Positions 1 to 64,000 of a stretch of 64,000 nucleotides of DNA are shown here, one piece after another. Each line of letters starts with the position of its first letter. Position 1 is the stretch's first letter. The stretch covers positions 41,444-105,443 of IMG/VR virus record IMGVR_UViG_3300032397_000005. The stretch is one strand, 5' to 3'. The DNA comes from a virus. The translations under genes were made by a program, and so were the position numbers. The notes beneath the pieces are model-generated. The model had not been told where the DNA came from. It did not search any database and saw nothing but the letters and a program-made list of their open reading frames with translations.

Positions 1-168
1 GCGCGGGAGGCGCTTCGGCGGTTGGGGTATCACGTGGAGGGGGACGACTCGCTCCTGACCAGCGTCCGGATCTACCAGCAGTCGCGCGGTTTGGACGTGG
101 ACGGGGACGTTGGGTCCCAGACCTACGCGGCGCTGGATAAGGAACTGAAGTCATGGAGGCTAAGGTAG
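1..168 (+). CDS. C-terminal end of a peptidoglycan-binding-domain protein (possibly an endolysin), 5' partial
   Basis: Frame 1 reads AREALRRLGYH...SVRIYQQSRGLDVDGDVGSQTYAAL...*, matching the PG_binding_1 pattern (L..LGY...V..FQ...GL.VDG.VG..T..AL). Confidence 0.8.
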   Translation, partial: AREALRRLGYHVEGDDSLLTSVRIYQQSRGLDVDGDVGSQTYAALDKELKSWRLR

Positions 169-172
169 GGTC

Positions 173-436
173 ATGAGCGAGCCAACCTACGTGAAGATCT
201 ACCGGGTCAGCGAGGCGTTTGAGGTGGAGGTGGATGAGGACGCGTTGGGTCCTCCCGGTCCCGGGGATGAACCCGGGCGACCTGCGCTCCGGGAGGCGCT
301 CCGGATGGTTCGCGCTGGGGAGCTGGAGGGCGGTCCACCGGACGCTGAGTTCGTGGCCTTGGCCTGGGATGAGACGGCGCAGGTGAGTGCGGCCGCGCTG
401 ATGGGGCTGGAAGAAGTGAGGGGGAGGCGGCGATGA
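173..436 (+). CDS. hypothetical protein
   Basis: 87-aa ORF whose stop overlaps the next start (ATGA). Confidence 0.6.
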   Translation: MSEPTYVKIYRVSEAFEVEVDEDALGPPGPGDEPGRPALREALRMVRAGELEGGPPDAEFVALAWDETAQVSAAALMGLEEVRGRRR

Positions 437-1059
437 GGATCCTTGTGACGGGTGGCGCTGGATTCGTGGGATCCCACGTGGTGGACGAGTTGGTCTCCCG
501 GGGTCACGCGGTCCTGGTGCGGGACGACCTCTCGACGGCGGAGCTGGAGGAAGACGGGAAGACGCCGCGCTGGTTTCGGAAGGGGGCTGCCTACGTTGAC
601 TGCGCGATGCCGTACATGAAGAAGGATCTGAATATCCTGGAGGCGGTCGTTCACCTGGCGCTCCGGCACCCGCTGGAGCGGGAGCGCGCGTGCTGGGTCG
701 CCGCCTTCGACGGTTACGTTACGGGTGGGGTCAGACTCCTGATGGACCTCCTGAACGCGGGGGCTCCGCTGAAGCGATTCGTCTTCGCGGGTCCGGTTAA
801 CGTCCAGGGCGTGAAGAAGTCTGCGGAGTTCTCCATGGTGAACGGGCTAGTCGACTTGCTTGGGTACTGGCACCGTCCACCGATGTTGGCGGTTCATTGC
901 CTGCGGCTTCCGGAGCTCTCCGGGGAGCGGAGGGCGGTCCCCATGCCGGACGGGGTGACGGGTCAGCGCGTGGAGACGGCGGCAATGATCCTGGCGAACC
1001 TGGCGGACGGCACATCACCCCATCACTTACACGTTGAAGTTCACTACGGTGACGCGTGA
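433..1059 (+). CDS. NAD-dependent epimerase/dehydratase-like protein (short, divergent)
   Basis: MRILVTGGAGFVGSHVVDELV Rossmann motif, plus DDLST and VVHLA; only 208 aa and no clear YxxxK. Confidence 0.7.
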   Translation: MRILVTGGAGFVGSHVVDELVSRGHAVLVRDDLSTAELEEDGKTPRWFRKGAAYVDCAMPYMKKDLNILEAVVHLALRHPLERERACWVAAFDGYVTGGVRLLMDLLNAGAPLKRFVFAGPVNVQGVKKSAEFSMVNGLVDLLGYWHRPPMLAVHCLRLPELSGERRAVPMPDGVTGQRVETAAMILANLADGTSPHHLHVEVHYGDA

Positions 1060-1406
1060 TGGACGGCTACGCGGTGGTGAGGAAGTCGACGTTGGCCTGG
1101 CTCCTCGAGCTCTATCGGGAGGCGGGGGAGCGGCCGGACCTCCCGGAGGAGGTGGCGCGTGACCTCCGCGTACAGGTGACGCGGGACGTGAGCGTGCCCG
1201 TTGACAAGGATCGCCTCCGGGTGGTTGGTCCGGTCCTCTCCGCGGAGGAGCACGTCCAACTCCTGGAGGCGTGTGATGACTTGGATCTCCCCCGAGAGAA
1301 GCAGGCCGGGGCGTTCTGGCGCCTGGTGGTTCAGGTGGTCCATGAGATGCTGCGAAACGAGGGGGATGCGGTACTGAGACTCATTGGAGGAGAAGATGGC
1401 AAGTGA
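1056..1406 (+). CDS. hypothetical protein
   Basis: ORF coupled to both neighbours. Confidence 0.6.
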   Translation: MMDGYAVVRKSTLAWLLELYREAGERPDLPEEVARDLRVQVTRDVSVPVDKDRLRVVGPVLSAEEHVQLLEACDDLDLPREKQAGAFWRLVVQVVHEMLRNEGDAVLRLIGGEDGK

Positions 1407-2079
1407 GGGAAGTCTGCGCTCGATCAAGGTGGCGCGCAAGAAGAAGAAGGACTTCGAGGCGGAGGTGCGGGAGGGGTTGAAGTCGGCCTCTGAGCAAATT
1501 CAGCGCATCAACGAGCACCTGGCCAAGATATTCTCGACCCTGAAGGAGGTGGTCAACGCCAACAACGCGGCGTCGCTGATCACGGCCTCCGTGGAGCGGT
1601 TCCTGGACGGGAAGCACCCGGGTTGGGACGACGGGATCCGGGACGACATCCTCCGGAGGCGAAACCTCCTAGCGGAGCGGAAGGCGCTCCATGCGGAGGC
1701 GGTGGCGCAGATGAAACCGGACGCGGAGATCCCTTGTAGTCCTCAAACGGTACTTTTCCGATCGGAGCGAAGGGTCGAGTTGGCGGATCGTCTGTGGGAG
1801 GTGGGGAAGGAGCTTGGGACGGAGGTTCAAGATGGTGCGATCTCCGTCTCTCTCCTGCTCAAGAGCAAGTTGCCGGAGCGGGCGGACGCCAGGATCAAGG
1901 AACTGCGGGGGATGACGCGGGAGACGACGCCGGAGATCTCTCCGGAAGGCAGGAACAAGGAACTGCGGGGGACGACGCCGGAGATCTCACCGGAACTTGA
2001 GGTGATATTCAAGAAGTTGGAGGAGCGGGTGGCGGAGGTGAGGCGCTCCGAGCGCAGGCCCGTTGTCCCCGGAGAATGA
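1396..2079 (+). CDS. hypothetical helical protein with an internal duplication
   Basis: ATG at 1396 after GGAGGAG; KELRG..TTPEISPE occurs twice. Confidence 0.65.
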   Translation: MASEGSLRSIKVARKKKKDFEAEVREGLKSASEQIQRINEHLAKIFSTLKEVVNANNAASLITASVERFLDGKHPGWDDGIRDDILRRRNLLAERKALHAEAVAQMKPDAEIPCSPQTVLFRSERRVELADRLWEVGKELGTEVQDGAISVSLLLKSKLPERADARIKELRGMTRETTPEISPEGRNKELRGTTPEISPELEVIFKKLEERVAEVRRSERRPVVPGE

Positions 2080-2199
2080 CGCCATCAACGTGGTCGCCGC
2101 TTTGGGTGGAGGGGTAGGCTGGAAACTTCCGATCGCGGAGTCCCAACGAACGTGAAGCAAACACTCTCCGGCAAGCGACGGCAGTCCCTCCCACGGAGG

Positions 2200-2385
2200 A
2201 TGGACTCCAAGGTTGCTCCGGGGACCCTTCTTGGGCGGAAGTTGACGGGTTGCTACAGGTGCGGCCTGGAGTTCACACCGGAGGAGCTCCGGACGTTTCC
2301 AACGGAAGCGACCGTGGACCAATCTCGGATCTACGTCTGCGCGGGATGCGCTGGAGGGGAAGATGTCAAGGATCCTGACGCCTGA
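2200..2385 (+). CDS. small zinc-finger protein
   Basis: CYRC...CAGC; start uncertain (2152 or 2200). Confidence 0.5.
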   Translation: MDSKVAPGTLLGRKLTGCYRCGLEFTPEELRTFPTEATVDQSRIYVCAGCAGGEDVKDPDA

Positions 2386-2716
2386 GGCGCTGGTGGACGC
2401 GGCGGTGTGTCGGTTCTCCCGGTGGACGGAGCGGGACGCGGAGTTCAAGCGGAGATTTGGGCGGTGGACGCGTCCAAGCTTTGCTAGGCGCTACCCGTTG
2501 GCGGAGATGAAGCGGCTCATCCGCTGGTCCACCCTGGATCCGGAGATCCTTGACTTGGCTCCGTTCATCAACGAGATGCTCAAGGAGGACCGGAGGATTG
2601 CCGGGGAGATCGCCCTCTTTGTCTTCGAGGAGTTTAGGGATGCCTTCGCGACGGACAAGACGCTCAACCTGTTCAGGCTCAGCTACCTCAGACGCCTGGA
2701 TACCTGCGGATTCTAA
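2363..2716 (+). CDS. hypothetical protein
   Basis: 117-aa ORF with a purine-rich RBS. Confidence 0.6.
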   Translation: MSRILTPEALVDAAVCRFSRWTERDAEFKRRFGRWTRPSFARRYPLAEMKRLIRWSTLDPEILDLAPFINEMLKEDRRIAGEIALFVFEEFRDAFATDKTLNLFRLSYLRRLDTCGF

Positions 2717-2725
2717 GGAGTCAAC

Positions 2726-5434
2726 ATGTCCGACGCTGACGTCACCTGCGCTCAACCTGCGTCCGCATCTCGTTTCACATGTAAGTCCGGGGATCCGCGG
2801 CCGGTCCGCCACTTCTCCAGGGAGGGGGAGGACGTCTGGGACGCCGCTGGGCCGTGGACGCGTAGGACGGCGCGGATCGAGGGCGCGGGGGGAGCGGCGC
2901 TCTTCGAGCAGGAGAACGTGGAGGCGCCGGCCAGTTGGAGTCAGATGGCCGTCGATGTGGTGGCGTCGAAGTACTTCCGCGGGCGACTTGGGACCGTAGG
3001 AAGGGAGTATTCCGTCCGGCAGTTGGTGGATCGGGTGAGTAAGGAGATCTCGTACTGGGGCGGTCAGGATGAGTACTTCGAGGACGTCCCGCTCCGGGAC
3101 GTCTTCCGGGATGAGTTGACGGTCCTCCTCCTCACTCAGCGACTCTCGTTCAACTCCCCAGTCTGGTTCAACGTTGGGGTGGAGCAGACCCCCCAGTGCT
3201 CGGCCTGCTTCATCAACTCCGTCGATGACTCCATGGAGAGCATCATGGACCTGGCCAAGACGGAGGGTCTCATATTCAAGCGCGGGAGCGGGGCGGGCGT
3301 CAACCTCTCCGCGTTGCGCGGGAAGAACGAGCCGCTTAGTGGGGGCGGGACGGCCTCCGGTCCGGTTTCGTTCATGCGGGGATACGACGCCTTTGCGGGC
3401 GTCATCAAGAGCGGAGGTCGCACGCGGCGCGCGGCCAAGATCATCATCCTAAACGTGGATCACCCGGACATCCTGGACTTTATTCGCTGCAAGCCGGAGG
3501 AGGAGCGGAAGGCGCGGGTACTGGCGAGCGCCGGCTTTGGCTCCGGGTTGGACGGGGACGCGTCCGTCTGCTACCAGAACGCCAACAACGCCGTGCGCGT
3601 GACGAATGCGTTCATGATGGCGGCGGAGCGGGGGGATGCTTGGAAACTGTACGCGCGCAAGACCGGGGAGGTCATGGAGACCGTGAATGCGGCGGATCTC
3701 TGGGACGAGATCGTCTCGGCCGCGCACGACTGCGGGGACCCGGGACTGCAGTTCGACGACGCCGCGAACGCGTGGAACACCTGCTTGGTGGACGGTAGGA
3801 TCAACTCATCCAACCCTTGCTCTGAGTTCACGTTCCTCGACAACTCCGCCTGCAACCTGGCCTCCCTGAACCTCCGAAGGTTCCAACTAGAGGACGGTTC
3901 CCTGGACGTGGCGGCGTTCTCCGCGGCCGTGGAGGTCTCCATCTTGGCGCAGGACGTCCTGGTCGATCACTCCAGTTACCCCACGTCGAAGATTGCGGAG
4001 AACTCCAAGCGGTTCAGAGCGCTGGGTCTCGGGTACACCAACCTGGGGGCGTTCCTGATGGCGGCCGGTCTTCCGTACGACTCGAACGTTGGTCGAGCCT
4101 ACGCGGCCTCGTTGACGGCGCTCATGACGGGCGTGGCGTACCGCAGCAGCGCGCGGATTGCGCGGAGGAAGGGGTCATTCGAGGCGTGGCCGCGCAACTC
4201 TCGCGCCATGACGCAAGTTCTTCAGAAGCACCAAAACGCAATCCGAGGCATCGACGCCGGTCTAGCGCCGATGGCGGTCCTCGAGGCGGCGCGGGACGTC
4301 TGGGACGAGGCTCTGGCGGAGGGGGTGGCCGGGTGGAGGAACGCGCAGGTGACCCTCCTCGCCCCAACCGGGACGACTTCGTTCATGATGGACGCCGACA
4401 CCACGGGGGTTGAGCCGGACTTCTCCCTCATCAAGCGGAAGCGGCTCTCCGGTGGCGGGGAACTCCTCATGGAGAACGGCTCCATTGCGCGGGCGCTGGA
4501 GCGGCTCCTGTACGACGGGGTGGAGATCGAGCTGACGCTGAAGCACCTCCGGGATAAGGGGACGCTGCAGGGTTCCGAGGTCCTACCGGAGGACCTCGCG
4601 GTCTTCGACTGCGCGGCGGAGGACGCGGCGGGTCGGAAGATCTCCTGGACGGGACACGTCCTGATGGTGGCGGCGGTCCAGCCGTTCCTCTCCGGGGCGG
4701 TCTCGAAGACGGTCAACCTACCGGCGGACGCCACCCCGGAGGACGTTGGTCAGGTCTACCGCCTGGCGTGGCGGGAGGGTCTCAAGGCGGTCAGTGTCTA
4801 CCGGGACGGGTGTAAGCGGGTTCAACCACTGGAGCGCAAGAGCGGGAACGGGGGGAACGGGAAGTCCGTGGGGTGGGTCGCGTCGGTCCAGGTGGAGCGG
4901 GCGGCCGGGAGGGAGCGGATGCCGAGGGAGCGGGACTCCCGGACGCACAAGTTCGACATTTCCGGGCACGAGGGGTACGTCACCGCGGGGATGTACCCGG
5001 ATAGGCGGCTCGGGGAGCTCTTCGTGGTGATGGCCAAGGAGGGGAGTACGGTTCGGGGCCTCCTGGACGCCTGGGCAACCTCCGTGTCCATTGCCCTCCA
5101 GTACGGCGTGCCGTGGGACGCCTTGGCGGACAAGTTCCGGCGGATGAGGTTCGAGCCAAGCGGGTTCTCGGACAACCCGGATATTGGGGCCACGACCTCC
5201 CCACTCGACTACATCACGAGATGGGTGGATCTGCGCTTCCCGGAGGGGAGGTTCGCGGATGTTCCACCGAGGGAGGAGGCGCCGGCGGCGGTCCGGGATG
5301 TCATCCAGCGCGTGGCGGAGGTGCTCCGAGTTCACGACTCCGGACCTCCCTGCGTGTCGTGCGGCGCCATCACGGAGCCCAGCGGCGCTTGCCACCGTTG
5401 CCCAACATGTGGAACCAGCACTGGTTGCGGATAG
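2726..5434 (+). CDS. nrdJ: class II (adenosylcobalamin-dependent) ribonucleotide reductase
   Basis: FNSPVWFNVG, QCSACFI, GGRTRRAAK, catalytic SNPCSE, APTGT, VQPFLSGAVSKTVN, YRDGCK, C-terminal TSCPD-like domain and zinc ribbon; RBS AAGGAG. Confidence 0.95.
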   Translation: MSDADVTCAQPASASRFTCKSGDPRPVRHFSREGEDVWDAAGPWTRRTARIEGAGGAALFEQENVEAPASWSQMAVDVVASKYFRGRLGTVGREYSVRQLVDRVSKEISYWGGQDEYFEDVPLRDVFRDELTVLLLTQRLSFNSPVWFNVGVEQTPQCSACFINSVDDSMESIMDLAKTEGLIFKRGSGAGVNLSALRGKNEPLSGGGTASGPVSFMRGYDAFAGVIKSGGRTRRAAKIIILNVDHPDILDFIRCKPEEERKARVLASAGFGSGLDGDASVCYQNANNAVRVTNAFMMAAERGDAWKLYARKTGEVMETVNAADLWDEIVSAAHDCGDPGLQFDDAANAWNTCLVDGRINSSNPCSEFTFLDNSACNLASLNLRRFQLEDGSLDVAAFSAAVEVSILAQDVLVDHSSYPTSKIAENSKRFRALGLGYTNLGAFLMAAGLPYDSNVGRAYAASLTALMTGVAYRSSARIARRKGSFEAWPRNSRAMTQVLQKHQNAIRGIDAGLAPMAVLEAARDVWDEALAEGVAGWRNAQVTLLAPTGTTSFMMDADTTGVEPDFSLIKRKRLSGGGELLMENGSIARALERLLYDGVEIELTLKHLRDKGTLQGSEVLPEDLAVFDCAAEDAAGRKISWTGHVLMVAAVQPFLSGAVSKTVNLPADATPEDVGQVYRLAWREGLKAVSVYRDGCKRVQPLERKSGNGGNGKSVGWVASVQVERAAGRERMPRERDSRTHKFDISGHEGYVTAGMYPDRRLGELFVVMAKEGSTVRGLLDAWATSVSIALQYGVPWDALADKFRRMRFEPSGFSDNPDIGATTSPLDYITRWVDLRFPEGRFADVPPREEAPAAVRDVIQRVAEVLRVHDSGPPCVSCGAITEPSGACHRCPTCGTSTGCG

Positions 5435-5437
5435 ACG

Positions 5438-5465
5438 TTCACTCCTAGTCAAATTTTGGTAAGGT
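5438..5465 (+). promoter_or_regulatory. putative sigma70-type promoter
   Basis: TTCACT-N16-(TG.)TAAGGT in the intergenic gap, with the same geometry as the array promoters. Confidence 0.4.
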
Positions 5466-5514
5466 TCCACCCACTCCATCCCTCATCTTCACCTACTCCC
5501 ATCTGAGGTGGTAA

Positions 5515-5934
5515 ATGGATCGAGATCAAGTCAACTTGGTGGACCCCACCCTGGAGCCGACGGAGCTTGCGGCGCTCCGGGAGCTGGTCAAGGAACTCCA
5601 GGCGGAGGGGTGGGAGGTCATCTCCACGGCTGTTGTTGGGATGGACAGGACGCCGGCGGCGGTGGTCCTCCGGAGGGGGGCGGTCGAGCCGCTGCGGACG
5701 TTTGTGGCCGCGTGTCGGAGCTTACTCCGGGCGGCGGAGAAGGTTCGGCAGGTCCCCGCGCTCTCGGCGGAGGAGCACGAGACGGTTCAGGCGGCGCGGT
5801 TGACCTGTCGGATCATGGCGGAGCGCGCAACGGTCTCCGGGGCCTCGTTTGGGACGTTTGCCCACGCGGTCATGGCTTCGGCGGTCCGCGCATACGAGGA
5901 TAAGAAGGATCAAGGGCAAGGAGAGGGAAGATGA
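5515..5934 (+). CDS. hypothetical protein
   Basis: RBS GAGGTGG; 139 aa; overlaps the next start. Confidence 0.6.
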   Translation: MDRDQVNLVDPTLEPTELAALRELVKELQAEGWEVISTAVVGMDRTPAAVVLRRGAVEPLRTFVAACRSLLRAAEKVRQVPALSAEEHETVQAARLTCRIMAERATVSGASFGTFAHAVMASAVRAYEDKKDQGQGEGR

Positions 5935-6740
5935 ATCACTCACTAGGCTGGCGGAGGGACCTCCCGGATCACCGGGACTACACTCAGACGCACCCAAGCG
6001 TTGGCCCAACGCTGGCGCTATCCAAGCCGCTCATGCAGGTCTACGTGTCCGGGAGGGCGGGTAAGAAGGACCTGCGGGCGTTCTGCTCCCCAATCGAGGA
6101 TCAGGGGGAACTGGGGTCCTGCACGGCACACGCGGGCGTTGGACTCATGGAGTGGTTCCAGCGCCGGGCGTTTGGGAGGCACCTCGACATGAGTCGCCTG
6201 TTCCTCTACCTTGTTGCCCGGAGAATGGTTGGGATCCGGGGGGACGAGGGTTGCTACCTCCGGACGGTGATGCAGGCCATGGTGATGTTTGGGGTCCCTC
6301 CGGAGCAATTCTGGCCCTACAAGACGGCGGACTTCGACCGGGAGCCGGACGCGTTTGTCTACTCCCTGGCGGATGACTTCAAGGCGTACAGCTACTACAG
6401 ACTCACGCCAAACGCGGGGAAGTCTCAGTTGGAGGTCCTCCTCGACCACCTGGACGGCGGGCTCCCGTTCATGTTCGGGTTCACGGTGTTCTCCAACATC
6501 TCAAACAACGGTTGGATTCCGGAGCCTCAACCGGGAAACACCGTCCTCGGCGGTCACGCCGTGGCGGCGTTTGGGTACGACGACAAGATGAAGGCGTTCC
6601 TCATTCGGAACTCGTGGGGGACGTCCTGGGGCCACGAGGGGTACGGGTGGCTACCCTACTCCTACGTGGAGCGGGGCCTGGCGGATGACTTTTGGACGCT
6701 CATTAAGGCGAACTTTGTCAACACGGAGCTCTTCAAGTAG
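5931..6740 (+). CDS. papain-family (C1A) cysteine protease, bacterial xylellain-like
   Basis: GWRRDLPDHRDY N-terminus, DQGELGSCTAHA (Cys), GGHAV (His), IRNSWG (Asn), WGHEGYGWLPY. Confidence 0.93.
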   Translation: MNHSLGWRRDLPDHRDYTQTHPSVGPTLALSKPLMQVYVSGRAGKKDLRAFCSPIEDQGELGSCTAHAGVGLMEWFQRRAFGRHLDMSRLFLYLVARRMVGIRGDEGCYLRTVMQAMVMFGVPPEQFWPYKTADFDREPDAFVYSLADDFKAYSYYRLTPNAGKSQLEVLLDHLDGGLPFMFGFTVFSNISNNGWIPEPQPGNTVLGGHAVAAFGYDDKMKAFLIRNSWGTSWGHEGYGWLPYSYVERGLADDFWTLIKANFVNTELFK

Positions 6741-6749
6741 GAGGCGCGG

Positions 6750-7196
6750 ATGGATGAAGACGCGGATCTGAGATGCACCGGGAGCTTGTCTCCCGGATCT
6801 CAGGGGGGTCACCCGTCGAGGAGAGTGTGGTCACTCAGATCAGGAAAGGAACCGGAGGCGGTCAAGGAGGAGATTGAGGTGGAGGTGAGCCTGAAGATGA
6901 CGGTTCGGAACGGCAAGGGCGGCCGGGCAATCTCGAGGTGGGTTGTGCTCAGTCACTTTGGGTTCAACGTGGATAGGCTCAGGGTGGCGGCGGATCCCGT
7001 TCTACTCCTGGGAGCGCAGCGGTCCCTACCGGCCACGCTGAAGGTGTTTGTCGATGGTCACGGGGGAACGATCTGCGAGCAGCTTCGGGACCTTCAGGTC
7101 CGCGTTGCGCGGGAGGGTATCGTCGAGGTGATGGTGGGTCCCGAGGAGGAGTTGAACCTCACTTCACTGGAGAACGTAGATGACAAGGGAAGTTGA
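6750..7196 (+). CDS. hypothetical protein
   Basis: RBS GGAGG; 148 aa. Confidence 0.5.
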   Translation: MDEDADLRCTGSLSPGSQGGHPSRRVWSLRSGKEPEAVKEEIEVEVSLKMTVRNGKGGRAISRWVVLSHFGFNVDRLRVAADPVLLLGAQRSLPATLKVFVDGHGGTICEQLRDLQVRVAREGIVEVMVGPEEELNLTSLENVDDKGS

Positions 7197-7470
7197 GCCA
7201 GATGTTCACGTTGACGGGACCTCCTTGATGGTGAACGGAGTCAGGATCCACCTCCACTTCCTGGACGCGTTCCGGGAGCTCCCGGAGGGGGGAACGGTGC
7301 CGCTGGTCAAGGTCTACTGCCAGGGCTGTCGGAAGTACAAAGTCGTCTCCCGGGTTGGCCTCCGTCACATGGGCGGCGGGGTGGTTGCCCTCCAGTCGAA
7401 CTGCCACGAGTGTCGGGGCGTCATGAACGCCAGGAAGGCGGAGGAAGATGGGAGAAGGGCCACTCGCTGA
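7180..7470 (+). CDS. hypothetical zinc-ribbon protein
   Basis: CQGC...CHEC. Confidence 0.6.
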   Translation: MTREVEPDVHVDGTSLMVNGVRIHLHFLDAFRELPEGGTVPLVKVYCQGCRKYKVVSRVGLRHMGGGVVALQSNCHECRGVMNARKAEEDGRRATR

Positions 7471-8320
7471 GAGACCCCTGATTGCGGCGGTTAGGGACGC
7501 CTTGTCGGAGGCGGAGCGGCGCGGGCGGGAGGCGGGGCTCCGGGAGCGGCTCCGGATCCCAAGGCTCCCCTGGGATCAGTTCTTCATGCTCCACGCTCAC
7601 CTGACGGCCACTCGGTCCACGTGTGATCGCGGGCCGGAGCTCCTCCTGGATCCCGGGCGGCACGGCGTGGGGGCGGTGATTGTCCGGGAGAACCGGATGG
7701 TGGCCGGGGGCTACAATGGGTCACCTCCTGGGGAACCGCACTGCTCGGATCTGGTTTGCGCCAATTGCGCCGCGGACTACGTGAGGGACCCCATCGACCC
7801 GTCTAAGGACGACCGTGGCTTTGCCCGGGCGGAGATCAATGCGGGGAGGTGCCCGATCTGCGGCGGGAAGATCCTGGGTGGTCACATAATGCGGGATGGT
7901 CATTGCGTCAGAACACTGCACGCGGAGGAGAACGCCTTGCTCCAGTGCGCCCTGGACGGGACCACCCCGGAGGGGGCCGCGATCTACACGTCCGCCTCTG
8001 CGTGCTGGGACTGCTCCAAGCGGATCCTGAGGGCCAAGGTGGCGCGCGTGGTCTTTGCGGACGTGTATGACTCGCGCTACGGGCTCTCACTTGACGCCGT
8101 GGAGTTGCTCCGGCGGAATGAGGTGCAGATTGAGTACCTGGACGTTCGAGATGCGCTTAGTTGGGCCAGAGCTTCCTCTTTCAAGGTAGTAGGGGCCCGG
8201 GGTCGCGTCCGGTCCCACCCAGAGCGACTTGAGCGAGGAGAGGACGGGGGTGAGCCAAAGCAGGAGACCAGGAAGGGTCATCCGGTGGTGAATAACTCAC
8301 CCGGGGATTGGGATCCCTGA
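7448..8320 (+). CDS. dCMP deaminase (ComEB-like)
   Basis: WDQFFM..A...ATRSTCDR, VGAVIV, GYNGSP, HAEENAL, ASACWDC zinc motifs. Confidence 0.92.
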   Translation: MGEGPLAERPLIAAVRDALSEAERRGREAGLRERLRIPRLPWDQFFMLHAHLTATRSTCDRGPELLLDPGRHGVGAVIVRENRMVAGGYNGSPPGEPHCSDLVCANCAADYVRDPIDPSKDDRGFARAEINAGRCPICGGKILGGHIMRDGHCVRTLHAEENALLQCALDGTTPEGAAIYTSASACWDCSKRILRAKVARVVFADVYDSRYGLSLDAVELLRRNEVQIEYLDVRDALSWARASSFKVVGARGRVRSHPERLERGEDGGEPKQETRKGHPVVNNSPGDWDP

Positions 8321-8526
8321 TGCCTCCCTGCGTCATCTGCCTGAAGCGACCGCGTATTGGGAGCCTGTTGTGCGACGTCTGCGGGCGGAGCTACGACCGG
8401 GACCTGCGGATTGGGGACGGGACGATCGCCGGGGCGATCCGGTGGGCGGCGCGCCGGGCGCGGTTCTTCGAGCGGCGCAGAGCGAGCTTCATTCTGAGAG
8501 AAGGAGGGAAGCGTGACCAAGTTTGA
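8320..8526 (+). CDS. small zinc-finger protein
   Basis: CVIC...CDVC; TGATG coupling. Confidence 0.55.
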   Translation: MPPCVICLKRPRIGSLLCDVCGRSYDRDLRIGDGTIAGAIRWAARRARFFERRRASFILREGGKRDQV

Positions 8527-9007
8527 GATGGAACTGAGGGACCTCATTAACAAGCACAGCCTGGAGAACGCAAGTGACACCCCGGACTTCATCCTGACCC
8601 AGTACATCACCGGGTGTCTGGTCAACTTCTCCAACCGGGCGCGGGAGCGGGAGGGTTGGTTTGGGAGGATCCGCTCGCGGGAGGACGGGGAGGAGCTTGC
8701 GTTCAAGGTTGGGGAGCCCCTGAATAACCCCCACCGCGTGGCGGAGGCGGAGGAGTGCGAGCTGCTCTCCGCGCTGGTTCAGATCTTCCCGGACGCTAGT
8801 CACCGGGCGGAGGCGGAGCGGCGTCTGGCGGACGCATGTCAACCGTTCCTGGTCTGCATCAACGGGACCGGGACGCGGGCGCGGATCTCCGCGGCGGCGC
8901 AGGTTGTCCTGGATGAGATGCGGGCGGAGGGGAAGACGGACGTTCAGGCGGTGGTTTCGGCGGAGGGGCGGGCGTCACGCGTGAACCTGACGTTCCGGAA
9001 GGTCTGA
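8513..9007 (+). CDS. hypothetical phage protein
   Basis: RBS GGAGG; ELRDLINKHSLENASDTPDFILTQY N-terminus. Confidence 0.65.
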   Translation: MTKFEMELRDLINKHSLENASDTPDFILTQYITGCLVNFSNRAREREGWFGRIRSREDGEELAFKVGEPLNNPHRVAEAEECELLSALVQIFPDASHRAEAERRLADACQPFLVCINGTGTRARISAAAQVVLDEMRAEGKTDVQAVVSAEGRASRVNLTFRKV

Positions 9008-9570
9008 TGGGTCCGGTCCTGACCAAGCGGGAGAACCTCCGGAGGATCGAGTTGGGACTCTACGGCAACCGCCTGCGGACGTGGCGGACGCTCGGGGATC
9101 TCCGCGCAAGTGGTTGGGCCGGGTTGGTGACGATCCGGACCCTCATGGGGGGCGGCGGACCCTGCGTCTACGACGTACCGGCGCTCAGCGTGGGGTTCGT
9201 GGTTGAAGCTCTCGGTCTCCCGGAACGGGACGTGTACTTCAACCAGGGCGCGGTGGACTCCAGCGTGATCATTCAGGGGGAGTACCTGAACGACGTGGTC
9301 CGCGTGGACGGGCGGACGTTTGACGGGGTCCTCCTGTTCTCCACCGTCAAGCTGAAGATGCGGGACGCCCTCCGGGCGGAGTCTCGGACCGTCTACGGCC
9401 TGGCGGGTCAGACGGCGCTCCGGGCGGAGATGACGCCCTCCAGCTGGGCGGACTTCGAGGCGCTCCTGGAGCTCTACCCGAGTCACGTCCTGGAGGTCTC
9501 CGTCTACGCTGGGACGGTTGGGGACGTTCCGGGAAGAAACGCGGTGGTGTGGGAGGTTCGTAGGTATTGA
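9007..9570 (+). CDS. hypothetical protein
   Basis: 187 aa, TGATG coupling, typical codon usage. Confidence 0.7.
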   Translation: MGPVLTKRENLRRIELGLYGNRLRTWRTLGDLRASGWAGLVTIRTLMGGGGPCVYDVPALSVGFVVEALGLPERDVYFNQGAVDSSVIIQGEYLNDVVRVDGRTFDGVLLFSTVKLKMRDALRAESRTVYGLAGQTALRAEMTPSSWADFEALLELYPSHVLEVSVYAGTVGDVPGRNAVVWEVRRY

Positions 9571-9583
9571 TTGGAGGTGCTTG

Positions 9584-9703
9584 GTGATTGCGTACATCCT
9601 GGCGACGGTGGGAAGTTCCTGGTTCCGGACCTTTCTACTGGTCTTGACCATCGTCGGCGTGCTCCTGTACGCCCTGGTTCACCTAGAAGGGAGGGATGAA
9701 TGA
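9584..9703 (+). CDS. small membrane protein
   Basis: GGAGGT RBS; hydrophobic FLLVLTIVGVLLYALV; overlaps the thyX start. Confidence 0.45.
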   Translation: MIAYILATVGSSWFRTFLLVLTIVGVLLYALVHLEGRDE

Positions 9704-10527
9704 GTAAATTTAGCATTTTGGAGGTTGTGGAACCGCACGCGTACCTTGTGGGGGAGGCGGGAAGCAGCCCGGAGACTTGGGCGGAGCGGGCACTTCTGCT
9801 CATCGAGGAGTGCGGGCGGGTCTCCCACAAGAGCGAGGGGCGGATCAAACCCGGGAGCGCGGTCCCGTTCGTGCGGAAGGTGGCCATCGAGTGGGGGCAC
9901 GAGTCGATTCTGGAGCACGCCAGCCTGACGGTCTGCTTCGTGGGCTCCCGGTCGATGAGTCACCAGCTGGTTAGACATCGAATCGCCGCCTACACTCAGG
10001 AGTCCCAGCGATTCTGCGACTACGCGACGCCGGCACTTGGTCTGGACGAACAACCGGAGTGCGAGCGGGTGAGTCGACTGAAGGTGGTCGTCCCCCCGTC
10101 CGTCTCCGCGGACCTCCCGGCGGGGAGCCTGGTGTACCAAGATAACGTGCGGATAACCGACGCTAATTGCGTCCTGGAACGCCTCAGCGTGAGGCGAAGT
10201 GAGGAGCTGCCTCCGGAGGGAGTAGACCTCAGATCCCCAGTCGGGGTCTTCCTCGCGTCCGTCATGAGCTCATACGCCACCTATCAGAAACTTCGGGAGC
10301 TCAACATACCGGCGGAGGACGCGCGGGAGGTCCTGCCAAACGCCACGAAGACGGAGGTGTACACCACCTTCAACCTCCGGGAGTGGCGCCACTTCTTCAA
10401 GATGAGACTGGACAAGCACGCTCAGTGGCAGATCAGGAAGGTTGCCCGGGAGGTCTTCAACTTCCTCCTGGCGGTCTGCCCTGTGGTGCTGGAGGGGTTG
10501 AGGACGCACTCCGGGGAGGTGATATGA
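9700..10527 (+). CDS. thyX: flavin-dependent thymidylate synthase
   Basis: GHESILEH, HQLVRHRIAAYTQESQRF (RHRx7S), EDAREVLPNAT, NLREWRHF..R...HAQWQIR. Confidence 0.95.
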   Translation: MSKFSILEVVEPHAYLVGEAGSSPETWAERALLLIEECGRVSHKSEGRIKPGSAVPFVRKVAIEWGHESILEHASLTVCFVGSRSMSHQLVRHRIAAYTQESQRFCDYATPALGLDEQPECERVSRLKVVVPPSVSADLPAGSLVYQDNVRITDANCVLERLSVRRSEELPPEGVDLRSPVGVFLASVMSSYATYQKLRELNIPAEDAREVLPNATKTEVYTTFNLREWRHFFKMRLDKHAQWQIRKVAREVFNFLLAVCPVVLEGLRTHSGEVI

Positions 10528-10748
10528 GGTTTGTCAAGTTCACCGCGGATAACGGCGACCCAATCTATATCAACCCGGAGTCCGTGCAGCGGGTGAGTAG
10601 GCGGGACGTTCAAGGCGGGGGGAGCCTGGTGGTGATGACCTACGGATCCGCGTCCGCGCGTGTCACCGAGGAGCCGGAGGAGGCGGCGCGGCTCCTGGAG
10701 GAGTGCCCGCCCTGGCGGCACGTCGAGCCGACCAAGTTGCACCTATGA
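10524..10748 (+). CDS. small protein, FlbD-like pattern
   Basis: MRFVKFTADNGDPIYINPESVQRV...VTEEPEE resembles FlbD-family proteins; RBS GGAGGT. Confidence 0.55.
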   Translation: MRFVKFTADNGDPIYINPESVQRVSRRDVQGGGSLVVMTYGSASARVTEEPEEAARLLEECPPWRHVEPTKLHL

Positions 10749-10785
10749 GGGTGCGGACTTCCGCTGGATGACGGGATGAGGTACG

Positions 10786-11010
10786 GTGAAGGCGGGTGCT
10801 ACTGAGGCAAGTGAGGAGCTGAGAACAGTGGATCATCGAAGAAGTGGCACCCACCTCGCTCCGAACGGAGGCGGCGTTTCCCTGGACGGGCGCTTCCTGA
10901 GCATCTGGTCCGACAAGACGGGCCCGGGCGCAATGTACTTCCGCGTGGGCGGTCGGTGGGTCCTCCTGCCGGACTGGGTGGCCAACCTGGTCCGGGAGCT
11001 GCGCTCGTGA
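10786..11010 (+). CDS. hypothetical protein
   Basis: ORF with GAGGT upstream; start uncertain. Confidence 0.4.
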   Translation: MKAGATEASEELRTVDHRRSGTHLAPNGGGVSLDGRFLSIWSDKTGPGAMYFRVGGRWVLLPDWVANLVRELRS

Positions 11011-11137
11011 CGTCACGTACGTCCCTAGACGTCCCAGCGCCACCAGGGGGGCTCCGGGGCGCCAACCGGTGTCTAGGGTCGGGGGCGGCAACGGAGGGGC
11101 CTCGAGGGCCGGCCAACGCGTCCACGCGTGATGTGAG

Positions 11138-11410
11138 GTGAGGATGCCTTCCTACGTGATCTGCGTCGAGGCGGTGATCTCCCTGTCAACGGAGGTGGAG
11201 GCAACTTCCCTCGAAGACGCCGTCTCCGCGGCGCAGCGGCGTGGAGTCCGGGATCTGTGCCATCAGTGCGCCGGCGGAGACCCCGCCTCTGAGTGGGTGA
11301 CCAGCGGTGAGCTCGACTGCGATCCCGCGATCTCCACCCTCTCGAGCGTCACCGTCGACGGGGAGGACGTTGACCTGGGAGCGGTCCGCGCGTGCTGGGA
11401 AGGTGGGTGA
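11138..11410 (+). CDS. hypothetical protein
   Basis: 90 aa, contains CxxC. Confidence 0.6.
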   Translation: MRMPSYVICVEAVISLSTEVEATSLEDAVSAAQRRGVRDLCHQCAGGDPASEWVTSGELDCDPAISTLSSVTVDGEDVDLGAVRACWEGG

Positions 11411-11413
11411 CGG

Positions 11414-12274
11414 GTGACGTTCCTCATCGACGGCTCCGGCTTCGCCAAGGCGGCCTTCGTGCCCGGTCAGCAGAGTGCCCTCGCCCACCGCTTCCTCTCC
11501 CGGGTCTTCCAGCTGAACCTGCGCGGGCGCGGCCGGCCAATCGTCGTGGCCTGGGACGCGCCGGACCACGTCTCCGGGCGCCGGGCCCGCTTCCCGGCCT
11601 ACAAGGCAAACCGCGGTCTCCGCCCAGATCCGTTCGGGGGCGAGTACGCGGAGCAGGTTGCGGAGCTCCGGTCCCTCCTCCCGTCCCTGGGCGTCCACCA
11701 GGCGCTCAGTCCAGGTTGGGAGGCGGACGACGTCCTGGCCACCCTGGCTCGATCCGCGCCGGGGGAGGTGCTCGTCCTGACGCGGGACCGGGACATGATC
11801 CAGCTCGTTGATGAGCGGGTCTCCGTCCTGCTCAAGGTGGGCTCGAGGGAGCACCTCCTCGGGGAGCGGGGCGCGGAGAAGTTCCTCGGCTTCTCACCGC
11901 ACGTCCACCGAGATTGGAAGGCGCTGGCGGGCGACTCCGGCGACGGCGTGCCCGGGATGCCGGGGATCGGGGAGAAGACGGCCACGGCGCTCCTCGAGTT
12001 CCGCCCCACGCTCGTTCCGGACCTCCTCGGGGGCTCCGTCTACTACGGGCCGAACGGGCTCCAGGAACTCGAGCCGCGGGTCCGGACCGCCTTCCTGGGA
12101 CTGCTCAAGCCGGAGGCGCGGGACCGACTCGAGCTGATGCGCTGGCTGGTCTCGCTTCACGAGGTCCCAATCCAAGTCCTGCGCGGGCGCCTGGACCTGG
12201 TGGAGGCGCGGACCTTCTTCTCCGCCTCGGGACTCCGGCTCCTTGGGTCTCGACTCCCGGAGTGGTCAAAATGA
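11414..12274 (+). CDS. 5'-3' exonuclease / flap endonuclease (PolI N-terminal family)
   Basis: LIDGS, VAWD, YKANR, EADDVLATLA, TRDRDMIQLV, ALAGDSGDGVPGMPGIGEKTA (HhH). Confidence 0.93.
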   Translation: MTFLIDGSGFAKAAFVPGQQSALAHRFLSRVFQLNLRGRGRPIVVAWDAPDHVSGRRARFPAYKANRGLRPDPFGGEYAEQVAELRSLLPSLGVHQALSPGWEADDVLATLARSAPGEVLVLTRDRDMIQLVDERVSVLLKVGSREHLLGERGAEKFLGFSPHVHRDWKALAGDSGDGVPGMPGIGEKTATALLEFRPTLVPDLLGGSVYYGPNGLQELEPRVRTAFLGLLKPEARDRLELMRWLVSLHEVPIQVLRGRLDLVEARTFFSASGLRLLGSRLPEWSK

Positions 12275-12597
12275 GCAACGTCTGGTTCGTCTACCTGGTC
12301 CGCGCGGCGGACGGTTCCCTCCACTGCGGGATCTCCACGGACGTCGAGCGGCGGGTCCGGGAGCACAACGAGGGCTGGCGCGGCGCCAAGTGCCTCCGGG
12401 GGAAGCGGCCGGTTTCCCTGGCCTGGCGGAGCGCGGGGATGACCAAGTCGGCCGCCCTCCGACTCGAGGCGCGCCTCGAGCCACTTCACCCGCACTGGAG
12501 CGAGCGCCTGGCCGCGGAGTGGGCGGAGGTCAACGACCGATGGGGAGGAGTGGAGGAGTGGAGGAGTGGAGGAGTGGAGGAGGTTCGCCGCCGTTGA
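12271..12597 (+). CDS. GIY-YIG nuclease-family protein (UPF0213-like)
   Basis: WFVYLVRAADGSLHCGISTDVERRVREHN..GAK.LRGKRPV...KSAALRLEARL; ATGA overlap with the exonuclease gene. Confidence 0.85.
   Translation: MSNVWFVYLVRAADGSLHCGISTDVERRVREHNEGWRGAKCLRGKRPVSLAWRSAGMTKSAALRLEARLEPLHPHWSERLAAEWAEVNDRWGGVEEWRSGGVEEVRRR
12544..12582 (+). repeat. (GGAGGAGT)n tandem repeat, ~4.9 copies
   Basis: Read directly; lies in the 3' end of the GIY-YIG gene. Confidence 0.9.
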
Positions 12598-12942
12598 TAC
12601 CTTGGTGAGTGAGCTGCCCGTCTTGGCCGTCCTGGCGAAGAGGGGTCCAACGTGACGGCTAATGACCTGGTACTCTTCAGGAAGGTTCGTGATCCTCATT
12701 GGGGCACCACTGGTTCGAGCTGGCGCTATCCAAGCCGTCCTGGCGAATGATCCGTACTGTGGCTCCTTTACTCAGGAATTTCACATTGAGATGCAGCGAG
12801 TCGGTCCCCCGCTCGAGGTTCGTACACTTCCCCTGGGTAGTGTACATGAAAAGGCGAGGGGATCCCGAGGGCGGGCGGGGCGGCGGGCGCGGGAGGGGTC
12901 CCTCCCGCGTAAGCGGGCGCCCTCCTGGGAGGGGCTGAATGT

Positions 12943-12960
12943 CTGCCTACATGTAGGCAG
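12943..12960. promoter_or_regulatory. perfect 18-bp palindrome CTGCCTACATGTAGGCAG (putative protein-binding site)
   Basis: Self-complementary; related copies at 20469-20486 and 21804-21821. Confidence 0.55.
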
Positions 12961-13030
12961 GAGGGGGGTGGGGGGCGGTCCGGGGTCGGGGGGCGGGTCG
13001 CTCCGGGCGGGGCTGACTCGCGCCCCGGGC

Positions 13031-13147
13031 GGGACCCAAGTTGGGACCAACTTGTTATCGTTCAGAAACGGGACCCAAGTTGGGACCAACTTGTTATCGT
13101 TCAGAAACGGGACCCAAGTTGGGACCAACTTGTTATCGTTCAGAAAC
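13031..13147. repeat. 3 x 39-bp exact tandem repeat, each with an 8-bp inverted repeat
   Basis: Unit GGGACCCAAGTTGGGACCAACTTGTTATCGTTCAGAAAC at 13031, 13070 and 13109; contains CAAGTTGG-GA-CCAACTTG. Confidence 0.95.
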
Positions 13148-13183
13148 GGGGTTCAGAAATGGAGTCCCGGTTTAGGTCCAACG

Positions 13184-13402
13184 CTAGGCCAGTCTCTTGA
13201 CGCGGGCGACGTGACCGGACGCGTTCCGGACGCTCCGGGAGTACGCCCTTGGGGACCACCCCTCGGCGTCCACCTCCCGGACGACCCACATCGAGCCGAC
13301 GCGGGTCCCGGGCAGCCTCCCGTCTCGGATTGCGTACAGGACGCAGACGCGGGTGACGCCCCGCAGCGCGGCAACCTCGGACACCGACAGGAGCTTGTCC
13401 AA
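13184..13402 (-). CDS. excisionase-like HTH DNA-binding protein (HTH_17/MerR-type)
   Basis: LLSVSEVAALRGVTRVCVLYAIRDGRLPGTRVGSMWVV pattern. Confidence 0.85.
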   Translation of the reverse strand: MDKLLSVSEVAALRGVTRVCVLYAIRDGRLPGTRVGSMWVVREVDAEGWSPRAYSRSVRNASGHVARVKRLA

Positions 13403-13429
13403 CTCGAACCTCGCTCTCTCTCTCCCTAT

Positions 13430-13458
13430 ATCTTAGCGAACGAAAGGTCTCCCGTCCA
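13430..13458 (-). promoter_or_regulatory. putative promoter of the HTH gene
   Basis: Minus strand TGGACG-N17-TAAGAT, close to the hexamers of the array promoters. Confidence 0.55.
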
Positions 13459-13547
13459 TCACTTTTCACTCCCAATCGGTAACGAACTGGCAACGCTCCC
13501 GGGCTTCGAGTCGGCGGAGGTCCGCCTCGGGTCTGAGGTGGTCGACG

Positions 13548-14312
13548 TTGGCGCGGACGGATCGGTCCGCGTTCGCCCGGAGTGAGGCGTCCGTGGACTG
13601 GATCCTGCGGACGATGGAGGACCTGGTGGTCACGCTCCCCTCCGGTGAGAGGGTGGAGGCGGCCTTCCGGAGGCCGTCGACGTCCGGACCCACCTCGCTG
13701 GCCGCCTCCGTCCGGTCCTGGCGCGGGGCCACGGTCTCCCTGGGGGACGGTTTCATGACGCTCACCCTGGGTCGCGCGATCCTCCGCGTGAGGACGCGTC
13801 CGGTCTCGATCCAACGTCCCCAAGTGCCGGCGTACTTCCGGACGGGTTCCATCCACGTTGTCCTCGGGGATCCCGGGTGGATCCTCCTGCGCGTTGAGGG
13901 GCGTACGGTGGCGATCCTGCGGGCGGATCTGGCGCCGTGGGCGCCGGTTGTGCGCTTGGTGGTCCCGGATCCCGGGGTTGAGGCGCTGCTGAATGCGTCC
14001 GCCGGTCCGGCGCGTTTCCTCCCGGCGATTAGAACTGGTACCGGGGTGCTACTGTCCGGCGTTCGCTGGGTGAACGCGGGCGGGGCGGTGGTCCCGGTGG
14101 ACTTCCTGCGGGCGCTCCCGGTTGGGACGGTCGTCTCGGTGGCTGAAAACGTCCTGCGGGCACCCGGGTTTGGGGCGGTAACCGGAACGACGGACTTCCT
14201 GGCGTGCGTGGAGGAGGAGACCGGGGTGCTCCCGCCCTCCCGGACGTCCTACTGGACTGATCTTCTCCTCTTCTTATTTCCCTGGACATATTCTTTCTAC
14301 GTGGTAAGATGA
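13548..14312 (+). CDS. hypothetical protein (start uncertain, possibly degenerate)
   Basis: Long ORF whose last codons run through promoter repeat 1. Confidence 0.45.
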   Translation: MARTDRSAFARSEASVDWILRTMEDLVVTLPSGERVEAAFRRPSTSGPTSLAASVRSWRGATVSLGDGFMTLTLGRAILRVRTRPVSIQRPQVPAYFRTGSIHVVLGDPGWILLRVEGRTVAILRADLAPWAPVVRLVVPDPGVEALLNASAGPARFLPAIRTGTGVLLSGVRWVNAGGAVVPVDFLRALPVGTVVSVAENVLRAPGFGAVTGTTDFLACVEEETGVLPPSRTSYWTDLLLFLFPWTYSFYVVR

Positions 14313-14319
14313 AAGTATG
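14274..14319 (+). promoter_or_regulatory. cassette promoter repeat 1
   Basis: TGGACA(14283)-N16-TAAGAT(14305) with TG extension; ATG 6 nt downstream (14317). Confidence 0.85.
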
Positions 14320-14961
14320 ACAAACAACGCGGTGATTGAGACCACCTTCCAGCTCCTGAGCGTTCGCGACGTCCGCCCGGTGGACTGGTTCTCCGGTGAG
14401 CGGGTTGCAATCCCGGATGGTGAACTCCCGGAGTGCGCGCGCTGTGGGCGGCGCCACGCCGTGGTCTGGACCCTCCGGGAGCTCCCATCCGGCGGGACGG
14501 TGACGGTTGGCTCCGGTTGCGGGCCCAAGCTCCTGGCGGAGGGGCTCCTCCCGGGTGTGGACCTCCACGCGGTTGCGGCGGCCAAGAAGGTCGCGGCGGC
14601 GGAGGTCAGGGCGATCCGGCGCGTGGGCGCGGAGGTGCGGGCGCGGGAGCTGGCGGAGCTGGCCCGGGCGGCGGATCTGGCGGCGGGTGACCCACCGGCG
14701 CCGGTCTGGACCGCGGACGTGTACGGGCGGGCGGAGTTCGTGACCGTGACCGTCGGCGCCGTGGTCCGCTGCGCCGTCGCCCGCCAGCTGGACCGCGTGG
14801 CGCTCGAGCGGATGGCCGCCTCCCAGTGGCGGGACGAGGTCCGGATGGCCGCGGTCGTCGCCGCCGGCTGCCCGCGCGGCGCGCAGCACGCGGTGGTCCG
14901 CCTGGCGAACGCGGAGACCGAGGGGACCCTCCGGGACGCCGCGGCCGCCCTCCTCGGGTAG
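14317..14961 (+). CDS. hypothetical zinc-binding protein (leaderless)
   Basis: CARCGRRH...VGSGC. Confidence 0.75.
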   Translation: MTNNAVIETTFQLLSVRDVRPVDWFSGERVAIPDGELPECARCGRRHAVVWTLRELPSGGTVTVGSGCGPKLLAEGLLPGVDLHAVAAAKKVAAAEVRAIRRVGAEVRARELAELARAADLAAGDPPAPVWTADVYGRAEFVTVTVGAVVRCAVARQLDRVALERMAASQWRDEVRMAAVVAAGCPRGAQHAVVRLANAETEGTLRDAAAALLG

Positions 14962-15056
14962 TGAGAAAAAAAACGCACGCGGCTCGTCTTTTCCCTGTAC
15001 ATATTCTTTCTGCATGGTAAGATGAGAGTATGAGCAAGACGACGGAGAGCAAGATG
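14962..15056 (+). promoter_or_regulatory. cassette promoter-leader repeat 2
   Basis: A-tract..T-tract, TGTACA(14996)-N16-TAAGAT(15018), ATG 15030, leader MSKTTESK-M. Confidence 0.88.
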
Positions 15057-15233
15057 GCAAAGCGGAACGGACGCGAGGTGATGGAGCGGCTGGACGCGGA
15101 GCGGACGGACCGGATGCTCCGGGAGCTGGCCTCGGACCTGGCGGACCTCGTCGCCTCCGGTGACCTGACGGAGGCGGAGGCGAACGAGTGGATGACCCGG
15201 AAGCAGGACCAGTGGAACGGGGGTGACCGGTGA
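15030..15233 (+). CDS. hypothetical protein with MSKTTESK leader
   Basis: First gene of cassette 2. Confidence 0.75.
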   Translation: MSKTTESKMAKRNGREVMERLDAERTDRMLRELASDLADLVASGDLTEAEANEWMTRKQDQWNGGDR

Positions 15234-15469
15234 CCGCTAAGAAGGACCCGCGCGCCGCAATCCGCGCCGCGCTCGAGGTGGCGATGGCGATCGCGGATGC
15301 CATCCGGGAGCTGGGGACGGTCCCGTCGGGCGTGCTCTACGCCCAGGTGGCGTCGGTCCTGACGCTGGAGGACTTCCTCTGCGTCGTCCGGAACCTGAAG
15401 GAGGCGGGCGTCGTCGCGGAGGCGAACCACGTCCTCCGCTGGACCGGACCCGCGTGGGGTGGCAAGTGA
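15230..15469 (+). CDS. small winged-helix-like hypothetical protein
   Basis: IADAIRELGTVPSGVLYA...LKEAGVV...HVLRW; GTGA coupling. Confidence 0.7.
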   Translation: MTAKKDPRAAIRAALEVAMAIADAIRELGTVPSGVLYAQVASVLTLEDFLCVVRNLKEAGVVAEANHVLRWTGPAWGGK

Positions 15470-15855
15470 CCGCCCGGGTCTCCTGCGCGTCGGACGTCGC
15501 CGCGGTCTCCCGCCCGGTCTTCCGTCGCTGGCGGTGGGAGCAGGAGGCGTTCGTGGTCCTCCTCCTCAACGCGAAGCACGACGTCATCGGGCGCCCGGAG
15601 GTCTCGGCGGTCGGGACGGTCACCTCCGTCACGGTCCACCCGCGGGACGTCTTCCGGGCGGCGGTCCGCCGGAACGCGGCCGCGGTCATCGTCGCGCACT
15701 GCCACCCGAGCGGGGACGTGGCGCCCTCCGCGGACGACCTCCTCCTGACCCGGCGCCTCCGGGAGGCCGGGGAGCTTCTCGGGATCCCGCTCCTGGACCA
15801 CGTCATCGTCGGCCGGGACGCCCTCCGGTCCCTGGCGGAGACCGGGCAGCTGTGA
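15466..15855 (+). CDS. radC: RadC-like JAB/MPN domain protein
   Basis: EQEAFVVLLLNAKH, VHPRDVF, IVAHCHPSGDVAPSADD, LLGIPLLDHVIVG. Confidence 0.92.
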   Translation: MTARVSCASDVAAVSRPVFRRWRWEQEAFVVLLLNAKHDVIGRPEVSAVGTVTSVTVHPRDVFRAAVRRNAAAVIVAHCHPSGDVAPSADDLLLTRRLREAGELLGIPLLDHVIVGRDALRSLAETGQL

Positions 15856-15943
15856 AAAAACGCACGCGCCCTCATTTTTCCCTGGACAGATTCTTTCTGC
15901 ATGGTAAGATGAGAGTATGAGCAAGACGACGGAGAGCAAGATG
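15853..15943 (+). promoter_or_regulatory. cassette promoter-leader repeat 3
   Basis: TGGACA(15883)-N16-TAAGAT(15905), ATG 15917, leader MSKTTESK-M. Confidence 0.9.
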
Positions 15944-16096
15944 ACGAAGACGACGAAGACGGTCCACGTCCTGTCCCTCGGCGGGGAGCCCATCCACTTC
16001 GAGACGGCGGCCGCGGCGCGCCGGTTCCTGGACGCCCTCCCGGCCGGGCGACGCTGCGAGTGCGCCTACCTCGGGACGGTCGAGGTGCCCCGATGA
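15917..16096 (+). CDS. 59-aa hypothetical protein with MSKTTESK leader (not in ORF track)
   Basis: Translated by hand: MSKTTESKMTKTTKTVHVLSLGGEPIHFETAAAARRFLDALPAGRRCECAYLGTVEVPR*. Confidence 0.75.
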   Translation: MSKTTESKMTKTTKTVHVLSLGGEPIHFETAAAARRFLDALPAGRRCECAYLGTVEVPR

Positions 16097-16311
16097 CGCG
16101 CCCGGGCCGCTTCGAGGACACGACGATCTACATCTACTTCCGGCAGTTCCGCGTCCGCTGCGCGGTCACCGGCCGCGTGGAGCACGGGTGCGCGGCGGCC
16201 GGGCCGGCCAAGAAGATGCTTCGGGAGCTGGGCTGGGACTACCTCCCGCGCCAGGGCTGGGTGAGCCCGGAGGGTCTCGAGACGCTGAGGAAGGAGAGCA
16301 CCAATGGCTAG
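16093..16311 (+). CDS. hypothetical protein
   Basis: ATGA coupling with the previous gene. Confidence 0.65.
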   Translation: MTRPGRFEDTTIYIYFRQFRVRCAVTGRVEHGCAAAGPAKKMLRELGWDYLPRQGWVSPEGLETLRKESTNG

Positions 16312-16564
16312 GTTCAACGAGGGCGCGATGGCGGAGCTGCTGGCGGAGGTCCTCGGGACGCCGGAGGCGGCGGAGCTGGTGGAGGAGATCCTCGGCGCGC
16401 AGGCGGCGGTCTCCTCCACCTCCTTCCGGGAGGCGGGCGTCCTGACCAACAACGCGGGCCTGGTCGTTCGCGTCGGCCGCCGGGAGTTCCAGCTCACGGT
16501 GGTCGAGAGCACGCCCTCCTACCTCCGGGAGGACGACGGGGAGGATGACGATGACGATGAGTAG
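16304..16564 (+). CDS. hypothetical acidic protein
   Basis: RBS AGGAG; TSFREAGVLTNNAGLVVR; acidic tail EDDGEDDDDE. Confidence 0.75.
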   Translation: MARFNEGAMAELLAEVLGTPEAAELVEEILGAQAAVSSTSFREAGVLTNNAGLVVRVGRREFQLTVVESTPSYLREDDGEDDDDDE

Positions 16565-16829
16565 GCGCAGGCGGTTCCGCCCGGAGGGTCTCCTCCGCGT
16601 CCGCGTCCTCCAGGGCGCGCGCGGCTTCATCCAGAAGTTCCTCGAGCACGAGCTTTGGTACGGGGGAGCGGAGGAGCAGGGCTTCGCGGACGGCTCGACG
16701 GTCTGGCAGGTCTACTTCTGGACGCGGCTCGAGGCGGCGGACGTTCAGGAGCGGATCTGGGCGCAGAACGGCGGCGGCTGGTGTGAGGTCGTCGAGGTGG
16801 ACCCGGAGACCGGGGAGGTGGCGCGGTGA
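16557..16829 (+). CDS. hypothetical protein, paralog of 19191-19457
   Basis: Shared GFADGSTVWQVY...QERIWAQNGGGWCEV. Confidence 0.8.
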   Translation: MSRRRRFRPEGLLRVRVLQGARGFIQKFLEHELWYGGAEEQGFADGSTVWQVYFWTRLEAADVQERIWAQNGGGWCEVVEVDPETGEVAR

Positions 16830-17068
16830 GAGGTCGCGACCGGATCCCCTTCGAGCGGAGCGCTGACCTCCGTCTCCTCCTCCCCGGGGGCTGGGAGGCG
16901 TTCGCGCTCCCGCGGACCGAGTTGGCGGCGCTCGAGGAGACCTTCGGAGCCGGGGCGGGTCCGTGGATAGGTCAACAGGCGGAGGCATTCGGAGGCGGTG
17001 AAAAAAACGCACTGAGTTCATCTTTTCCTATGGACAGATTCTTTCTGTATGGTAAGATGAGAGTATGA
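16826..17068 (+). CDS. hypothetical protein (reads through repeat 4; 3' end may be frameshifted)
   Basis: GTGA coupling; C-terminus encoded by the promoter repeat. Confidence 0.45.
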   Translation: MRGRDRIPFERSADLRLLLPGGWEAFALPRTELAALEETFGAGAGPWIGQQAEAFGGGEKNALSSSFPMDRFFLYGKMRV

Positions 17069-17091
17069 ACAAGACGACGGAGAGCAAGATG
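16999..17091 (+). promoter_or_regulatory. cassette promoter-leader repeat 4
   Basis: TGGACA(17031)-N16-TAAGAT(17053), ATG 17065, leader MNKTTESK-M. Confidence 0.9.
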
Positions 17092-17271
17092 AACCGGATC
17101 GAGATCGTCTCCTCCCGCAGCGCCAACACCGTCTCCATCGTTGACGGCCTGACGGTCGTCAACATCATCCGGTTCCCCTCCGGGAATTTCTTCAAGACGT
17201 CCACCAAGTGCGCGTCCGTCGAGCGGGCGCGCGCGCTGGCCGCCTCCCTGGCGGCGGAGGAGGTGCTCTAG
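17065..17271 (+). CDS. hypothetical protein with MNKTTESK leader
   Basis: First gene of cassette 4. Confidence 0.75.
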   Translation: MNKTTESKMNRIEIVSSRSANTVSIVDGLTVVNIIRFPSGNFFKTSTKCASVERARALAASLAAEEVL

Positions 17272-17504
17272 TGGGGACCGCGCGCGTGAACTTCACCCTC
17301 CCCTCCTACCCGGGCGGGGAGGCGCGGCTGGACGAGATCGCGCACCGGCTGGTGGAGGACCTCCCGGCGCACATGCGGCGCGGCGCGGTCCTGGTGGTGG
17401 CTCAGGACTGGGACGGGCGGACGATCTGCTGGACCTCCCTCCGCTGCGGGGAGAGCCGGCCCAACCACCTGGCGTGGGCGCCCGCGTCCATGCCCTGGGA
17501 GTAG
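17271..17504 (+). CDS. hypothetical protein
   Basis: GTG overlapping the preceding TAG; RBS GGAGGT. Confidence 0.65.
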   Translation: MGTARVNFTLPSYPGGEARLDEIAHRLVEDLPAHMRRGAVLVVAQDWDGRTICWTSLRCGESRPNHLAWAPASMPWE

Positions 17505-17513
17505 GAGAGGACG

Positions 17514-17825
17514 ATGAAGGTCTCCCTGGAGTGCACGAGCCTGGCCGCCCTGGCGGCCGCCCTGACGGACCGGATGCTGAAGCACGCGGACTACGCGGCG
17601 GAGATGTGCGCGGACGGCGACGAGCCCGGGGACGCGGCGCGCTGGATCGCCTTCGCGCGGCTCCTCCGCCGCGGCGGGTCGGTGGAGGTCAACGCCTCCC
17701 TCGAGGCGGCGCTCGACTGCCTCATCGTCGAGCAGGAGACCCTCCCGCCCTGTCCCCGCTGCGGCGGGCAGCGGGACCGGGACCCGGGCGGGGAGGTCTA
17801 CTGCACCGAGTGTCACCCGGGGTAG
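17514..17825 (+). CDS. hypothetical protein with C-terminal zinc finger
   Basis: RBS AGGAGAGG; CPRC...CTEC. Confidence 0.75.
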   Translation: MKVSLECTSLAALAAALTDRMLKHADYAAEMCADGDEPGDAARWIAFARLLRRGGSVEVNASLEAALDCLIVEQETLPPCPRCGGQRDRDPGGEVYCTECHPG

Positions 17826-17913
17826 AAAAGCGCACGCGGCTCATCTTTTCTCTGGACATATTCTTTCTGCATGGTAAGATGAGAGTATGAGCAAGACGAC
17901 GGAGAGCAAGATG
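17823..17913 (+). promoter_or_regulatory. cassette promoter-leader repeat 5
   Basis: GAAAAG..CTTTTC, TGGACA(17853)-N16-TAAGAT(17875), ATG 17887, leader MSKTTESK-M. Confidence 0.9.
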
Positions 17914-18081
17914 AAGACCGCCACCGAGTACGGGATCCGCTGGTTCGAGTTCGACCGGAGCGACCGCCGGGTCCAGCGGGAGAAGTTCTTCAAGACGGAG
18001 AAGGCGCGCGCAGCCTTCGCGGCGCGGCTGGAGACCAAGGACAACTTCGCGGGTGACTTCACCTGGAGCGAGGAGGCGTAG
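17887..18081 (+). CDS. hypothetical protein with MSKTTESK leader
   Basis: First gene of cassette 5. Confidence 0.75.
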   Translation: MSKTTESKMKTATEYGIRWFEFDRSDRRVQREKFFKTEKARAAFAARLETKDNFAGDFTWSEEA

Positions 18082-18369
18082 ATGGCCAGCAAACGGAAGA
18101 AGGCGGCGCCGGAGTACCTCCCGCCGGCGGAGCGGATCCTGGCGGCGAAGTTCCTGGCGACCTCGAACCTGGGGCAGCCGGAGCCGCGGAGCGCGGACCC
18201 GTTGGCGAGCAGCTGGTGGACGGGCGCCCGTCCACGGTCCGTGGGCGGAGATGTGCGTCTCCTGCCACGCGCGCGTTGGGCTCGGTTTTGGGCTCGGGCG
18301 GGGTCAACTCTACCAGTTGGCTCCGGACGGAACCTGGGTGAAGGTGCGGCGAACGTGAGGGATCCCTAG
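18082..18369 (+). pseudogene. chimeric/frameshifted remnant: 5' paralog of 19447 fused to a zinc-finger gene fragment
   Basis: N-terminus matches 19447-19728 up to ADP; other frames then give GEQLVDGR / VHGPWAEMCVSCHARVGLGFGLGRGQLYQ. Confidence 0.55.
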
Positions 18370-18385
18370 GTGTTGGGAGGGCGCG

Positions 18386-18493
18386 AATAAAAAGCGCATG
18401 AGCTTATCTTTTTCCCCTGGACATATTGTTTCTATCTGGTAAGATGATAATATGAGAACCGAGAGAGAAACCCAGACCAAGGAGACGAAGATG
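18386..18493 (+). promoter_or_regulatory. cassette promoter-leader repeat 6 (subtype B)
   Basis: TGGACA(18418)-N16-TAAGAT(18440), GATAAT, ATG 18452, second SD-led ATG 18491. Confidence 0.88.
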
Positions 18494-18859
18494 AACTCCC
18501 AGACCGTGACCTTCCCCGTCCGTTCCATCCCACTGACCATCAGCGCCAGCGCGGCGGCGGCGCTCCTGAACGTCTCCACGGACTTCGAGCTGGTGGTGAG
18601 GTTCCTGGGCTACGGCTCGGACTACTCCCGCCTGATGACGGGTGCCGAGAAGGACGTCGTTCGCTACCTGGCGGACGGCTTCGGGACCCTCACCGCGGCG
18701 GACGCGGTGGAGACGGACGAGCACCAGGACCTCCTCCGCGACTGGAGCCACGTCCGCGACTCCTCGCCGGAGGCGGTGGCGAACATGGCGGCGGCCATCC
18801 GCGCCTTCTTCGCGGCGCACACGGTCCAGGATGAGGAGACCTTCCTGAGCGGTTACTAG
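18452..18859 (+). CDS. hypothetical protein
   Basis: First gene of cassette 6. Confidence 0.75.
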   Translation: MRTERETQTKETKMNSQTVTFPVRSIPLTISASAAAALLNVSTDFELVVRFLGYGSDYSRLMTGAEKDVVRYLADGFGTLTAADAVETDEHQDLLRDWSHVRDSSPEAVANMAAAIRAFFAAHTVQDEETFLSGY

Positions 18860-18866
18860 AGACGTC

Positions 18867-18895
18867 GACCCTGGGGGAGCTCCTCCCGGGGTCTT
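18867..18895 (+). terminator. GC-rich hairpin after gene (possible terminator or stabiliser)
   Basis: GACCCTGGGGG...CTCCCGGGGTC stem; weak U-tract. Confidence 0.4.
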
Positions 18896-18910
18896 GGGAG
18901 GAGGTGCGCG

Positions 18911-19129
18911 ATGCTGATTGAGGCGACGGATCCGCGGGAGGCGGCGCTGGGGATCCTCCGTCGGGACTTGACGGGGGACGCGCGGGGGGCGCTGGCGTAC
19001 CTCCTGAACAACGCCCTCTGCCCGCTGGTCTGCGATCTCTCGTTCGACGACGCGGCGCTCAACCTGGGGTACGTCCGGGACGCGGTCATGCAGCTCCGGG
19101 CGATGGTTCTGGAGATCGTTTCTGGGTGA
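18911..19129 (+). CDS. hypothetical protein
   Basis: RBS GGAGGAGGT. Confidence 0.7.
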   Translation: MLIEATDPREAALGILRRDLTGDARGALAYLLNNALCPLVCDLSFDDAALNLGYVRDAVMQLRAMVLEIVSG

Positions 19130-19199
19130 TAAAAACGCCTCCCCCCACTTTTCCCCTGGACATATTGTTTTTATCTGGTAAGATGATAATATGAGAACA
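19127..19199 (+). promoter_or_regulatory. cassette promoter repeat 7 (subtype B)
   Basis: TGGACA(19157)-N16-TAAGAT(19179), ATG 19191. Confidence 0.88.
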
Positions 19200-19457
19200 A
19201 AGAAAGCAACCAAGAAGCTCCTCAGGATTCGGATGGGTCAGGCGTTCCGCGGGTTCCTGCTGGGCGTTTGCCAGGAACTCCGGCTCGAGGTGGAGTCCAC
19301 GGGGTACGCGGAGGGGTCGACGGCGTGGCAGGTCTACGTGCGGACGGAGATCCCGGCGGACGTGATTCAGGAGACGATCTGGGCGCGCAACGGCGGCGGG
19401 TGGTGCGAGGTCAATGAGATCAACGGTCAGGACAACGGAGGGAGAGATGTCAAGTAA
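19191..19457 (+). CDS. hypothetical protein, paralog of 16557-16829
   Basis: GYAEGSTAWQVY...QETIWARNGGGWCEV. Confidence 0.8.
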   Translation: MRTKKATKKLLRIRMGQAFRGFLLGVCQELRLEVESTGYAEGSTAWQVYVRTEIPADVIQETIWARNGGGWCEVNEINGQDNGGRDVK

Positions 19458-19728
19458 GAAGAGAGCGAAGCAGCCGGTCTTTATCCCGGAGGCGGAGCGG
19501 GACCTGGCGGCAAAGTGGTTGGCCACCTCGAACCTGGGGCAGCCGGAGGCAGAGACGGCGGACCCAGAGGCAATTTTGCGCGCATGGGAGGCGTGCGTCC
19601 GGGCGCACGGGGACGAGGGGATCGACGTGATGCCGGAGTTCAGGGGTTGGAAGCGGGACATTGCGGCGGGTGACGCCTTCTGCGCGGAGGAGTGGGGGAA
19701 GTTCAAGGCTCAGAAGGAGGTGCGTTGA
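19447..19728 (+). CDS. hypothetical protein, paralog of the 18082 N-terminus
   Basis: AERDLAAKWLATSNLGQPE. Confidence 0.75.
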   Translation: MSSKKRAKQPVFIPEAERDLAAKWLATSNLGQPEAETADPEAILRAWEACVRAHGDEGIDVMPEFRGWKRDIAAGDAFCAEEWGKFKAQKEVR

Positions 19729-19945
19729 TGGATCACGCGGCGGTTGTGAGGGCGGCGATGATGTGGTGCGCGGAGCTCCTTGAGGCGGCGCTCGAGGGCC
19801 TGGTGACCCGGAGGCGAGGGAGGTCTTTCTGGCGGACGCTACGGGTCTGCGGGACCGCCAGGAGGTGGTCTTTGTGACGTACCTCATTCGGCACCAGATC
19901 TGCGAGCTCCGTGCCCGGGCGGATGTGATGGGGAAGAAGGTTTGA
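19728..19945 (+). pseudogene. small gene apparently frameshifted near 19800
   Basis: MDHAAVV...LEG continues most naturally in another frame as GDPEAREVFLADATGLRDRQEVVFVTYLIRHQICELRARADVMGKKV*. Confidence 0.45.
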
Positions 19946-19963
19946 CGGGTACCTCCTGATACG

Positions 19964-20057
19964 TGAAGAAAACGTCACCTCCCCTCATTTTTCCTCTGGA
20001 CAAATTGTTTCTATCTGGTAAGATGATAATATGAGAACCACGAAGGAGACGCAGATG
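19964..20057 (+). promoter_or_regulatory. cassette promoter-leader repeat 8 (subtype B)
   Basis: TGGACA(19997)-N16-TAAGAT(20019), ATG 20031, leader MRTTKETQ-M. Confidence 0.88.
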
Positions 20058-20249
20058 ACGAAGACGATGAAGGCGGTTCGGAAGTTCACGGCGGGCCTGG
20101 CGGTTGGGCGCTCTGACCTCAACCGGAACGGTTACGCCTGGATGGCGCGGAACGTGGCGACGCTCATCCGCCTCACCAAGGACGAGCCCAACTGGCTCCG
20201 CGGTTACCGCGCGGCGCTCGAGGACGCGCAGGACGGGGAGGTGCTTTGA
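20031..20249 (+). CDS. hypothetical protein
   Basis: First gene of cassette 8. Confidence 0.75.
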   Translation: MRTTKETQMTKTMKAVRKFTAGLAVGRSDLNRNGYAWMARNVATLIRLTKDEPNWLRGYRAALEDAQDGEVL

Positions 20250-20467
20250 TGCGGAAGAAGGGCGTGCGTGGCAGCGTGGTCTCCGCGCTGCGGCTCCTGC
20301 GGGACGCGCGGCTCCTCCTCCGCGGGGAGGTGGAGGCGGGTGAGTGGGGGGACGCGGACGCAATCGAGCTCTCCCAGCGCCTCGCGGAGGTGACCGCGGA
20401 GACGCTCACGCTGCGGCGGGAGCTGGCGTCCTGGTTCCTATTTGTCCGTCCGGCGGACATTGACTGA
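20249..20467 (+). CDS. hypothetical protein
   Basis: TGATG coupling; RBS GGAGGT. Confidence 0.65.
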   Translation: MRKKGVRGSVVSALRLLRDARLLLRGEVEAGEWGDADAIELSQRLAEVTAETLTLRRELASWFLFVRPADID

Positions 20468-20510
20468 TGCGCCTATATGTAGGCGCCTGACACTTTGGAG
20501 GAGGTGAAGG

Positions 20511-20765
20511 ATGAGTGAAGTCATGTTTAAACGCGGGGACCCGGTGGAGGTCATGATCGGCGGCGCGTGGAGGGCGGGTCGAGTTGCTTACGCGAGGATG
20601 CTTGGTCCGGAGTACAGGAGGGTCGCCGCCTACTCCGTCGTGCTGCATGATCTCGAGCTGAAGCCGGGTTATATGGGGACAAACATCGTGTCCGTGTGCT
20701 GCTCAGGCGTGATGGTGTCCGTGGAGTTCGTTCGCGCGGTGACGATTGACGGAGGGTTGAAATGA
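20511..20765 (+). CDS. hypothetical protein (SH3/Tudor-like pattern)
   Basis: FKRGDPVEVMIGGAWRAGRV; strong RBS. Confidence 0.65.
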   Translation: MSEVMFKRGDPVEVMIGGAWRAGRVAYARMLGPEYRRVAAYSVVLHDLELKPGYMGTNIVSVCCSGVMVSVEFVRAVTIDGGLK

Positions 20766-21754
20766 GAAGAATGGTGCTTGCGCTGCTCCTCCTCCCCTCA
20801 CTGAACGCGGTGGGGGATCCGCTGGTTCTTCCGCGGGACTTCCGGGTACGCTGCTTCCCGAGGAACCTGAGGTTCAAGCCGGATTGCCTGGTGCCATGCG
20901 AGCGTGCAGGGCGGGAGGGACGGGCACTGGACGAGGTCCTCCCCCTGGATGCCCTCCTGACCGCGGGAACCGGGTCCCACGCCACGGAGACCTTCGCGGC
21001 GGTGTGTTCATCTAGGTGGCAGGAGCTCATCCCTCAGGAGGCGCTGGCGCGTCTGAGTCGATGCAACCCGCGGCGGGACGTGATCCAGTACGCCCTCGAG
21101 CTCCGCCTGACGCACCTCCGGAAGACGCGGGGTAAGGTCCCAAACTACGTCGCCCCGGATCTCGACGGGACGCCACCGGTGGTCAAGGGCTCGATGGCGG
21201 CAAGTAAGCGGGCTTACATCAACAGACACCTCGCGCTCCTGGCCGGGGTCCTAGACTGTCCCCTCATCTCGGACGCGGAGGGCGTGCGGACCGTTGCCCT
21301 GGAGCTCCGGGACCGCGCGAGGGAGAAGTTAGTGGCGATTGAGCGGGAGGCGGCGGAGGAGGTGGAACGCGCGACCAGGCGGGCGGAGTCGATCGCGCGG
21401 ATCCGGGCGGAGCTGGCTCCCCTCCTCCGGGGGGCGGTGGGTTGCCCGCGGTGCTCGGTCGACGCCGTCTGGGAGGCGCATGAGTACGCGGAGGCGATCT
21501 GCGGAGCGATCCAGAGTAGAGCGGAGGCGGTTGCGGAGCTCGCCAGGCTCCGGCGCTACGGCGCTCGCCACGGCGTGGTGGACCTCTCGGACCTCAAGGA
21601 CCAGTCAGACGCCATCCGGGAGGCGGAAGACAGCATCCGCGGGAATCGGAGCGAGTTCCTCAGGGTGACCAAGCGGGTGTTCAGTCCGGGTTGCTGCCGG
21701 AACCTCCCGAATGTTGCGGAGCGGCTCGAGGCGGCGTCCAACAAGGTCAGGTAG
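20762..21754 (+). CDS. hypothetical protein with possible N-terminal signal peptide
   Basis: MRRMVLALLLLPSLNAVG; 330 aa; ATGA coupling. Confidence 0.65.
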   Translation: MRRMVLALLLLPSLNAVGDPLVLPRDFRVRCFPRNLRFKPDCLVPCERAGREGRALDEVLPLDALLTAGTGSHATETFAAVCSSRWQELIPQEALARLSRCNPRRDVIQYALELRLTHLRKTRGKVPNYVAPDLDGTPPVVKGSMAASKRAYINRHLALLAGVLDCPLISDAEGVRTVALELRDRAREKLVAIEREAAEEVERATRRAESIARIRAELAPLLRGAVGCPRCSVDAVWEAHEYAEAICGAIQSRAEAVAELARLRRYGARHGVVDLSDLKDQSDAIREAEDSIRGNRSEFLRVTKRVFSPGCCRNLPNVAERLEAASNKVR

Positions 21755-22502
21755 GCGCGAGCTGCTTGACGCGCGGCGCGCGCGGTTCCGCGGGGATTGG
21801 TTCTTGCTTATATGTAGGCAACTGGAGTGACGCGTCAATCACCTTCCCACCCTCCTCCACCGGTTGCGTGATGCGGCGGAGGACGGCGCCAACCGTTCCC
21901 TGGAGGCGTTTCTGGGGATCCGCTAGGTATGCCTGGAGACCGGTCACCTCCTTTGATAGGTGAACCTGGAGCTCGGAGATGGACATCGAGCGGATGTCCA
22001 CGTGCCCGTGGATCTGGAGCTCCCGGGCGGCGCGCTTGATGACCCCCAGCTCCTGCCCGACCTTGATGATCTGCTCCAGGATGCTGGACCGGGCCTTGAT
22101 CGCGGTGGTGAGTGCGGCAAACTGCTTCGACCCGCGGAAGATCTCCGCCATGTCCTGCAGTTCCTTACAGCAGAGCATCTGCTGCTCCCGGTACTCCGCA
22201 AACAGCAGCGTGGAGTCCGCGGAGTCCCACATGCGCCGGTATTCGTCTCGGCTCGTGCGCTCCACGCTCATCAGGCGCTGCAGGCTCCAGCCGGTTTCCT
22301 GGAGGATCTGGTCACGAGACCACATCAAGGAAATACAGGCTCTGTACTGAGTGATGTCGCGTCTATCTCGGCGGATCTCCTGTGATTCCGTTAGGTCTTG
22401 GATACCAAACTTGGCTAGGTTCCTAGTTCTGGCCTTGGCGCCTGCGCACCCGGACGCGACGTCCGAGAGTTCGAGTTCCTTGGCGTTTGAGTGCTGTGAC
22501 AT
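21747..22502 (-). CDS. putative terminase small subunit
   Basis: Adjacent to terL; HTH-like SRDQILQETGWSLQRL, helical body, C-terminal GHVDIRSMSISEL pattern; strong RBS. Confidence 0.55.
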   Translation of the reverse strand: MSQHSNAKELELSDVASGCAGAKARTRNLAKFGIQDLTESQEIRRDRRDITQYRACISLMWSRDQILQETGWSLQRLMSVERTSRDEYRRMWDSADSTLLFAEYREQQMLCCKELQDMAEIFRGSKQFAALTTAIKARSSILEQIIKVGQELGVIKRAARELQIHGHVDIRSMSISELQVHLSKEVTGLQAYLADPQKRLQGTVGAVLRRITQPVEEGGKVIDASLQLPTYKQEPIPAEPRAPRVKQLAPT

Positions 22503-22520
22503 CCGCTCCCTCCTCCCCCC

Positions 22521-22549
22521 ATCTTAGCAACTGTTCCGGTTGCGGACTA
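22521..22549 (-). promoter_or_regulatory. putative promoter of the minus-strand gene
   Basis: TAGTCC-N17-(TGc)TAAGAT on the minus strand; spacer GCAAC..GTTGC is a dyad. Confidence 0.5.
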
Positions 22550-22609
22550 GGGTTCTCTGCGCTCATCTCACTGGGGACGCTTCAAACTAAGCGATAACTT
22601 TACGGTCAG

Positions 22610-24160
22610 GTGTCAAGATCTCATCATCAGATGTCGGCGGATGATCTCCGGCGGGAACTGGAGACGGTCTACCAATCTAAGGCGCACCTCCAGAGAAAGT
22701 TGATCCTGGAGGAGCGGAGGTTGGACGTCCTGGCGACGGTCCTGGGCTACGTTGTCCTGCCGTTTCACGCGCTCCTCATCGAGGCCAAGCGGCGGATGCC
22801 CGGTCCGTGGCGGTTGTACCTGGCTCCACGGGGGAGCGGGAAGTCTACGATCATCACGGTCGTGGACTCCGTTCTCCAACCCCTCCTCGATCCCAACGTG
22901 CGTATCCTCATCGGATCCCGCGTGAAGGATCAGAGCAAGGACATCCTGGCGGAGATCCAGGGTTGCTTTGCCGTGGACCGCTTCTGCGAGCTGTTCGGGG
23001 ACATTCGCGGTGAGAAGTGGGGGACCGGGGAGGCCACGGTCAAGACTCGAATGCGGCAGTTTAAGGAGCCAACGTGGTTGGCCGCGGGCGCCGACGGACC
23101 CGTCACCTCCAAGCACTTCGACGTCGTGAAGGCGGACGACCTGGTCGACGAGAAGAACAGCCGGACGGACGGGGAGCGGGACCGCATGTACACGTTCTTC
23201 TACAAGACGCTCGTCCCCACGCTGATGATGGTCCGGAAGGACGGGACGCCGGGGGAACTGGATCTCCTGGGGACGCGGTATCACCCCGACGACGTCTACG
23301 CCCGGGCGGAGGAAGTTGACCCCAAATTTCGAGGGAATGTCTGCGAGATCCCGGCGCTGGTGGATCCGGAGACCGGGGAGCGGGCCTCTGACGGCGTGTC
23401 GATCGTTCCGGAGCTTCTCCCAACCGAGGACCTGAAGTGCCTTCGCATCTCGATGGGGTCGGCACACTTCGACTCTCAGTACCAGCAGAGTACCAAGCGG
23501 TTGAAGGGGGACATCTTCCGGGATGACATGTTCTCCTACTATGACGAGTCTCCGGAGGATCTGATCAAGCGGTTGGAGCTCAAGGTCTGGAGCGCGTGTG
23601 ACCTGGCGATTGCGGAGGAGCAGGAGCAGGATGAGTACGCGGACGCCGTTATCGGGGTGGACGATCGGGACGGTGACACAAACCTCAGAATCTACCTGCT
23701 GGACCTCTACCACGGGCGGATCCCCTACTTGCTCCAGATTGGGAGGGCATCCTACATCTTCGATCGGTGGGACCCCATCAGGTTTGGAATCGAGGCCAAC
23801 GCGTTCCAGAAGAGCCGGCTTTACTCCGTGTACCGGGAGCTTGGTTCGGAGATTGGGGATCGGTGCGTGCCGGTTATGACGCTCACGGACAAGGTGACGC
23901 GGGCTTGGAAGTTGGCGGCTCGCTACGAGGCGGGGCGGGTTTTCCACCGCAAGGGATCCTTTCACCTCGAACTCGAGGACCAGCTATGCGGGTTCCCAAG
24001 GGGGAGGTTTGACGACATCTTCGACGCCGTGGATCTTGCCGTGACGCTTGGTTGCGTCACGCGTGCGAGGCGCAGCAGGAAGCGAAAGGTCGGGTTGTTC
24101 GGCGGGCAGAGATCGCGCCGGCAGGCCAATTTAACAATTACGTCAGGAGGAGTCAAGTGA
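22610..24160 (+). CDS. terL: terminase large subunit
   Basis: Walker A APRGSGKST, Walker B VKADDLVD, GTRYHPDD, YQQ, RNase-H-like ACDLA...IEANAFQ...DDIFDA. Confidence 0.95.
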   Translation: MSRSHHQMSADDLRRELETVYQSKAHLQRKLILEERRLDVLATVLGYVVLPFHALLIEAKRRMPGPWRLYLAPRGSGKSTIITVVDSVLQPLLDPNVRILIGSRVKDQSKDILAEIQGCFAVDRFCELFGDIRGEKWGTGEATVKTRMRQFKEPTWLAAGADGPVTSKHFDVVKADDLVDEKNSRTDGERDRMYTFFYKTLVPTLMMVRKDGTPGELDLLGTRYHPDDVYARAEEVDPKFRGNVCEIPALVDPETGERASDGVSIVPELLPTEDLKCLRISMGSAHFDSQYQQSTKRLKGDIFRDDMFSYYDESPEDLIKRLELKVWSACDLAIAEEQEQDEYADAVIGVDDRDGDTNLRIYLLDLYHGRIPYLLQIGRASYIFDRWDPIRFGIEANAFQKSRLYSVYRELGSEIGDRCVPVMTLTDKVTRAWKLAARYEAGRVFHRKGSFHLELEDQLCGFPRGRFDDIFDAVDLAVTLGCVTRARRSRKRKVGLFGGQRSRRQANLTITSGGVK

Positions 24161-24666
24161 ACAACGACCTAGTGGAGCTCAAGAAGGCAATCAAGTCCGG
24201 GGGACGCCTCTCGGATGAGAACGTGCGGAAGCTTGCGCAGCTTCGGCGAAGCGCCAACGCGGACCGTACGTTCGTTCGGGTTGGGAAACTTGCCCTCCAG
24301 GAGGGGGAGGAGCTGATGGAGTTCGTCTGGACAATGATCTCCGCGGTTCAGACGGATCGCATCATCCTGGCGGACGGTTCCCTTGACGCCTGGTTGGAGG
24401 GGATCTTCGATGATCACATCATCGTTCGGGACGGGAACACCGGGCGGTTGTTCCGCGCGGACTTCGCGCGTGGGGCGGACGGTTCCATCGCGTTTGCGGA
24501 GCCGGTGGAGGTGCGCGTCCAGTTTGTCCCCATCTCACAACCGGGAGCTTCGGAGGGTGACGGGACGGTGAAGTCGGTGGAGAAGCGGGCGCCGGATCAG
24601 ATTGTTGAGATCAAGAAGGCGGAGTCGAAGTGGTCCTTCCTACCCGCGTCACTTCGGGGGAGGTGA
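24157..24666 (+). CDS. hypothetical protein (head module)
   Basis: GTG after AGGAGGAG, overlapping the terL stop. Confidence 0.7.
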   Translation: MNNDLVELKKAIKSGGRLSDENVRKLAQLRRSANADRTFVRVGKLALQEGEELMEFVWTMISAVQTDRIILADGSLDAWLEGIFDDHIIVRDGNTGRLFRADFARGADGSIAFAEPVEVRVQFVPISQPGASEGDGTVKSVEKRAPDQIVEIKKAESKWSFLPASLRGR

Positions 24667-24670
24667 CCAA

Positions 24671-25069
24671 ATGGCGGCCGTGACCCCAGTTGGGCGCGTT
24701 CCAAGCGCGCCAAACCTGTCAATCTTCCGTGAGGTGTCCGCAAACGACGCGGCGCTCCCCACCGCGAAGAAGGCGGGTCTGAACTGCTCGGAGTTCGATG
24801 AGATCGTCGTGGTTGCCACCCCGGTGGCGCCGTGCACCGGGGCGAACGTCGAGCCGCACTTCTGGTCCGAGGCGCTGTCCGGGACCCCAAATGGGGGTTT
24901 TGTTCCGGAGGCCACGCCCGTGATCTTCGCGATGGGAACCGGGGGGCGCAAGATCTTCCGCGTGGCGCATGCGGAGTCCGTCTTCTTCGAGGTGACGGCA
25001 ATCGCCGGGGGTGGGGGTTCGGTCCGTCTCGAGGTATATGGCGTCCCAATCTACGGGAAGGTGGGCTAG
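24671..25069 (+). CDS. hypothetical beta-rich virion protein
   Basis: RBS GGAGGT. Confidence 0.7.
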   Translation: MAAVTPVGRVPSAPNLSIFREVSANDAALPTAKKAGLNCSEFDEIVVVATPVAPCTGANVEPHFWSEALSGTPNGGFVPEATPVIFAMGTGGRKIFRVAHAESVFFEVTAIAGGGGSVRLEVYGVPIYGKVG

Positions 25070-27154
25070 ATGAGCGAGCGTCAAGCGGCGGAGGTCCAGA
25101 TCCAGCGCGACTTCGCGGACAACCCTACCGTCGCGGAGATCAAGAAGCGCAACGTGAACGTGTTGCGGGCCACCGTCCTTGGCTTGGCGCGGATCCGGGA
25201 GGAGAAGCTTTCCCGGCAGAGGGAGGCGGATAGACCCGCGTCCGGGACCGGGACCTCCGCTGGGGAGAGCAAGGCGCTACTGAACGACCCCATCTCGGTC
25301 CTCATGCAGAGCGGTCAGGTGGTTGCTCCACCGTTCGACCTCCTCACCCTGGCGGTGATGCCGGAGAACAGTACGGAACTCGGCCCTTGCATCGACGCGA
25401 TGGCCGTGAACGTGGAGGGGTTTGGCTGGCGGCTCGAGTCCCGCGTTCCGGTCAACGAGCGGACGCCGGTGGAGGTTCTCCAGATTCTGGAGGAGGAGCA
25501 GGTCATAGCGGAGAACTTCTTCAGCAACTGCTGCCCGGACGGGGAGTCCCTCGAGGACCTCCGGGATAAGCTTCGGCGGGACCTGGAGGCCACCGGGAAC
25601 TGCTACGTGGAGTTCGTGGAGGTTCCGGGGACGGGACGCCTGGACGGGTTGAATCACCTCCCCTCGTGGACGATGCGTATTGGGCGCGTGGAGCAGGAGT
25701 CCACGGAGTACGTGGACCTGGGCGTGGAGAAGATGGTCCGCTTCGTGGAGCTCCCTCCGGAGCCGAAGGAGTCGACGGAAGTACCTGAACTCGCTGACGA
25801 GGAATTCTCTGCGGATGAGGATGGGATCTCCGGACCTCCGCTGAGGCACGTTCAGGAGGCGGAGGGGGAGCCGATCCGAATCCAGAAGCAGTCGACCTTC
25901 GAGACGCAGGTCACCTACGAGCTGCGGGAGCAGGTGCGCTTCAAGCGGTTTCGTCGGTACGTCCAGCTGCGGGAACGTCAGGTCATCTGGTTCAAGGAAC
26001 TGGGGGATCCGCGCCTCATATCCAACCGAGACGGGCACGTGGTGACGCGTGAGGAGCTCCTGAGGGAGGAGAACGGCGGGGAGCAGCTTCAGCGGTTCAC
26101 GCTCCTCGGGGACCGCGTGACGGTTGCGCTCGGGATTCGGGGTTTTCCGGTCCGGGACGCGGCCAACCCGGTTCGTCATAAGCGACTCTACTCCACGCGC
26201 TCGCCCTACGGGCTCCCGCGGTACACCGGGCACCTGTTCTCCATCTTCGGTTCCCGGGCGGCGGAGGAGATCAACTTCACGACGTTCAAGAACAACAACG
26301 TTCCCTCTATGGTCATCACGGTGTCCAACGGGAAGATGGACGACGAGTCCGTCGAGCGGATCGAGGAGTTCGTGGAGGCCACGATTGCGGGGGATGACAA
26401 TTACAGCAAGTTCCTACTCTTGGAGGCGGAGCCGGTTCTGGAGGGGATGCGGGACCCGGGGTCGATGCGCATCGACGTCAAGCCGCTTACGTCTGAGCAG
26501 CACACGGACGCGATGTTCGTCAACTACCAGAACTCGAACGATGAGCGCGTTCGGCGGGCCTGGCGATTCCCACCCATCTTCGTCGGGAAGTCGGATGACT
26601 TCACGGGCAAGACGATCGAGGCCAGCCGGAAGCTCGCGGACGAGCAGGTCTTCGGGCCGGAGCGGGGGAAGGTGGACCGCTTCTTGACCCGGGACGTCCT
26701 GCTCCGAATCGGGGTGGTCTGGAGCGTGTTCCGGTCCAACTCCCCGAACGTGACGGAGAACGCGGACCTGGTCAAGCTCCTGGCTCAGGGCGAGAAGACG
26801 GGCGGGCTCACACCGCGCATTGCGCGGAGACTCATCGGGCGGATCGTGAACGAGGATCTGGGGGAGATTGACACGGATCTCCTCCCTCCGGATCAGCCGT
26901 TCTCCCTGACGTTGGCGGCCATCATGAAGACAAACTCGGCCACCGAGGCTCCCGGGGGCGGGGAACCGACGAGTCAGGGGCGGGCGGGGTTACAGGTTGC
27001 CGGTCCACCGAAGGAGTCCATCGCGGAGAGTGCGGACGACGGTGAGGTGTTCTCGTCCCTGGCGGGGATGATCCGCGCGGAGGCGGCCATGCGCTTTGGG
27101 GGGTTTGTCCCGCCCGCGCTGAAGGACGAGCCGGAGGAAGTGGAGCCGGACTGA
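25070..27154 (+). CDS. portal protein (PBSX-like)
   Basis: PPFDLLTLA, DLEATGNCYVE, YGLPRY, FKNNNVPSMVITVSNG, VRRAWRFPPIFVG; position after terL. Confidence 0.9.
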   Translation: MSERQAAEVQIQRDFADNPTVAEIKKRNVNVLRATVLGLARIREEKLSRQREADRPASGTGTSAGESKALLNDPISVLMQSGQVVAPPFDLLTLAVMPENSTELGPCIDAMAVNVEGFGWRLESRVPVNERTPVEVLQILEEEQVIAENFFSNCCPDGESLEDLRDKLRRDLEATGNCYVEFVEVPGTGRLDGLNHLPSWTMRIGRVEQESTEYVDLGVEKMVRFVELPPEPKESTEVPELADEEFSADEDGISGPPLRHVQEAEGEPIRIQKQSTFETQVTYELREQVRFKRFRRYVQLRERQVIWFKELGDPRLISNRDGHVVTREELLREENGGEQLQRFTLLGDRVTVALGIRGFPVRDAANPVRHKRLYSTRSPYGLPRYTGHLFSIFGSRAAEEINFTTFKNNNVPSMVITVSNGKMDDESVERIEEFVEATIAGDDNYSKFLLLEAEPVLEGMRDPGSMRIDVKPLTSEQHTDAMFVNYQNSNDERVRRAWRFPPIFVGKSDDFTGKTIEASRKLADEQVFGPERGKVDRFLTRDVLLRIGVVWSVFRSNSPNVTENADLVKLLAQGEKTGGLTPRIARRLIGRIVNEDLGEIDTDLLPPDQPFSLTLAAIMKTNSATEAPGGGEPTSQGRAGLQVAGPPKESIAESADDGEVFSSLAGMIRAEAAMRFGGFVPPALKDEPEEVEPD

Positions 27155-27155
27155 C

Positions 27156-29333
27156 TTGGACCTCGACAGCAAGACAGCCACCGGAATCACGCCGGAGTTC
27201 CTGGCGGAGCTCTCCCACGGGGAGTTGATCTTCCTGGCGGACGTCGTGTCTGAGCGGACGCTGGAGCCGGTCCTCCGGGAGGACGAGCGGGATCGCGCCC
27301 TGGAGACGGAGCTGGCGGAGGGGTTGGACGCGGACTGGACGGCGGACTACGAGCCGGCGTCGGAGGCGGCGCTTGCGGACCTCCCGGAGGCGGACGTGTC
27401 CGTTGAGGAGGTGGACGCGGCGCTCGGGAGGATTGGGGCCAGTCTAGACAAGCGGGACACGTCCGGAGCGCGGAAGTTGTTGCTTGGGGCGTTGACCGCG
27501 GTGGCCCTCCTGGCGCGCGGGCGGACCCGGGACCGGGTCCGCGTAAAGGACCCCAAGGCGGCGGCGCAGGTCTCCACTTCCCTCTCCCAGGCGGACAAGG
27601 GGGCGATTGAGGCAACTACCAAGGCGCAGCTCTGGTGGATCGGGGACCTCTGGGGGCAGCACCTCTCCCGGGTGATCCTGGAGACGGTTCGCCGGGAGGC
27701 GTTGGTCCGCGGGCTGGGGCGCGCGGACGTGGGGAAGGTCATGGACGGCGTCATCAACGCAAAGGTCCCGGCGGCCTTTGTTCCGGATACCTGGAGGGGG
27801 AGCAAGGAGGGGTACTTCCGGATGCTCTCCGGGACGGTCAGGTGCCGTGAGAGTACGTCCAGCGCCCTGTACTCCCTCCGGGAAGCGGGGTTCTCCCGGT
27901 ACAGGTTCGAGGCGGTCATGGATGAACGCACCTCGGACGTCTGCTTTCGCGCGGGGACGCGGGTGTTCTGCGCGGACGGGGAGCGGGACATCTCGGAGGT
28001 CCGGGTTGGAGACACCGTTATTTCCGGGCTTGGAGCGCGGAGGAGGGTGCTCAGGACCTGGTTGAATGAAGCGGAGGACTGGAGGGTCATAACGCTGACG
28101 TCCGGTCGTACGGTTACGGTAACCTCCAATCATCGGTTCCTCACGGTCCGCGGGTGGCGCCGCGCGGGGGACCTGGAGATTGGAGAGGACCTTGCCGCGC
28201 AGGAAGCACGTCCTGAAGAAACTTGCCGGGGTCTGCGAGCACTGCGGGAAGACGTTCCCCTACACCCCGTCGAAGACCAAGCCGGTCCGGAAGTTCTGCG
28301 GGCTTGCATGCTACCACGCCCGCAAGGGCGCGGAGAAGCGGGTCGAGCGAAAGTGCCTTCAGTGCGGGGAGACCTTCCACCCGTACCGGACTCACGCGGA
28401 GCAAGGGCGGGGACTGACCTGCAGCACCGTATGCCGCCGGAGGTTCTTCCGTCGGGGGCTCCCGCCGGAGGCGCTCGACCGGATCTGCGAGACGTGCGGG
28501 AAGACGTTCAGGGTCCGGCCGCTGGAGCACCTTACCGGGAAGGCGCGTCGACACTGCTCCAACGAGTGCCGGAAGCGGCGCGGATTGATCGTCTGCGAGA
28601 CCTGCGGGGTAGAGTTCGAGGCAAAGCTGACGAGCGGAGGGATTCCAAGGCGCTTCTGCTCCCGTCACTGCTACCACTCCCGGAGGACCGCAACGCGGCC
28701 GGAGGTGTTCGTTCGAGCGGTCCTCGAGGAGGCGGGTCTGGAGTTCCGCGCGGAGGAGCCGCTGGGGAGTCTTTTCCTAGACTTCTTTGTTCCGGCGCTC
28801 TCCTTGGGGATCGAGGTGGACGGGACGTACTGGCACTCTCGGGAGAACTCACGGGAGCGGGATTATGCCAAGGAGGAGGCGGTGCGGCGGGTCGGGATTC
28901 GACTCCTGCGGATCTCGGAGGAGAACACCCAGGCGCCGGACGCGGAGAAGCGGGTCCTGCGGAGTATCTTGCGCGCGCTGTTGGAACCGTCCGCGTTGTC
29001 TCAAATGCTCCGCTCCGCGTCGTAGACTTCTCCTACAACCTCTCAGTGGACGGTGACCCGACCTATGTAGTCGAGGGGGTGATTGTCCATAACTGCCGGG
29101 AACTTCACGACCGCGTGTTCGTCGTTAACGACGGCATCGACCTGATGGAGCGGGTGAACGTGGCGGACAACCCGGACGCGGTGAAGGACCTGGCCGGGTG
29201 GCGAACCGCGGACGACGTTCGCGGGATCATCGGGAAGCAAGATGCGGAGGGGGCCAGGAAGTCCCTGACGGAGTCCGGGATCATCTGGCCTCCACTCCAC
29301 GCCAACTGCCGGAGCGTCATCACGCCGGACTGA
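27156..29333 (+). CDS. MuF / SPP1 gp7-like head morphogenesis protein containing an intein
   Basis: YRFEAVMDERTSDV|CRELHDRVF after splicing; C-terminal PPLHANCRSVI. Confidence 0.92.
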   Translation: MDLDSKTATGITPEFLAELSHGELIFLADVVSERTLEPVLREDERDRALETELAEGLDADWTADYEPASEAALADLPEADVSVEEVDAALGRIGASLDKRDTSGARKLLLGALTAVALLARGRTRDRVRVKDPKAAAQVSTSLSQADKGAIEATTKAQLWWIGDLWGQHLSRVILETVRREALVRGLGRADVGKVMDGVINAKVPAAFVPDTWRGSKEGYFRMLSGTVRCRESTSSALYSLREAGFSRYRFEAVMDERTSDVCFRAGTRVFCADGERDISEVRVGDTVISGLGARRRVLRTWLNEAEDWRVITLTSGRTVTVTSNHRFLTVRGWRRAGDLEIGEDLAAQEARPEETCRGLRALREDVPLHPVEDQAGPEVLRACMLPRPQGRGEAGRAKVPSVRGDLPPVPDSRGARAGTDLQHRMPPEVLPSGAPAGGARPDLRDVREDVQGPAAGAPYREGASTLLQRVPEAARIDRLRDLRGRVRGKADERRDSKALLLPSLLPLPEDRNAAGGVRSSGPRGGGSGVPRGGAAGESFPRLLCSGALLGDRGGRDVLALSGELTGAGLCQGGGGAAGRDSTPADLGGEHPGAGRGEAGPAEYLARAVGTVRVVSNAPLRVVDFSYNLSVDGDPTYVVEGVIVHNCRELHDRVFVVNDGIDLMERVNVADNPDAVKDLAGWRTADDVRGIIGKQDAEGARKSLTESGIIWPPLHANCRSVITPD
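27942..29093 (+). mobile_element. intein (384 aa) in MuF
   Basis: Block A CFRAGTRV, block B VTSNHRFLT, block F YNLSVDGDPTYVV, block G IVHN followed by extein Cys+1. Confidence 0.93.
28192..29025 (+). CDS. putative homing endonuclease: 4 zinc-finger repeats + Vsr/DUF559-type nuclease, nested in the +1 frame of the intein
   Basis: 4x CxxCGxxF...CxxxC repeats, then TRPE...LDFFVP...IEVDGTYWH...ERD...IRLLRI; TTG start (28192 after GGAGAGG, or 28180); TAG 29023. Confidence 0.9.
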   Translation: MPRRKHVLKKLAGVCEHCGKTFPYTPSKTKPVRKFCGLACYHARKGAEKRVERKCLQCGETFHPYRTHAEQGRGLTCSTVCRRRFFRRGLPPEALDRICETCGKTFRVRPLEHLTGKARRHCSNECRKRRGLIVCETCGVEFEAKLTSGGIPRRFCSRHCYHSRRTATRPEVFVRAVLEEAGLEFRAEEPLGSLFLDFFVPALSLGIEVDGTYWHSRENSRERDYAKEEAVRRVGIRLLRISEENTQAPDAEKRVLRSILRALLEPSALSQMLRSAS

Positions 29334-29343
29334 GGAGGAGTAC

Positions 29344-30990
29344 GTGAACAAGCAGGTGACGGTACAGACCCTGATCTTGGCCAAGGAGACCTTCCCAACG
29401 GCGGCGGATGCCACAAAGTGGGTCACGGATCACGACTTTAAGGTCAAAGACGGTGCTCCGGACGAGACGGAGAGCTCCTGGCGCTACCGTCAGCGGGAGC
29501 CGGGTGAGTTCCAGGAGGGGACCTTTCGGACCATAGACATGACGGATGGCGTCCAGGCCGTGGTCGGACGCCTCAAGGAGGAGAAGATGAGAAGGAACGA
29601 GGAGTCGGTGGCGCGCGGGAACGCCCTCCTGCTTCCGCTGAACCTGTCCGTCGACAACGTCCACGACCTTGAGTTCGCGGTGGATAAGTTCCGGCAGGCA
29701 TCTGCGGCCAGGGCCTGGGCGGAGAATCACGGGATGGTTCCGCGGGAGGTCAAGGTCCGGGCGGACGCGATCTTCGCGGAGATCCTCCCGGCGGATGCAT
29801 TTGTCTTTGCGACGCTTCGCCGGGAGAAGGTCACCAGGGACGTCTTTGCGGTGGTCGGGGATCGCGTTGCTGAGATCAATGCTCTCCACGTGGTTCCGGA
29901 CGCCGACGCTTCGATGGAGGAGAAGCGGGATGTCCAGGAGGTGGATGATCCCTCCCCGGTGAGGAAGCGAGCGGAGCTCCACGTCCTGAAGGCTAAGGAT
30001 GCGGCGGATCCAATGGCGGAGGTCCGGATGTTTGGGATCGTCATGAAGCCAGACGTCCCGGACATCGAGGGGGACGTTACGTCTGTAGAGGAGATCATAC
30101 AGGCGAACGACCTGTTCATGCGGGAGTTTGGGACCGTTGGCTTCATGCATAAGAAGGACGTGACCGAGAAGGTCTCCATCATCCAGAACGTGATTGCTCC
30201 GATCGACTTCGACTTCCCGATCGACGACGGGGGGAGCAAGTCGATTGGGAAGGGAACGTGGTATCAGGAGCTCTACACGGCAGATGCGGAGCTGGTCAAG
30301 CGTATCCGGGAGAGGAAGTTAAACGGGCTCTCCATCGGGGGCTTTGCGCGGCGGGTGTCGGTGGACGGGGAGGGGGAGGTTCAGGAGGCGGTGGGGAAGC
30401 GGTCTCCGGAGCACCTGGGGAAGGCAGAGGGGGACACCCCAAAATCACGATTTGTCAACCTTCGCGTCGAGGAGGTGTCCATCGTGGACGCAGCCGCCAA
30501 CGAGGAGGAGTTCTTCATCATCAAACGGAGGAAAGACATGAGTACGAATCAGGAAACGCAGATGGCGGTGGCGCTGGTGGAACAGGTGGGGGCGGTCATC
30601 CTACCGGTGACGCCCACGTCACCGGTTGTTCCGGTGGCGGCGGCCGCACCCGCGGCGGTCACTCCGCCGACTCCGGCGGTCACTCCGCCGACTCCGGCGG
30701 TCACTCCGCCGACTCCAGCTGTTCCGGTGTCGGAGCCGGTGGACGTGGCAAAGGCGGTCCAGTCGGCCGTGAGCTCGGCCGTGGAGAAGGGTATCGCCCC
30801 GATCGTGGAGCGGCTCGACGCCGTCGAGAAGCGGCTCAGTGAGCAGGCAACGATCCGGGCGGCGGCCAAGGGGGAGTCCGTTCCGGAGACCACGGCGCGT
30901 CCGGCGGAAGCACCGGCGCAGAAGTCGAAGTGGGCGGGGACGGCGGTTCACAACGTCGTATCTCGCGCGCAGCAGAGGAAACCCGCCTAG
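29344..30990 (+). CDS. XkdF-like prohead serine protease fused to a scaffold-like tail
   Basis: FGIVMKPDVPDIEGD, GFMH, KGTW, LNGLSIGG, EVSIVD..AN; Pro/Ala/Thr linker and coiled C-terminus; upstream of the capsid gene. Confidence 0.88.
   Translation: MNKQVTVQTLILAKETFPTAADATKWVTDHDFKVKDGAPDETESSWRYRQREPGEFQEGTFRTIDMTDGVQAVVGRLKEEKMRRNEESVARGNALLLPLNLSVDNVHDLEFAVDKFRQASAARAWAENHGMVPREVKVRADAIFAEILPADAFVFATLRREKVTRDVFAVVGDRVAEINALHVVPDADASMEEKRDVQEVDDPSPVRKRAELHVLKAKDAADPMAEVRMFGIVMKPDVPDIEGDVTSVEEIIQANDLFMREFGTVGFMHKKDVTEKVSIIQNVIAPIDFDFPIDDGGSKSIGKGTWYQELYTADAELVKRIRERKLNGLSIGGFARRVSVDGEGEVQEAVGKRSPEHLGKAEGDTPKSRFVNLRVEEVSIVDAAANEEEFFIIKRRKDMSTNQETQMAVALVEQVGAVILPVTPTSPVVPVAAAAPAAVTPPTPAVTPPTPAVTPPTPAVPVSEPVDVAKAVQSAVSSAVEKGIAPIVERLDAVEKRLSEQATIRAAAKGESVPETTARPAEAPAQKSKWAGTAVHNVVSRAQQRKPA
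30655..30716 (+). repeat. 3 x 21-bp in-frame repeat (AVTPPTP)
   Basis: GCGGTCACTCCGCCGACTCCG x3. Confidence 0.9.
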
Positions 30991-31053
30991 CGACCGGCGA
31001 GGTCCGCGGGCACCAACCGTCCGGCAACGCCGGCATATTTAGGAGAAGAGGAA

Positions 31054-32247
31054 ATGACGAATGAGGAGCTGGTTCAGAAGGCGATCATCACGACCGCTGA
31101 CATCGCTTCCGCGGGGAAGCTCAACGACCTGCAGGCGGACGTCTTCATCGACTTCGTGATCGACGTCACGGAGCTCAAGGGATCCGTCCGCGTTGTGCGG
31201 TTCCGAAACGAGTCGATGGCCATCGACAAGATTGGCGTTGGTCAGCGGGTATCCGTCCCGAAGGAGGAGGCCAAGGACCCGGGGCTGCGCCGGGGAGTCA
31301 CCACCTCGAAGATCAACTTGACCCCGAAGGAGATCATGACCCCCTTCGAGATCTCGGACAACTTCGCGGAGCTCAACATCGAGGGGGAGGCGGTTGAGGA
31401 CACCGTCGTTCGCCTGATGGCAACGCAGACCGCAAACGACATCGAGGAGGTGATGGTCAATGGGGACGTCCTTGGTCCGGCGCGGATCGAGGCGGATCTC
31501 CTGAACGGCGGATCCACCACTCAGGTCATCAAGGATACCTTCGTGGCCCTGTTTGACGGGTGGCTCCGTCTCCTGGACGCCGGGAACATCTACGACGGGC
31601 TCGGCGCCAACATCTCGAGCAAGATCTTCTCCTCGATGATCAAGAAGATGCCGGTGAAGTTCCGGCGGACGCGGCGCAACCTGCGCTTCCTCATGTCACT
31701 CGACATGGAGCAGAACTGGCGGGAGAAGATCGCCTCCCGCGCCACCGCCGGCGGAGACGCGGCAATCACCTCTGCCAGCGCGATCCCGGTCTTCGGGGTC
31801 CCGATGGTTCCGGTGCCCCTCCTTGAGCCGGACCCGCGCGTGGTCCAGCACCTGGTCTTCGGGGCGGCTCCGGTCACGGTTGCCCTTCGCTACAACCACA
31901 TCGGGACGGAGATGAGCATCGTCCTCTCGACGCTCGGCGCCTCCCCAACCACCCCCTACATCGAGAACACGGACTATACCGTGGACCGGACGCTCGGCAC
32001 GGTGACCAACGTGGCGGGGCAGGCGATGGCCGCCGGTGGGACCTACAAGGTCACCTACCGGAGCGGCTCTCAGATCATCCTCTGTGACTTTCAGAACCTG
32101 ATCCTGGGGATCGGGCGGGACATCCGGATCGAGTCGGATCGGGACATCTACAAGGGGACGAATCAGTTCGCCATCACGACCAAGATCGCCGTCCAGGTGG
32201 AGGAGGTGACCGCGACGGTCAAGGGCATCAACATCGGGCTCGACTAG
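31054..32247 (+). CDS. major capsid protein (HK97 fold, XkdG-like)
   Basis: AGKLNDLQADVFID, NIEGEAVEDTV, DIEEVMVNGD, FDGWL, NLILGIGRDIRIE; position. Confidence 0.9.
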   Translation: MTNEELVQKAIITTADIASAGKLNDLQADVFIDFVIDVTELKGSVRVVRFRNESMAIDKIGVGQRVSVPKEEAKDPGLRRGVTTSKINLTPKEIMTPFEISDNFAELNIEGEAVEDTVVRLMATQTANDIEEVMVNGDVLGPARIEADLLNGGSTTQVIKDTFVALFDGWLRLLDAGNIYDGLGANISSKIFSSMIKKMPVKFRRTRRNLRFLMSLDMEQNWREKIASRATAGGDAAITSASAIPVFGVPMVPVPLLEPDPRVVQHLVFGAAPVTVALRYNHIGTEMSIVLSTLGASPTTPYIENTDYTVDRTLGTVTNVAGQAMAAGGTYKVTYRSGSQIILCDFQNLILGIGRDIRIESDRDIYKGTNQFAITTKIAVQVEEVTATVKGINIGLD

Positions 32248-32323
32248 GCCGAGGGCGAGAACCGCGGACCGGGGATCCCGCGTTTTGACTTGACGCGGGT
32301 CACTTGCCCGCACGGAGGACCAG

Positions 32324-32650
32324 ATGACCAAGAACCACATCACTACGCGCCGGACGTCACCGCGGACCGATGCGGCGGAGGAGATGGCAAAGGTCACGTC
32401 CACCGAGTCTAAGGTGGTTGAGCCGAAGTTGAAGCGGATCGTTCCGGAACCGGAGGTGGTTCCGGAGGAGGCGCTGGCGGCGCCCCAGGTGGTCCGCCCA
32501 ATGACCGTGGAGCTCGTGGAGGGATCCTCCTATGAGCTCCGTGGTGTTCGGTTCTACGCCAAGAGACCGGTGGTTGTGGTCGACGAGCGACTCCTCTCCG
32601 AACTGAAGTTCAACTCACGGTTCAAGGTGACCGGCGTAGGAGGGGACTAG
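32324..32650 (+). CDS. hypothetical protein
   Basis: ORF after the capsid gene; start uncertain. Confidence 0.65.
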   Translation: MTKNHITTRRTSPRTDAAEEMAKVTSTESKVVEPKLKRIVPEPEVVPEEALAAPQVVRPMTVELVEGSSYELRGVRFYAKRPVVVVDERLLSELKFNSRFKVTGVGGD

Positions 32651-33103
32651 ATGAACAGAGCAATCGTTACGCTCCGCTCTGCTCCCTCGGTGTCAATCGA
32701 CATCCCGGCGCAGGAGGAAGACGCGAAGCAGATTCAGCGGAGCTGCTTCGGGGCCATCCGCCTGTTTCCCGGGGTACCGAAGGCAGTCACGAAGGACGAG
32801 CTGGATCACATCAAGGCGACGATGCCGGAGGTCTTCCTCCGGCTGACCATCCAACCGTACGTCGAGAGCAAGCGTGTGGACCTGCGGGGGGTGGCCGAGG
32901 CGGACGTCTCCAAGCTGGCCGCGGAGGAGGGGATCGAGCACCTGAGTCACGCTCGGCAGGTGGATCTCCTGAGGGAACGCGGGCAAATCGCGAGACCGGC
33001 GCATCGAGGCGTTCAGTCTCAGGACCACGACGTCACCGAACAACCGGTGGTAGTCAGGAAGCCGGTGGCCAAGCGCGTCAGGTCCGGGAACGGCAACAAG
33101 TAG
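32651..33103 (+). CDS. hypothetical protein
   Basis: RBS AGGAGG. Confidence 0.7.
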   Translation: MNRAIVTLRSAPSVSIDIPAQEEDAKQIQRSCFGAIRLFPGVPKAVTKDELDHIKATMPEVFLRLTIQPYVESKRVDLRGVAEADVSKLAAEEGIEHLSHARQVDLLRERGQIARPAHRGVQSQDHDVTEQPVVVRKPVAKRVRSGNGNK

Positions 33104-33112
33104 CTTCGGCAC

Positions 33113-33460
33113 TTGCTCTACGTCAGCCTGCGCAACGGGACAACAACGTCCTTTGACTTGGGAGATCCGGACGGGTTCCGGGCCTGGGAGATCCTTGCCT
33201 CCGACCCGTCCGGTCTGACCGGACTGGCGTTGTCCGCGGACGGGTACCGGGCGGATCTCCCGCTCCCGAGGAGGTTCCGGGAGCTCCGCTTCTCGGCGGA
33301 GGTCCTCCGGGGCGCGGACGGGGTGGCCACCGCGGAGAGGATCCTGGCCGTGGCGGACGGGGTGGTCCTCTCCCTCACAATGCGGCTAAACGGGCGGGTT
33401 GGTAGGTTTAGAGTTGATCTGGACAAGCGTGGGAAGGCACGCTGGGTTCCTCCCTCATAA
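33113..33460 (+). CDS. hypothetical protein
   Basis: 115-aa ORF. Confidence 0.55.
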   Translation: MLYVSLRNGTTTSFDLGDPDGFRAWEILASDPSGLTGLALSADGYRADLPLPRRFRELRFSAEVLRGADGVATAERILAVADGVVLSLTMRLNGRVGRFRVDLDKRGKARWVPPS

Positions 33461-33531
33461 TGGTAACCACCCACCCCGTCTCGGTCCTACCCTAGAATCA
33501 ATCGCTTGTTAAAATCTAAACGGAGAGTGAA

Positions 33532-35247
33532 ATGACCGTTTCCAGGCTTCGTCAGGAGCAGATGCACACGGAGGGGTCCGCCATCAACGACGCGTTGACC
33601 CCGACCGACCACGACGCAAACGCGGTGGACCTTGCGGACACCGTCAGTCACCTGGCCTCCCAGATTGCGGACATCACGGGGGAGGCCACCTGGGAAGCGG
33701 CTCCGGACGCCACGATTGCCGCGATTGTGGCCAAGACGTTCCTCGATGAGAAGTTGGCGGACCGGGAGCTCCAGCTGCTCACGGACATCACGATTGCGAA
33801 CGCGAAGAACTACAAGATTCTGGTCGTGGCCACGAATGAGTTGCCGGCGGGTGGGTTGAACAAGAAGGCGATTGCCACGACCGTGACGGGACTCGTGTCC
33901 GCGGAGCACGGTGGGAGCTTTGGCGCGGCACACTCCCTGCTGGAGATCGCCGGGGATAACGCGATCAACCCGGAGAACCTCTTGGCGGTGGTGGACGCCA
34001 GCACCGGTGACCCCATCTTCTCAGACGGGCGCATTGTCTGGGGTCTCCTCCAGCACGAGGCCGGCGCGACGGACGCGGCCGCGTTCACGGATACCACGCC
34101 GGAGCGGGCTCAGCTCTCCCTGGTGAGGGTGAACGCCACTCACGACGACCTCGAGGCGGCGGCCGTGGCGGACGTTGAGGACAAGGTCATCAACGTCGCC
34201 TTCACGGACCGGAAGTACCTGGATGACTGGACCCGGATGAGCTTCCTCCGGAGGTCCCCGTTCGTCGACGTGGGCGCCGGGGCGGTGGTCAACACCCTGA
34301 ACACGGCCATCGACAACCAGGGCGCAACGCCGGCCACTCAGGCCACGGCGGTCTACTGGCGCATCGCCGACGCCGTGGCGCTGGTCTTCGAGACATCCGA
34401 CGGGGGCGTGGACCTCCTCTCCCTCTCTCCGGCGGCGGCCGGGGACGCGGTGGCCATCAACTGCAACTCCCTGGACATCAACGTCGGTGCCAGCGGAACC
34501 GCGGACGTTGACAACGGGATCACAGTCGACTCCGGCGGGACCCCGATCAACCTGGGCGTGACTGCGGGGCAGATCGACGCGGGGGCGGCGGGCATCACGG
34601 TCCTTTCCTCCGGGGCGGTGGCCAGGTTGGACGGCGTGGGCGTGACCCTGGACGCAAACGCGGGGAACGTGGTGGCGGACGGCGTGGTCCTGGACGTGGA
34701 CGTGACGGACGCCTCCCACATCATCCAGGCGGCAAACTCCGCGGACGCCAAGTCGCTCACGATTGCGTCGCGGAACGCCGGGGCGGGAGTTGGGCACCTG
34801 GTGCTTGAGGCGGATGAGAACATCACGTTTGAGACCAAGAATCAGGCGGCGGCGCTCCCGCTGGACGACGACACCGCCGGGGCGATCTCCGCGCTGGCGG
34901 GCGGGCCCCACGCGTCCATCGCGGCGGCCATCAAGTACGCCATACTGAGCGGAGGCGTTGGTCTGACGGGGGCCTTCCTGTTCGTCTCCGGCGGCGCGTA
35001 CGCCATGGGAGCCAACGTCCCGGCGGCCACGTTCGACCAGACCGGGTACACGATGACAATGGGTTCCGGCGGGGCGGTGTCCGCGACGATGATGGTGTTC
35101 CTCAACGGGCGGCTCCTCCGTGGAGGGGCGGCCACTGGTACCGGGGACGTCTACCCGGGGACCACACCCGCTTCTGGGGACGTGAAGTTCGACTTCCCCA
35201 AGGGCATCAAGACGGGAGACATCATCCTGTCGCTTGGGTTCTCTTAG
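33532..35247 (+). CDS. putative virion structural (fibre/decoration) protein
   Basis: A/G/T/D/V-rich; C-terminal MVFLNGRLL...GDV motif; located in the structural operon. Confidence 0.7.
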   Translation: MTVSRLRQEQMHTEGSAINDALTPTDHDANAVDLADTVSHLASQIADITGEATWEAAPDATIAAIVAKTFLDEKLADRELQLLTDITIANAKNYKILVVATNELPAGGLNKKAIATTVTGLVSAEHGGSFGAAHSLLEIAGDNAINPENLLAVVDASTGDPIFSDGRIVWGLLQHEAGATDAAAFTDTTPERAQLSLVRVNATHDDLEAAAVADVEDKVINVAFTDRKYLDDWTRMSFLRRSPFVDVGAGAVVNTLNTAIDNQGATPATQATAVYWRIADAVALVFETSDGGVDLLSLSPAAAGDAVAINCNSLDINVGASGTADVDNGITVDSGGTPINLGVTAGQIDAGAAGITVLSSGAVARLDGVGVTLDANAGNVVADGVVLDVDVTDASHIIQAANSADAKSLTIASRNAGAGVGHLVLEADENITFETKNQAAALPLDDDTAGAISALAGGPHASIAAAIKYAILSGGVGLTGAFLFVSGGAYAMGANVPAATFDQTGYTMTMGSGGAVSATMMVFLNGRLLRGGAATGTGDVYPGTTPASGDVKFDFPKGIKTGDIILSLGFS

Positions 35248-35329
35248 GCCAACCTTTTCACCCCGGGCGGGATGATCTAGGGTTCCTCCCAACGAGTCAC
35301 CCGCCGAGGTGACGGATAGGAGGAGGATC

Positions 35330-35953
35330 ATGCCACTTAAACTCATTGCGCAACTCGACGCCGCGTTCGTCGACCTTGGTGACTTCAGGAGGGAACTGGC
35401 GGGGGTGCCAATCTACCTGGATCGGGCGGAGACATCCGCGCGCGTGTTCCGGGAGATCCGCGGCAAGCTGGCGGAGGTTGCCCCGAACCTCTACGAGCTG
35501 AAGGGCGTTGCGGCTGGTTTGCGGCAGGCGGAACCCGTGGTCCGGCAGTACTCCGAGATTGTCAAGCAGGGGATCAAGGACGAGAAGTTTGACCCGGCGC
35601 TTGGGAAGGAGTTGATCTCGATCATTTCCCGGGCGGTGGACTCCCTCCGGGAGGTGGCGGAGTCTCGGAGCATGGAGCTGAGTCGAGTTGCCGGGAAGGT
35701 GGACGGGCTCTACCTGGCGGCCAAGACCGCTTTTTCGGAGCTGACAAACGTCATTGCGGCGAACCACCGCGCGGTGGAGGTGGAGAAGGACGCCGAGGAC
35801 GGCGACTGGAGCGGACGTGGGACGGAGAACGGTCAGCGACCGGTGGGGACCTCCGGCGGGAACGGTGACCTGGGGAACGGAGCGCAGGTGGTTCCAATCA
35901 AGGCCAAGAGACAGCGGTCCACGCGCGTCAAGCGCGCATCCCCGGAGGCGTAG
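35330..35953 (+). CDS. hypothetical helical protein
   Basis: RBS AGGAGGAGG. Confidence 0.7.
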   Translation: MPLKLIAQLDAAFVDLGDFRRELAGVPIYLDRAETSARVFREIRGKLAEVAPNLYELKGVAAGLRQAEPVVRQYSEIVKQGIKDEKFDPALGKELISIISRAVDSLREVAESRSMELSRVAGKVDGLYLAAKTAFSELTNVIAANHRAVEVEKDAEDGDWSGRGTENGQRPVGTSGGNGDLGNGAQVVPIKAKRQRSTRVKRASPEA

Positions 35954-35955
35954 GA

Positions 35956-36897
35956 ATGGGCGTCACTCCGGACAGGTTCCCCGGACCTACCGTTGAGGAC
36001 GAGGAGGTACTCCTCAGCGAGCAGATAACCGGCGCAACTCCCACCGCGGCGGGGGCGTTCCTCTACGTAGATGGGGCGTTCAAGTTTCGGGACGGGCTTG
36101 GGAACTTCGACCCGCGGGACGGCATTGCCGGGATTGCGATCCCGACCCTACTTGACAAGAGGTTGGTCTGCCTGGTCACGGACTCGGACTTTGACAAGGC
36201 GACAAACTCCACCATCAGCGCAACGCCGGCGTTTGGGAGCTACGTCCAGGTCATGGTCAACGGGGTTCAGGCGGACCTTGGGGACGGCGTGAAGACCAAG
36301 GATTGCTACTTCTCCGGGGACGCCGGGACCACGGCGCGGGCAATCGAGGACGTGGTGGCGGGGGACACGATTCACTGGGTGGGGTCCGTGGCGGGATTCG
36401 AGCTGGACGCGGACGATCGGCTCGACTTCAACTACGTTGCGGTTGGGGCGGGCTCCCAGATCGTGGCTGTGGAGGTGGTGGAGGCCAGCCAGCCGTCCGC
36501 TCTGCTGGCAAACGGCGTGCGGTACGTTCCGTTGGTCAAGGGCGAGACGGACTGGGTCCAGTTTCAGTTCCTGGTCCCGGCCTTCGTGTCCACCGTCACC
36601 CTGCACGTCCACTACCACATGAGCGCGGCGAACGCGGGGGACGTGGAGCTCCACCTGGACACGCTGGCGGTGTCCCCGACGGACGACCCCACGGCGGCGC
36701 TGGTTGGCGGGGACGAGTTCGTGGTCACGCCCGGGAACGACGTCCTGATGCACGTCATCAGCGACGGGGACGACGCCTCCCTAGCCATCGACGTGATGCC
36801 CGGGGACCTCTTAATCTGCAAGCTCCAGCGGACGGCGGACGCGCAGGACACGCACACCGGGGACGTTCGGATCACCGGCATCTCGGCGGAGGTGTAG
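35956..36897 (+). CDS. putative virion structural protein
   Basis: Beta-rich, VQVMVNGV motif, structural cluster. Confidence 0.7.
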   Translation: MGVTPDRFPGPTVEDEEVLLSEQITGATPTAAGAFLYVDGAFKFRDGLGNFDPRDGIAGIAIPTLLDKRLVCLVTDSDFDKATNSTISATPAFGSYVQVMVNGVQADLGDGVKTKDCYFSGDAGTTARAIEDVVAGDTIHWVGSVAGFELDADDRLDFNYVAVGAGSQIVAVEVVEASQPSALLANGVRYVPLVKGETDWVQFQFLVPAFVSTVTLHVHYHMSAANAGDVELHLDTLAVSPTDDPTAALVGGDEFVVTPGNDVLMHVISDGDDASLAIDVMPGDLLICKLQRTADAQDTHTGDVRITGISAEV

Positions 36898-36899
36898 CC

Positions 36900-37487
36900 G
36901 TGCTGTCCACCGCCGGTGTGCGCCCCAAGGTGTCGCTGACCAAGAACCTGATCTCGGACCAGACGCTGGCGGGTCTCCACAAGCTACTCAACACCGCCGG
37001 TCTGGCGTTCGACGTCGTGGAGGGGCTTGGGACGGGGGCCAGCGCCACCTCGTCGATTGTCTTGGTCGGGGTGGGGGGCTTTGCGGACCAGAGGATCGAG
37101 GCGGACCTGAAGTGGGTTGCTCCTTCTGACTCCTCAACGCACGACGTCGGGGTGATCGCGCGCGTCCGAACGGTCCACTCCGGGGCGGAGGTGGACTACC
37201 TATGGGCTCGCCTGGACGGGGGCGTGGCGAAGATCTGCAAGGTTATTGCGGGGAGCTTCACCACGCTGGCCCAGAACGCCTTTGTGGTCCCGGCGGACAC
37301 GGTGGTAACGGTCTCCCTCTCGTGCGTCTCAGACACCGTCTCCGCGACGTTCACCTGCGCCGGAGTATCCGGTTCCCCACTCACGCTGGGCACGACCAAC
37401 AGCGACGTTCCAGCGAGTGGGTTGATGGGGATGAGGTCCTACGGCAGCACCGTTTGGATGCGGTCCTTCACGGCGGAGGAGATGTGA
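36900..37487 (+). CDS. putative virion protein (lectin/ConA-like beta sandwich)
   Basis: GTG after GGAGGT; beta-rich pattern. Confidence 0.6.
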   Translation: MLSTAGVRPKVSLTKNLISDQTLAGLHKLLNTAGLAFDVVEGLGTGASATSSIVLVGVGGFADQRIEADLKWVAPSDSSTHDVGVIARVRTVHSGAEVDYLWARLDGGVAKICKVIAGSFTTLAQNAFVVPADTVVTVSLSCVSDTVSATFTCAGVSGSPLTLGTTNSDVPASGLMGMRSYGSTVWMRSFTAEEM

Positions 37488-38938
37488 TCGACGCCAGGTC
37501 ACACCGCTCGGCGCGGAGCAGCGGGATTGTCTGGTACGACTCCGGGAACGGTGTCCTGCGGAGTCCCATTGACAACGCCTTTGGTCCGCGCAAGTTCAAC
37601 CCGCACGTGGAGACACTGGGGTTCGACTACGACTGGCATCGAGGGATAGACACCCAGCTGGAGGAGGGGGAGCAGATCTACGCTCCGTGCGGGGGCGTGC
37701 TGACCAGGCTGCACCGGTCCCACTTTGGGTTCGAGAATAACTCCCAGCTCGATTACTGGGAGGAGGACCAGGACGGCGGGGGCTCCTTCGCCACGTTTGT
37801 CCGCAGCGGATCCAACCTGGTGATCACCGGAACGCGGGCCGGGGAGGAGCTGTTCCCCTTTGTACCTAAGTTCAAGGCGTGGCCGGAGCGGGTGGGGTTG
37901 GCGACTAAATTCGAGATGCGGGTGAAGCTCGGCGCGGTGGGGGCGCTGGCCGCCGGGCAGTTTGGGTTTGCCGTCCTGGATGAGTACTACGGGGAGTTTG
38001 TCGGGCTCGAGTGGAACGGGGCGGTGGCCACCGCGTGCGGCCGGGACTCCGACGACTACATGACGGAGCACGGGACGACCCTGGCCGTGACCACGGAGAC
38101 CTGGCTGCGGTTCATGATGTCCTCCGGGACCCTGTACTGGCAGGTGTCCTCCAACGCCCGCAACTGGAGCACCGTTGCCTCCCAAGCGATGCCCGCCATG
38201 ACCTCCGCAGTCAAGGACCTGGTACCGATGCTGTACTGGCGGGCAACGGACGTCGACACTCCCCCGGTGGAGATCCTGGTGGACAGCGTGGCGTGGGTCG
38301 ACGCGGACGGGATCGGGCGGTTCGGAAACTGGCTGTTCCTCATCCACGGCGGGCAGAGCTCCAAGTTCATGCTGGCCCACTTCCGGGATCTGGCGGTGGA
38401 GGTTGGGGAGGTGGTGGAGGCGGGGCAGGCGCTGGGCATTGCGGGCTCGACCGGGTTCGACGAGCGGTCCGGTCCCATACTGGACACTCACTCCCACGTG
38501 GAGTACCTCCCAACGGACTCCGCGCTGTACGACAACGACGAGCCGGTCAACCCGCTCTCCCCCGGAGTGTTTCCGCGCGCGGACGTGTCGAGCAACGTGA
38601 CCGTCACGCGGAGCACCGCCAACGACCCGGATGGGGTGACGTCGTGGAAGCTCCGCATTCAGGTTGCGCGGGCGGACAGCGACTTCGACCTGAACTCCGT
38701 CTCCCTGACGGGGAACACCGCGACCCGGACGATTGACTTCGACACGCGGTCCGGACTCAACTCGGACTCCGACGTCCCAAAACAGAGCGGTGTCTACATT
38801 GTCCCGGATGAGTTCGATGCGGACAGTCCGGAGTTTGTGGTGGACGTCTACTTCAATAAGGTGATCTTGGGTTCCACCTTCGTCTCCGCCTACGTGAAGG
38901 ACACGGAGGGCGTGACTCTGTGGAGTGAAGTGGTATGA
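37484..38938 (+). CDS. M23 metallopeptidase with an inserted beta-sandwich domain (virion-associated)
   Basis: WHRGID..IYAPCGG; FGNW..AHFRDLAVEVGEVVEAGQALGIAGSTG..HSHVE. Confidence 0.85.
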   Translation: MIDARSHRSARSSGIVWYDSGNGVLRSPIDNAFGPRKFNPHVETLGFDYDWHRGIDTQLEEGEQIYAPCGGVLTRLHRSHFGFENNSQLDYWEEDQDGGGSFATFVRSGSNLVITGTRAGEELFPFVPKFKAWPERVGLATKFEMRVKLGAVGALAAGQFGFAVLDEYYGEFVGLEWNGAVATACGRDSDDYMTEHGTTLAVTTETWLRFMMSSGTLYWQVSSNARNWSTVASQAMPAMTSAVKDLVPMLYWRATDVDTPPVEILVDSVAWVDADGIGRFGNWLFLIHGGQSSKFMLAHFRDLAVEVGEVVEAGQALGIAGSTGFDERSGPILDTHSHVEYLPTDSALYDNDEPVNPLSPGVFPRADVSSNVTVTRSTANDPDGVTSWKLRIQVARADSDFDLNSVSLTGNTATRTIDFDTRSGLNSDSDVPKQSGVYIVPDEFDADSPEFVVDVYFNKVILGSTFVSAYVKDTEGVTLWSEVV

Positions 38939-39447
38939 TCCCAATCAAGCAGGTGTCCGGGGGCGGAGTAGACACCACCGCAATTCACGACAACGTGGAC
39001 GACGAGATTGTGGCGGTGACGGAGAAGGTGACCCCGGTGGACGCGGACGTCCTCCTGATCGAGGACAGCGCGGCGTCGTACGCTAAAAAGCGCGTCCAGA
39101 TCGGGAACCTACCGGGTGGGGGCGGCGGGATCTCCGAGGCGGACCACAAGATTCTCCGTCAGCTCATCCACTTCATCGACAACGGTCCGGCGGAGGGGTT
39201 TGCCTCCGCTGCATACCGAACCGTGACCGGGACCGTGTTCCCGACCGCGATCATCTGGTACGATAAGGCAACCGCAGGTAAGGTCAAGATCGTGGAGAAA
39301 CTGATCTCCTGGACGGGCGTGAACCCCACGACCATTGCGTGGAAGGTCTACGACGCGGCGGAGGCTCTCATCGCCACCGTGAGTGATGCCGTATCGTACA
39401 CCGGGGTATTTGAGACATCACGGACCAGGACGATAACTATAGCGTAA
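38935..39447 (+). CDS. virion protein sharing a module with 60815-62398
   Basis: TEKVTPVDADVLLIEDSAASYAKKRVQIG. Confidence 0.75.
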   Translation: MIPIKQVSGGGVDTTAIHDNVDDEIVAVTEKVTPVDADVLLIEDSAASYAKKRVQIGNLPGGGGGISEADHKILRQLIHFIDNGPAEGFASAAYRTVTGTVFPTAIIWYDKATAGKVKIVEKLISWTGVNPTTIAWKVYDAAEALIATVSDAVSYTGVFETSRTRTITIA

Positions 39448-39456
39448 GGAGCTGAC

Positions 39457-39819
39457 ATGGCGGATGGACCGGCAGCAATCCTCCACGACACCAGCGGGAA
39501 TGAAAAGGGCGTAACAGCCAACCCGGTGACCGTCGTGGTTGTCCCGGCGGCAACGCCCGCCTGCACCAATGTGTCGGCGGCCGTGGCGGACACCGTTATC
39601 CTGGCGGCAAGTTCCACCCGATTGTGGAGCGCCATCTTCAACGACTCCGTGGCCACCCTCTACCTGAAGCTCGGGACCGGGGCGAGCACGACCTCGTTCA
39701 CCATCGCCCTCGGGCGGTACGACTACTACGAACCCCCCGCGCACTACACCGGGGCGATCAACGGCTACTGGAGCGCGGCCTCGGGGAGCGCGCGGGTCAC
39801 CTCGCTGTCGATTGCCTGA
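39457..39819 (+). CDS. small beta-rich virion protein
   Basis: IFNDSVATLYLKLG...YTGAINGYW; RBS AAGGAG. Confidence 0.7.
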   Translation: MADGPAAILHDTSGNEKGVTANPVTVVVVPAATPACTNVSAAVADTVILAASSTRLWSAIFNDSVATLYLKLGTGASTTSFTIALGRYDYYEPPAHYTGAINGYWSAASGSARVTSLSIA

Positions 39820-40511
39820 TGCCCCCACGCCGCAACATACTGGAGGGTTGGAGGAACCCAGATCACGGCTACGTGCCGCAAGCAGATCGGTCTAGGTTCT
39901 ACTTCTGGGATGACTTTGACGGGGGGAACTGGGACCAGCGGTGGTGGCGGACGGGCGGAGGGCCTGGGTACTCCTTCTTCACGATGGACACCATCACGAC
40001 CGGGATTGCCGGTGTCCTCCGTGGGATCGTCTCGTCCACGGCAACGAGGACCTCCTACATCGACCAGAACACGGTCAAGGGCTTCAGCCTGAATAGCGCC
40101 GCTGACATCGCGAGGCTCGACCTCACGTGGCGGGTCCAGCTCGTGCTGGTGACCTACCTCTCCTTCACGATGAGCTTCTACATTGACGCCACTCACTTTG
40201 TGGACATCCAGCTCGACACCGCCGTGGGCGTCAACTGGCTCATTCGTTCCTACAATGGCGCTTCCAACACCACGACGGACACGGGGGTTGCTCCGGCGGC
40301 GGCCACTTGGTACAAGCTCCGGATCACCGGGCTCAAGGACGGGAGTGGGTTTGACTTCTTTGCGAACGGGGTGCTGTTGGGGACCATCACAACCAACATC
40401 CCGACGGGGGAGGCGGGCATCCAGATCCTGGTCACCCGACGGACGGGGGGCTCTGGGACGAGGACGTGGTACATGGACTGGGTTCAAGCGACCGGGGCGA
40501 GGGTAGCTTAG
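39819..40511 (+). CDS. lectin-like beta-sandwich protein, paralog 1 of 3
   Basis: FWDDF...TDTGV...WYKLRI...ITTNIPT...MDWVQATGAR. Confidence 0.75.
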   Translation: MPPRRNILEGWRNPDHGYVPQADRSRFYFWDDFDGGNWDQRWWRTGGGPGYSFFTMDTITTGIAGVLRGIVSSTATRTSYIDQNTVKGFSLNSAADIARLDLTWRVQLVLVTYLSFTMSFYIDATHFVDIQLDTAVGVNWLIRSYNGASNTTTDTGVAPAAATWYKLRITGLKDGSGFDFFANGVLLGTITTNIPTGEAGIQILVTRRTGGSGTRTWYMDWVQATGARVA

Positions 40512-41153
40512 ATGCCCCTCATCCGCAGGCTGCGCCAGCGTCAGGACCTCGACCGGTTCTACCTGTACGATGACTTCGCAACCTGCATGGACCCGGGCGA
40601 GACCCTCCAATACTGGGGTACGGCAAAGTCGGCAAGCTCAACGGTGCTGCCCATATCCGACGGGTCGTTGGAATTCCACGTGGCCAACGGGGACGCCGCT
40701 GGGTTTGCGACCCTCCACAAAATGCACAAGGGTCAGTACTCCGTCGCCAAGCGCGCCCAGATGAGAGGGCGGTTCAAGCTCAGTCGCGCCACGGACATCA
40801 ATTGCCAGATCGCGTTCTACGGGACCGCCGCCAACGCCCTTGTGATGCTGACCTATGACACCCAGATCAGCGTAGTGGACCCGACCCACTGGATCTTCAT
40901 CACGGACAACGCCTCCGGCAACGAGAAGCACGACAGTGGGGTTGTGGCGACCCCCACCGTCTGGCACGAGTTTGAGATCAAGTGCCTGGCGTCGAACAAA
41001 GCGGAGCTGTGGCTCGACGGAGCGTTGATCTGCACGAACACCACGTACATCCCGACCCAGGTCATGGAGCCGTCGTTCACGGTCAGCACCTACACGACCA
41101 CGGGACCGTACATGTACTTGGACTGGATAGAGTTGGAAGGGGACAGGCTCTAG
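40512..41153 (+). CDS. lectin-like beta-sandwich protein, paralog 2 of 3
   Basis: LYDDF...HDSGV...WHEFEI...NTTYIPT...LDWIELEGDR. Confidence 0.75.
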   Translation: MPLIRRLRQRQDLDRFYLYDDFATCMDPGETLQYWGTAKSASSTVLPISDGSLEFHVANGDAAGFATLHKMHKGQYSVAKRAQMRGRFKLSRATDINCQIAFYGTAANALVMLTYDTQISVVDPTHWIFITDNASGNEKHDSGVVATPTVWHEFEIKCLASNKAELWLDGALICTNTTYIPTQVMEPSFTVSTYTTTGPYMYLDWIELEGDRL

Positions 41154-41154
41154 C

Positions 41155-41763
41155 ATGCCCCTCCGTAAGTTCGACCCCGCCTCCGCCGTGGGCGGTCACC
41201 AGTGGATCACCGATGACTTTGGCGGGGCCCTGTATGATTGCTACATGTGGGGCTTGGTTGGGGGCTCTGGGTCCATTCCGGTTGTGGCCTCCGCCGTCGG
41301 CGGGCTGATCGTGGTCAGAGCGGACGCCAGCAACTACTACGAGCTGGCCGCGCTGTACCCGCAGTTCACGGTGGCCAGGAACTTCCAGATCACCTGGCGG
41401 GGCAAGCTCGGGTCCCTCACGACCAGCCGGGCGGCTTGGGGGTTGCAGACGGACGTCAACAACCGGGTCGAGTGGATCTACGAGGCGGCGCTAGGGGCGA
41501 ACTGGCGATGCCGATCCGTGGCCAGCTCAACGGACACGGTCGTGGCGTCCGCCGTTGCTGCGGATACCGCCTTCCACGAGTTCACGATGGTGAGCGCCAC
41601 GGGCTTGGTTCACTTCGCCCTGGACGGCGTTCCCATCACCACCATCACGACCAACCTCCCAACGGGGGCCCTTGGTCCGTTCATCCGCTCGACCAGCACC
41701 GCGGCCGGTACGCGGGACGTGACGGCGGACTGGGTCGAGGCTTTCTGCGACAGGACGGCATGA
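41155..41763 (+). CDS. lectin-like beta-sandwich protein, paralog 3 of 3
   Basis: ITDDF...FHEFTM...ITTNLPT...ADWVEAFCDR. Confidence 0.75.
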   Translation: MPLRKFDPASAVGGHQWITDDFGGALYDCYMWGLVGGSGSIPVVASAVGGLIVVRADASNYYELAALYPQFTVARNFQITWRGKLGSLTTSRAAWGLQTDVNNRVEWIYEAALGANWRCRSVASSTDTVVASAVAADTAFHEFTMVSATGLVHFALDGVPITTITTNLPTGALGPFIRSTSTAAGTRDVTADWVEAFCDRTA

Positions 41764-41849
41764 CATGGCTCGTAAAGACCCATTGCGGGAACGACCTCGG
41801 TCTCGTATGGTACGTTTGAGTGGACACAATACTGATAAGGGGAAAGCTC

Positions 41850-42011
41850 ATGTTATTACTACTGATTCTGGTCCTGCTACTCGCACTAGCCGTTATCCTG
41901 CTCGGCTCCCCGAGCTGGAAGAACCCGCCGGTGGGCGTGGGAATGGCGCTTGCAGCCATCGTGGCTGTGGTCTGCATCTACCAGATGCTGGTCGGGTTTG
42001 GGCATAGGTGA
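41850..42011 (+). CDS. small two-TM membrane protein (holin-like)
   Basis: Two hydrophobic segments in 53 aa. Confidence 0.5.
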   Translation: MLLLLILVLLLALAVILLGSPSWKNPPVGVGMALAAIVAVVCIYQMLVGFGHR

Positions 42012-42463
42012 GCGAGAAGTCGCTACGGGAGTTGTTCCTCCACCTACTGAAGTTAATGGAGCGGGTTGAGGAACGGTTGGCGATGATGGAGGCCAACTCC
42101 ACGCTCCTCCACAACGCCATAGCGCGTCACGGGAGGTCGATAGAGGATCTCAACCGACGGTGTATCGAGCGGCTCGGGAAGATCTGCCCGATGAACGGAC
42201 TGGATAACCGGAGTCAGGAAAACGGAGGTAAAACGGTGGGAGCTCCGCTTGTAGAGGCAATTGGGGACGTGGACGGGGTCAACCGGGACTTCAACACGTC
42301 CACCCCGTACGCACCGGGGTCACTCCAGATCTTCCGCAACGGGCGCCTTGTGACGCGGGACCTGGATGACGGGTACGAAGAGGTGGATCCGGTGAACATG
42401 ACCTTCCGGATGAAGGTCGCCCCGAAGGGCGGGGACGTTCTCTTTGCGTTCTGGGTGGAGTGA
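42008..42463 (+). CDS. coiled-coil protein fused to a domain paralogous to 42467-42850
   Basis: GDVDGVNRDFNT...PGSL..F.NG..YEEVDP...FRMKVAP; internal GGAGGT-GTG start at 42236. Confidence 0.65.
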   Translation: MSEKSLRELFLHLLKLMERVEERLAMMEANSTLLHNAIARHGRSIEDLNRRCIERLGKICPMNGLDNRSQENGGKTVGAPLVEAIGDVDGVNRDFNTSTPYAPGSLQIFRNGRLVTRDLDDGYEEVDPVNMTFRMKVAPKGGDVLFAFWVE

Positions 42464-42466
42464 GAG

Positions 42467-42850
42467 ATGTCGTACGCTAGGATCACGCAGGCGTTGGGTC
42501 CCGTCAACGGGGTCAACCGGGACTTCAACTCTCCAACTCACTTTCGCCCGGGCTCCCTCGTTTGTTTCCTGAACGGTCAGCAGCTCAAGCGGACGCTAGA
42601 CAATGGTTGGGAGGAGGTGGACCCAACTCTGGGGATCTTTCGGATGAAGGTTGCTCCGGTTGGTCCACGGCCGGGCGCGCTGGATGACCCGGGGGACGTG
42701 CTCTTTGTCTTCTACGACACCGAGGCCAGCTCGTCCACCGGAGGAGCGGATGGCGGGATCCCAAACTTGGTGGCGTTGGACGTGGTAATCCCGCGGATGA
42801 CGGAGGCGGTGGACCTTCACCCGAACTTAGTCAACGCGGAGGAGATCTGA
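42467..42850 (+). CDS. small virion protein
   Basis: GPVNGVNRDFNS...PGSLVCFLNG..WEEVDP..FRMKVAP. Confidence 0.7.
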   Translation: MSYARITQALGPVNGVNRDFNSPTHFRPGSLVCFLNGQQLKRTLDNGWEEVDPTLGIFRMKVAPVGPRPGALDDPGDVLFVFYDTEASSSTGGADGGIPNLVALDVVIPRMTEAVDLHPNLVNAEEI

Positions 42851-43833
42851 TGGCAACGATCAAGCTGACGATCACGGTGGACAAGCTCACGAACGTCCTG
42901 AGTCTGTTTGACCACATCAAGGTCTACAGATCCGTGCTTGAGGCGGGACCGTACGCGGAGATCACCATCCCGGTGACGCGGATCAACCTTACCGCGGGTC
43001 AGGTGGTCTACTACTACGACGACGTGGCGGGGGATCCGGCGTGGTTCTACAAGACGTCGTACTTCAACTCCATAACGCTGCTTGAGTCATCCCTCTCTGA
43101 CTCAATTCAGGGGGAGGCGGATCCGCTCTACGTCTCCGTGCAGGACGTCCGGGACGAGGGGATCTCCGTTGCGACCGCCAGCGACGCTCGCCTCCTGATG
43201 CTCATCTGGACCTGGCAGCAGTACGTGGAGCGGGCCTGCCGTCAGTGGTTTGTACCGCGTCAGATCACCTGGGACTTCGACGGGAACGGAACCACGCTAG
43301 CGCAGTTCCCCGTCCCCATCATCTCCGTCTCCGAGCTGCACGTCAACGACGACTTTTCCTCCGCGATTCCCACCGCGGATTACAAGGTCTACACGGACCG
43401 GAGGAACCCGCGCATCAAGCTGGTGACGCGGGAGACGTCGATCTTCGAGGGCGTTGGTCCGGTAAACTACGAGCGGCTCTCCTTCCTCGTGGGGGAGAAG
43501 AACCAGCGGGTCGTCGGTTCCTTTGGTTACGTGGAGGCGGACGGGAGCACGCCATCGCCCATCCAGTACGCGGTCAGGAAGCTCGTCTGCGGTCACGTGG
43601 GGCCAATGGGTGCCTCCGCAATTGGATCCACACCCGCGGGACCGGTGATTGAGGAGGAGACGGATCGACACCGTCGGAGGTGGGCGGATCCCTACGTGGG
43701 GGCCAAGGTGTGGTTCACGACCGGGGACGCGGAGGTGGATCAGATCATTGCCTTCTACCGGGCACCCATCTCAATGCGAGCACCGCGGACGATGTTCCGG
43801 CGGCTCAACGGTGGGTCCATCTACCCGTACTGA
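42850..43833 (+). CDS. head-tail adaptor with an N-terminal FN3-like domain
   Basis: YVSVQDVRDEG...YVERACRQWF, DFDGNG, P.PIQYAV; position. Confidence 0.7.
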   Translation: MATIKLTITVDKLTNVLSLFDHIKVYRSVLEAGPYAEITIPVTRINLTAGQVVYYYDDVAGDPAWFYKTSYFNSITLLESSLSDSIQGEADPLYVSVQDVRDEGISVATASDARLLMLIWTWQQYVERACRQWFVPRQITWDFDGNGTTLAQFPVPIISVSELHVNDDFSSAIPTADYKVYTDRRNPRIKLVTRETSIFEGVGPVNYERLSFLVGEKNQRVVGSFGYVEADGSTPSPIQYAVRKLVCGHVGPMGASAIGSTPAGPVIEEETDRHRRRWADPYVGAKVWFTTGDAEVDQIIAFYRAPISMRAPRTMFRRLNGGSIYPY

Positions 43834-43842
43834 GGAGGGAAC

Positions 43843-44292
43843 GTGCAGCCAAACTTGATCCACCCGATTCCCGTGATCATCCAGCGGATGGAGCGGGCAA
43901 TCACGGTCCTGGACCCGGTGGCGCGGGAACCGGTCCGGCAGATCTGGCGAAACGACTCCGGACCGGGAACGGGCGCGTCCATTCAGCTCGTGGCTCAGGT
44001 TAACTGGAATGAGGGGACGATTGCGCGACCCACCTTCCGCGCGGGGGGCGTGGAGGAGGCGTGGCGTGGGTACCTTCTCTTCAGGATCTTCGATCTGGTC
44101 CTGGCGGGTGTGGCGACGGAGGTTGCGGACGGGACGGTGGAGGTTGCGCTGGCGCGCGGGGATCGGGTTGTCCGGATCGGAAGGCGGGAGGTGAACCTGT
44201 ACCTCCTCTACTTTCGGGACGTGGCCTCCTACACGGATCAGGGTGGGTGCACCCTCCTCGAGATCCGCTTCGACGACCGAATGGCCGCCTGA
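43843..44292 (+). CDS. head-tail stopper/closure protein
   Basis: Beta-rich, LARGDRVVRIG; position. Confidence 0.6.
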   Translation: MQPNLIHPIPVIIQRMERAITVLDPVAREPVRQIWRNDSGPGTGASIQLVAQVNWNEGTIARPTFRAGGVEEAWRGYLLFRIFDLVLAGVATEVADGTVEVALARGDRVVRIGRREVNLYLLYFRDVASYTDQGGCTLLEIRFDDRMAA

Positions 44293-44293
44293 C

Positions 44294-44905
44294 GTGGGTG
44301 CCAAGCTGACGTTGAAGGGGGCCTGGAACTCCCTCTTGGACTTCCTAGACCCGACCCACCTTCAGGCGCGGCTCCGCGTGGAGCTCAAGCGGAAGATGGC
44401 GCAGCAGGTTCAGTTACTCCGCGCGGACGTCATCCGGTACATTGACCAGGAGCGGCACGGGATCCCTAACTCACCGCTGACGATCCTGGTCAAGGGGAGC
44501 TCCAGACCGCTGGTGGACCGCGGGGACCTCCGTCAGAGCATCAGCGCGTCGGTGGAGGTTTACGGAGCGAACGTCCGCGGGGCGGTGGGGGTGATGCGGT
44601 CCGCGCGCGGGAAGGGCGGGAAGGGGTTGGTCAGCGTGGCGGCGGCGCTCCATGAGGGGTTCACCATCAAGGTGACGCCCAAGGTGAGGGCGGCGGTCTT
44701 TGCGGAGATGCGGAAACGGCGTGGGAAGGTGGGGAAGGGTAAGAAGCGGCGGGGCGCAACGATCGACACCTCCGGGCTCTCCGGAGCGGGCGCGCGGGTC
44801 TGGCACGTTCGTGGCCGTCCGTTCATCCGGCAGCCACTCGATGAGGCAACCCAGCGCATTGTCATGGCTCTCGGTGACGGGGTGTCCCTTACCCTCAAGA
44901 AGTGA
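44294..44905 (+). CDS. neck/tail completion protein (Mu gpG/HK97 gp10-like)
   Basis: PNSPLTILVKGSSRPLVDRGDLRQSI, ALHEG, RPFI. Confidence 0.8.
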   Translation: MGAKLTLKGAWNSLLDFLDPTHLQARLRVELKRKMAQQVQLLRADVIRYIDQERHGIPNSPLTILVKGSSRPLVDRGDLRQSISASVEVYGANVRGAVGVMRSARGKGGKGLVSVAAALHEGFTIKVTPKVRAAVFAEMRKRRGKVGKGKKRRGATIDTSGLSGAGARVWHVRGRPFIRQPLDEATQRIVMALGDGVSLTLKK

Positions 44906-46248
44906 CAACGTGCCGCCTCATAACGGAACTCTCCTGGGAACCCGGGCAGGGGTTTGACCCAAGATCCGCTACCTCCTTCTCGGATGCTAACATGGTTCGA
45001 CTTGACCCGACTGACGACCGGGTCAAGCTCAGGCTCCAGCCCGGGTTCATTTTTCCGTTGGATGTGGATCTCTCCGTCAGAACGCGGGTCGCGCGTCCGG
45101 AGGCGGTCCGGCGGCTCCTCCTACTCCAACTCGACGCGGAGGTCCCGGAGGGGACCTCCGTTGGACTGCGCCTTCACGACGGGACGGGGGAGCTGTGGTG
45201 GGACGGCGCGGCCTGGACCACTCCCGCTGCCGGGGAGTGGAACACGGTCGCGGAGGTGAACGTTCACGTCACCACCTTCCCGGTAACCACAAATCGGGCG
45301 TTTGCGGTGGTCCTCAACCTCCTGACGACGGACGAGAAGGTGACCCCCACCGTGAGTGAGGTCCTGGTCCTGTGGGAGGGGGACGTGGACTGGGTTGCGG
45401 ACGCCCTCCTCGACTCCTTGACGGCAACCTTCCAGGAGGACGCCACGTTCACCGCGGATCTGGCGCTCCCTCCGCTCCCGACAACGGTCACGTCCATTGA
45501 CCTCGACGCCTACCGAGACGAGGCGGAGCTCACCTTCGCGGGGGCGGAGGCGGTCTACGACCACGCGGCGGATCCGGAGCACCTGATCAACCTCCTCTCC
45601 TCCTATAACCCGACCACGCGCGTCCTCACGCTCACCGCACCGGGTATCCTGGCAACGGGCGTGCCGTTCCTCAGAATGCGGGCGCGTGCTCAGGTGGCCT
45701 GGGACACGAATCAGGACTGGGCGGAGGTTGGGAAGTTGCCCCAGGTGGTGCTTAGGGACGCGGAGACGCTCATCTCATCTTCGTACCCAATGTCGGCCGC
45801 TAGGGGTATCATTCGAGAGGATACGGGGGCGGGTGTCCTCATTCCGCCCCCAATGAGGACAACTTACCGAATCACGATGGAAGTGCGGATCAACCGGAGC
45901 AGGGAGCAGGCGCGGCTCCTCGAGAGTTTGACGCGGCTCCTGACCGTCGGCCCCACCGGGGAGGTTGGGCCGTTCCTGAGGGTTCGGTCCACGGACGAGC
46001 GTTACCGGATATGGCTCGTGAGTCAGTTCAACGCAATGTCTCCAGGACTTGAGGACGGAGACGTGCGTTCCTTCCAGATGGACTTCAGGATCGAGGACGT
46101 TCGGGCGCACCTGAGACCGGCCGAGGATCGTCCATCTGTCCAACGGCTCAAAATGAACTGGGCGCAGACATCCTCGGAGGCCGAACAGGACGCGCTGCTG
46201 CGCGGTTCACCGGTCCCGAGTACGGCGCCGGAGACCTACGAAACGTAG
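44902..46248 (+). CDS. putative tail terminator-region protein
   Basis: Lies between neck and sheath; 448 aa. Confidence 0.55.
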   Translation: MTTCRLITELSWEPGQGFDPRSATSFSDANMVRLDPTDDRVKLRLQPGFIFPLDVDLSVRTRVARPEAVRRLLLLQLDAEVPEGTSVGLRLHDGTGELWWDGAAWTTPAAGEWNTVAEVNVHVTTFPVTTNRAFAVVLNLLTTDEKVTPTVSEVLVLWEGDVDWVADALLDSLTATFQEDATFTADLALPPLPTTVTSIDLDAYRDEAELTFAGAEAVYDHAADPEHLINLLSSYNPTTRVLTLTAPGILATGVPFLRMRARAQVAWDTNQDWAEVGKLPQVVLRDAETLISSSYPMSAARGIIREDTGAGVLIPPPMRTTYRITMEVRINRSREQARLLESLTRLLTVGPTGEVGPFLRVRSTDERYRIWLVSQFNAMSPGLEDGDVRSFQMDFRIEDVRAHLRPAEDRPSVQRLKMNWAQTSSEAEQDALLRGSPVPSTAPETYET

Positions 46249-46262
46249 ATAGGAGGACATCA

Positions 46263-49200
46263 ATGTCGGTTCGTCGATTTGGCCCAGTACTGGGAGCCGG
46301 AGTTCAGGTGGAGGAGAAGGAGGGGGATCAGCAGATCAACCCGGCACCCCTTGGCGTGAGCGTCATGATTGGGGACTTCGAGCGCGGCGTCCCCGGTGAG
46401 CCGGCATTCCTCTCCGGCGTCCTTGACCTGAAGAGAAGGAACGGGGGGAGGATCCCGCTGTCCGACGCACCCCAGGCGGCGCTCGACTTCTACAAGTTGG
46501 GGCGGGGAGCCGGGGAGCTGATCACCTATCGGGTGACCGGAGGGGACGAGCGGCGCGCGGAGTTGACCCTCCACACGCGCCAGGGGACAACCGCGTCCGG
46601 GGCAAGTTCCCCCAGCAAGGCGTACGTCCTGGGCTCCGTGGTTGGACCGTGGCCGCTGGCGCACAACGGGACCCTTGTTGGTGCCGTGGATCACACCGCG
46701 GAGGACATCGCGACGATCGCCGCAATCTCCGCCACCCTCCAGAACGGGGCGGATGAGAACTTTGCCCTGTCGAACAACATGACCCTGACCGTCAAGATCG
46801 ACCGCGGTCCGGTTCAGACCATCCTGTTCCTCACCGGGGAGTTCGTGAGCATTGCGGCGGCAACGGCGGAGGAGGTGGCGGCGGTCATTGCCAATAAGAT
46901 CTCCGGCGCGAGCGTGAGCGTGACCTCCGGTGGGAAGCGCGTCACGATCACCTCGGACACTCAGGGGACGGACTCCTACATCGAGGTGACCGGGGGGACG
47001 TCGAACACGGCGCTCCTGTTCCCCACCGCGGAGACGGCCACAACCGCCTCCAACGTGGCGGATGTGACGCAGGTCACCTCCGCGGAGCTCAAGACGATCC
47101 TGGAGGCGGCCTGGAACAACTCCGCGGGCATCACCGTGACGGCTCCCGGGGGGTACCTCCGGATCGAAACCAACCTGGCCGGTGCGGGCGGGTACATGCA
47201 GGTCATCGCCACCTCCACGCTCGACACAATCCTCGGGCTCGACAATTCTGAGCACCAGGGGTCCGCCGGGGCGGCGGCGGCGCTTTCCTCCGGGCGGAAG
47301 GTCCTGGGGAAGCTGTACGCCAAGAACGGCGGGAAGTGGGGCGGGCAGCGGAAAACGCACGTCGATACGCTCACCGGTTCCGGGGACATCACCGCGACCA
47401 CGCTCGACACCGGGGACACGCTGGTGGAGAACGAGTGGGCGGGTGGGACCCTGGAGCTCAAGAAGGTCACGACCAAGACCTACCGGATCACCGGGAACAC
47501 CGTGGCCGGGGTGGTCTCCGTGGAGGGGGACCAGAACCTCCTCGCGGACTGGACCGCGGGCGCGGGGACGCCGGCACTTCGGTACGTCCTGACGCGTGAG
47601 AACGTGGATCACCTTACGAAGGACAAGCACCTGGCGGTCGTCCTGGGGAACGGGAACGAGAACCCCACCACGGAGTTCTCCCTGAAGATCTACGTGGACG
47701 GAGCCAGCGTCGGGAAGGGTTATAACAACCTCTCAACGGACCCGACCAAGGCCAACTACTGGGTCAAAGTCATCAATGACGACCCGTCCAACCGGGAGGT
47801 GACCGCCACGGACCTCTACGTCGGGGATAAGACGGTGGCGGCGGTCCGGGCGGCAAACTTCTACGGTCTGAGCAAGGTCCTGACGTCGCTGACCCTCACG
47901 CTCCCGGATCCGGACGTGACGGTGACGTCCCCGGGTCTTGCCAACCCAACCGTCGTCTTCGTGAAGGGCACCGCCGTGCGCTCCCAGATCCTGACCGGGA
48001 CCGTGCAGGGCGGCGGGGCGCACATCATCTGGACAACCAGCATCGGGACGCTCTCCGTCCTCCAGACCACGTTCACCGGGGTGGCAACGAACCTGGGTCC
48101 GGAGATCGGGACCGTGACCCTGACCAACGGGACGACCGTCCTATCTGCCGGGGACGTGGTGACGCTGGAGATCCTGGCACTTGTCACGAATGAGGCCAAG
48201 GGTGGGACGCTCTGGCCGAGCGTGGTGGCTAAGCCGAAGCTGGGCTTCTACGTCGACTCAAACACGCGGACAACGGTCTCCGTGCGGACCGGGCTGGACC
48301 TGACGGACGGGGCGACTATCGTGGCCGGGACTCCCTTCATGCTGGCGTTTCAGGAGGAGTTCGGGCTGGGGTGCAACGGGGGACCGCTGGCGGACGCGGA
48401 CTTCCTCCCGGCGCTCGACGCCAACCTGTCCACGCTCCGGAGGATCTTCGGCCGGAACAAGGGCATGGTCAAGCTGGCCGTCCCGGGGGTGGTCTCCACG
48501 GTGGTTCAGCGGGCGGCCATCGAGTTTGCGGCCGCGATGAACTGGGGCTTTAAGGTTCAGATCCCGGACACCATCCTCACGGAGGCGGACGCGATCGACT
48601 ACGTCAACGGGACGATCGGGCGCTCGGACTACGCCTCGACTCACTTCCCTTCCTACGGGTCCGTTCTCGACCCGGACGCCACCCCGGGTGCGGGGGACGT
48701 CCCGCTGAAGCAGCAGACCTTGGTGGGGATGATTCTCGGGCGAGAGGCGCTGGTGGCGCGGCAGTACGACGGCTACCACAAGGCGCCGGCTGGGATCGAC
48801 GTCACGCTCCCGGACGTCATGGAGCTCCCGACCGGGAACCCGGAGGAGCAGATCGCGCTGAACGAGGAGATGACGAATCCGCAGGGTTTGAACCTCGTTA
48901 AGTTCCGCCAGGGGGTCTGCATCCTCTGGGGGGATCGGACCCTCTCCCCGACCTCGGAGTGGAAGTGGTTTCACCAGCGCTGCCAGATGAGCCACTACGA
49001 GAACCTCATTCGGGAGAATTTCGACTGGATCGTCTTCGCCATCAACAACCCGACGGCGTGGCAGCGGGTGGCGACGACGCTCCGGGCCTTCTTCCTCCCG
49101 GAGTGGACGAAGGGGGCGCTTCGGGGCAAGACGTTCACGGAGGCGTTCAAGCTGAAGCTGGACGAGGAGAACAACACGGATCTGACCCTCTCCGCCGGGG

Positions 49201-49295
49201 ACCTGAACGCGGAGCTCACCCTGAAGCTCGCGGACACGGTGGAGCGGTTCAAGATTGTTCTCGGGAAAGCCGGCATCTTCGACGCGGTGGAGTAG
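46263..49295 (+). CDS. contractile tail sheath protein
   Basis: GAGVQVEE..IGDFERG N-terminus; GYHKAPAG, NPQGLNLV..WGDRTLS, WIVFAINNP..W, FLPEWTKGAL C-terminus. Confidence 0.93.
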   Translation: MSVRRFGPVLGAGVQVEEKEGDQQINPAPLGVSVMIGDFERGVPGEPAFLSGVLDLKRRNGGRIPLSDAPQAALDFYKLGRGAGELITYRVTGGDERRAELTLHTRQGTTASGASSPSKAYVLGSVVGPWPLAHNGTLVGAVDHTAEDIATIAAISATLQNGADENFALSNNMTLTVKIDRGPVQTILFLTGEFVSIAAATAEEVAAVIANKISGASVSVTSGGKRVTITSDTQGTDSYIEVTGGTSNTALLFPTAETATTASNVADVTQVTSAELKTILEAAWNNSAGITVTAPGGYLRIETNLAGAGGYMQVIATSTLDTILGLDNSEHQGSAGAAAALSSGRKVLGKLYAKNGGKWGGQRKTHVDTLTGSGDITATTLDTGDTLVENEWAGGTLELKKVTTKTYRITGNTVAGVVSVEGDQNLLADWTAGAGTPALRYVLTRENVDHLTKDKHLAVVLGNGNENPTTEFSLKIYVDGASVGKGYNNLSTDPTKANYWVKVINDDPSNREVTATDLYVGDKTVAAVRAANFYGLSKVLTSLTLTLPDPDVTVTSPGLANPTVVFVKGTAVRSQILTGTVQGGGAHIIWTTSIGTLSVLQTTFTGVATNLGPEIGTVTLTNGTTVLSAGDVVTLEILALVTNEAKGGTLWPSVVAKPKLGFYVDSNTRTTVSVRTGLDLTDGATIVAGTPFMLAFQEEFGLGCNGGPLADADFLPALDANLSTLRRIFGRNKGMVKLAVPGVVSTVVQRAAIEFAAAMNWGFKVQIPDTILTEADAIDYVNGTIGRSDYASTHFPSYGSVLDPDATPGAGDVPLKQQTLVGMILGREALVARQYDGYHKAPAGIDVTLPDVMELPTGNPEEQIALNEEMTNPQGLNLVKFRQGVCILWGDRTLSPTSEWKWFHQRCQMSHYENLIRENFDWIVFAINNPTAWQRVATTLRAFFLPEWTKGALRGKTFTEAFKLKLDEENNTDLTLSAGDLNAELTLKLADTVERFKIVLGKAGIFDAVE

Positions 49296-49349
49296 TCCTC
49301 CGCGGAAAGATAGGAACGGAACAATCAACTCTCAACGGAGGACAAGAAA

Positions 49350-49661
49350 ATGGGTAGCGGAATTGCAAGGATCGTGACCGGAATCTACACGGGGAGCGGG
49401 GCGGCAAAGAGCATCATCGGGGACAAGGTTGGCTTCAAGCCGAAGCGGGTGATCATCAGCCGGATGACCACCGCCATCGACCAGGGGGAGCACATCGAGG
49501 GGATGGCGGCGGCCTCCTTCATCCAAACGGTTGGGGCGGACGGGATCCGGACGCTCGTGACCACGGAGGGCATCACCCTACAGGCCACGGGGTTCTCCCT
49601 GGGGACGGACGCCCACATCAACAACTCGGGGGACACCTACCGCTTCGTGGCGGAGGAGTAG
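49350..49661 (+). CDS. small virion protein
   Basis: TGIYTGSG...VGFKPKRV...INNSGDTYRFVA. Confidence 0.7.
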   Translation: MGSGIARIVTGIYTGSGAAKSIIGDKVGFKPKRVIISRMTTAIDQGEHIEGMAAASFIQTVGADGIRTLVTTEGITLQATGFSLGTDAHINNSGDTYRFVAEE

Positions 49662-49702
49662 ATCCGGCGGGGATCGATCCCATCGCCAGGAGGAGGATTT
49701 AA

Positions 49703-50686
49703 ATGACGAAGATCACCAAGGAAAAGTATCACGGAGGACGCGACGTCTCGACCGGGGAGCTGGCGGATGACCTCCGAGACGTCGCAGACGACCTCGCGAC
49801 GGTGAAGGCGGGGGCATCCATCACGGCCTCGGCCGTTTCCGCCACGGCGGCGGCCGACATCGCGGCGCTGGTGGCGCCCGCCCCAACGGCGGTTGCCGCC
49901 ACGGACATCGCGGCGGTGGCCGCGGGCGCTCCCGCCGCAACGGTCGTGGTCGACGTGGGCGAGACCTACGGCGTGGCGGACGGCTTGGTCGCGGGGGTAC
50001 CAACCACAGCGAGCACTCAGGCAGTCGATCCCGCGGCGCTCCTCGAGTGGAACGTGAACATCCCCGCCGGGTACGCCTTCGCCAACGCGGTCGGCATGTA
50101 CTGGGCGGCTCAGGTCGACTTCAAGGTATCCACCGGCGCGAAGCGCATGGACATCGCCCAGGCCATGTACGCCTGGATCGTGATCAAGGAGAACGGCGCG
50201 GGCGTGGTGGCGATGCACGTGGTCCTGGGAACGGCGGCCGCTCTCGGGGCCGAGGTCATCCCGAATGACGCCGCAATCGACGCCAGCGTGACGCACGCTC
50301 GTTGGTGCAAGCTGGCCCTCTGCCACGCGAGCCGGACGGCGGACGCCGTGGTCGCGTGCACTCAGGATCCGTCCTTCATGAAAAAGTGGGGCGGGGCCGG
50401 AACGACCCTGATCAACGACCTCAAGGCGAAGTACAACGTGGCCGTGACCGCCATCGCGGAGCTGCGTGTGTTGGCCGGGACGGTCCTGACCATGGTCAAC
50501 GAGAACAAGTCTAAGTTCAACATTGGCGTGACCGCCATCGCGGAACTCCAGACCGTCGGAGCGACCATCCGCACCCTGGCCAACGAGGTGAAGGCGGACC
50601 TCGCCGAGGCGCGGGCGATCGCCAACGAGGTCAGGACGGACTTGAACGCCCTGGGCGGTGTGACCCTGAAGACCACCAAGGGCTAG
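49703..50686 (+). CDS. putative head/collar fibre protein with coiled-coil repeats
   Basis: Ala-rich; repeated TL.N..K..N..VTAIAEL. Confidence 0.65.
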   Translation: MTKITKEKYHGGRDVSTGELADDLRDVADDLATVKAGASITASAVSATAAADIAALVAPAPTAVAATDIAAVAAGAPAATVVVDVGETYGVADGLVAGVPTTASTQAVDPAALLEWNVNIPAGYAFANAVGMYWAAQVDFKVSTGAKRMDIAQAMYAWIVIKENGAGVVAMHVVLGTAAALGAEVIPNDAAIDASVTHARWCKLALCHASRTADAVVACTQDPSFMKKWGGAGTTLINDLKAKYNVAVTAIAELRVLAGTVLTMVNENKSKFNIGVTAIAELQTVGATIRTLANEVKADLAEARAIANEVRTDLNALGGVTLKTTKG

Positions 50687-50718
50687 TCCTCCGCTCTAGC
50701 GGAGGAGAGGAGAAGCAG

Positions 50719-51159
50719 ATGAAGGGCATCATCCTACCGGACCACATCCCGGTCAACAACTACCAGATGATCATCGTGGGTGGACCGCCGTTCATCACGT
50801 TCACGTCCATCGACGGGCTGGAGGAGGAGCTGGAGACGGTCGACCTCCCGGATCGGACCGTGGCAAGCGGGGGGAATACCAAGAGCCTGGAGTTCACGGC
50901 GGCGCATCCCAAGCACCACGCGGCGGAGGACATCTTCCTCGAGCTCTGGTTCATGACGTGCCAGGATCCCGTGCTCCCGATCTACAAGAAGGCGGCTACA
51001 CTCCTGGTTCAGAGCATCTCCCGGATGCAGACGCGGTCCTACAACCTCATCGGGCTGTTCCCGTCGAAGCGGAAGACGCCGGACCTGGAGATGAACAACG
51101 AGGGGGAGCTATTCACCACGGAGTGGACGTTCAAGTGTGACCGGCTCATTCCGGTCTAG
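50719..51159 (+). CDS. tail tube protein (T4 gp19-like)
   Basis: 146 aa; FTSIDGLEEE, YKKAATL, YNLIGLFPS; position. Confidence 0.8.
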   Translation: MKGIILPDHIPVNNYQMIIVGGPPFITFTSIDGLEEELETVDLPDRTVASGGNTKSLEFTAAHPKHHAAEDIFLELWFMTCQDPVLPIYKKAATLLVQSISRMQTRSYNLIGLFPSKRKTPDLEMNNEGELFTTEWTFKCDRLIPV

Positions 51160-51277
51160 CGTTCGGGCGGTGACGGAGGCGCGCCAACAGACCGTCGGAT
51201 CTCCGGTGGTAACTGGGGCGGCCGGATAGAGGGACGAGGACCTCACAACGACCCAGATGGGTCCACTTGGAGGAGTC

Positions 51278-52189
51278 ATGCAGACCCAGGAACAAGTAGA
51301 GAAGAACCGGACCGGGGACGCCCGTCTGCCCGTCGTTCCCCCGGACCTTGCGGCGCTGGACGGGCAGCAGACGGGGGACGTGGAGAAGCTCCCCTCCCTG
51401 GCGGACGTGGGGAAGTTCCTCCCGCTCGGGTTCCGGGACCAGACCGGAGCCATTCACCGGGACTTCGATCTGGTGGAGTGGACGTACGAGTTGGAGGAGC
51501 AGCTTGGGGAGCTGGCGAGTCAGAATCAGGAGATGACCATCAACGTGTACGTCTCGGAGATCATCGCGCATGGTCTGGCTCGAGTGGGGACGATAGACGT
51601 CTCGAAGATGCGGCGGTCCGAGAAGCGGCTCCTAGTCCGTAACATGTTCTTCTCCGACGCGCTGTACGTCTACATCTGGATCCGGATCGGAGCACTTGGG
51701 CCGGTACTGAAGCTCAAGTCGTTCCGGTGCTCCTCCTGCGGGAAGACAATCGAGGAGTTCTCCGGGGACCTCCGGACGCTGGAGGTCCGGACGTTCGACG
51801 GGAAGGTCCCAAGCAGGTCGGTCACCCTTGATCAGGGGGTGCTCTACGCGGGGAAGCGACTCGCGGAGTTCACCGTGGGTCCGGTCAGGTGGGCGTTCAT
51901 GGAGACGGACGACCCAACGATCCTCTCCAACCCGGCGAAGTTCAAGCTGGCGAGCATCCAGCAGGGGGTGGTTGCTCTGAAGGGAGCTCCGGAGGGTCCG
52001 GTCTACCTGACCGCGGAGCACCTCCGGTCGATGCAGCCGCGGGAGATCAACGTCCTGGTTCGGGAGATTGACCAGTGCGGCGGCGGGCCGGTGATGGAGA
52101 TTCGGGACACCTGCCCGAAGTGCAGACGGGAGTTCCGGCAGGCCGTCAACTGGAGCTACGAGGGTTTTTTCGCACCTTCTTCCCAGTGA
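51278..52189 (+). CDS. tail assembly chaperone / baseplate hub assembly protein
   Basis: Two CxxC motifs, CPKC...W..GFF C-terminus; between tube and tape measure genes. Confidence 0.75.
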   Translation: MQTQEQVEKNRTGDARLPVVPPDLAALDGQQTGDVEKLPSLADVGKFLPLGFRDQTGAIHRDFDLVEWTYELEEQLGELASQNQEMTINVYVSEIIAHGLARVGTIDVSKMRRSEKRLLVRNMFFSDALYVYIWIRIGALGPVLKLKSFRCSSCGKTIEEFSGDLRTLEVRTFDGKVPSRSVTLDQGVLYAGKRLAEFTVGPVRWAFMETDDPTILSNPAKFKLASIQQGVVALKGAPEGPVYLTAEHLRSMQPREINVLVREIDQCGGGPVMEIRDTCPKCRREFRQAVNWSYEGFFAPSSQ

Positions 52190-52389
52190 CGCCTCGGGAC
52201 GTTCTCTGGGAGGAGGAGTTCGCAATCCTGGTTGGGAGTGAGGGGGCCTACCGGGCGGCGGACGTGTGGCGGATGACGCCGGAGAAGCGGGTCTGGGTGC
52301 TCCGGAGGATCCGTAGGATGCAGGAGAGGATGCGCCGAACGTCAAGTGGCGTCGCCGGGGGAGAGCCCAAGATCCCGCGACGTCGGTAG
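52162..52389 (+). CDS. -1 frameshift extension of the tail chaperone
   Basis: G GGT TTT slippery heptamer at 52162-52168; the -1 frame reads FRTFFP...LWEEEFAIL...DVWRMTPEKRVWVLRRI. Confidence 0.75.
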   Translation, partial: GFFRTFFPVTPRDVLWEEEFAILVGSEGAYRAADVWRMTPEKRVWVLRRIRRMQERMRRTSSGVAGGEPKIPRRR

Positions 52390-52400
52390 GAGGAAACCAC

Positions 52401-54944
52401 GTGAGGAAGTTCGGACTCGCCGCCATCCTGGAGTTCATTGACAAGGGCGCCACCGCGGGGATGGGTCGCGTGGGCCGAGCGGCAATGGCGCTGAAGGCCA
52501 ACCTCCGGGGTCTCCAGTCCGGCGTCGGGATGATGGGGAGCGGACTCCAGTCCGTGGCGATGGCCTCCATCCCGGTTGGCGGCGCCTTCGCCGTGATGGT
52601 CAAGGACGGGATGAAGTTCGAGCAGTCGATCGCCAACCTGAAGGCGGTCACGCTCGACACGACCGGGGCCTCGACGGAGGCGCTCCGACAACTGGCCAAG
52701 ACCCTCGGCGCAACCACCAAGTTCACCGCGTACCAGGCGGCGGACGCCATGACCACGCTGGCACGCGCCGGTCTGAGCGTTGATGAGATCATGAAGGCAA
52801 TTCCGGGGACGCTGAACGCGGCGGCCGCGGAGGGGATCGACATGGCCACTGCGGCGGACCTGGTGGCCTCCAACATGCGGGCGTTTGGGTTGAGTGCGGA
52901 TGAGGCGGGGTCGATTGCCGGCACGTTGGCCCTTGTCTCCGCTCGAACAAACACCAACATGCTGTCGCTCCAGGAGGGGTTGAAGTTCGCCGCTCCGGCG
53001 GCGCACATCCTGGGCTGGAACCTGAAGGAGACCGCGCTTGCCCTGGGCATGCTGGGGGACATCGGGATCAAGGGGACCCTGGGTGGGACCGCGCTGCGTC
53101 AGGCGATGGTGCGTCTGACGAAGCCAACGAAGGAGACCATTAAGGTATTTGGGGGTCGGGATGGTCTGAACAAGATCCTGATGAACACGGATGGAACCAT
53201 CCGCCCGCTGTCAGACGTGATGATGGACTTCGTCTCCCTCATCCAGAAGCAGCCAAACGTGGTGAAGAAGGCGGAGATCGCCACCAAGATCTTCGGCGTT
53301 CGGGCGCAGTCCCTTGGTGGGGCGTTCACGTTCACGAAGGAGCGCATGGAGGCGTTTCGCGCTAAGCAGGCGGAGCTCCGGAAGGAGACCGGGCAGACCG
53401 CGGAGACAATGCGGGACATCCAGATTCAGACATTCTCCGGTCAGTGGCTCATCCTGCGGTCCTCGATTGAGGGCGTGAACATCGAACTCTTCAGCCTGTT
53501 TGCGGGGTTTACGGGGAAGGGGATGATTGCGGCGTCCGACGCTCTCAATGACTTGAGTATTGCGCTCCGCGTGGTCCGCGGGGAGGTCATCGTTGATCCC
53601 AAGTCACTTCAACTCCTGGGGAAGATGCCGCTGGTGATGCTGGAGGTGGCCTCCGGGATCATCCAGGGGTTCGAGGCGGCGAAGCGGACCATCTTAGAGG
53701 TCATCGACTCGCTCGGTTCACTTGGGCGTTGGTTTGGTTCCACCGGGAACAAGAGCGTGGCGGAGACCACGAAGATGATCACGAAGTTTGTGATCCTCCT
53801 GGCGGCCATCGGGCCCGTCACCCTGGCGCTCTTCATTGTCACGAGTCTGGTGGGCGGACTGGTCAAGATGTTCTGGGGCGCGGCGAAGGTGGTGATTTCC
53901 CTGGTCCCGCTCCTTGGGAACCTGGGCAAGGCGTTCATCGGACTCCGGTGGGCCATCCTGGGACCTCTTGGGGTGCTGGCGTACCTGGTCTACAAGTGCG
54001 TTGACTTCGGGGCCATCTGGGAGGGGATCAAGAGCACGCTATCGGAGTACGGAGTCATCGACGAGTTCTGGAAGCAACTCAAGGGACTGGGGGATGAGTT
54101 CGGGAATCTCCTGGCCGCGATGTTCAACGTTCAGGGGAGCGCGGAGGGCTGGCGGGAGTTCGGGGTGGCGGTGGGGGAGGTCCTGAGTCGCCTCCTCTGG
54201 CTCATCACGAAGATCATCGAGGGTTACCGGGAGCTGTTTGCCCTCATCAACGAGTTCCGGCGGGAGGGGTTGGGGGGCGTTGGGGGTGCCATCTCTCAGA
54301 CGTTTGGGGGCAAGGGGTTCCACCAGGGAGCTCCGCTCGATAAGACCGCGATGGCGACGGAGAACGCGGCGCGGCTCGCCACCCAGATGGCGGACCTTGC
54401 GCAGCGGGGGGTCAAGACGGTTGGGGCCGGGGGTCCGGCGCTCACGCAGGAGTACGCAACGGGGCGGCTCCTGGCCTTCCTCAAGACGCAGAATCTGACC
54501 CAGCCCCAGATTGCGGACATCCTGACCAGGTTGAACGCCACGCTCTCCAAGATCCCATCCTCCGCCACGTCCACCCCGGTCAAGCCGGCGGTGGCGAAGG
54601 ACGCCCTGGTGAACGCCGGCGGGATCATGGGGGTCTCCGCGGGGGACATCATCCTGAACCGGGCGGCGCTGGCCTCCGCGGTTACCTCCCAGATGGGGGG
54701 CGGTTTGCTGGGACGGGCGGGCGGCGGGGAGCTTGGCGGCGGGGATCCCGGGCGCACCAGCCCGGCGCCGGCGGCAGCGGGCGGGGGGACCATCCGGATC
54801 GAGGTTCCCCTCACCGTGGACGGGCGGCAGCTGGCGATGGCCGTGGCGGAGATCCAGCTGGATAAACTGGAGCGCAGCGGGCGCGTCAGACCGGGGGACC
54901 GATCCTCCATGCTCTCCGGTCGGTTTGTAGGAGGTTCTAGATGA
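52401..54944 (+). CDS. tape measure protein (TP901 family)
   Basis: LGATTKFTAYQAADAM..LARAG, IPGTLNAAAA, GIKGTLGGTALR. Confidence 0.93.
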   Translation: MRKFGLAAILEFIDKGATAGMGRVGRAAMALKANLRGLQSGVGMMGSGLQSVAMASIPVGGAFAVMVKDGMKFEQSIANLKAVTLDTTGASTEALRQLAKTLGATTKFTAYQAADAMTTLARAGLSVDEIMKAIPGTLNAAAAEGIDMATAADLVASNMRAFGLSADEAGSIAGTLALVSARTNTNMLSLQEGLKFAAPAAHILGWNLKETALALGMLGDIGIKGTLGGTALRQAMVRLTKPTKETIKVFGGRDGLNKILMNTDGTIRPLSDVMMDFVSLIQKQPNVVKKAEIATKIFGVRAQSLGGAFTFTKERMEAFRAKQAELRKETGQTAETMRDIQIQTFSGQWLILRSSIEGVNIELFSLFAGFTGKGMIAASDALNDLSIALRVVRGEVIVDPKSLQLLGKMPLVMLEVASGIIQGFEAAKRTILEVIDSLGSLGRWFGSTGNKSVAETTKMITKFVILLAAIGPVTLALFIVTSLVGGLVKMFWGAAKVVISLVPLLGNLGKAFIGLRWAILGPLGVLAYLVYKCVDFGAIWEGIKSTLSEYGVIDEFWKQLKGLGDEFGNLLAAMFNVQGSAEGWREFGVAVGEVLSRLLWLITKIIEGYRELFALINEFRREGLGGVGGAISQTFGGKGFHQGAPLDKTAMATENAARLATQMADLAQRGVKTVGAGGPALTQEYATGRLLAFLKTQNLTQPQIADILTRLNATLSKIPSSATSTPVKPAVAKDALVNAGGIMGVSAGDIILNRAALASAVTSQMGGGLLGRAGGGELGGGDPGRTSPAPAAAGGGTIRIEVPLTVDGRQLAMAVAEIQLDKLERSGRVRPGDRSSMLSGRFVGGSR

Positions 54945-55768
54945 GCGCTGGAATTGGCGAGGCGGGCCCAAGCAACAAACTCTGGGTCATCACGGATCAC
55001 GATCGAACGGAGGACATCGTCGGTCAGTTCATCCCCCAGGACATGACCAAGACGGTCTCCGCGCGGATCGAGGCGGGGGAGTCCGTTAACCGGGATTACC
55101 CCATCCTCCAGTGGATCTGCGGGGAGGTGGAGGAGGTCACGTTCAAGGCCAAGCTCTGGGCCACGGACTGCATGGACACAACCGTGGAGGAGCGGCTGGC
55201 GCGGCTTGAGGGTCTGGTTCGGAGGAACTCCGACCTCAAGCGACCCCCCATCTGCGGCTTCTGCTGGGGGTCCCTCGGGACGCTCCAGATGATGGACTGT
55301 CTGGTCAAGAGCATCGGCGGGGTGGTCTACGACGAGGTACGGGAGGACGGGTCCTTCCGGGGGGCCTCCCTCCAGATCACCCTCCTCCGCTACGAGGCGC
55401 CGGACTGGACGGTCACGGATCCGACCACGCCGGAGAAGATGACGAGGATCCGGCGGGCCAAGCGGGGGGACACCTACGAGTCGATCGCGCGGGCGGAGTA
55501 CGGCAACGCGCTCCTGGGGGTCCTCCTCCGGCAACTGAACCCGCGGACGCTTGGGATGCCGCTAGCCACCCTCCGCGTGGGGGACGGGGTCCACATCTAC
55601 CCGGAGGAGTACCTGTACGCGATGGCGGTTCAGCCCCAGTTCCACGGGTTCCGATCCGGACCCGGGAACGAGAGGGCGGAGGAGAACCGGCGGCGGCTCC
55701 TGGTGCTTCGGAACAAGGATCGGTTCGTGTCCTTCTTCGCGGACACCGCGGACGAGGAGTTCATGTGA
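54941..55768 (+). CDS. tail tube initiator with LysM domain
   Basis: PILQWICGE, RPPICGFCWG, KRGDTYESIARAEYGN. Confidence 0.8.
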   Translation: MSAGIGEAGPSNKLWVITDHDRTEDIVGQFIPQDMTKTVSARIEAGESVNRDYPILQWICGEVEEVTFKAKLWATDCMDTTVEERLARLEGLVRRNSDLKRPPICGFCWGSLGTLQMMDCLVKSIGGVVYDEVREDGSFRGASLQITLLRYEAPDWTVTDPTTPEKMTRIRRAKRGDTYESIARAEYGNALLGVLLRQLNPRTLGMPLATLRVGDGVHIYPEEYLYAMAVQPQFHGFRSGPGNERAEENRRRLLVLRNKDRFVSFFADTADEEFM

Positions 55769-56085
55769 GCGCGCGCGTCTTCTACCTGGTCCGGATCGAG
55801 GACGAGACCGGGACCTCCGGAATCGGGATCGTAGCGGAGGGGGTCCTCTGGAGCGGCGGGGACGTCTCCGTTCGCTGGCGTGGGGAGTCGCCGTGCATCC
55901 ACTACTGGCCCGGGGGAATCGAGGACGTCAAGCGGATCCACGGTCACCGGGGGAAGACCAAGGTGGTCTGGGCCGAGGACCAGGAGACCTCACCTGACGT
56001 CACTGCAGCCCCGCAGGGGCCTGTTCACGGCGCACCCGGTACTTCCGGACCGGCCTCCGGTAACGGGGCCGTGGAGGGTGGCTGA
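55765..56085 (+). CDS. small conserved hypothetical protein
   Basis: FYLVRIEDETGTSGIGIVAEGV..VRW..IHGH.GKTKVVW. Confidence 0.7.
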   Translation: MSARVFYLVRIEDETGTSGIGIVAEGVLWSGGDVSVRWRGESPCIHYWPGGIEDVKRIHGHRGKTKVVWAEDQETSPDVTAAPQGPVHGAPGTSGPASGNGAVEGG

Positions 56086-57278
56086 TGGGCTCCACGGACA
56101 TGCTTGCCCCGCGGTACTCTATTGTGGTGGAGGGTACGAAACTGAAGGAGGACGTGACCTCCTACATCTCCTCCGTGGAGTACGAGGAGGAGGAGAACGC
56201 GTCCTCCAAGATCACGCTGGAGGTCCTCAACCACGACCTCCGCTTCCTTGATGAGCGGATCTTTGCGGAGGGGAACACGGTGGACCTGTGGATGGGGTAC
56301 GTGGGGAAGTCCCTGCACTACATGAACCGCGGGATCATCGTCAAGCCGGACCCACGGTTTCCGCGGGCCGGCATCCCGCGGATGACCATCACGACCAACG
56401 ACCTCTCGACTAACCTGATGACGGTGGGGGAGAAGGATAAGGGGAAGTGCTACTCGAAGATGACGGACTCCGCCATCGTCCGCAAGATCTTCGCGGAGGA
56501 GGGGATCAACCCGTTCACCTTCGGGACGCACGCGCTCGTGACGCGCGTCCGGAAGAAGGGCAAGTCTCGCTGGGATTTTCTCCGGGAGCTGGCGCGTATC
56601 CACAACTTCGTCATCTGGGTCCGCTACGACATGGAGCAGGGGATGACGCTCGGGTACTTCGGACCTCCGGACGTGGAGGATCAGCCCGTGAAGCACAAGT
56701 TCATCTGGGGGACGGGGGAGGCGGACGCCACGCTCCTCGAGTTCGATCCCAAGATGAGCCTACCGTCCCAGAGCACCACCGTGGAGGTGTCCTACACGGA
56801 CCCCAAGACCCGCAAGTCCTACCGCGTCAAGTGTGAGGTGAAGAAGAAGACGGCGGAGAAAGCGCGGTTCACGGCGGCGGCCGGGCGGGAGAAGCTCAAG
56901 CAAAGGATCAAGAACGGGCCAATGGTGACCATCACCTGCTTTGGGCAGCGGGAGGAGGTGGTTGCGGATCGGAAGTTCTCCTCACCGGCGGATGCCAAGC
57001 GGTTTGCGGCGGCCTGGTTTGCCTCCAGGCAGAAGGACTTTCTGTTCGGGCGCGGGGTCATCGTGGGGTCCCCGGACGTCCGACTCGGGCACGTTCACGA
57101 GCTGAAGGGGGTCGGTCCGCGGCTCTCCGGGGACTGGATCATGACCAACGTCTCCCACAAGATGAGCGGGGCGTCAATCTACGAGACGGAGTTCTCCGCC
57201 ACGAAGAAGGCGCTGGAGTCCGTGGTTGGAGCTCCGGACAGTGTGTCCGGAGTTGAATCCGAGGAGTCCGAGCAGTGA
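56085..57278 (+). CDS. baseplate hub (late control D/gp27-like)
   Basis: P.YSIVVEG, VDLWMGY, SRWDFLRELA, G.PDVRLG..LKGVGPRLSGDW..V.H. Confidence 0.88.
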   Translation: MGSTDMLAPRYSIVVEGTKLKEDVTSYISSVEYEEEENASSKITLEVLNHDLRFLDERIFAEGNTVDLWMGYVGKSLHYMNRGIIVKPDPRFPRAGIPRMTITTNDLSTNLMTVGEKDKGKCYSKMTDSAIVRKIFAEEGINPFTFGTHALVTRVRKKGKSRWDFLRELARIHNFVIWVRYDMEQGMTLGYFGPPDVEDQPVKHKFIWGTGEADATLLEFDPKMSLPSQSTTVEVSYTDPKTRKSYRVKCEVKKKTAEKARFTAAAGREKLKQRIKNGPMVTITCFGQREEVVADRKFSSPADAKRFAAAWFASRQKDFLFGRGVIVGSPDVRLGHVHELKGVGPRLSGDWIMTNVSHKMSGASIYETEFSATKKALESVVGAPDSVSGVESEESEQ

Positions 57279-57934
57279 GGCCGGAGAAGCACTTCGGGAC
57301 GGTTCGGGAGAACGCGGACCCGGAGAAGACGGGCGCGCTGAAGGTCGAGGTGCGGACCGTCATGGAGGGGATGCCAATCCAGGACGACTGGATCCCGGGC
57401 AAGTTCCCGTTTGCCGGCAAGGGGGAGGGTTTCTACTACGTCCCACCGGTTGGGTCCCTCGTTGAGGTGGAGGTGGAGGCGGACTCAGAGGCGGCCGTGG
57501 AGGACCTGGACGCTCGGTGGTCCTCCGCCAGGTACACCAGGTCGGACTCGATCCCGGAGGAGTTTCAGAGCGCAGCCACCTCTCGCGGGGGGATCAAGTA
57601 CGGCAAGGAGGTGTTCCTGCAGGACAAGGAGAAGGCGCTCACCGCCCTCATCTCCGGAAAGGTCCGGCTGGGGGAGGAGAACTGCGCGCACCCGCTGGTG
57701 CGGGGGGACACGTTCAACGAGAAGCTCTCCACCTACCTGACCGCGTGCAAGTCGGTTGCGGACAAGAACGTGGCGCAGTTCACCGCCCTGTCCACTGCGG
57801 CCGTGGGGCCGTTGGCTCCGCTGAAGGCGGCCTTCGACCTCCTGGTGACGGCGTGGACGGAGCACTCCGCGGCCGTTGTGACCTTCAAGGCGGAACTAGA
57901 CACCTGGTTGTCCACGAAGTGCAGGACGGAGTGA
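57275..57934 (+). CDS. baseplate spike (gpV/gp5-like OB fold)
   Basis: GTVRENADPEKTGALKVEV, GFYYVPPVGSLVEV, PLVRGD. Confidence 0.82.
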   Translation: MRPEKHFGTVRENADPEKTGALKVEVRTVMEGMPIQDDWIPGKFPFAGKGEGFYYVPPVGSLVEVEVEADSEAAVEDLDARWSSARYTRSDSIPEEFQSAATSRGGIKYGKEVFLQDKEKALTALISGKVRLGEENCAHPLVRGDTFNEKLSTYLTACKSVADKNVAQFTALSTAAVGPLAPLKAAFDLLVTAWTEHSAAVVTFKAELDTWLSTKCRTE

Positions 57935-57938
57935 ACGC

Positions 57939-58361
57939 ATGGCTAGGGGTTTTATGATTCCAATGCGGACAAACGCGCGCGGCGGGGCTCAGTTGATCCA
58001 GGGCACCCCGTACACGGAGCAGACCATCAAGGTGGGTCTGACATCCAACGTCTCCCGCAACCCGTTCCAGGAGGGCGGCGGGGTGGACGTTGGAATTTCC
58101 GAGCAGCTCATCTTTGCGGTGAACGCGCCGGCGGCGGGCGCGCGGGCGCGGCGGGAGGTCACCCGGTTCTTCACGCGCCTCCGGACCGCGGACATCGCCA
58201 AGCTGTCCTCAGAGGACGGGATCCGCATCACGCAGGAGGCGGAGGAACTGGTGGCCAGGGTCAAGTACATCGACCTCGAGGCGGACGAGCCGGGGGAGGT
58301 CGAGTCAAACTTCAAGGACGCCCTCCGGTCGTCCCCAAGGGTCAACTACTCCGGGAAGTGA
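57939..58361 (+). CDS. baseplate wedge protein (gp25/GPW-like)
   Basis: Size and position between spike and J-like genes. Confidence 0.65.
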   Translation: MARGFMIPMRTNARGGAQLIQGTPYTEQTIKVGLTSNVSRNPFQEGGGVDVGISEQLIFAVNAPAAGARARREVTRFFTRLRTADIAKLSSEDGIRITQEAEELVARVKYIDLEADEPGEVESNFKDALRSSPRVNYSGK

Positions 58362-58364
58362 GAC

Positions 58365-60803
58365 ATGGGAAGCACGAAGGTTGTCGTCCCAGACTACGAG
58401 TTCTCAGGCTTCTACTACGCGGACTTTCTCCGACGGATCCGCATGTACAACCGGGTGAACGCCCCGGAGATCACGTCCGAGGTGGCGGAGGAACCGTTCA
58501 TCCAGGGGGAGCGCGCCTTCTCCCTGGTTGGGCACTACAATAACGTACTCCTGGACCTAGCGGCGCAGGAGAACCTCCTACCAACGGCGCGGCTTGCGGA
58601 CAGCGTCCGGATGCTCCTGCAGCTCATCGACTACCAGATGAGAGACTACTCCCCTGCGGTGGCGGAGCTCCTCCTCGAGCTGGCGCAGGTCCCAACGTCA
58701 TCCGTCCTCCTCCTGGAGGCCATCTCCGCGTTCGAGACGCACCGGACGGAGGAGTCAGATCCCATCTCCTTCGAGGTCCTGGACGAGATGTACGTCGGAC
58801 CGGCAAACGTCATCGACGCCGCGTTCGCCCTGATCCTGGATCGATCCGGAACGGACGGGAAGACGATCTTCGGGGACCCAACCGTGTTCGAGTCCGTCTC
58901 CATGGCGGTTGCCGCGGGGGATCTGAACAAGGAGGTCGAGGTCGGGAACTCCATCCTGGGGAACGTGGGGACCTTCGTCATCTCGGAGGTTGTCCAGACC
59001 GGTGGCGTCTCCCGCGTCCGCCTGGCCGGAACGCTTGGTGGTCCGGACCCGCTGTTCATCCCGGAGGAGGACCTCACGTGGAAGATCCGGTCGTTCTCCG
59101 CCAACGGGGCCTCGTCCGTGAATACCGCGGGCGCACCGTACCTCACGCCGTGGGCGACGGTTCACGTTGGGGACAAGCTGTACGTTGGGAGCAGGTGGGT
59201 GATGTGGGACGTCCTCAGCGTCGCGCTCCAGACGGCGGCCACTGGGACCGTTGGCATCTGGGAGTATTACGACGCGGACAACCTGGATGAGACGCCGGAC
59301 TCCGTGTACAACGACGGGTCCTCTCTCATCCTGAACCTCCTGACCCTCCTGGGTCCGTTGGACCGGAGTGGCGCGCTGGTTCGCGTGACGTACCTCCCAA
59401 CGATGACCTCGGAGCTCCTGGCCTCCTCGTTTGGGTCCGGGAGCAACACGGTCGAGACCTCCGCTTTCCTCGGTCAGACCGGGACGCCGTCCACGGATCC
59501 GGCGGACTACGCGGTTGGGACGGACTGGAACCCGCTCCCGAACCTGGAGGACGGGACCGCGGAGTTCACGGTGGACGGGGACGTGGAGTTCAGCCTCCCG
59601 CAGACGCTGCGGGAGAACTGGCAGAAGGTGACCGTGGCCGGGGTGGAGGGGTTCTTCCTCCGGTTCCGCGTCATCACCGCGGGGACGTCCCCGATCCTGG
59701 ACCGCGTGCGGATAGACGGCGGGAAGCAATACGCCCTTGCGCTCGCGGTTCAGGGGGAGACGGTGCGGACGGAGCCGCTCCAGAGCAGCAGCGCGCAGGC
59801 AAACCAGTGGTTCGACCTGGCCTCAAGCCCCGCCCTCCGGGATACCGTCCGATGCTTTATTGACGACGGCGGGGAGGTGGAGTGGACCAACCTAACCGCG
59901 GTTGGTCTGAAGCTCCTCAGCGTGGGACCAAAGGACACCTGCTTCACCGTGGATCAGGATGCCCTGGGGGTCCTGACCGTCAAGTTCGGGGACGGAACGC
60001 ACGGGAAGATACCGGCGTTGGGGACGGACAACGTTCGTTTCGTCTACCGCGTGAACGCCACGGTGGACGGGAACGTGGGGGCCAACTCCGTCGTTGTCAA
60101 CTCCGGCGGGGCGGCGGGGGCCTCCAGCGTGACCAACCCGCGGCCGGCGAGCGGGTGGCAGGAGGCGGACGGCGCCTCGGAGGAGTCCCTGGCGACGGTC
60201 AAGGAGCTTGGGCCGGCCTCCCTCCGCGCCATGGGGAAGGCGACGGCGCCGGAGGACTACGAGACCCTGGCGCTCCGGTTTGTCAACTCCCGGGGATCCC
60301 GCCCGGTGGTCCGCGCCAAGGCGGTTGAGGAGGGCTACGGACCGAAGACCATCAAGTTGGTCGTGGTGGGGACGAACGGCGTGGCCATCTCCGCCACGGA
60401 CAAGGCGGAGTTGGAGGAGATGTTCAACGGGGACCCGTTGACCGGATCCGGGGGAGTTGGTCAGGCAAACACCAAGACCACGGTGGACAACTTCAGTCCG
60501 CGGCTCATTGGACCAACGCTGGTCGTCGAGGCGAACGCGGCGCTGACCGTCAAGCTGGTCAAGACGCGCCTGACGACGTTCCTCAACCCAACGTCCAAGG
60601 AGTCCGACGGGCGGTGGGTGTGGCGCTTCGGTGGGCGGGTTCCGCTCTCACGGATCATCTCCGAGATCTTCCAGATCAGCCCGGGCAACGTCTTCGACGC
60701 GGACGTCTCCCTCCCGCAGTACGACCTGGAGCTGGCGGAGGACGAGCTGCCGTTCCCGGACACCGCGGCCTTCAACGTCTCGATCGTGACCCCCGTGAAG
60801 TGA
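58365..60803 (+). CDS. baseplate J-like wedge protein
   Basis: ENLLPTARL, VKFGDGTHGKIP, VTNP.PASG..AD, KATAPEDYETLA, WRFGGRV. Confidence 0.9.
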   Translation: MGSTKVVVPDYEFSGFYYADFLRRIRMYNRVNAPEITSEVAEEPFIQGERAFSLVGHYNNVLLDLAAQENLLPTARLADSVRMLLQLIDYQMRDYSPAVAELLLELAQVPTSSVLLLEAISAFETHRTEESDPISFEVLDEMYVGPANVIDAAFALILDRSGTDGKTIFGDPTVFESVSMAVAAGDLNKEVEVGNSILGNVGTFVISEVVQTGGVSRVRLAGTLGGPDPLFIPEEDLTWKIRSFSANGASSVNTAGAPYLTPWATVHVGDKLYVGSRWVMWDVLSVALQTAATGTVGIWEYYDADNLDETPDSVYNDGSSLILNLLTLLGPLDRSGALVRVTYLPTMTSELLASSFGSGSNTVETSAFLGQTGTPSTDPADYAVGTDWNPLPNLEDGTAEFTVDGDVEFSLPQTLRENWQKVTVAGVEGFFLRFRVITAGTSPILDRVRIDGGKQYALALAVQGETVRTEPLQSSSAQANQWFDLASSPALRDTVRCFIDDGGEVEWTNLTAVGLKLLSVGPKDTCFTVDQDALGVLTVKFGDGTHGKIPALGTDNVRFVYRVNATVDGNVGANSVVVNSGGAAGASSVTNPRPASGWQEADGASEESLATVKELGPASLRAMGKATAPEDYETLALRFVNSRGSRPVVRAKAVEEGYGPKTIKLVVVGTNGVAISATDKAELEEMFNGDPLTGSGGVGQANTKTTVDNFSPRLIGPTLVVEANAALTVKLVKTRLTTFLNPTSKESDGRWVWRFGGRVPLSRIISEIFQISPGNVFDADVSLPQYDLELAEDELPFPDTAAFNVSIVTPVK

Positions 60804-60814
60804 CAGGATAGAAC

Positions 60815-62398
60815 ATGGCCAAACCAGTGGTTACCTGCAACGTTGACGTTGTTCTAGAGCACTCCGCCAGTCCGCAGACCGTTGCACTTGGTGCAACTGC
60901 GTCTGGGTTCCCAACGTCTTGGCTCTGGACCATGCTCTACGTTCCTCTCGGGTCCACCGCAAACGTAGGTGCGAAGGGGAGCTTCACGGACGGTGCGTCC
61001 ACTGCGCAGAATCCGTCCATGATCGCGGATGCAAACGTGGACGGTGGGTACACGCTCCAGTGTGTGGCCACGAACGGGGACGGGGACTCCGATCCACTCC
61101 TGGATCGCTGCGGCGGGCAGCAGGCCGTGATCGTGAGGACGGAGCACCAGCGGCTGACCCTCCCGGGGGACTTCCTCTACGACTGGGGAGAGAAGTACAT
61201 CAACCCCACGCTGCGGACCCTGGAGGGCGCCACGGACATCTCCGGGACGGCGGAGAAGGTGACTCCGGTTGCGGCGGACCTCCTGCTCATCGAGGACAGC
61301 GCGGATGGGAACGCCAAGAAGCGGATCCAGGTGGGGAGCATTGCCTCCGGGGTGGACGCGACCGCGATCCATAAGGCGACAGCGGGGGAGTTTGCGGCGC
61401 TGACGGAGAAGGTGACCCCGATTGCGGCGGACCTCCTCCTGATCGAGGACAGCGCGGCCGGGAACGTCAAGCGAAAGGTGCAGGTTGGGAGCTTGGTTCC
61501 AACGGAGAACGTGAAGTTGGGTAAGAACGTCCTCCACGTGGACGGTGCTAGGGTCGATTCCTACACGGCAGACGGTACACTGGCTCGCCCGTACAAGACC
61601 ATCGGCGCAGCGATGGCCGCAGCATCAGGTACATCCTTAACCCACATCGAGGTGGCCAAGGGTGTGTATACCGAGAACGTGGTGTTCAAGGACTACACCC
61701 ACGTGTCCGGCCCAGCCCACGGCCCGGTAGGTTACACAACGTGCAACATCCTAGGCACGGTGAGCTTCCCAGTAGGTGTTGCCAACTGGTCATCACTCCA
61801 CTGGATGTTTGTCTCTGGGTGGGGCGCAGCGCCTTCCATTTCGCTCGTTGGTTACGCTGGAATATACCACTGTAGCGTTGGTGGTTCGGATCGTGGGGTT
61901 GTGGCTGACGCATGTGGGTACTTTGAGATTGGGGATACCTTCATTTCTGTCCCACTGCATGCCCTGCACCTAAAGAATACTTCCTACGGTGAACTGTATG
62001 GGGACGTTCACCTGGACGGCGGCACTGGCGCGAACAAGGATCTCCTCATCGAGACCGGCAGTGAGTTGTTCGGGGTTCTTTGCCATATCAACTTCGCCCA
62101 CGGCAACGTCACATGCACCGGTCCTCTCACCCTTGATCACTCTCCCTCTGAGCGGGAGCAGGAGTTTACCGCTTCTGGCGGAGACCAGACGTTCACCCTA
62201 GCCAAGAACGTGGCGGCCAACCCAAACCTGCCCGCTGGATACGCGATCCTTGGCGTCTGGAGGAACGGAGGGAGACTTCGGTATATGGCAACTCCGACGA
62301 CCAACGCGCACTACGGGTTCACAACGCCGACCAGTGTTGTGTGCAAGGATCTGACGGCGAGTGACATCATCGCCGTTCAGTACGGCACGCGTTATTAG
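60815..62398 (+). CDS. tail fibre/spike protein with a beta-helix-like (DUF1565-type) region
   Basis: 2x EKVTP.AADLLLIEDSA repeats; DGTLARPYKTIGAA..IEVAKGVYTENV. Confidence 0.75.
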   Translation: MAKPVVTCNVDVVLEHSASPQTVALGATASGFPTSWLWTMLYVPLGSTANVGAKGSFTDGASTAQNPSMIADANVDGGYTLQCVATNGDGDSDPLLDRCGGQQAVIVRTEHQRLTLPGDFLYDWGEKYINPTLRTLEGATDISGTAEKVTPVAADLLLIEDSADGNAKKRIQVGSIASGVDATAIHKATAGEFAALTEKVTPIAADLLLIEDSAAGNVKRKVQVGSLVPTENVKLGKNVLHVDGARVDSYTADGTLARPYKTIGAAMAAASGTSLTHIEVAKGVYTENVVFKDYTHVSGPAHGPVGYTTCNILGTVSFPVGVANWSSLHWMFVSGWGAAPSISLVGYAGIYHCSVGGSDRGVVADACGYFEIGDTFISVPLHALHLKNTSYGELYGDVHLDGGTGANKDLLIETGSELFGVLCHINFAHGNVTCTGPLTLDHSPSEREQEFTASGGDQTFTLAKNVAANPNLPAGYAILGVWRNGGRLRYMATPTTNAHYGFTTPTSVVCKDLTASDIIAVQYGTRY

Positions 62399-62416
62399 GT
62401 TTGTTGGTAACTGCAA

Positions 62417-64000
62417 ATGGCTTACACCATCACCCAGCGGTCACGGATAACGGCAGCGGATGGCGCTGTTCTAGACCAATTTGGTTGTTCGATAGGATTA
62501 AACGCCAACACCCTTATCGTAGGCGCTCAAGGCGTTGACGGTGCGGGGCACCCATACTGTGGCGCAGCGTACATCTATACTAGGCCAGCCATAGCCGGTG
62601 TTTGGTCGCTACAGCAAAAGTTGCAGGAGACTTTCCCGGCATACTTCGAGGAGCCCCTCCCTGTCCCTGGCGGGTATTGGCCGTACAATCTTCCGTTCAG
62701 GAGAAGCTACAAGAACCCATACTATGGCTGTTTGGTCGGCCTGTGGCAGGCGGACACTGCCGCAATAGCGGTCCGTCTACCGTGGGACGCCGCGTGGGAG
62801 CCACTGTATGAATCATGGGCCAGCCACTATCACCCAATGGATCCTTTCGGGGCTGGCCCGTTTGGTTATTGTGGCGGTCCTTGGCAGGTGATTACCTACA
62901 CGCGGGCTGCTGGCGTGTGGAGCCAGGCAACCATTGGGAAGTTAGTCCCGCTAAGCTACTACGCTTGGACAAGTCCCGCTAATCCATGGCCGGACCCTTC
63001 GAACGTGCCAACATCTATTCGTGCGTTCCCGTATTCCGTCTCCTCCCTTGCTGTGGGTGATGGGATTGTAGCCGCGGGTTGCATCCAGCGGAGTTGGAAC
63101 GAGTCCGTGTTTAGTTACTACGGGGTAAATTCCCACATGGGGTCGGGAGCGGTTACGGTGTTTAGTGGCGGGGTGGAGGTGTGTAGCATTGCGGACCCGG
63201 ACAGGCATCCAGGGGAGTTTGTCACTCCCTTCCCCTACTACGATAACCGCTTCGGGTCAAGTGTCTCCATTTGTCCGTTGACTGGGACAACGATGGTGAT
63301 TGGTGCCATCAAGGCGCTGGGTGGTTCTGGTCGAGGGCGGGTGTATGTCTTCACAGGTTCTGGGGGCAGCTGGTCTTTGCAACAAACGATATCCCCCGCC
63401 ACGGGGTCTTGTTCGACCTTTGGAACGAGTGTGGCGGTCTATGGCGACTACCTGGTTGTCGGCGCCCCCACGCTGGTCCGTGGGGAGGTCCATATCTATA
63501 AGCGAACGGGCGTGGTCTGGGCTGAGCAGGCGTTGCTTACAGACGCCGCTGGGGCTCGTTTCGGGTCCACAGTTGGCATTGACAAAAACACCGTGCTCGT
63601 CGGCGACCCAATGGTGGGCGCCGGGGCCTACGGACAGATCTCCGCCTACTACCGGGCTGGGACAACCTGGACCCTGGTCGGTAGAAAATACTCCACCCCA
63701 ACAGGCAACAGCGAGTACATGACCCAGCAAGGCGTGGCCGCCCTTGGAGATGGCGTACCGACCTACATGGCTGCGGTGCAGAGGTATTCCGCCGGGGCTA
63801 ACACAGGGGCGGTAGTTGAGTTCTATGTGGCCAGTCCAGGACCGGGCTACCCGAGCATCACCAACAATTCCCCGCTGTGGTCGGGGGTGCCCCCCAACGT
63901 GGACCTTACCTTCCAGTTGATAGACCCAGACCTGCGCGCCGACTTGGACCCCACCAAGACCCGGGTATGGGTCAACGGCGCCGTGATCTACGAAAACGAG
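62417..64000 (+). CDS. FG-GAP repeat beta-propeller protein, 3' partial (not in ORF track)
   Basis: Translated by hand and open to the window end: DQFGCSIG..LIVGA..GAAYIY, RFGSSVSI..MVIGA..GRVYVF, FGTSVAVYGDYLVVGAP..GEVHIY. Confidence 0.88.
   Translation, partial: MAYTITQRSRITAADGAVLDQFGCSIGLNANTLIVGAQGVDGAGHPYCGAAYIYTRPAIAGVWSLQQKLQETFPAYFEEPLPVPGGYWPYNLPFRRSYKNPYYGCLVGLWQADTAAIAVRLPWDAAWEPLYESWASHYHPMDPFGAGPFGYCGGPWQVITYTRAAGVWSQATIGKLVPLSYYAWTSPANPWPDPSNVPTSIRAFPYSVSSLAVGDGIVAAGCIQRSWNESVFSYYGVNSHMGSGAVTVFSGGVEVCSIADPDRHPGEFVTPFPYYDNRFGSSVSICPLTGTTMVIGAIKALGGSGRGRVYVFTGSGGSWSLQQTISPATGSCSTFGTSVAVYGDYLVVGAPTLVRGEVHIYKRTGVVWAEQALLTDAAGARFGSTVGIDKNTVLVGDPMVGAGAYGQISAYYRAGTTWTLVGRKYSTPTGNSEYMTQQGVAALGDGVPTYMAAVQRYSAGANTGAVVEFYVASPGPGYPSITNNSPLWSGVPPNVDLTFQLIDPDLRADLDPTKTRVWVNGAVIYENE

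Follow-up and report, generated by a model that had tools for sequence, protein, structure and literature searches.

What are the eight similar elements that punctuate a row of small genes in this phage, and do they take part in the turnover of those genes? The window, the whole 64,000-nucleotide stretch analysed here, belongs to the 105,443-bp genome (65% G+C) of an uncultured, siphovirus-like tailed phage that encodes a tape-measure-type minor tail protein, a portal and an XkdF protease. Its TerL shares no more than about 25% identity with the TerL of any sequenced isolate, and no T4-like phage was found among the listed best TerL matches. The row is flanked by nucleotide-metabolism and FEN genes upstream and by the terminase downstream. 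Eight of the ten repeat copies in the genome are packed into 6.2 kb between these conserved flanks, and none was found in the 44-kb structural module.

The exact pattern TGGACA-N16-TAAGAT matched seven times in the window (at 14283, 15883, 17031, 17853, 18418, 19157 and 19997), with 0.02 matches expected by chance, and none of 100 shuffles gave seven. Copy 2 was missed because its -35 element, at 14996, reads TGTACA. The pattern TGGTAAGATGANANTATG returned exactly eight matches in the window, all on the plus strand, with 0.06 expected, and the array contained eight promoter-like sites versus 0.7 in shuffles. The pattern search confirmed the eight copies of the preliminary description, with ATGs at 14317, 15030, 15917, 17065, 17887, 18452, 19191 and 20031, and their spacing of 565-1148 bp on one strand was as claimed. 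The two copies outside the window (copies 9 and 10, at genome positions 17718 and 19294) stand ahead of a UvrD-like helicase gene and of a unit that encodes a serine recombinase, and all ten genomic copies are on the plus strand. Since the same promoter stands ahead of the helicase gene, the class is not limited to accessory cassettes. The copies in the window are as follows.

14274-14319, plus strand: repeat 1; T-run, -35 TGGACA at 14283, TG-extended -10 TAAGAT at 14305-14310, ATG at 14317.
14963-15056, plus strand: repeat 2, subtype A; A-run, T-run, -35 TGTACA at 14996, -10 at 15018-15023, ATG at 15030, leader MSKTTESK, second SD-led ATG at 15054.
15852-15943, plus strand: repeat 3, subtype A; -35 at 15883, -10 at 15905-15910, ATG at 15917, second ATG at 15941.
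16999-17091, plus strand: repeat 4, subtype A; -35 at 17031, -10 at 17053-17058, ATG at 17065, second ATG at 17089.
17823-17913, plus strand: repeat 5, subtype A; -35 at 17853, -10 at 17875-17880, ATG at 17887, second ATG at 17911.
18386-18493, plus strand: repeat 6, subtype B; -35 at 18418, -10 at 18440-18445, ATG at 18452, second ATG at 18491.
19127-19235, plus strand: repeat 7, subtype B; -35 at 19157, -10 at 19179-19184, ATG at 19191; in this copy the leader forms the genuine N-terminus of a protein paralogous to ORF 16545-16829.
19963-20057, plus strand: repeat 8, subtype B; -35 at 19997, -10 at 20019-20024, ATG at 20031, second ATG at 20055.

The two subtypes, described earlier as lying in blocks, are real, although copies 4 and 7 deviate at one base each from the strings that had been quoted for them. 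The repeat is the whole intergenic unit of about 95-105 bp, reaching from the upstream stop codon and A-run to the second in-frame ATG. Its parts are the A-run, the T-run, a sigma-70-type promoter with an extended -10 (TGnTAAGAT), an ATG at the expected +1, and an A-rich leader that usually ends in a second, SD-led ATG in the same frame. The A-run at about -60 and the T-run directly upstream of the -35 element were present in seven of the eight copies; repeat 1 has no upstream A-run because it lies inside the 3' end of ORF 13548-14312. As had been noted before, the stop codons at 14961, 15855, 17825 and 19129 abut the A-run that opens the following repeat.

Every intact copy that we checked in G000, G001, G002 and G004, one extra TGKACA-type match in G001 being excluded, had an ATG or GTG 6 nt (once 5 nt) past the -10 element and in the frame of the ORF. 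The GTG start is used in the relative G002, and a truncated relic in contig L022 has no start codon after its -10. The distance between the first and the second start took at least ten different values between 6 and 17 codons, all multiples of three; whole-codon leader lengths would occur by chance with a probability of about (1/3)^9. Folding gave z-scores from -2.5 to +1.9 and revealed no shared helix in the 61 nt upstream of seven copies, and a terminator scan detected no terminators at the unit borders. Judged from the sequence, the units are predicted to be active promoters that are read early by the host RNA polymerase, with transcription starting at the first ATG. No sigma-70 region 2 domain was found in the genome, which is consistent with the use of the host enzyme.

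Each copy heads one to five small ORFs, in agreement with the preliminary description. The cassettes and the element that follows them are listed below.

14317-14961, plus strand: cassette 1; a single 214-aa ORF that bears a CxxC..GxGC motif but gave no family match.
15030-15855, plus strand: cassette 2; three ORFs (67, 79 and 133 aa), of which the 133-aa one (15454-15855) is a RadC-like JAB protein.
15917-17002, plus strand: cassette 3; ORFs of 59, 83, 86 and 94 aa and a doubtful 80-aa ORF that extends into repeat 4; no family matches.
17065-17825, plus strand: cassette 4; three ORFs (68, 98 and 103 aa), the 103-aa one with CxxC...CxxC; no family matches.
17887-18369, plus strand: cassette 5; ORFs of 64 and 95 aa.
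18452-19129, plus strand: cassette 6; a 135-aa and a 72-aa ORF, neither with a family match.
19191-19877, plus strand: cassette 7; three ORFs, of 88, 104 and 61 aa.
20031-20467, plus strand: cassette 8; a 72-aa and a 73-aa ORF.
20469-20486, no strand assigned: a perfect 18-bp palindrome directly 3' of the last stop codon of the array.

The RadC-like JAB domain, whose relatives are scattered across many phyla, was the one family match among about 22 array ORFs. It is conjecture that the ORFan products help the phage to take over the host or to counter its defences. The 88- and 104-aa ORFs of cassette 7 show 44-46% identity to their paralogues 16545-16829 and 18082-18369, and the first ORF of cassette 8 has an 80% identical, also promoter-led orthologue in G001. 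The palindrome, to which two similar copies exist at 12943-12960 and 21804-21821, is a candidate terminator or operator that may close the array.

One outcome that the preliminary description had named as refuting, relatives alike in both cassette content and order, was not observed. At the syntenic site, G001 (105.9 kb, TerL 78% identical at the amino acid level) has one unit, the counterpart of repeat 8, and G002 (TerL 72%) has five units with non-homologous genes; the array flanks are conserved in both despite the differing content. Among 11 contigs from sediment metagenomes, 79-100% identical, genes were inserted, lost or replaced. In L027, cassette 1 is swapped for 421 bp of unrelated DNA, and homology picks up exactly between CC and TGTACA of repeat 2. 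L022 carries an additional promoter-to-promoter unit with a truncated subtype-B promoter, ending right after TAAGATG. The first ORF of cassette 2 is replaced by other genes in L024 and L033, and in L022.

Nine of the 19 breakpoints, taken from BLAST HSP ends and accurate to a few bases, fell within repeats, which make up 15% of the span (binomial p≈8e-4). Identity also varied by cassette, for example 99.4, 94.1 and 100% in L038, and variant alleles of cassette 6 were 94% and about 80% identical where the adjacent cassettes were 98-100%. Short-read assemblers may mis-join strains at repeats of ~100 bp, so the mosaic identity, and the events bounded by repeats on both sides, could partly be chimeras; we regarded as safe only those events that had an end in unique sequence or were present in two samples. 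Junctions recurred across samples in L024 and L033, L023 and L024, L029 and L038, and L037 and L034.

The other ten breakpoints lay at gene boundaries or in gene interiors, meaning that recombination between repeats is not the sole route of change. The earlier proposal that cassettes are gained, lost and shuffled is supported, with repeats over-represented at the breakpoints, but recombination via the repeats does not cover about half of the breakpoints. This half would also suit an ordinary multi-promoter early operon, in which selection keeps a strong promoter, the repeats have no causal part in turnover, and genes change by illegitimate recombination and deletion. The breakpoints inside genes represent three deletions, two of them joined at 8-9 nt of microhomology; one deletion with such microhomology, at 18193-18201, shortened the second ORF of cassette 5 relative to L042 and L029. 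Moreover, both copies in the replication module precede conserved genes, at positions that are fixed in G000, G001 and G004. However, such an operon does not account for the enrichment of breakpoints in repeats, for a promoter relic within a cassette, or for variants that moved between copies. Repeat 5 of L029 bears the two linked variants of repeat 2 (cccTGTACA), and copies 8 and 9, 44 kb apart, have a perfect 53-nt run in common, with the orthologues of copy 9 in G001 and G004 being of another type. Repeat 6 occurs as subtype A or as a chimera in some metagenome variants. Copies were also more alike within a genome (0.81 and 0.67) than between genomes (0.50-0.57), even in the spacer and leader, where promoter function sets no constraint. 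We therefore consider the early operon an unlikely account of the locus; the promoter relics and short conversion tracts indicate that repeat copies recombine.

The eight repeats are probably copies of one portable expression unit that double as homology patches for cassette shuffling. Each unit would supply an A/T-tract UP-like region and a promoter of the host sigma-70/sigma-A type (TGGACA, 16 bp, TGnTAAGAT). Transcription would start at the A of the ATG, 6 nt downstream of the -10, yielding a leaderless mRNA, and the A-rich leader of 6-17 codons, usually followed by the second SD-led ATG, would allow the first gene to be started in either mode. The units would act in series without terminators between them, the 18-bp palindrome ending the row. 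Units of ~100 bp could serve as patches for homologous recombination and gene conversion, between copies in one genome or concatemer and between co-infecting relatives. In this manner, promoter-to-promoter segments would be added, removed or replaced and the promoters homogenised, while microhomology deletions and junctions at gene boundaries would further erode and remodel the cassettes. The outcome would be a hyperplastic accessory region.

The spacer between the -35 and -10 elements deserves separate attention. Its TTCTT is kept even in G001 and G002, a conservation beyond the need of RNA polymerase, which suggests that the repeat may also bind a regulator. A phage DNA-binding protein acting on the spacer or upstream part could switch the whole promoter class and so conserve the sequence, and one candidate binder is the HTH_17 protein encoded beside the array. 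In keeping with this, (A/G)(T/G)TTCTT is retained in G000, G001 and G002 where other intergenic DNA has diverged. The HTH_17 gene lies 0.9 kb upstream of the array on the opposite strand in the window, adjoins the first promoter on its upstream side in G001 and L033, and sits within the array in G002. Nevertheless, no dyad symmetry was evident in the repeat by eye, and an operator leaves the breakpoints and conversion tracts unexplained. As the primary role of the repeats it seems to us quite improbable, and it is compatible with the portable unit rather than exclusive of it.

A third possibility is that the repeats contain a fixed site that is cut and rejoined by the phage serine recombinase, expressed from copy 10. 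This protein of 240 aa (genome positions 19555-20277; PF00239 at 1.2e-38) is encoded in the copy-10 unit and conserved in G001 and G004. If the repeats were its targets, the locus would be a true site-specific cassette platform in a lytic-type phage, in which each cassette brings its own promoter and start codon. Against this, the in-repeat breakpoints were scattered over at least four positions (the edge of the A-run, immediately 5' of the -35, directly behind the -10, and the leader end) and did not share a single dinucleotide. Inverted half-sites were not evident in the repeats by eye, and G001 has the recombinase yet just one unit at the array site. We rate this reading as highly unlikely. 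The description of the locus as integrase-free was right regarding tyrosine integrases, as a whole-genome search with PF00589, in which the controls were positive, gave no match, but the genome does have a serine recombinase, albeit without a link to the repeats.

Returning to the portable expression unit, we compared it with known systems. Like an integron, the locus lines up small exchangeable gene units on one strand and varies among close relatives. It differs in having no IntI-type tyrosine recombinase, no attC-like hairpin shared by the repeats upon folding, and a promoter for every unit in place of a single common Pc; exchange appears homology-driven, not site-specific. The earlier term "integron-like" is thus an analogy only.

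In the leaderless units of Actinobacteria and Deinococcus-Thermus, a -10 TANNNT 6-7 nt upstream of ATG or GTG sets the start of both transcription and translation; the 2015 work of Shell et al. is said to be an example. Here, too, a start codon at the predicted +1 is kept in the ORF frame, but the phage unit adds a second SD-led in-frame start and is repeated and mobile.

Many strong early promoters are also found in the host-takeover or early regions of SPO1 (genes 37-60), of T5 (pre-early and early) and of T4. They resemble the present ones in the same-strand, small, mostly unknown genes and in the near-consensus host-RNAP promoters with UP-like A/T tracts. In those phages, early timing and host shut-off functions were established by experiment and the promoters are not known to be joined to the start codon, whereas here the promoters abut it and the likeness is one of sequence.

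The closest known system is found in T4-type phages, whose hyperplastic regions carry PeSL (promoter-early stem-loop) cassettes (Arbiol et al. 2010, PMC2839356; Comeau et al. 2014, PMC4122927). PeSLs are marked by a sigma-70-type promoter motif, a stable terminator stem-loop and mini-circle excision products, and their exchange was proposed to proceed by homologous recombination, a dedicated integrase being unneeded (PMC2839356; PMC4122927). Both systems repeat a strong sigma-70-type promoter consensus (eight copies here, ten in the genome), concentrated in a variable ORFan region. In both, repeats mark the ends of insertions, deletions and replacements that distinguish close relatives (here 9/19 breakpoints, in short-read assemblies), and homologous recombination without a dedicated integrase is proposed. 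Unlike a PeSL, the present unit lacks a consistent stem-loop or terminator, reaches into the coding region with its +1 start, translated leader and second SD-led ATG, and heads one to five genes. Relative to PeSLs, the new features are the predicted leaderless, dual-start leader, the unit free of a stem-loop, and the carrier, a 65% G+C siphovirus-like lineage unrelated to the T4-type myoviruses.

The preliminary description had proposed eight promoter-leader copies, each heading a gene cassette, and all eight were recovered on the plus strand of the window, with start codons at 14317, 15030, 15917, 17065, 17887, 18452, 19191 and 20031. The motif TGGACA-N16-TAAGAT occurred seven times against 0.02 expected, and the longer -10/ATG motif eight times against 0.06 expected; the -35 of copy 2 was TGTACA. 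A consensus promoter scan returned 8 sites in 11 kb, compared with 0.7 in shuffles. Alignment showed that the repeat is the entire intergenic unit of ~95–105 bp, built from the following parts, in this order.

Part 1: the upstream gene's stop codon, followed by an A-run
Part 2: either CGCAC or C-rich sequence, followed by a T-run
Part 3: -35, conserved 16-bp spacer, TGnTAAGAT
Part 4: 6 nt, then ATG
Part 5: A-rich leader, then a second ATG with GGAG before it

The alignment also agreed with two subtypes in blocks, A (copies 2–5) and B (copies 6–8), with copies 4 and 7 deviating by one base each. The whole genome held ten copies, and a profile search of it returned no more copies or relics. The two copies outside the window lie within 17718–20277 of the genome (G000:C1; handles L009/L010/L019), in an arrangement kept in the relative genomes G001 and G004.

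Copy 9, outside the window: heads a 497-aa UvrD-like helicase
Copy 10, outside the window: heads a 76-aa ORF and a 240-aa serine recombinase (Resolvase domain and partial Recombinase domain)

The sole other extended -10-like site in an AT-rich context, genome-wide, was TGTTAAAAT at window 33507–33515, located 16 nt upstream of the ATG of a 571-aa ORF (33532–35247) in the structural module.

In every intact copy checked in this genome and in the relatives G001, G002 and G004, an ATG or GTG was located 6 nt (once 5 nt) past the -10, in frame with the ORF; one extra TGKACA-type hit in G001 was left out of this check. The G002 units had GTG at +1. A second, Shine-Dalgarno (SD)-led start followed 6–17 codons downstream, at a distance that was variable yet always a whole number of codons. 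Such whole-codon distances are the signature of a putative translated leader, which would mean initiation at the 5′-terminal start codon. In cassette 7, the first ATG appears to be the real start, because the “leader” aligned with the N-terminus of a paralogue. Promoter activity, the +1 position and timing are predicted from the sequence. With such a unit, a captured gene of any kind would be ready for immediate transcription and translation, which could account for the way phages maintain the expression of small accessory genes that turn over rapidly. The unit is also a candidate for a compact expression part in high-GC hosts.

Folding of the 61 nt upstream of seven copies gave z-scores of -2.5 to +1.9 and no helix common to the seven regions, and a terminator scan returned nothing at the unit borders, which ruled out a terminator or stem-loop in the upstream half of the repeat. 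With no shared helix and no terminator at the borders, we read this half as a probable UP-like A/T-tract region. The units stand in series, with no insulation between them. The search for sigma-70 region 2 in the phage genome was negative, which would fit use of the host holoenzyme.

Several further elements were observed around the array (window coordinates).

12271–12597: GIY-YIG domain protein, 108 aa, its position coinciding with the upstream edge of the variable region; the 3′ end of its gene contains GGAGGAGT × 4.9 (12544–12582)
12943–12960: 18-bp palindrome, intergenic, upstream of the variable region
13030–13150: perfect tandem repeat with a 39-bp unit present 3.1 times, each copy with a 7-bp-stem hairpin (CAAGTTGGGACCAACTTG), in a gene-poor stretch upstream of the array
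13184–13402, minus strand: HTH_17 (excisionase-like) gene
13430–13458, minus strand: TGGACG-N17-TAAGAT, preceding the HTH_17 gene, a look-alike of the array promoter
20469–20486: perfect 18-bp palindrome, intergenic, directly after the stop codon of the last array gene
21804–21821: 18-bp palindrome, intergenic, before the putative small-terminase/TerL (large terminase) genes

The three palindromes are nearly identical, with the core GCYTAYATGTAGGC, and the pattern would be expected ~0.01 times by chance (estimated from a pattern length of 12 bases and 105 kb of sequence); it was not found in the searched parts of G001 and G002. The 39-bp tandem repeats are candidate iterons, a candidate origin or candidate protein-binding sites. 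In G001 and in the metagenome contig L033, a homologue of the HTH_17 protein (53% identity) was encoded on the plus strand, immediately before the first promoter; in G002, the homologue was located inside the array. The protein is a possible regulator, and its segment may be inverted in the window. The homology of L033 ended inside the GIY-YIG gene, at 12468.

Family searches (Pfam, PHROGs) assigned one of the ~22 array ORFs, a RadC-like JAB domain protein (15454–15855, phrog_10276). Its relatives were at most 56% identical and scattered over many phyla (185k genomes searched), and therefore gave no clue to the host. For the 214-aa and 135-aa ORFs, the ESM Atlas gave either clusters of viral “hypothetical” proteins or no match. 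Two paralogue pairs were present, 16545–16829/19191–19457 (44% identical) and 18082–18369/19414–19728 (46% identical), and in both pairs the members belonged to different cassettes and occupied different positions within them.

TerL searches led to two distant relatives, G001 (105,878 bp, TerL 78% identical in amino acids) and G002 (a 39-kb fragment, 72%). The flanks of the array were conserved in the relatives, with a FEN-type exonuclease upstream and the terminase downstream. G001 had two promoter copies at the helicase/recombinase locus and only one at the array site, where it headed a gene orthologous to the first of cassette 8. In G002, five copies occupied the array site, and no similarity to window genes was detected for the genes that they head. 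A PAPS-reductase-domain protein (L018:7675–8484), a larger gene in a variant cassette, is encoded in the last G002 unit.

A metagenome scan with the promoter pattern matched 21 contigs, 11 of which were variants of this array, 79–100% identical, from two sediment projects. The ten other hits (L025, L026, L028, L030–L032, L035, L036, L040 and L041) were unrelated chance matches and were dropped. The variants were compared by cassette maps and block alignments. In contig L027, 421 bp of unrelated DNA stood in place of the cassette-1 gene, with homology resuming exactly at CC|TGTACA of repeat 2, and a 276-bp deletion (16596–16872) was joined at 9 nt of microhomology. The 421-bp segment (L027:1620–2040, plus orientation, replacing window 14368–14994) looks like foreign DNA; it seems less G+C-rich than its surroundings, is unrelated to them, and has its own SD-led small ORF. 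In L023, L024 and L033, other sequence took the place of the opening gene of cassette 2, starting where the shared leader ends and stopping at the gene boundary, and a homologue of the 18911–19129 gene replaced the segment upstream of repeat 4. In L022, cassette 2 began with a different gene, and a replacement had cost the contig repeat 4, four genes and the opening gene of cassette 4. L022 also had two copies of repeat 3 that flanked an additional promoter-to-promoter unit, in which a subtype-B promoter was cut short immediately past TAAGATG. L029 and L038 carried 700 bp (a full-length paralogue and an extra gene) against 185 bp in the window, with the right end of the difference at the first base of repeat 6. 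At the same place, L037 and L034 had a gene of up to 429 aa (L037:987–2276, start uncertain), with a weak, sub-threshold SprT-like match. L042 lacked 188 bp that include repeat 8, and L033 had another unit upstream, as well as 5.1 kb in place of 1.9 kb in the window.

Nine of the 19 distinct breakpoints fell in repeats, compared with the 15% of the array that repeats cover (binomial p = 8e-4). Most of the others were ≤ 25 nt from a gene boundary, and the remainder were intragenic deletions, two of three joined at 8–9 nt of microhomology. The proposed gain, loss and shuffling through the repeats was thus supported in part, by the variable content in relatives and by these nine breakpoints, but not by those at gene boundaries or within genes. 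Although the unit of copy 10 encodes a serine recombinase, it is most improbable that this enzyme moves cassettes at the repeats, given that the breakpoints were scattered within the repeat and that G001 keeps the recombinase gene with a single unit at the array site. A search for invertible segments, another role for such an enzyme, returned weak inverted repeats only.

There was also evidence suggesting that the copies exchange sequence with each other. Repeat 5 of L029 carried the two linked variants of repeat 2. Repeat 6 belonged to subtype B in the window, whereas L038, L037 and L034 had subtype A at this position and L042 had a chimera. A perfect 53-nt run was common to copy 8 and, 44 kb away, copy 9 of the helicase gene; the orthologues of copy 9 in G001 and G004 were of another type. 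Copy likeness was 0.81 within G002 and 0.67 within this genome, compared with 0.50–0.57 between genomes. Moreover, identity to the window varied by cassette (99.4, 94.1 and 100% in L038; 99.0 and 90.6% in L023). All variants were short-read metagenome contigs. Where strains co-exist, an assembler can join them wrongly at repeats of 100 bp, and the mosaic identity and those events that both start and end in repeats could therefore be artefacts in part. Nevertheless, several events had one end in unique sequence, several junctions recurred across samples (L024 + L033, L023 + L024, L029 + L038 and L037 + L034), and the relic promoter and conversion tracts were internal to contigs, all of which argue against a pure artefact. 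The natural variants are a ready-made allele set for testing recombination at promoters.

The IMG/VR virus record of 105,443 bp, of which the window is bases 41444–105443, was complete according to CheckV. Its G+C content was ~65%, nearly every gene was on the plus strand, and annotation outlined the following modules besides the array.

Replication: DEAD helicase, DnaB helicase, UvrD-like helicase, PolB, SMC/SbcC-like protein
Nucleotide metabolism: class II RNR, ThyX, then a 5′-3′ exonuclease
Structural, after the array: a protein with tblastn matches annotated large terminase, then portal, XkdF-type protease, minor-tail/tape-measure protein

In TerL tblastn, no sequenced phage had a terminase more than ~25% identical to this one, and the lineage is therefore uncultured. 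A blastn search with the array as query matched none of 50,697 phage records, and Rfam and tRNA scans of the window were empty. The phage is of a high-GC siphovirus-like lineage, unrelated to T4-type myoviruses.

To our knowledge, promoter-mediated modular shuffling has been documented experimentally for T4-type myoviruses only. The preliminary description had called the array integron-like and integrase-free. The integron reading was ruled out, since, unlike integrons, the array has neither a tyrosine integrase nor attC-like hairpins, and every unit has its own promoter; “integrase-free” is correct for tyrosine integrases, but not for the serine recombinase encoded in the genome. The closest described system is the promoter-early stem-loop (PeSL) of T4-type phages, in which a sigma-70-like early promoter is combined with upstream AT-rich sequence and a stem-loop terminator; PeSLs cluster in hyperplastic regions, among ORFans, mediate indels and replacements by homologous recombination, and form mini-circles (PMC2839356; PMC4122927). 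The present repeat resembles the PeSL in its promoter, AT-rich region, hyperplastic ORFan location and breakpoints in repeats. In contrast to the PeSL, it is without a stem-loop, belongs to a phage that is not T4-type, and adds a predicted leaderless, dual-start leader, that is, a promoter joined to a start codon, a translated leader and a back-up SD-led start. In the literature, we found no described leaderless repeated-promoter array in non-T4 phages. The shuffling logic of T4-type phages appears to recur here in an unrelated, uncultured lineage, built differently.

Follow-up and report, generated by a model that had tools for sequence, protein, structure and literature searches.

How an uninterrupted phage gene can house an intein and, between the splicing blocks of that intein, a nuclease gene in a different reading frame is the question raised by the MuF-like gene of an uncultured phage with a 105-kb genome (CheckV completeness 100%). 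The stretch of this genome that was analyzed, referred to here as the window, is 64,000 nucleotides long, and all features described lie on its plus strand. The MuF-like gene is the single MuF locus in the genome, with a portal gene (PF04860) on one side and an XkdF-type protease gene on the other, and occupies positions 27156-29333 as one stop-free open reading frame of 725 aa. The N-extein of this MuF-like head-morphogenesis protein (27156-27941, 262 aa) ends in ...VMDERTSDV and aligns with the intein-free relatives L035 and L038, and the C-extein (29094-29333) begins with CRELHDRVF, placing a Cys at position +1; the two exteins are joined in the empty alleles. In a Pfam profile search, the interrupted protein gave no match to Phage_Mu_F (PF04233) and the intein-free L035 gave a weak one (23.5 bits compared to a cut-off of 29.6), while the more distant, intein-bearing L067, L087, and L107 scored above the PF04233 cut-off. 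The element in the window is very probably a mobile class-1 intein in MuF that carries a separate homing-endonuclease gene overprinted in the +1 frame.

The N-terminal splicing lobe of the intein spans 27942-28190, with Cys1 at 27942 (CFRAGT) and the block B motif TSNH at 28122-28133, and the C-terminal lobe, containing blocks F and G, spans 28980-29093 and ends in ...VIVHN (VIVHN/C at 29079-29096 and HN/C at 29088-29096, the slash marking the junction). The class-1 signature is complete (Cys1, block B TxxH, and HN followed by Cys), as the first-pass annotation of this DNA had claimed in describing a single-frame MuF gene with a full intein, and Cys1, TSNH, and HN/C were invariant among four aligned inteins. 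Hint-type Pfam matches of the window precursor fell below the gathering cut-offs (PF14890, 31.2 compared to 35.8 bits); the homologous inteins of L064, L067, and L087 scored above the Hint-profile cut-offs, and related loci contained 27 open frames with homologous N-lobe blocks. Protein splicing of MuF appears likely because the splicing lobes have low dN/dS ratios in comparison with the related lineage L002 (0.12 for the N lobe and 0.13 for the C lobe) and because MuF is present in a single copy. An AF2 model of the whole intein, built from a 4-sequence alignment, was poor (mean pLDDT 33.7) and did not include the C lobe, so that it is uninformative on splicing competence.

Between the two lobes, the coding signal shifts to the +1 frame. 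Over approximately 28180-28990, the +1 frame had a GC3 of 0.86 and the MuF frame one of 0.51, compared to 0.79-0.90 for the MuF frame across the rest of the gene. The MuF frame here (28194-28979) consists of ~ 262 stop-free codons of filler, which had been described from the sequence as rich in R, G, A, and P and devoid of domains. This description holds, as R+G+A+P content is 54% compared to 32% in the exteins and the filler frame had zero Pfam matches. Its pLDDT in the whole-intein AF2 model was 22-30, indicating no confident structure.

The nested gene extends from a TTG at 28192 to the TAG stop at 29023-29025 and encodes 277 aa, or 281 aa if the alternative TTG at 28180 is used. The SD-like GGAGAGG, the TTG at 28192, the four zinc repeats, and the nuclease motifs were all found where the first-pass annotation had placed them. 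It had also put the stop a few codons before block F; instead, the C-terminal splicing lobe starts near 28980, and the nuclease gene runs on into it for ~ 40 nt. The gene callers of both ENA and Logan annotate the nested frame as a gene. Four CxxC...CxxxC zinc modules, detected by regular expression at 28234-28671 and modeled by AF2 with pLDDT of ~ 80-90, presumably form a DNA-binding array, and they are followed by a Vsr-like (EDxHD-type) nuclease domain at 28690-29022 with the motifs LDFF, IEVDGTYWH, and ERD at 28777-28863. In an alignment of 14 nuclease homologues the zinc-module cysteines were invariant, as were D197, D210, and H215, with E208 nearly so; these residues are matched to the EDxHD family only through a HMMER alignment with 3r3p.

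The assignment of the product as a Vsr/DUF559 nuclease was confirmed by a DUF559 (PF04480) match of 29.4 bits, above the cut-off of 20.6, accompanied by MTES_1575 and Vsr matches that were both under their Pfam cut-offs. Against PDB sequences, phmmer recovered 3r3p, which is I-Bth0305I, with an E-value of 1.8e-4. The AF2 model of the nuclease (pLDDT 81.8) likewise had 3r3p as its top Foldseek match (TM 0.76, probability 1.0), followed by the Vsr structures 1cw0 and 1vsr. Judged by its sequence and modeled fold, the nested gene product belongs with the Vsr-like homing endonucleases of the I-Bth0305I (EDxHD) type. The EDxHD family, to which I-Bth0305I belongs, occurs in phage introns and inteins (Taylor et al. 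2011, PMC3239194; PDB 3R3P). I-Bth0305I, the best match in both sequence and fold, shares the order of parts, with DNA binding at the N-terminus and a Vsr-like catalytic domain at the C-terminus; it differs in residing in a group I intron, not an intein, and in carrying NUMOD/HTH motifs. No NUMOD/HTH region was found at the N-terminus of the window nuclease, and the four Cys4 zinc modules stand in its place, a replacement that makes this nuclease a distinct architectural branch of the EDxHD family. The nuclease of L005 has up to ~ 9 CxxC...CxxxC modules compared to the 4 in the window.

The same +1 layout is present in the MuF genes of four further lineages with GC contents of 46-64%, L002, L003, L005, and L078, whose nucleases are 81%, 37%, 37% (shared by L004/L005; 46% GC), and 30% (50% GC) identical to that of the window, respectively. 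In each of these lineages a MuF-like gene carries the insert at its DERT motif or, in L005, 3 residues upstream of it. Across the nuclease coding sequence of the window, the MuF frame contains 0 stops where 4.4-4.8 are expected (P about 0.004-0.006). The corresponding host frames also contain 0 stops, compared to expectations of 5.6 in L002, 6.8 in L003, 17.2 in L078, and 30.9 in L005, while the third frame of the same loci has 5-29 stops. In addition, T as a codon end before AA, AG, or GA codons occurs 0/60 times in the overlap and 21/216 times elsewhere. This avoidance of stops in the host frame indicates long-term selection for read-through, and the open host frame is maintained by selection. 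High GC3 had been offered in the first pass as easing the overlap; since stops are actively avoided, and are absent in relatives with only 46-50% GC that share the layout, GC3 alone is an insufficient explanation.

The nuclease frame and both splicing lobes are also under purifying selection, while the filler is unconstrained as protein. Between the window and L002, the nuclease frame had a dN/dS of 0.23 and the filler one of 1.35, the sole indel in the overlap was 12 nt long, and substitutions peaked at the third position of nuclease codons. A frame-by-frame comparison of dN/dS and a check for stop-codon depletion had both been recommended from the sequence alone, and both (0.23 compared to 1.35, and 0 host-frame stops compared to 4.4-30.9 expected at five loci) bear out the reading of two superimposed frames.

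The element looks mobile because its silent sites have diverged about half as much as those of the exteins and because close relatives have empty sites. L035 and L038 read VMDERTSEQ/CAELHDRVF without any insert, indicating a precise insertion in the window MuF, and intein-free MuF alleles also occur beyond these close relatives. Between the window and L002, dS was 0.38-0.44 for the intein and nuclease, while the exteins reached 0.83-0.99 and the next gene 0.89, and a Fisher test on third-position differences was highly significant (P = 5.6e-9). Dual-coding constraint could account for part of the low nuclease dS, although the singly coded splicing lobes are equally low. These values bear on an alternative in which the nuclease is an immobile remnant or a domesticated gene, with the intein inherited vertically and the overlap merely tolerated. 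There is precedent for this, given that some inteins bearing VSR-like nucleases appear vertically inherited (Gosselin et al., 10.1101/2025.01.02.630785), but it accords poorly with the empty sites in the closest relatives, with an element dS roughly one half of the values for the exteins and the neighboring gene, and with a nuclease whose dN/dS is 0.23 and whose catalytic residues and zinc ligands are all intact. We consider it improbable, though it fares best among the alternatives.

Separate translation of the nuclease by internal initiation is suggested by the sequence around its start. The window, L002, and L005 each have an SD-like motif upstream of the nuclease start; that of the window, GGAGAGG at 28182-28188 ahead of TTG 28192, is conserved in L002 and presumably functions in initiation, and in L005 a GGAGG lies 8 nt before the TTG. 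The start codons are weak TTGs, and the spacing from the SD-like motif to 28192 is short. The weak starts would also suit a programmed +1 ribosomal frameshift, by which a fusion of the MuF N-terminal part, the N-terminal part of the intein, and the nuclease would be made with no independent initiation. In the window, the open stretch of the +1 frame already begins at 28123, ahead of the start, and L107 provides a natural example of an intein N-half fused in frame to this type of nuclease. However, in both L002 and L003 a stop codon ends the +1 frame 3 nt ahead of the nuclease start, leaving almost no space for a shift site, and neither a slippery sequence nor a stimulatory structure was found. 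With the SD-like motifs also speaking for initiation, the frameshift is a shade less probable even than an immobile remnant. RNA folding at the nuclease starts of four lineages yielded no regulatory hairpin better than those of shuffled sequences, leaving a translational hairpin of the type described by Dassa et al. unsupported.

That the nuclease is an in-frame intein domain displaced by two compensating frameshifts, whether sequencing errors or recent mutations, is hardly credible: both transitions would fuse smoothly (...GDLEIGE / LPRRKH... and ...LRALLEP / VRVVSN...), but the 725-aa precursor is identical in three independent assemblies (JGI, ENA, and Logan) and the offset is equal in L002, L003, L005, and L078 despite 19-70% protein divergence, which together exclude compensating indels for practical purposes, and the stops that immediately precede the nuclease start of L002 and L003, the host-frame selection for read-through, and the lack of any contiguous in-frame intein-nuclease relative among 65 loci point the same way. 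A separate +1 gene within a contiguous intein, as first proposed, is thus what the agreeing assemblies and the four further lineages show, and homologues are not all in frame. Neither frame-transition sequence had an exact match in the viral contigs scanned, a scan that possibly did not take in the records nearest to the window.

Under the preferred reading of an intein with an overprinted nuclease gene, ribosomes translating MuF would pass through ~ 262 codons of meaningless, probably disordered filler, and the N and C Hint lobes would then join the exteins into ...DERTSDV-CRELHD..., the filler leaving with the intein. The nuclease would be made from an internal start, either TTG 28192 after GGAGAGG or TTG 28180. 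Its four zinc modules would bind DNA and its C-terminal Vsr-like/EDxHD domain would cut. Its homing function and cleavage specificity, as far as sequence can suggest, would be directed to intein-less MuF alleles at the conserved DERT..V/C site, and repair of the cut allele would copy the intein and nuclease in together.

Relatives of the nuclease occupy other positions as well. In L138 a related nuclease is free-standing in a fractured gene, in L107 it is joined in frame to the N-terminal half of a split intein, and 17 antisense relatives lie in homologous contiguous inteins, whose host genes, in the cases inspected, were MuF or portal-MuF. A length-matched search for MuF homologues with an intein recovered just the window's own cluster, an L002-type protein, and one marginal match. 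A match to the Microcystis phage MaeS was irrelevant, and a publication on phiCbK likewise had no bearing on the locus. In a quick nuclease tree, the intein-nested nucleases clustered together with weak deep support, and a single origin of the sense state may or may not be the case, as the tree is compatible with either. We tentatively propose, as a possibility somewhat short of even, that one zinc-module/Vsr-like nuclease family, found mostly in MuF-type inteins, links by descent the free-standing (L138), N-fused (L107), +1 (window, L002, L003, L005, and L078), and antisense (17 loci) states, which between them cover all the states that the gene-breaking model of Dassa et al. requires or leaves out, and that the sense +1 arrangement would then be a stable, selected, and hitherto unreported intermediate. 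The first-pass suggestion of an intermediate between contiguous and split inteins is plausible in light of these relatives.

Earlier publications describe the general layout with different nucleases or in different orientations (Gorbalenya 1998; Gosselin 2025; Phillips 2026), and the novelty first attributed to this locus was overstated, since inteins were known whose homing endonuclease lies in a different frame or on the opposite strand. Gosselin, Arsenault, and Gogarten (bioRxiv 10.1101/2025.01.02.630785) described actinobacteriophage inteins with antisense LAGLIDADG, antisense VSR-like, and frame-3 endonuclease VII-like homing endonucleases, found that minor capsid (MuF-type, IPR006528) proteins carry non-canonical inteins only, and proposed an origin by invasion of the intein by a free-standing nuclease gene. 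Like the window intein, these are contiguous, with an endonuclease ORF in another frame between the blocks and an open, unstructured host frame. They differ in that their VSR-like nucleases are antisense and their same-strand nuclease is endonuclease VII-like, whereas that of the window is VSR-like and in the sense-strand +1 frame. The zinc-module array and the uncultured phages with 46-64% GC belong to the window side, and zinc is unmentioned in the Gosselin text. In the literature that could be searched, the combination of a sense-strand, Vsr-like nuclease overprinted on an intein was absent. Another case, for which Gorbalenya 1998 is cited, is the cyanobacterial dnaX intein with its out-of-frame LAGLIDADG endonuclease, for which Phillips, DeSimone, and Gogarten (bioRxiv 10.64898/2026.09.14.751524) proposed a secondary invasion of a mini-intein. 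That intein is similar in its overlapping ORF and in having low dN/dS in the nuclease frame and raised dN/dS in the host frame, and differs in its cellular host gene, LAGLIDADG enzyme, and +2 ORF.

Dassa et al. 2009 (PMC2677866) described fractured genes, in which the halves of a split intein flank a free-standing gene for a Vsr-like or GIY-YIG endonuclease. The window resembles them in the apparently separate translation of a Vsr-like nuclease inside an intein and in the overlap of the nuclease 3′ end with the C-terminal intein part (6-69 bp in PMC2677866 compared to ~ 40 nt in the window). Fractured genes consist of two separately translated host ORFs joined by trans splicing, whereas the window has a single 725-aa ORF whose host frame is continuous and selected to be open, and the model of Dassa et al. 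(Figure 5, PMC2677866) contains no read-through, out-of-frame state. The ShiLan-type HNH insertions that lie out of frame within methylase genes of phages (Arsenault et al. 2025, PMC11855218) are likewise homing endonuclease genes overprinted out of frame on an open host ORF; these have no splicing domains and the insert is retained in the host protein, unlike the window insert, which the intein presumably removes.

These results are a clean, lineage-replicated addition to the recently recognized class of inteins with overprinted endonuclease genes, with unusually strong evidence for a selected open host frame (0 compared to ~ 31 expected stops in the 46% GC relative). Automated annotation will mistake such inteins for mini-inteins or decayed ones, and the nuclease gene may be missed. 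The combination of a zinc-module array and a small dimerizing nuclease domain is of possible interest for nuclease engineering. The finding supports the view of intein origins in which the splicing domain came first and the nuclease invaded later, and if the states of this nuclease family are linked by descent, the family would permit a direct test of how inteins gain and lose endonucleases.

The window is the final 64 kb of a 105,443-bp virus record with a CheckV completeness of 100%, and contains a portal gene (25070-27154, PF04860), a MuF-like gene with an intein (27156-29333, a stop-free 725-aa ORF), and, as the next gene, an XkdF-type protease/scaffold gene (29344-30990, PF14550), which is the normal order of a tailed-phage head module. 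The C-terminal part of the XkdF-type product carries three tandem copies of a short Pro/Thr-rich repeat (AVTPPTP), and its homologue in the related locus L002 exceeds it by 122 aa and has an insert mid-protein. The gene at 27156-29333 is the sole MuF locus in this genome, so the phage would need the spliced MuF product. Close relatives without the intein, including L035 and L038, read VMDERTSEQ/CAELHDRVF across the insertion site, and these uninterrupted alleles therefore fix the intein boundaries. The Phage_Mu_F match of L035 itself is weak; distant intein-bearing relatives exceed the cut-off.

The intein begins at Cys1 (27942, CFRAGT), has block B (TSNH) at 28122-28133, and ends at the C-terminal junction VIVHN/C (29079-29096). 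In the +1 frame, a nuclease ORF runs from TTG 28180 or TTG 28192 to TAG at 29023-29025, with an SD-like GGAGAGG at 28182-28188, four Cys4 modules at 28234-28671, and the nuclease motifs LDFF, IEVDGTYWH, and ERD at 28777-28863. The elements listed in the first-pass annotation (MuF ORF, Cys1, TSNH, HN/C, TTG 28192, GGAGAGG, zinc repeats, and nuclease motifs) were all found where it had placed them; its statement that the nuclease stops before the C-terminal splicing block was corrected, as the 3′ end runs ~40 nt into that lobe, an overlap of the same kind as in the systems of Dassa et al. (2009). The +1 product scored above the Pfam cut-off for DUF559, with weaker matches to MTES_1575 and Vsr, while the overlap DNA in the MuF frame, the filler, gave no Pfam match. 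This filler is 54% R/G/A/P and has a pLDDT of 22-30 in an intein model that is poor overall and does not test the C lobe. From ~28180 to 28990, the codon signature switches from the MuF to the +1 frame, with a GC3 of 0.86 (+1) versus 0.51 (MuF).

Among solved structures, the I-Bth0305I catalytic domain is closest to the nuclease in sequence (3R3P, E 1.8e-4), and an AF2 model (pLDDT 81.8) matched 3R3P best (TM 0.76), followed by E. coli Vsr. Across 14 homologues, there is no variation at D197, D210, H215, and most zinc-module cysteines, and very little at E208 and two further zinc-module cysteines. Like I-Bth0305I of the EDxHD family, the protein places a DNA-binding region before the nuclease domain (PMC3239194), but this region consists of an array of zinc modules instead of NUMOD/HTH. 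The nearest relatives from cultured phages, at 26-28% identity, are free-standing or methylase-associated mycobacteriophage genes; three mycobacteriophage matches (H15-H17) overlap a methylase annotation.

Compensating indels, an artefact raised in the first-pass annotation, are ruled out by three 725-aa members of the precursor's 90% cluster from JGI, ENA, and Logan assemblies (≤1 residue apart), by the identical layout of L002 (a 729-aa MuF ORF with a 277-aa ORF in +1; nuclease 81% identical, N-extein only 65%), and by the single indel, of 12 nt, between the two overlaps. Between the window and L002, differences in the exteins and splicing lobes concentrate at the third MuF codon position, and those in the overlap at the first, which corresponds to the third position of nuclease codons. 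In keeping with the proposed double coding, dN/dS (NG86) was 0.23 for the nuclease in its own frame, 1.35 for the filler in the MuF frame, and 0.12-0.13 for the splicing lobes. Synonymous-codon permutation predicted 4.4 MuF-frame stops across the nuclease gene where the window has 0 (P(0) = 0.004), and 5.6 in L002 (P = 0.0005); T as third base before codons starting with AA, AG, or GA occurs in 0/60 cases in the overlap versus 21/216 elsewhere. Thus, selection maintains an open host frame.

The first-pass annotation held that high GC3 eases the overlap. The +1 design in MuF-like genes also occurs in three further, more distant lineages, all with 0 host-frame stops: L003 (nuclease identity 37%, locus GC 64%, 6.8 expected, 9 third-frame stops), L078 (30%, 50%, 17.2, and 21), and L004/L005 (37%, 46%, 30.9, and 29). 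High GC3 is thus a help in the window but not the cause, as the same layout is stop-free at 46-50% GC. The intein at L005:3511 lies three residues upstream of the window's site (DERT/C...HN/CPVC versus DERTSDV/C), and the accompanying nuclease carries about nine zinc modules versus four. In L005, TTG codons at 3665-3704 are the only candidate nuclease starts. None lies beyond block B, which means that the N-terminal part of the nuclease would be encoded on top of the intein N lobe.

Two routes to the nuclease were weighed, a programmed +1 frameshift and internal initiation. Both TTGs and the GGAGAGG are kept in L002, a nuclease-frame stop lies 3 nt upstream of the start codon in L002 and L003, the L003 start is ATG, and an L005 TTG is preceded by GGAGG at 8 nt. 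The conserved starts, upstream stops, and SD-like motifs favour internal initiation. No hairpin at the nuclease start was better than shuffled controls.

For the splicing lobes and nuclease, dS between the window and L002 is 0.38-0.44, about half that of the exteins (0.83-0.99) and of the next gene (0.89); a Fisher test on the third-position differences gave P = 5.6e-9. The closest MuF relatives have empty insertion sites. Such a pattern would be expected from joint transfer of intein and nuclease once the host phages had diverged, presumably by homing.

Among 65 loci encoding nuclease relatives, the gene is nested on the sense strand in 5, always in +1 of the host, and antisense in a long open frame in 18; the other 42 have no spanning second frame. 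Profiles of the window's lobes found both intein lobes in the sense hosts and in 17/18 antisense hosts, and the hosts checked with Pfam are MuF or portal-MuF proteins. In a quick tree with weak deep support, the intein-nested nucleases cluster, with the sense ones near the base. The 17 antisense loci (L007, L063, L064, L066, L067, L071, L073, L074, L079, L082, L085-L088, L098, L102, L106) hold the nuclease inside a contiguous intein with both lobes homologous to the window's, the same layout as the antisense VSR-like one of actinophages; these loci are metagenomic, with 36-66% GC. In L097:2778-5327 (minus strand), a nuclease relative lies antisense in an 850-aa open frame with an N6_N4_Mtase match; the lobe profiles detected no intein there, and the locus may represent overprinting without an intein, as in the ShiLan type. 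L138:3-1878 is a fractured dUTPase gene of the Dassa type with this zinc-module/Vsr family: the N-part and intein N-half end at 575, the nuclease is free-standing (756-1619), and the intein C-half and dUTPase C-part start at 1582, overlapping the nuclease end. In the portal-MuF fusion L107:1-2956, an Ala1 intein N-half (ALVKGT...) continues in frame into the nuclease, which ends at the stop 2794-2796, and the C-half (...GIAVHN/CRC) is a separate ORF (2705-2956) overlapping the nuclease 3′ end by ~89 nt; the arrangement resembles a split intein, inserted elsewhere in MuF (PPNGFN/CRC), whose N-half carries the nuclease as a fusion.

Split inteins whose halves flank a free-standing Vsr-like nuclease gene, with a comparable 3′ overlap, are known from past work, which does not describe a read-through state (Dassa et al. 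2009, PMC2677866). Contiguous actinophage inteins carry antisense LAGLIDADG, antisense VSR-like, or frame-3 endonuclease VII-like genes, all minor capsid (MuF-type) inteins are non-canonical, and the origin proposed is invasion by free-standing nuclease genes (Gosselin et al. 2025, 10.1101/2025.01.02.630785). A dnaX intein with a +2 LAGLIDADG ORF, first spotted, as Phillips et al. recount, by Gorbalenya in 1998, shows equivalent frame-specific selection (Phillips et al. 2026, 10.64898/2026.09.14.751524). The principle of an overprinted intein nuclease is therefore already known; our literature search gave no earlier description of the MuF version, with a Vsr-like/zinc-module nuclease in +1 on the sense strand. 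The mechanism first proposed for this gene, a contiguous intein with the nuclease as a separate +1 gene, is well supported by the comparative evidence, with MuF presumably spliced and the nuclease presumably translated independently.
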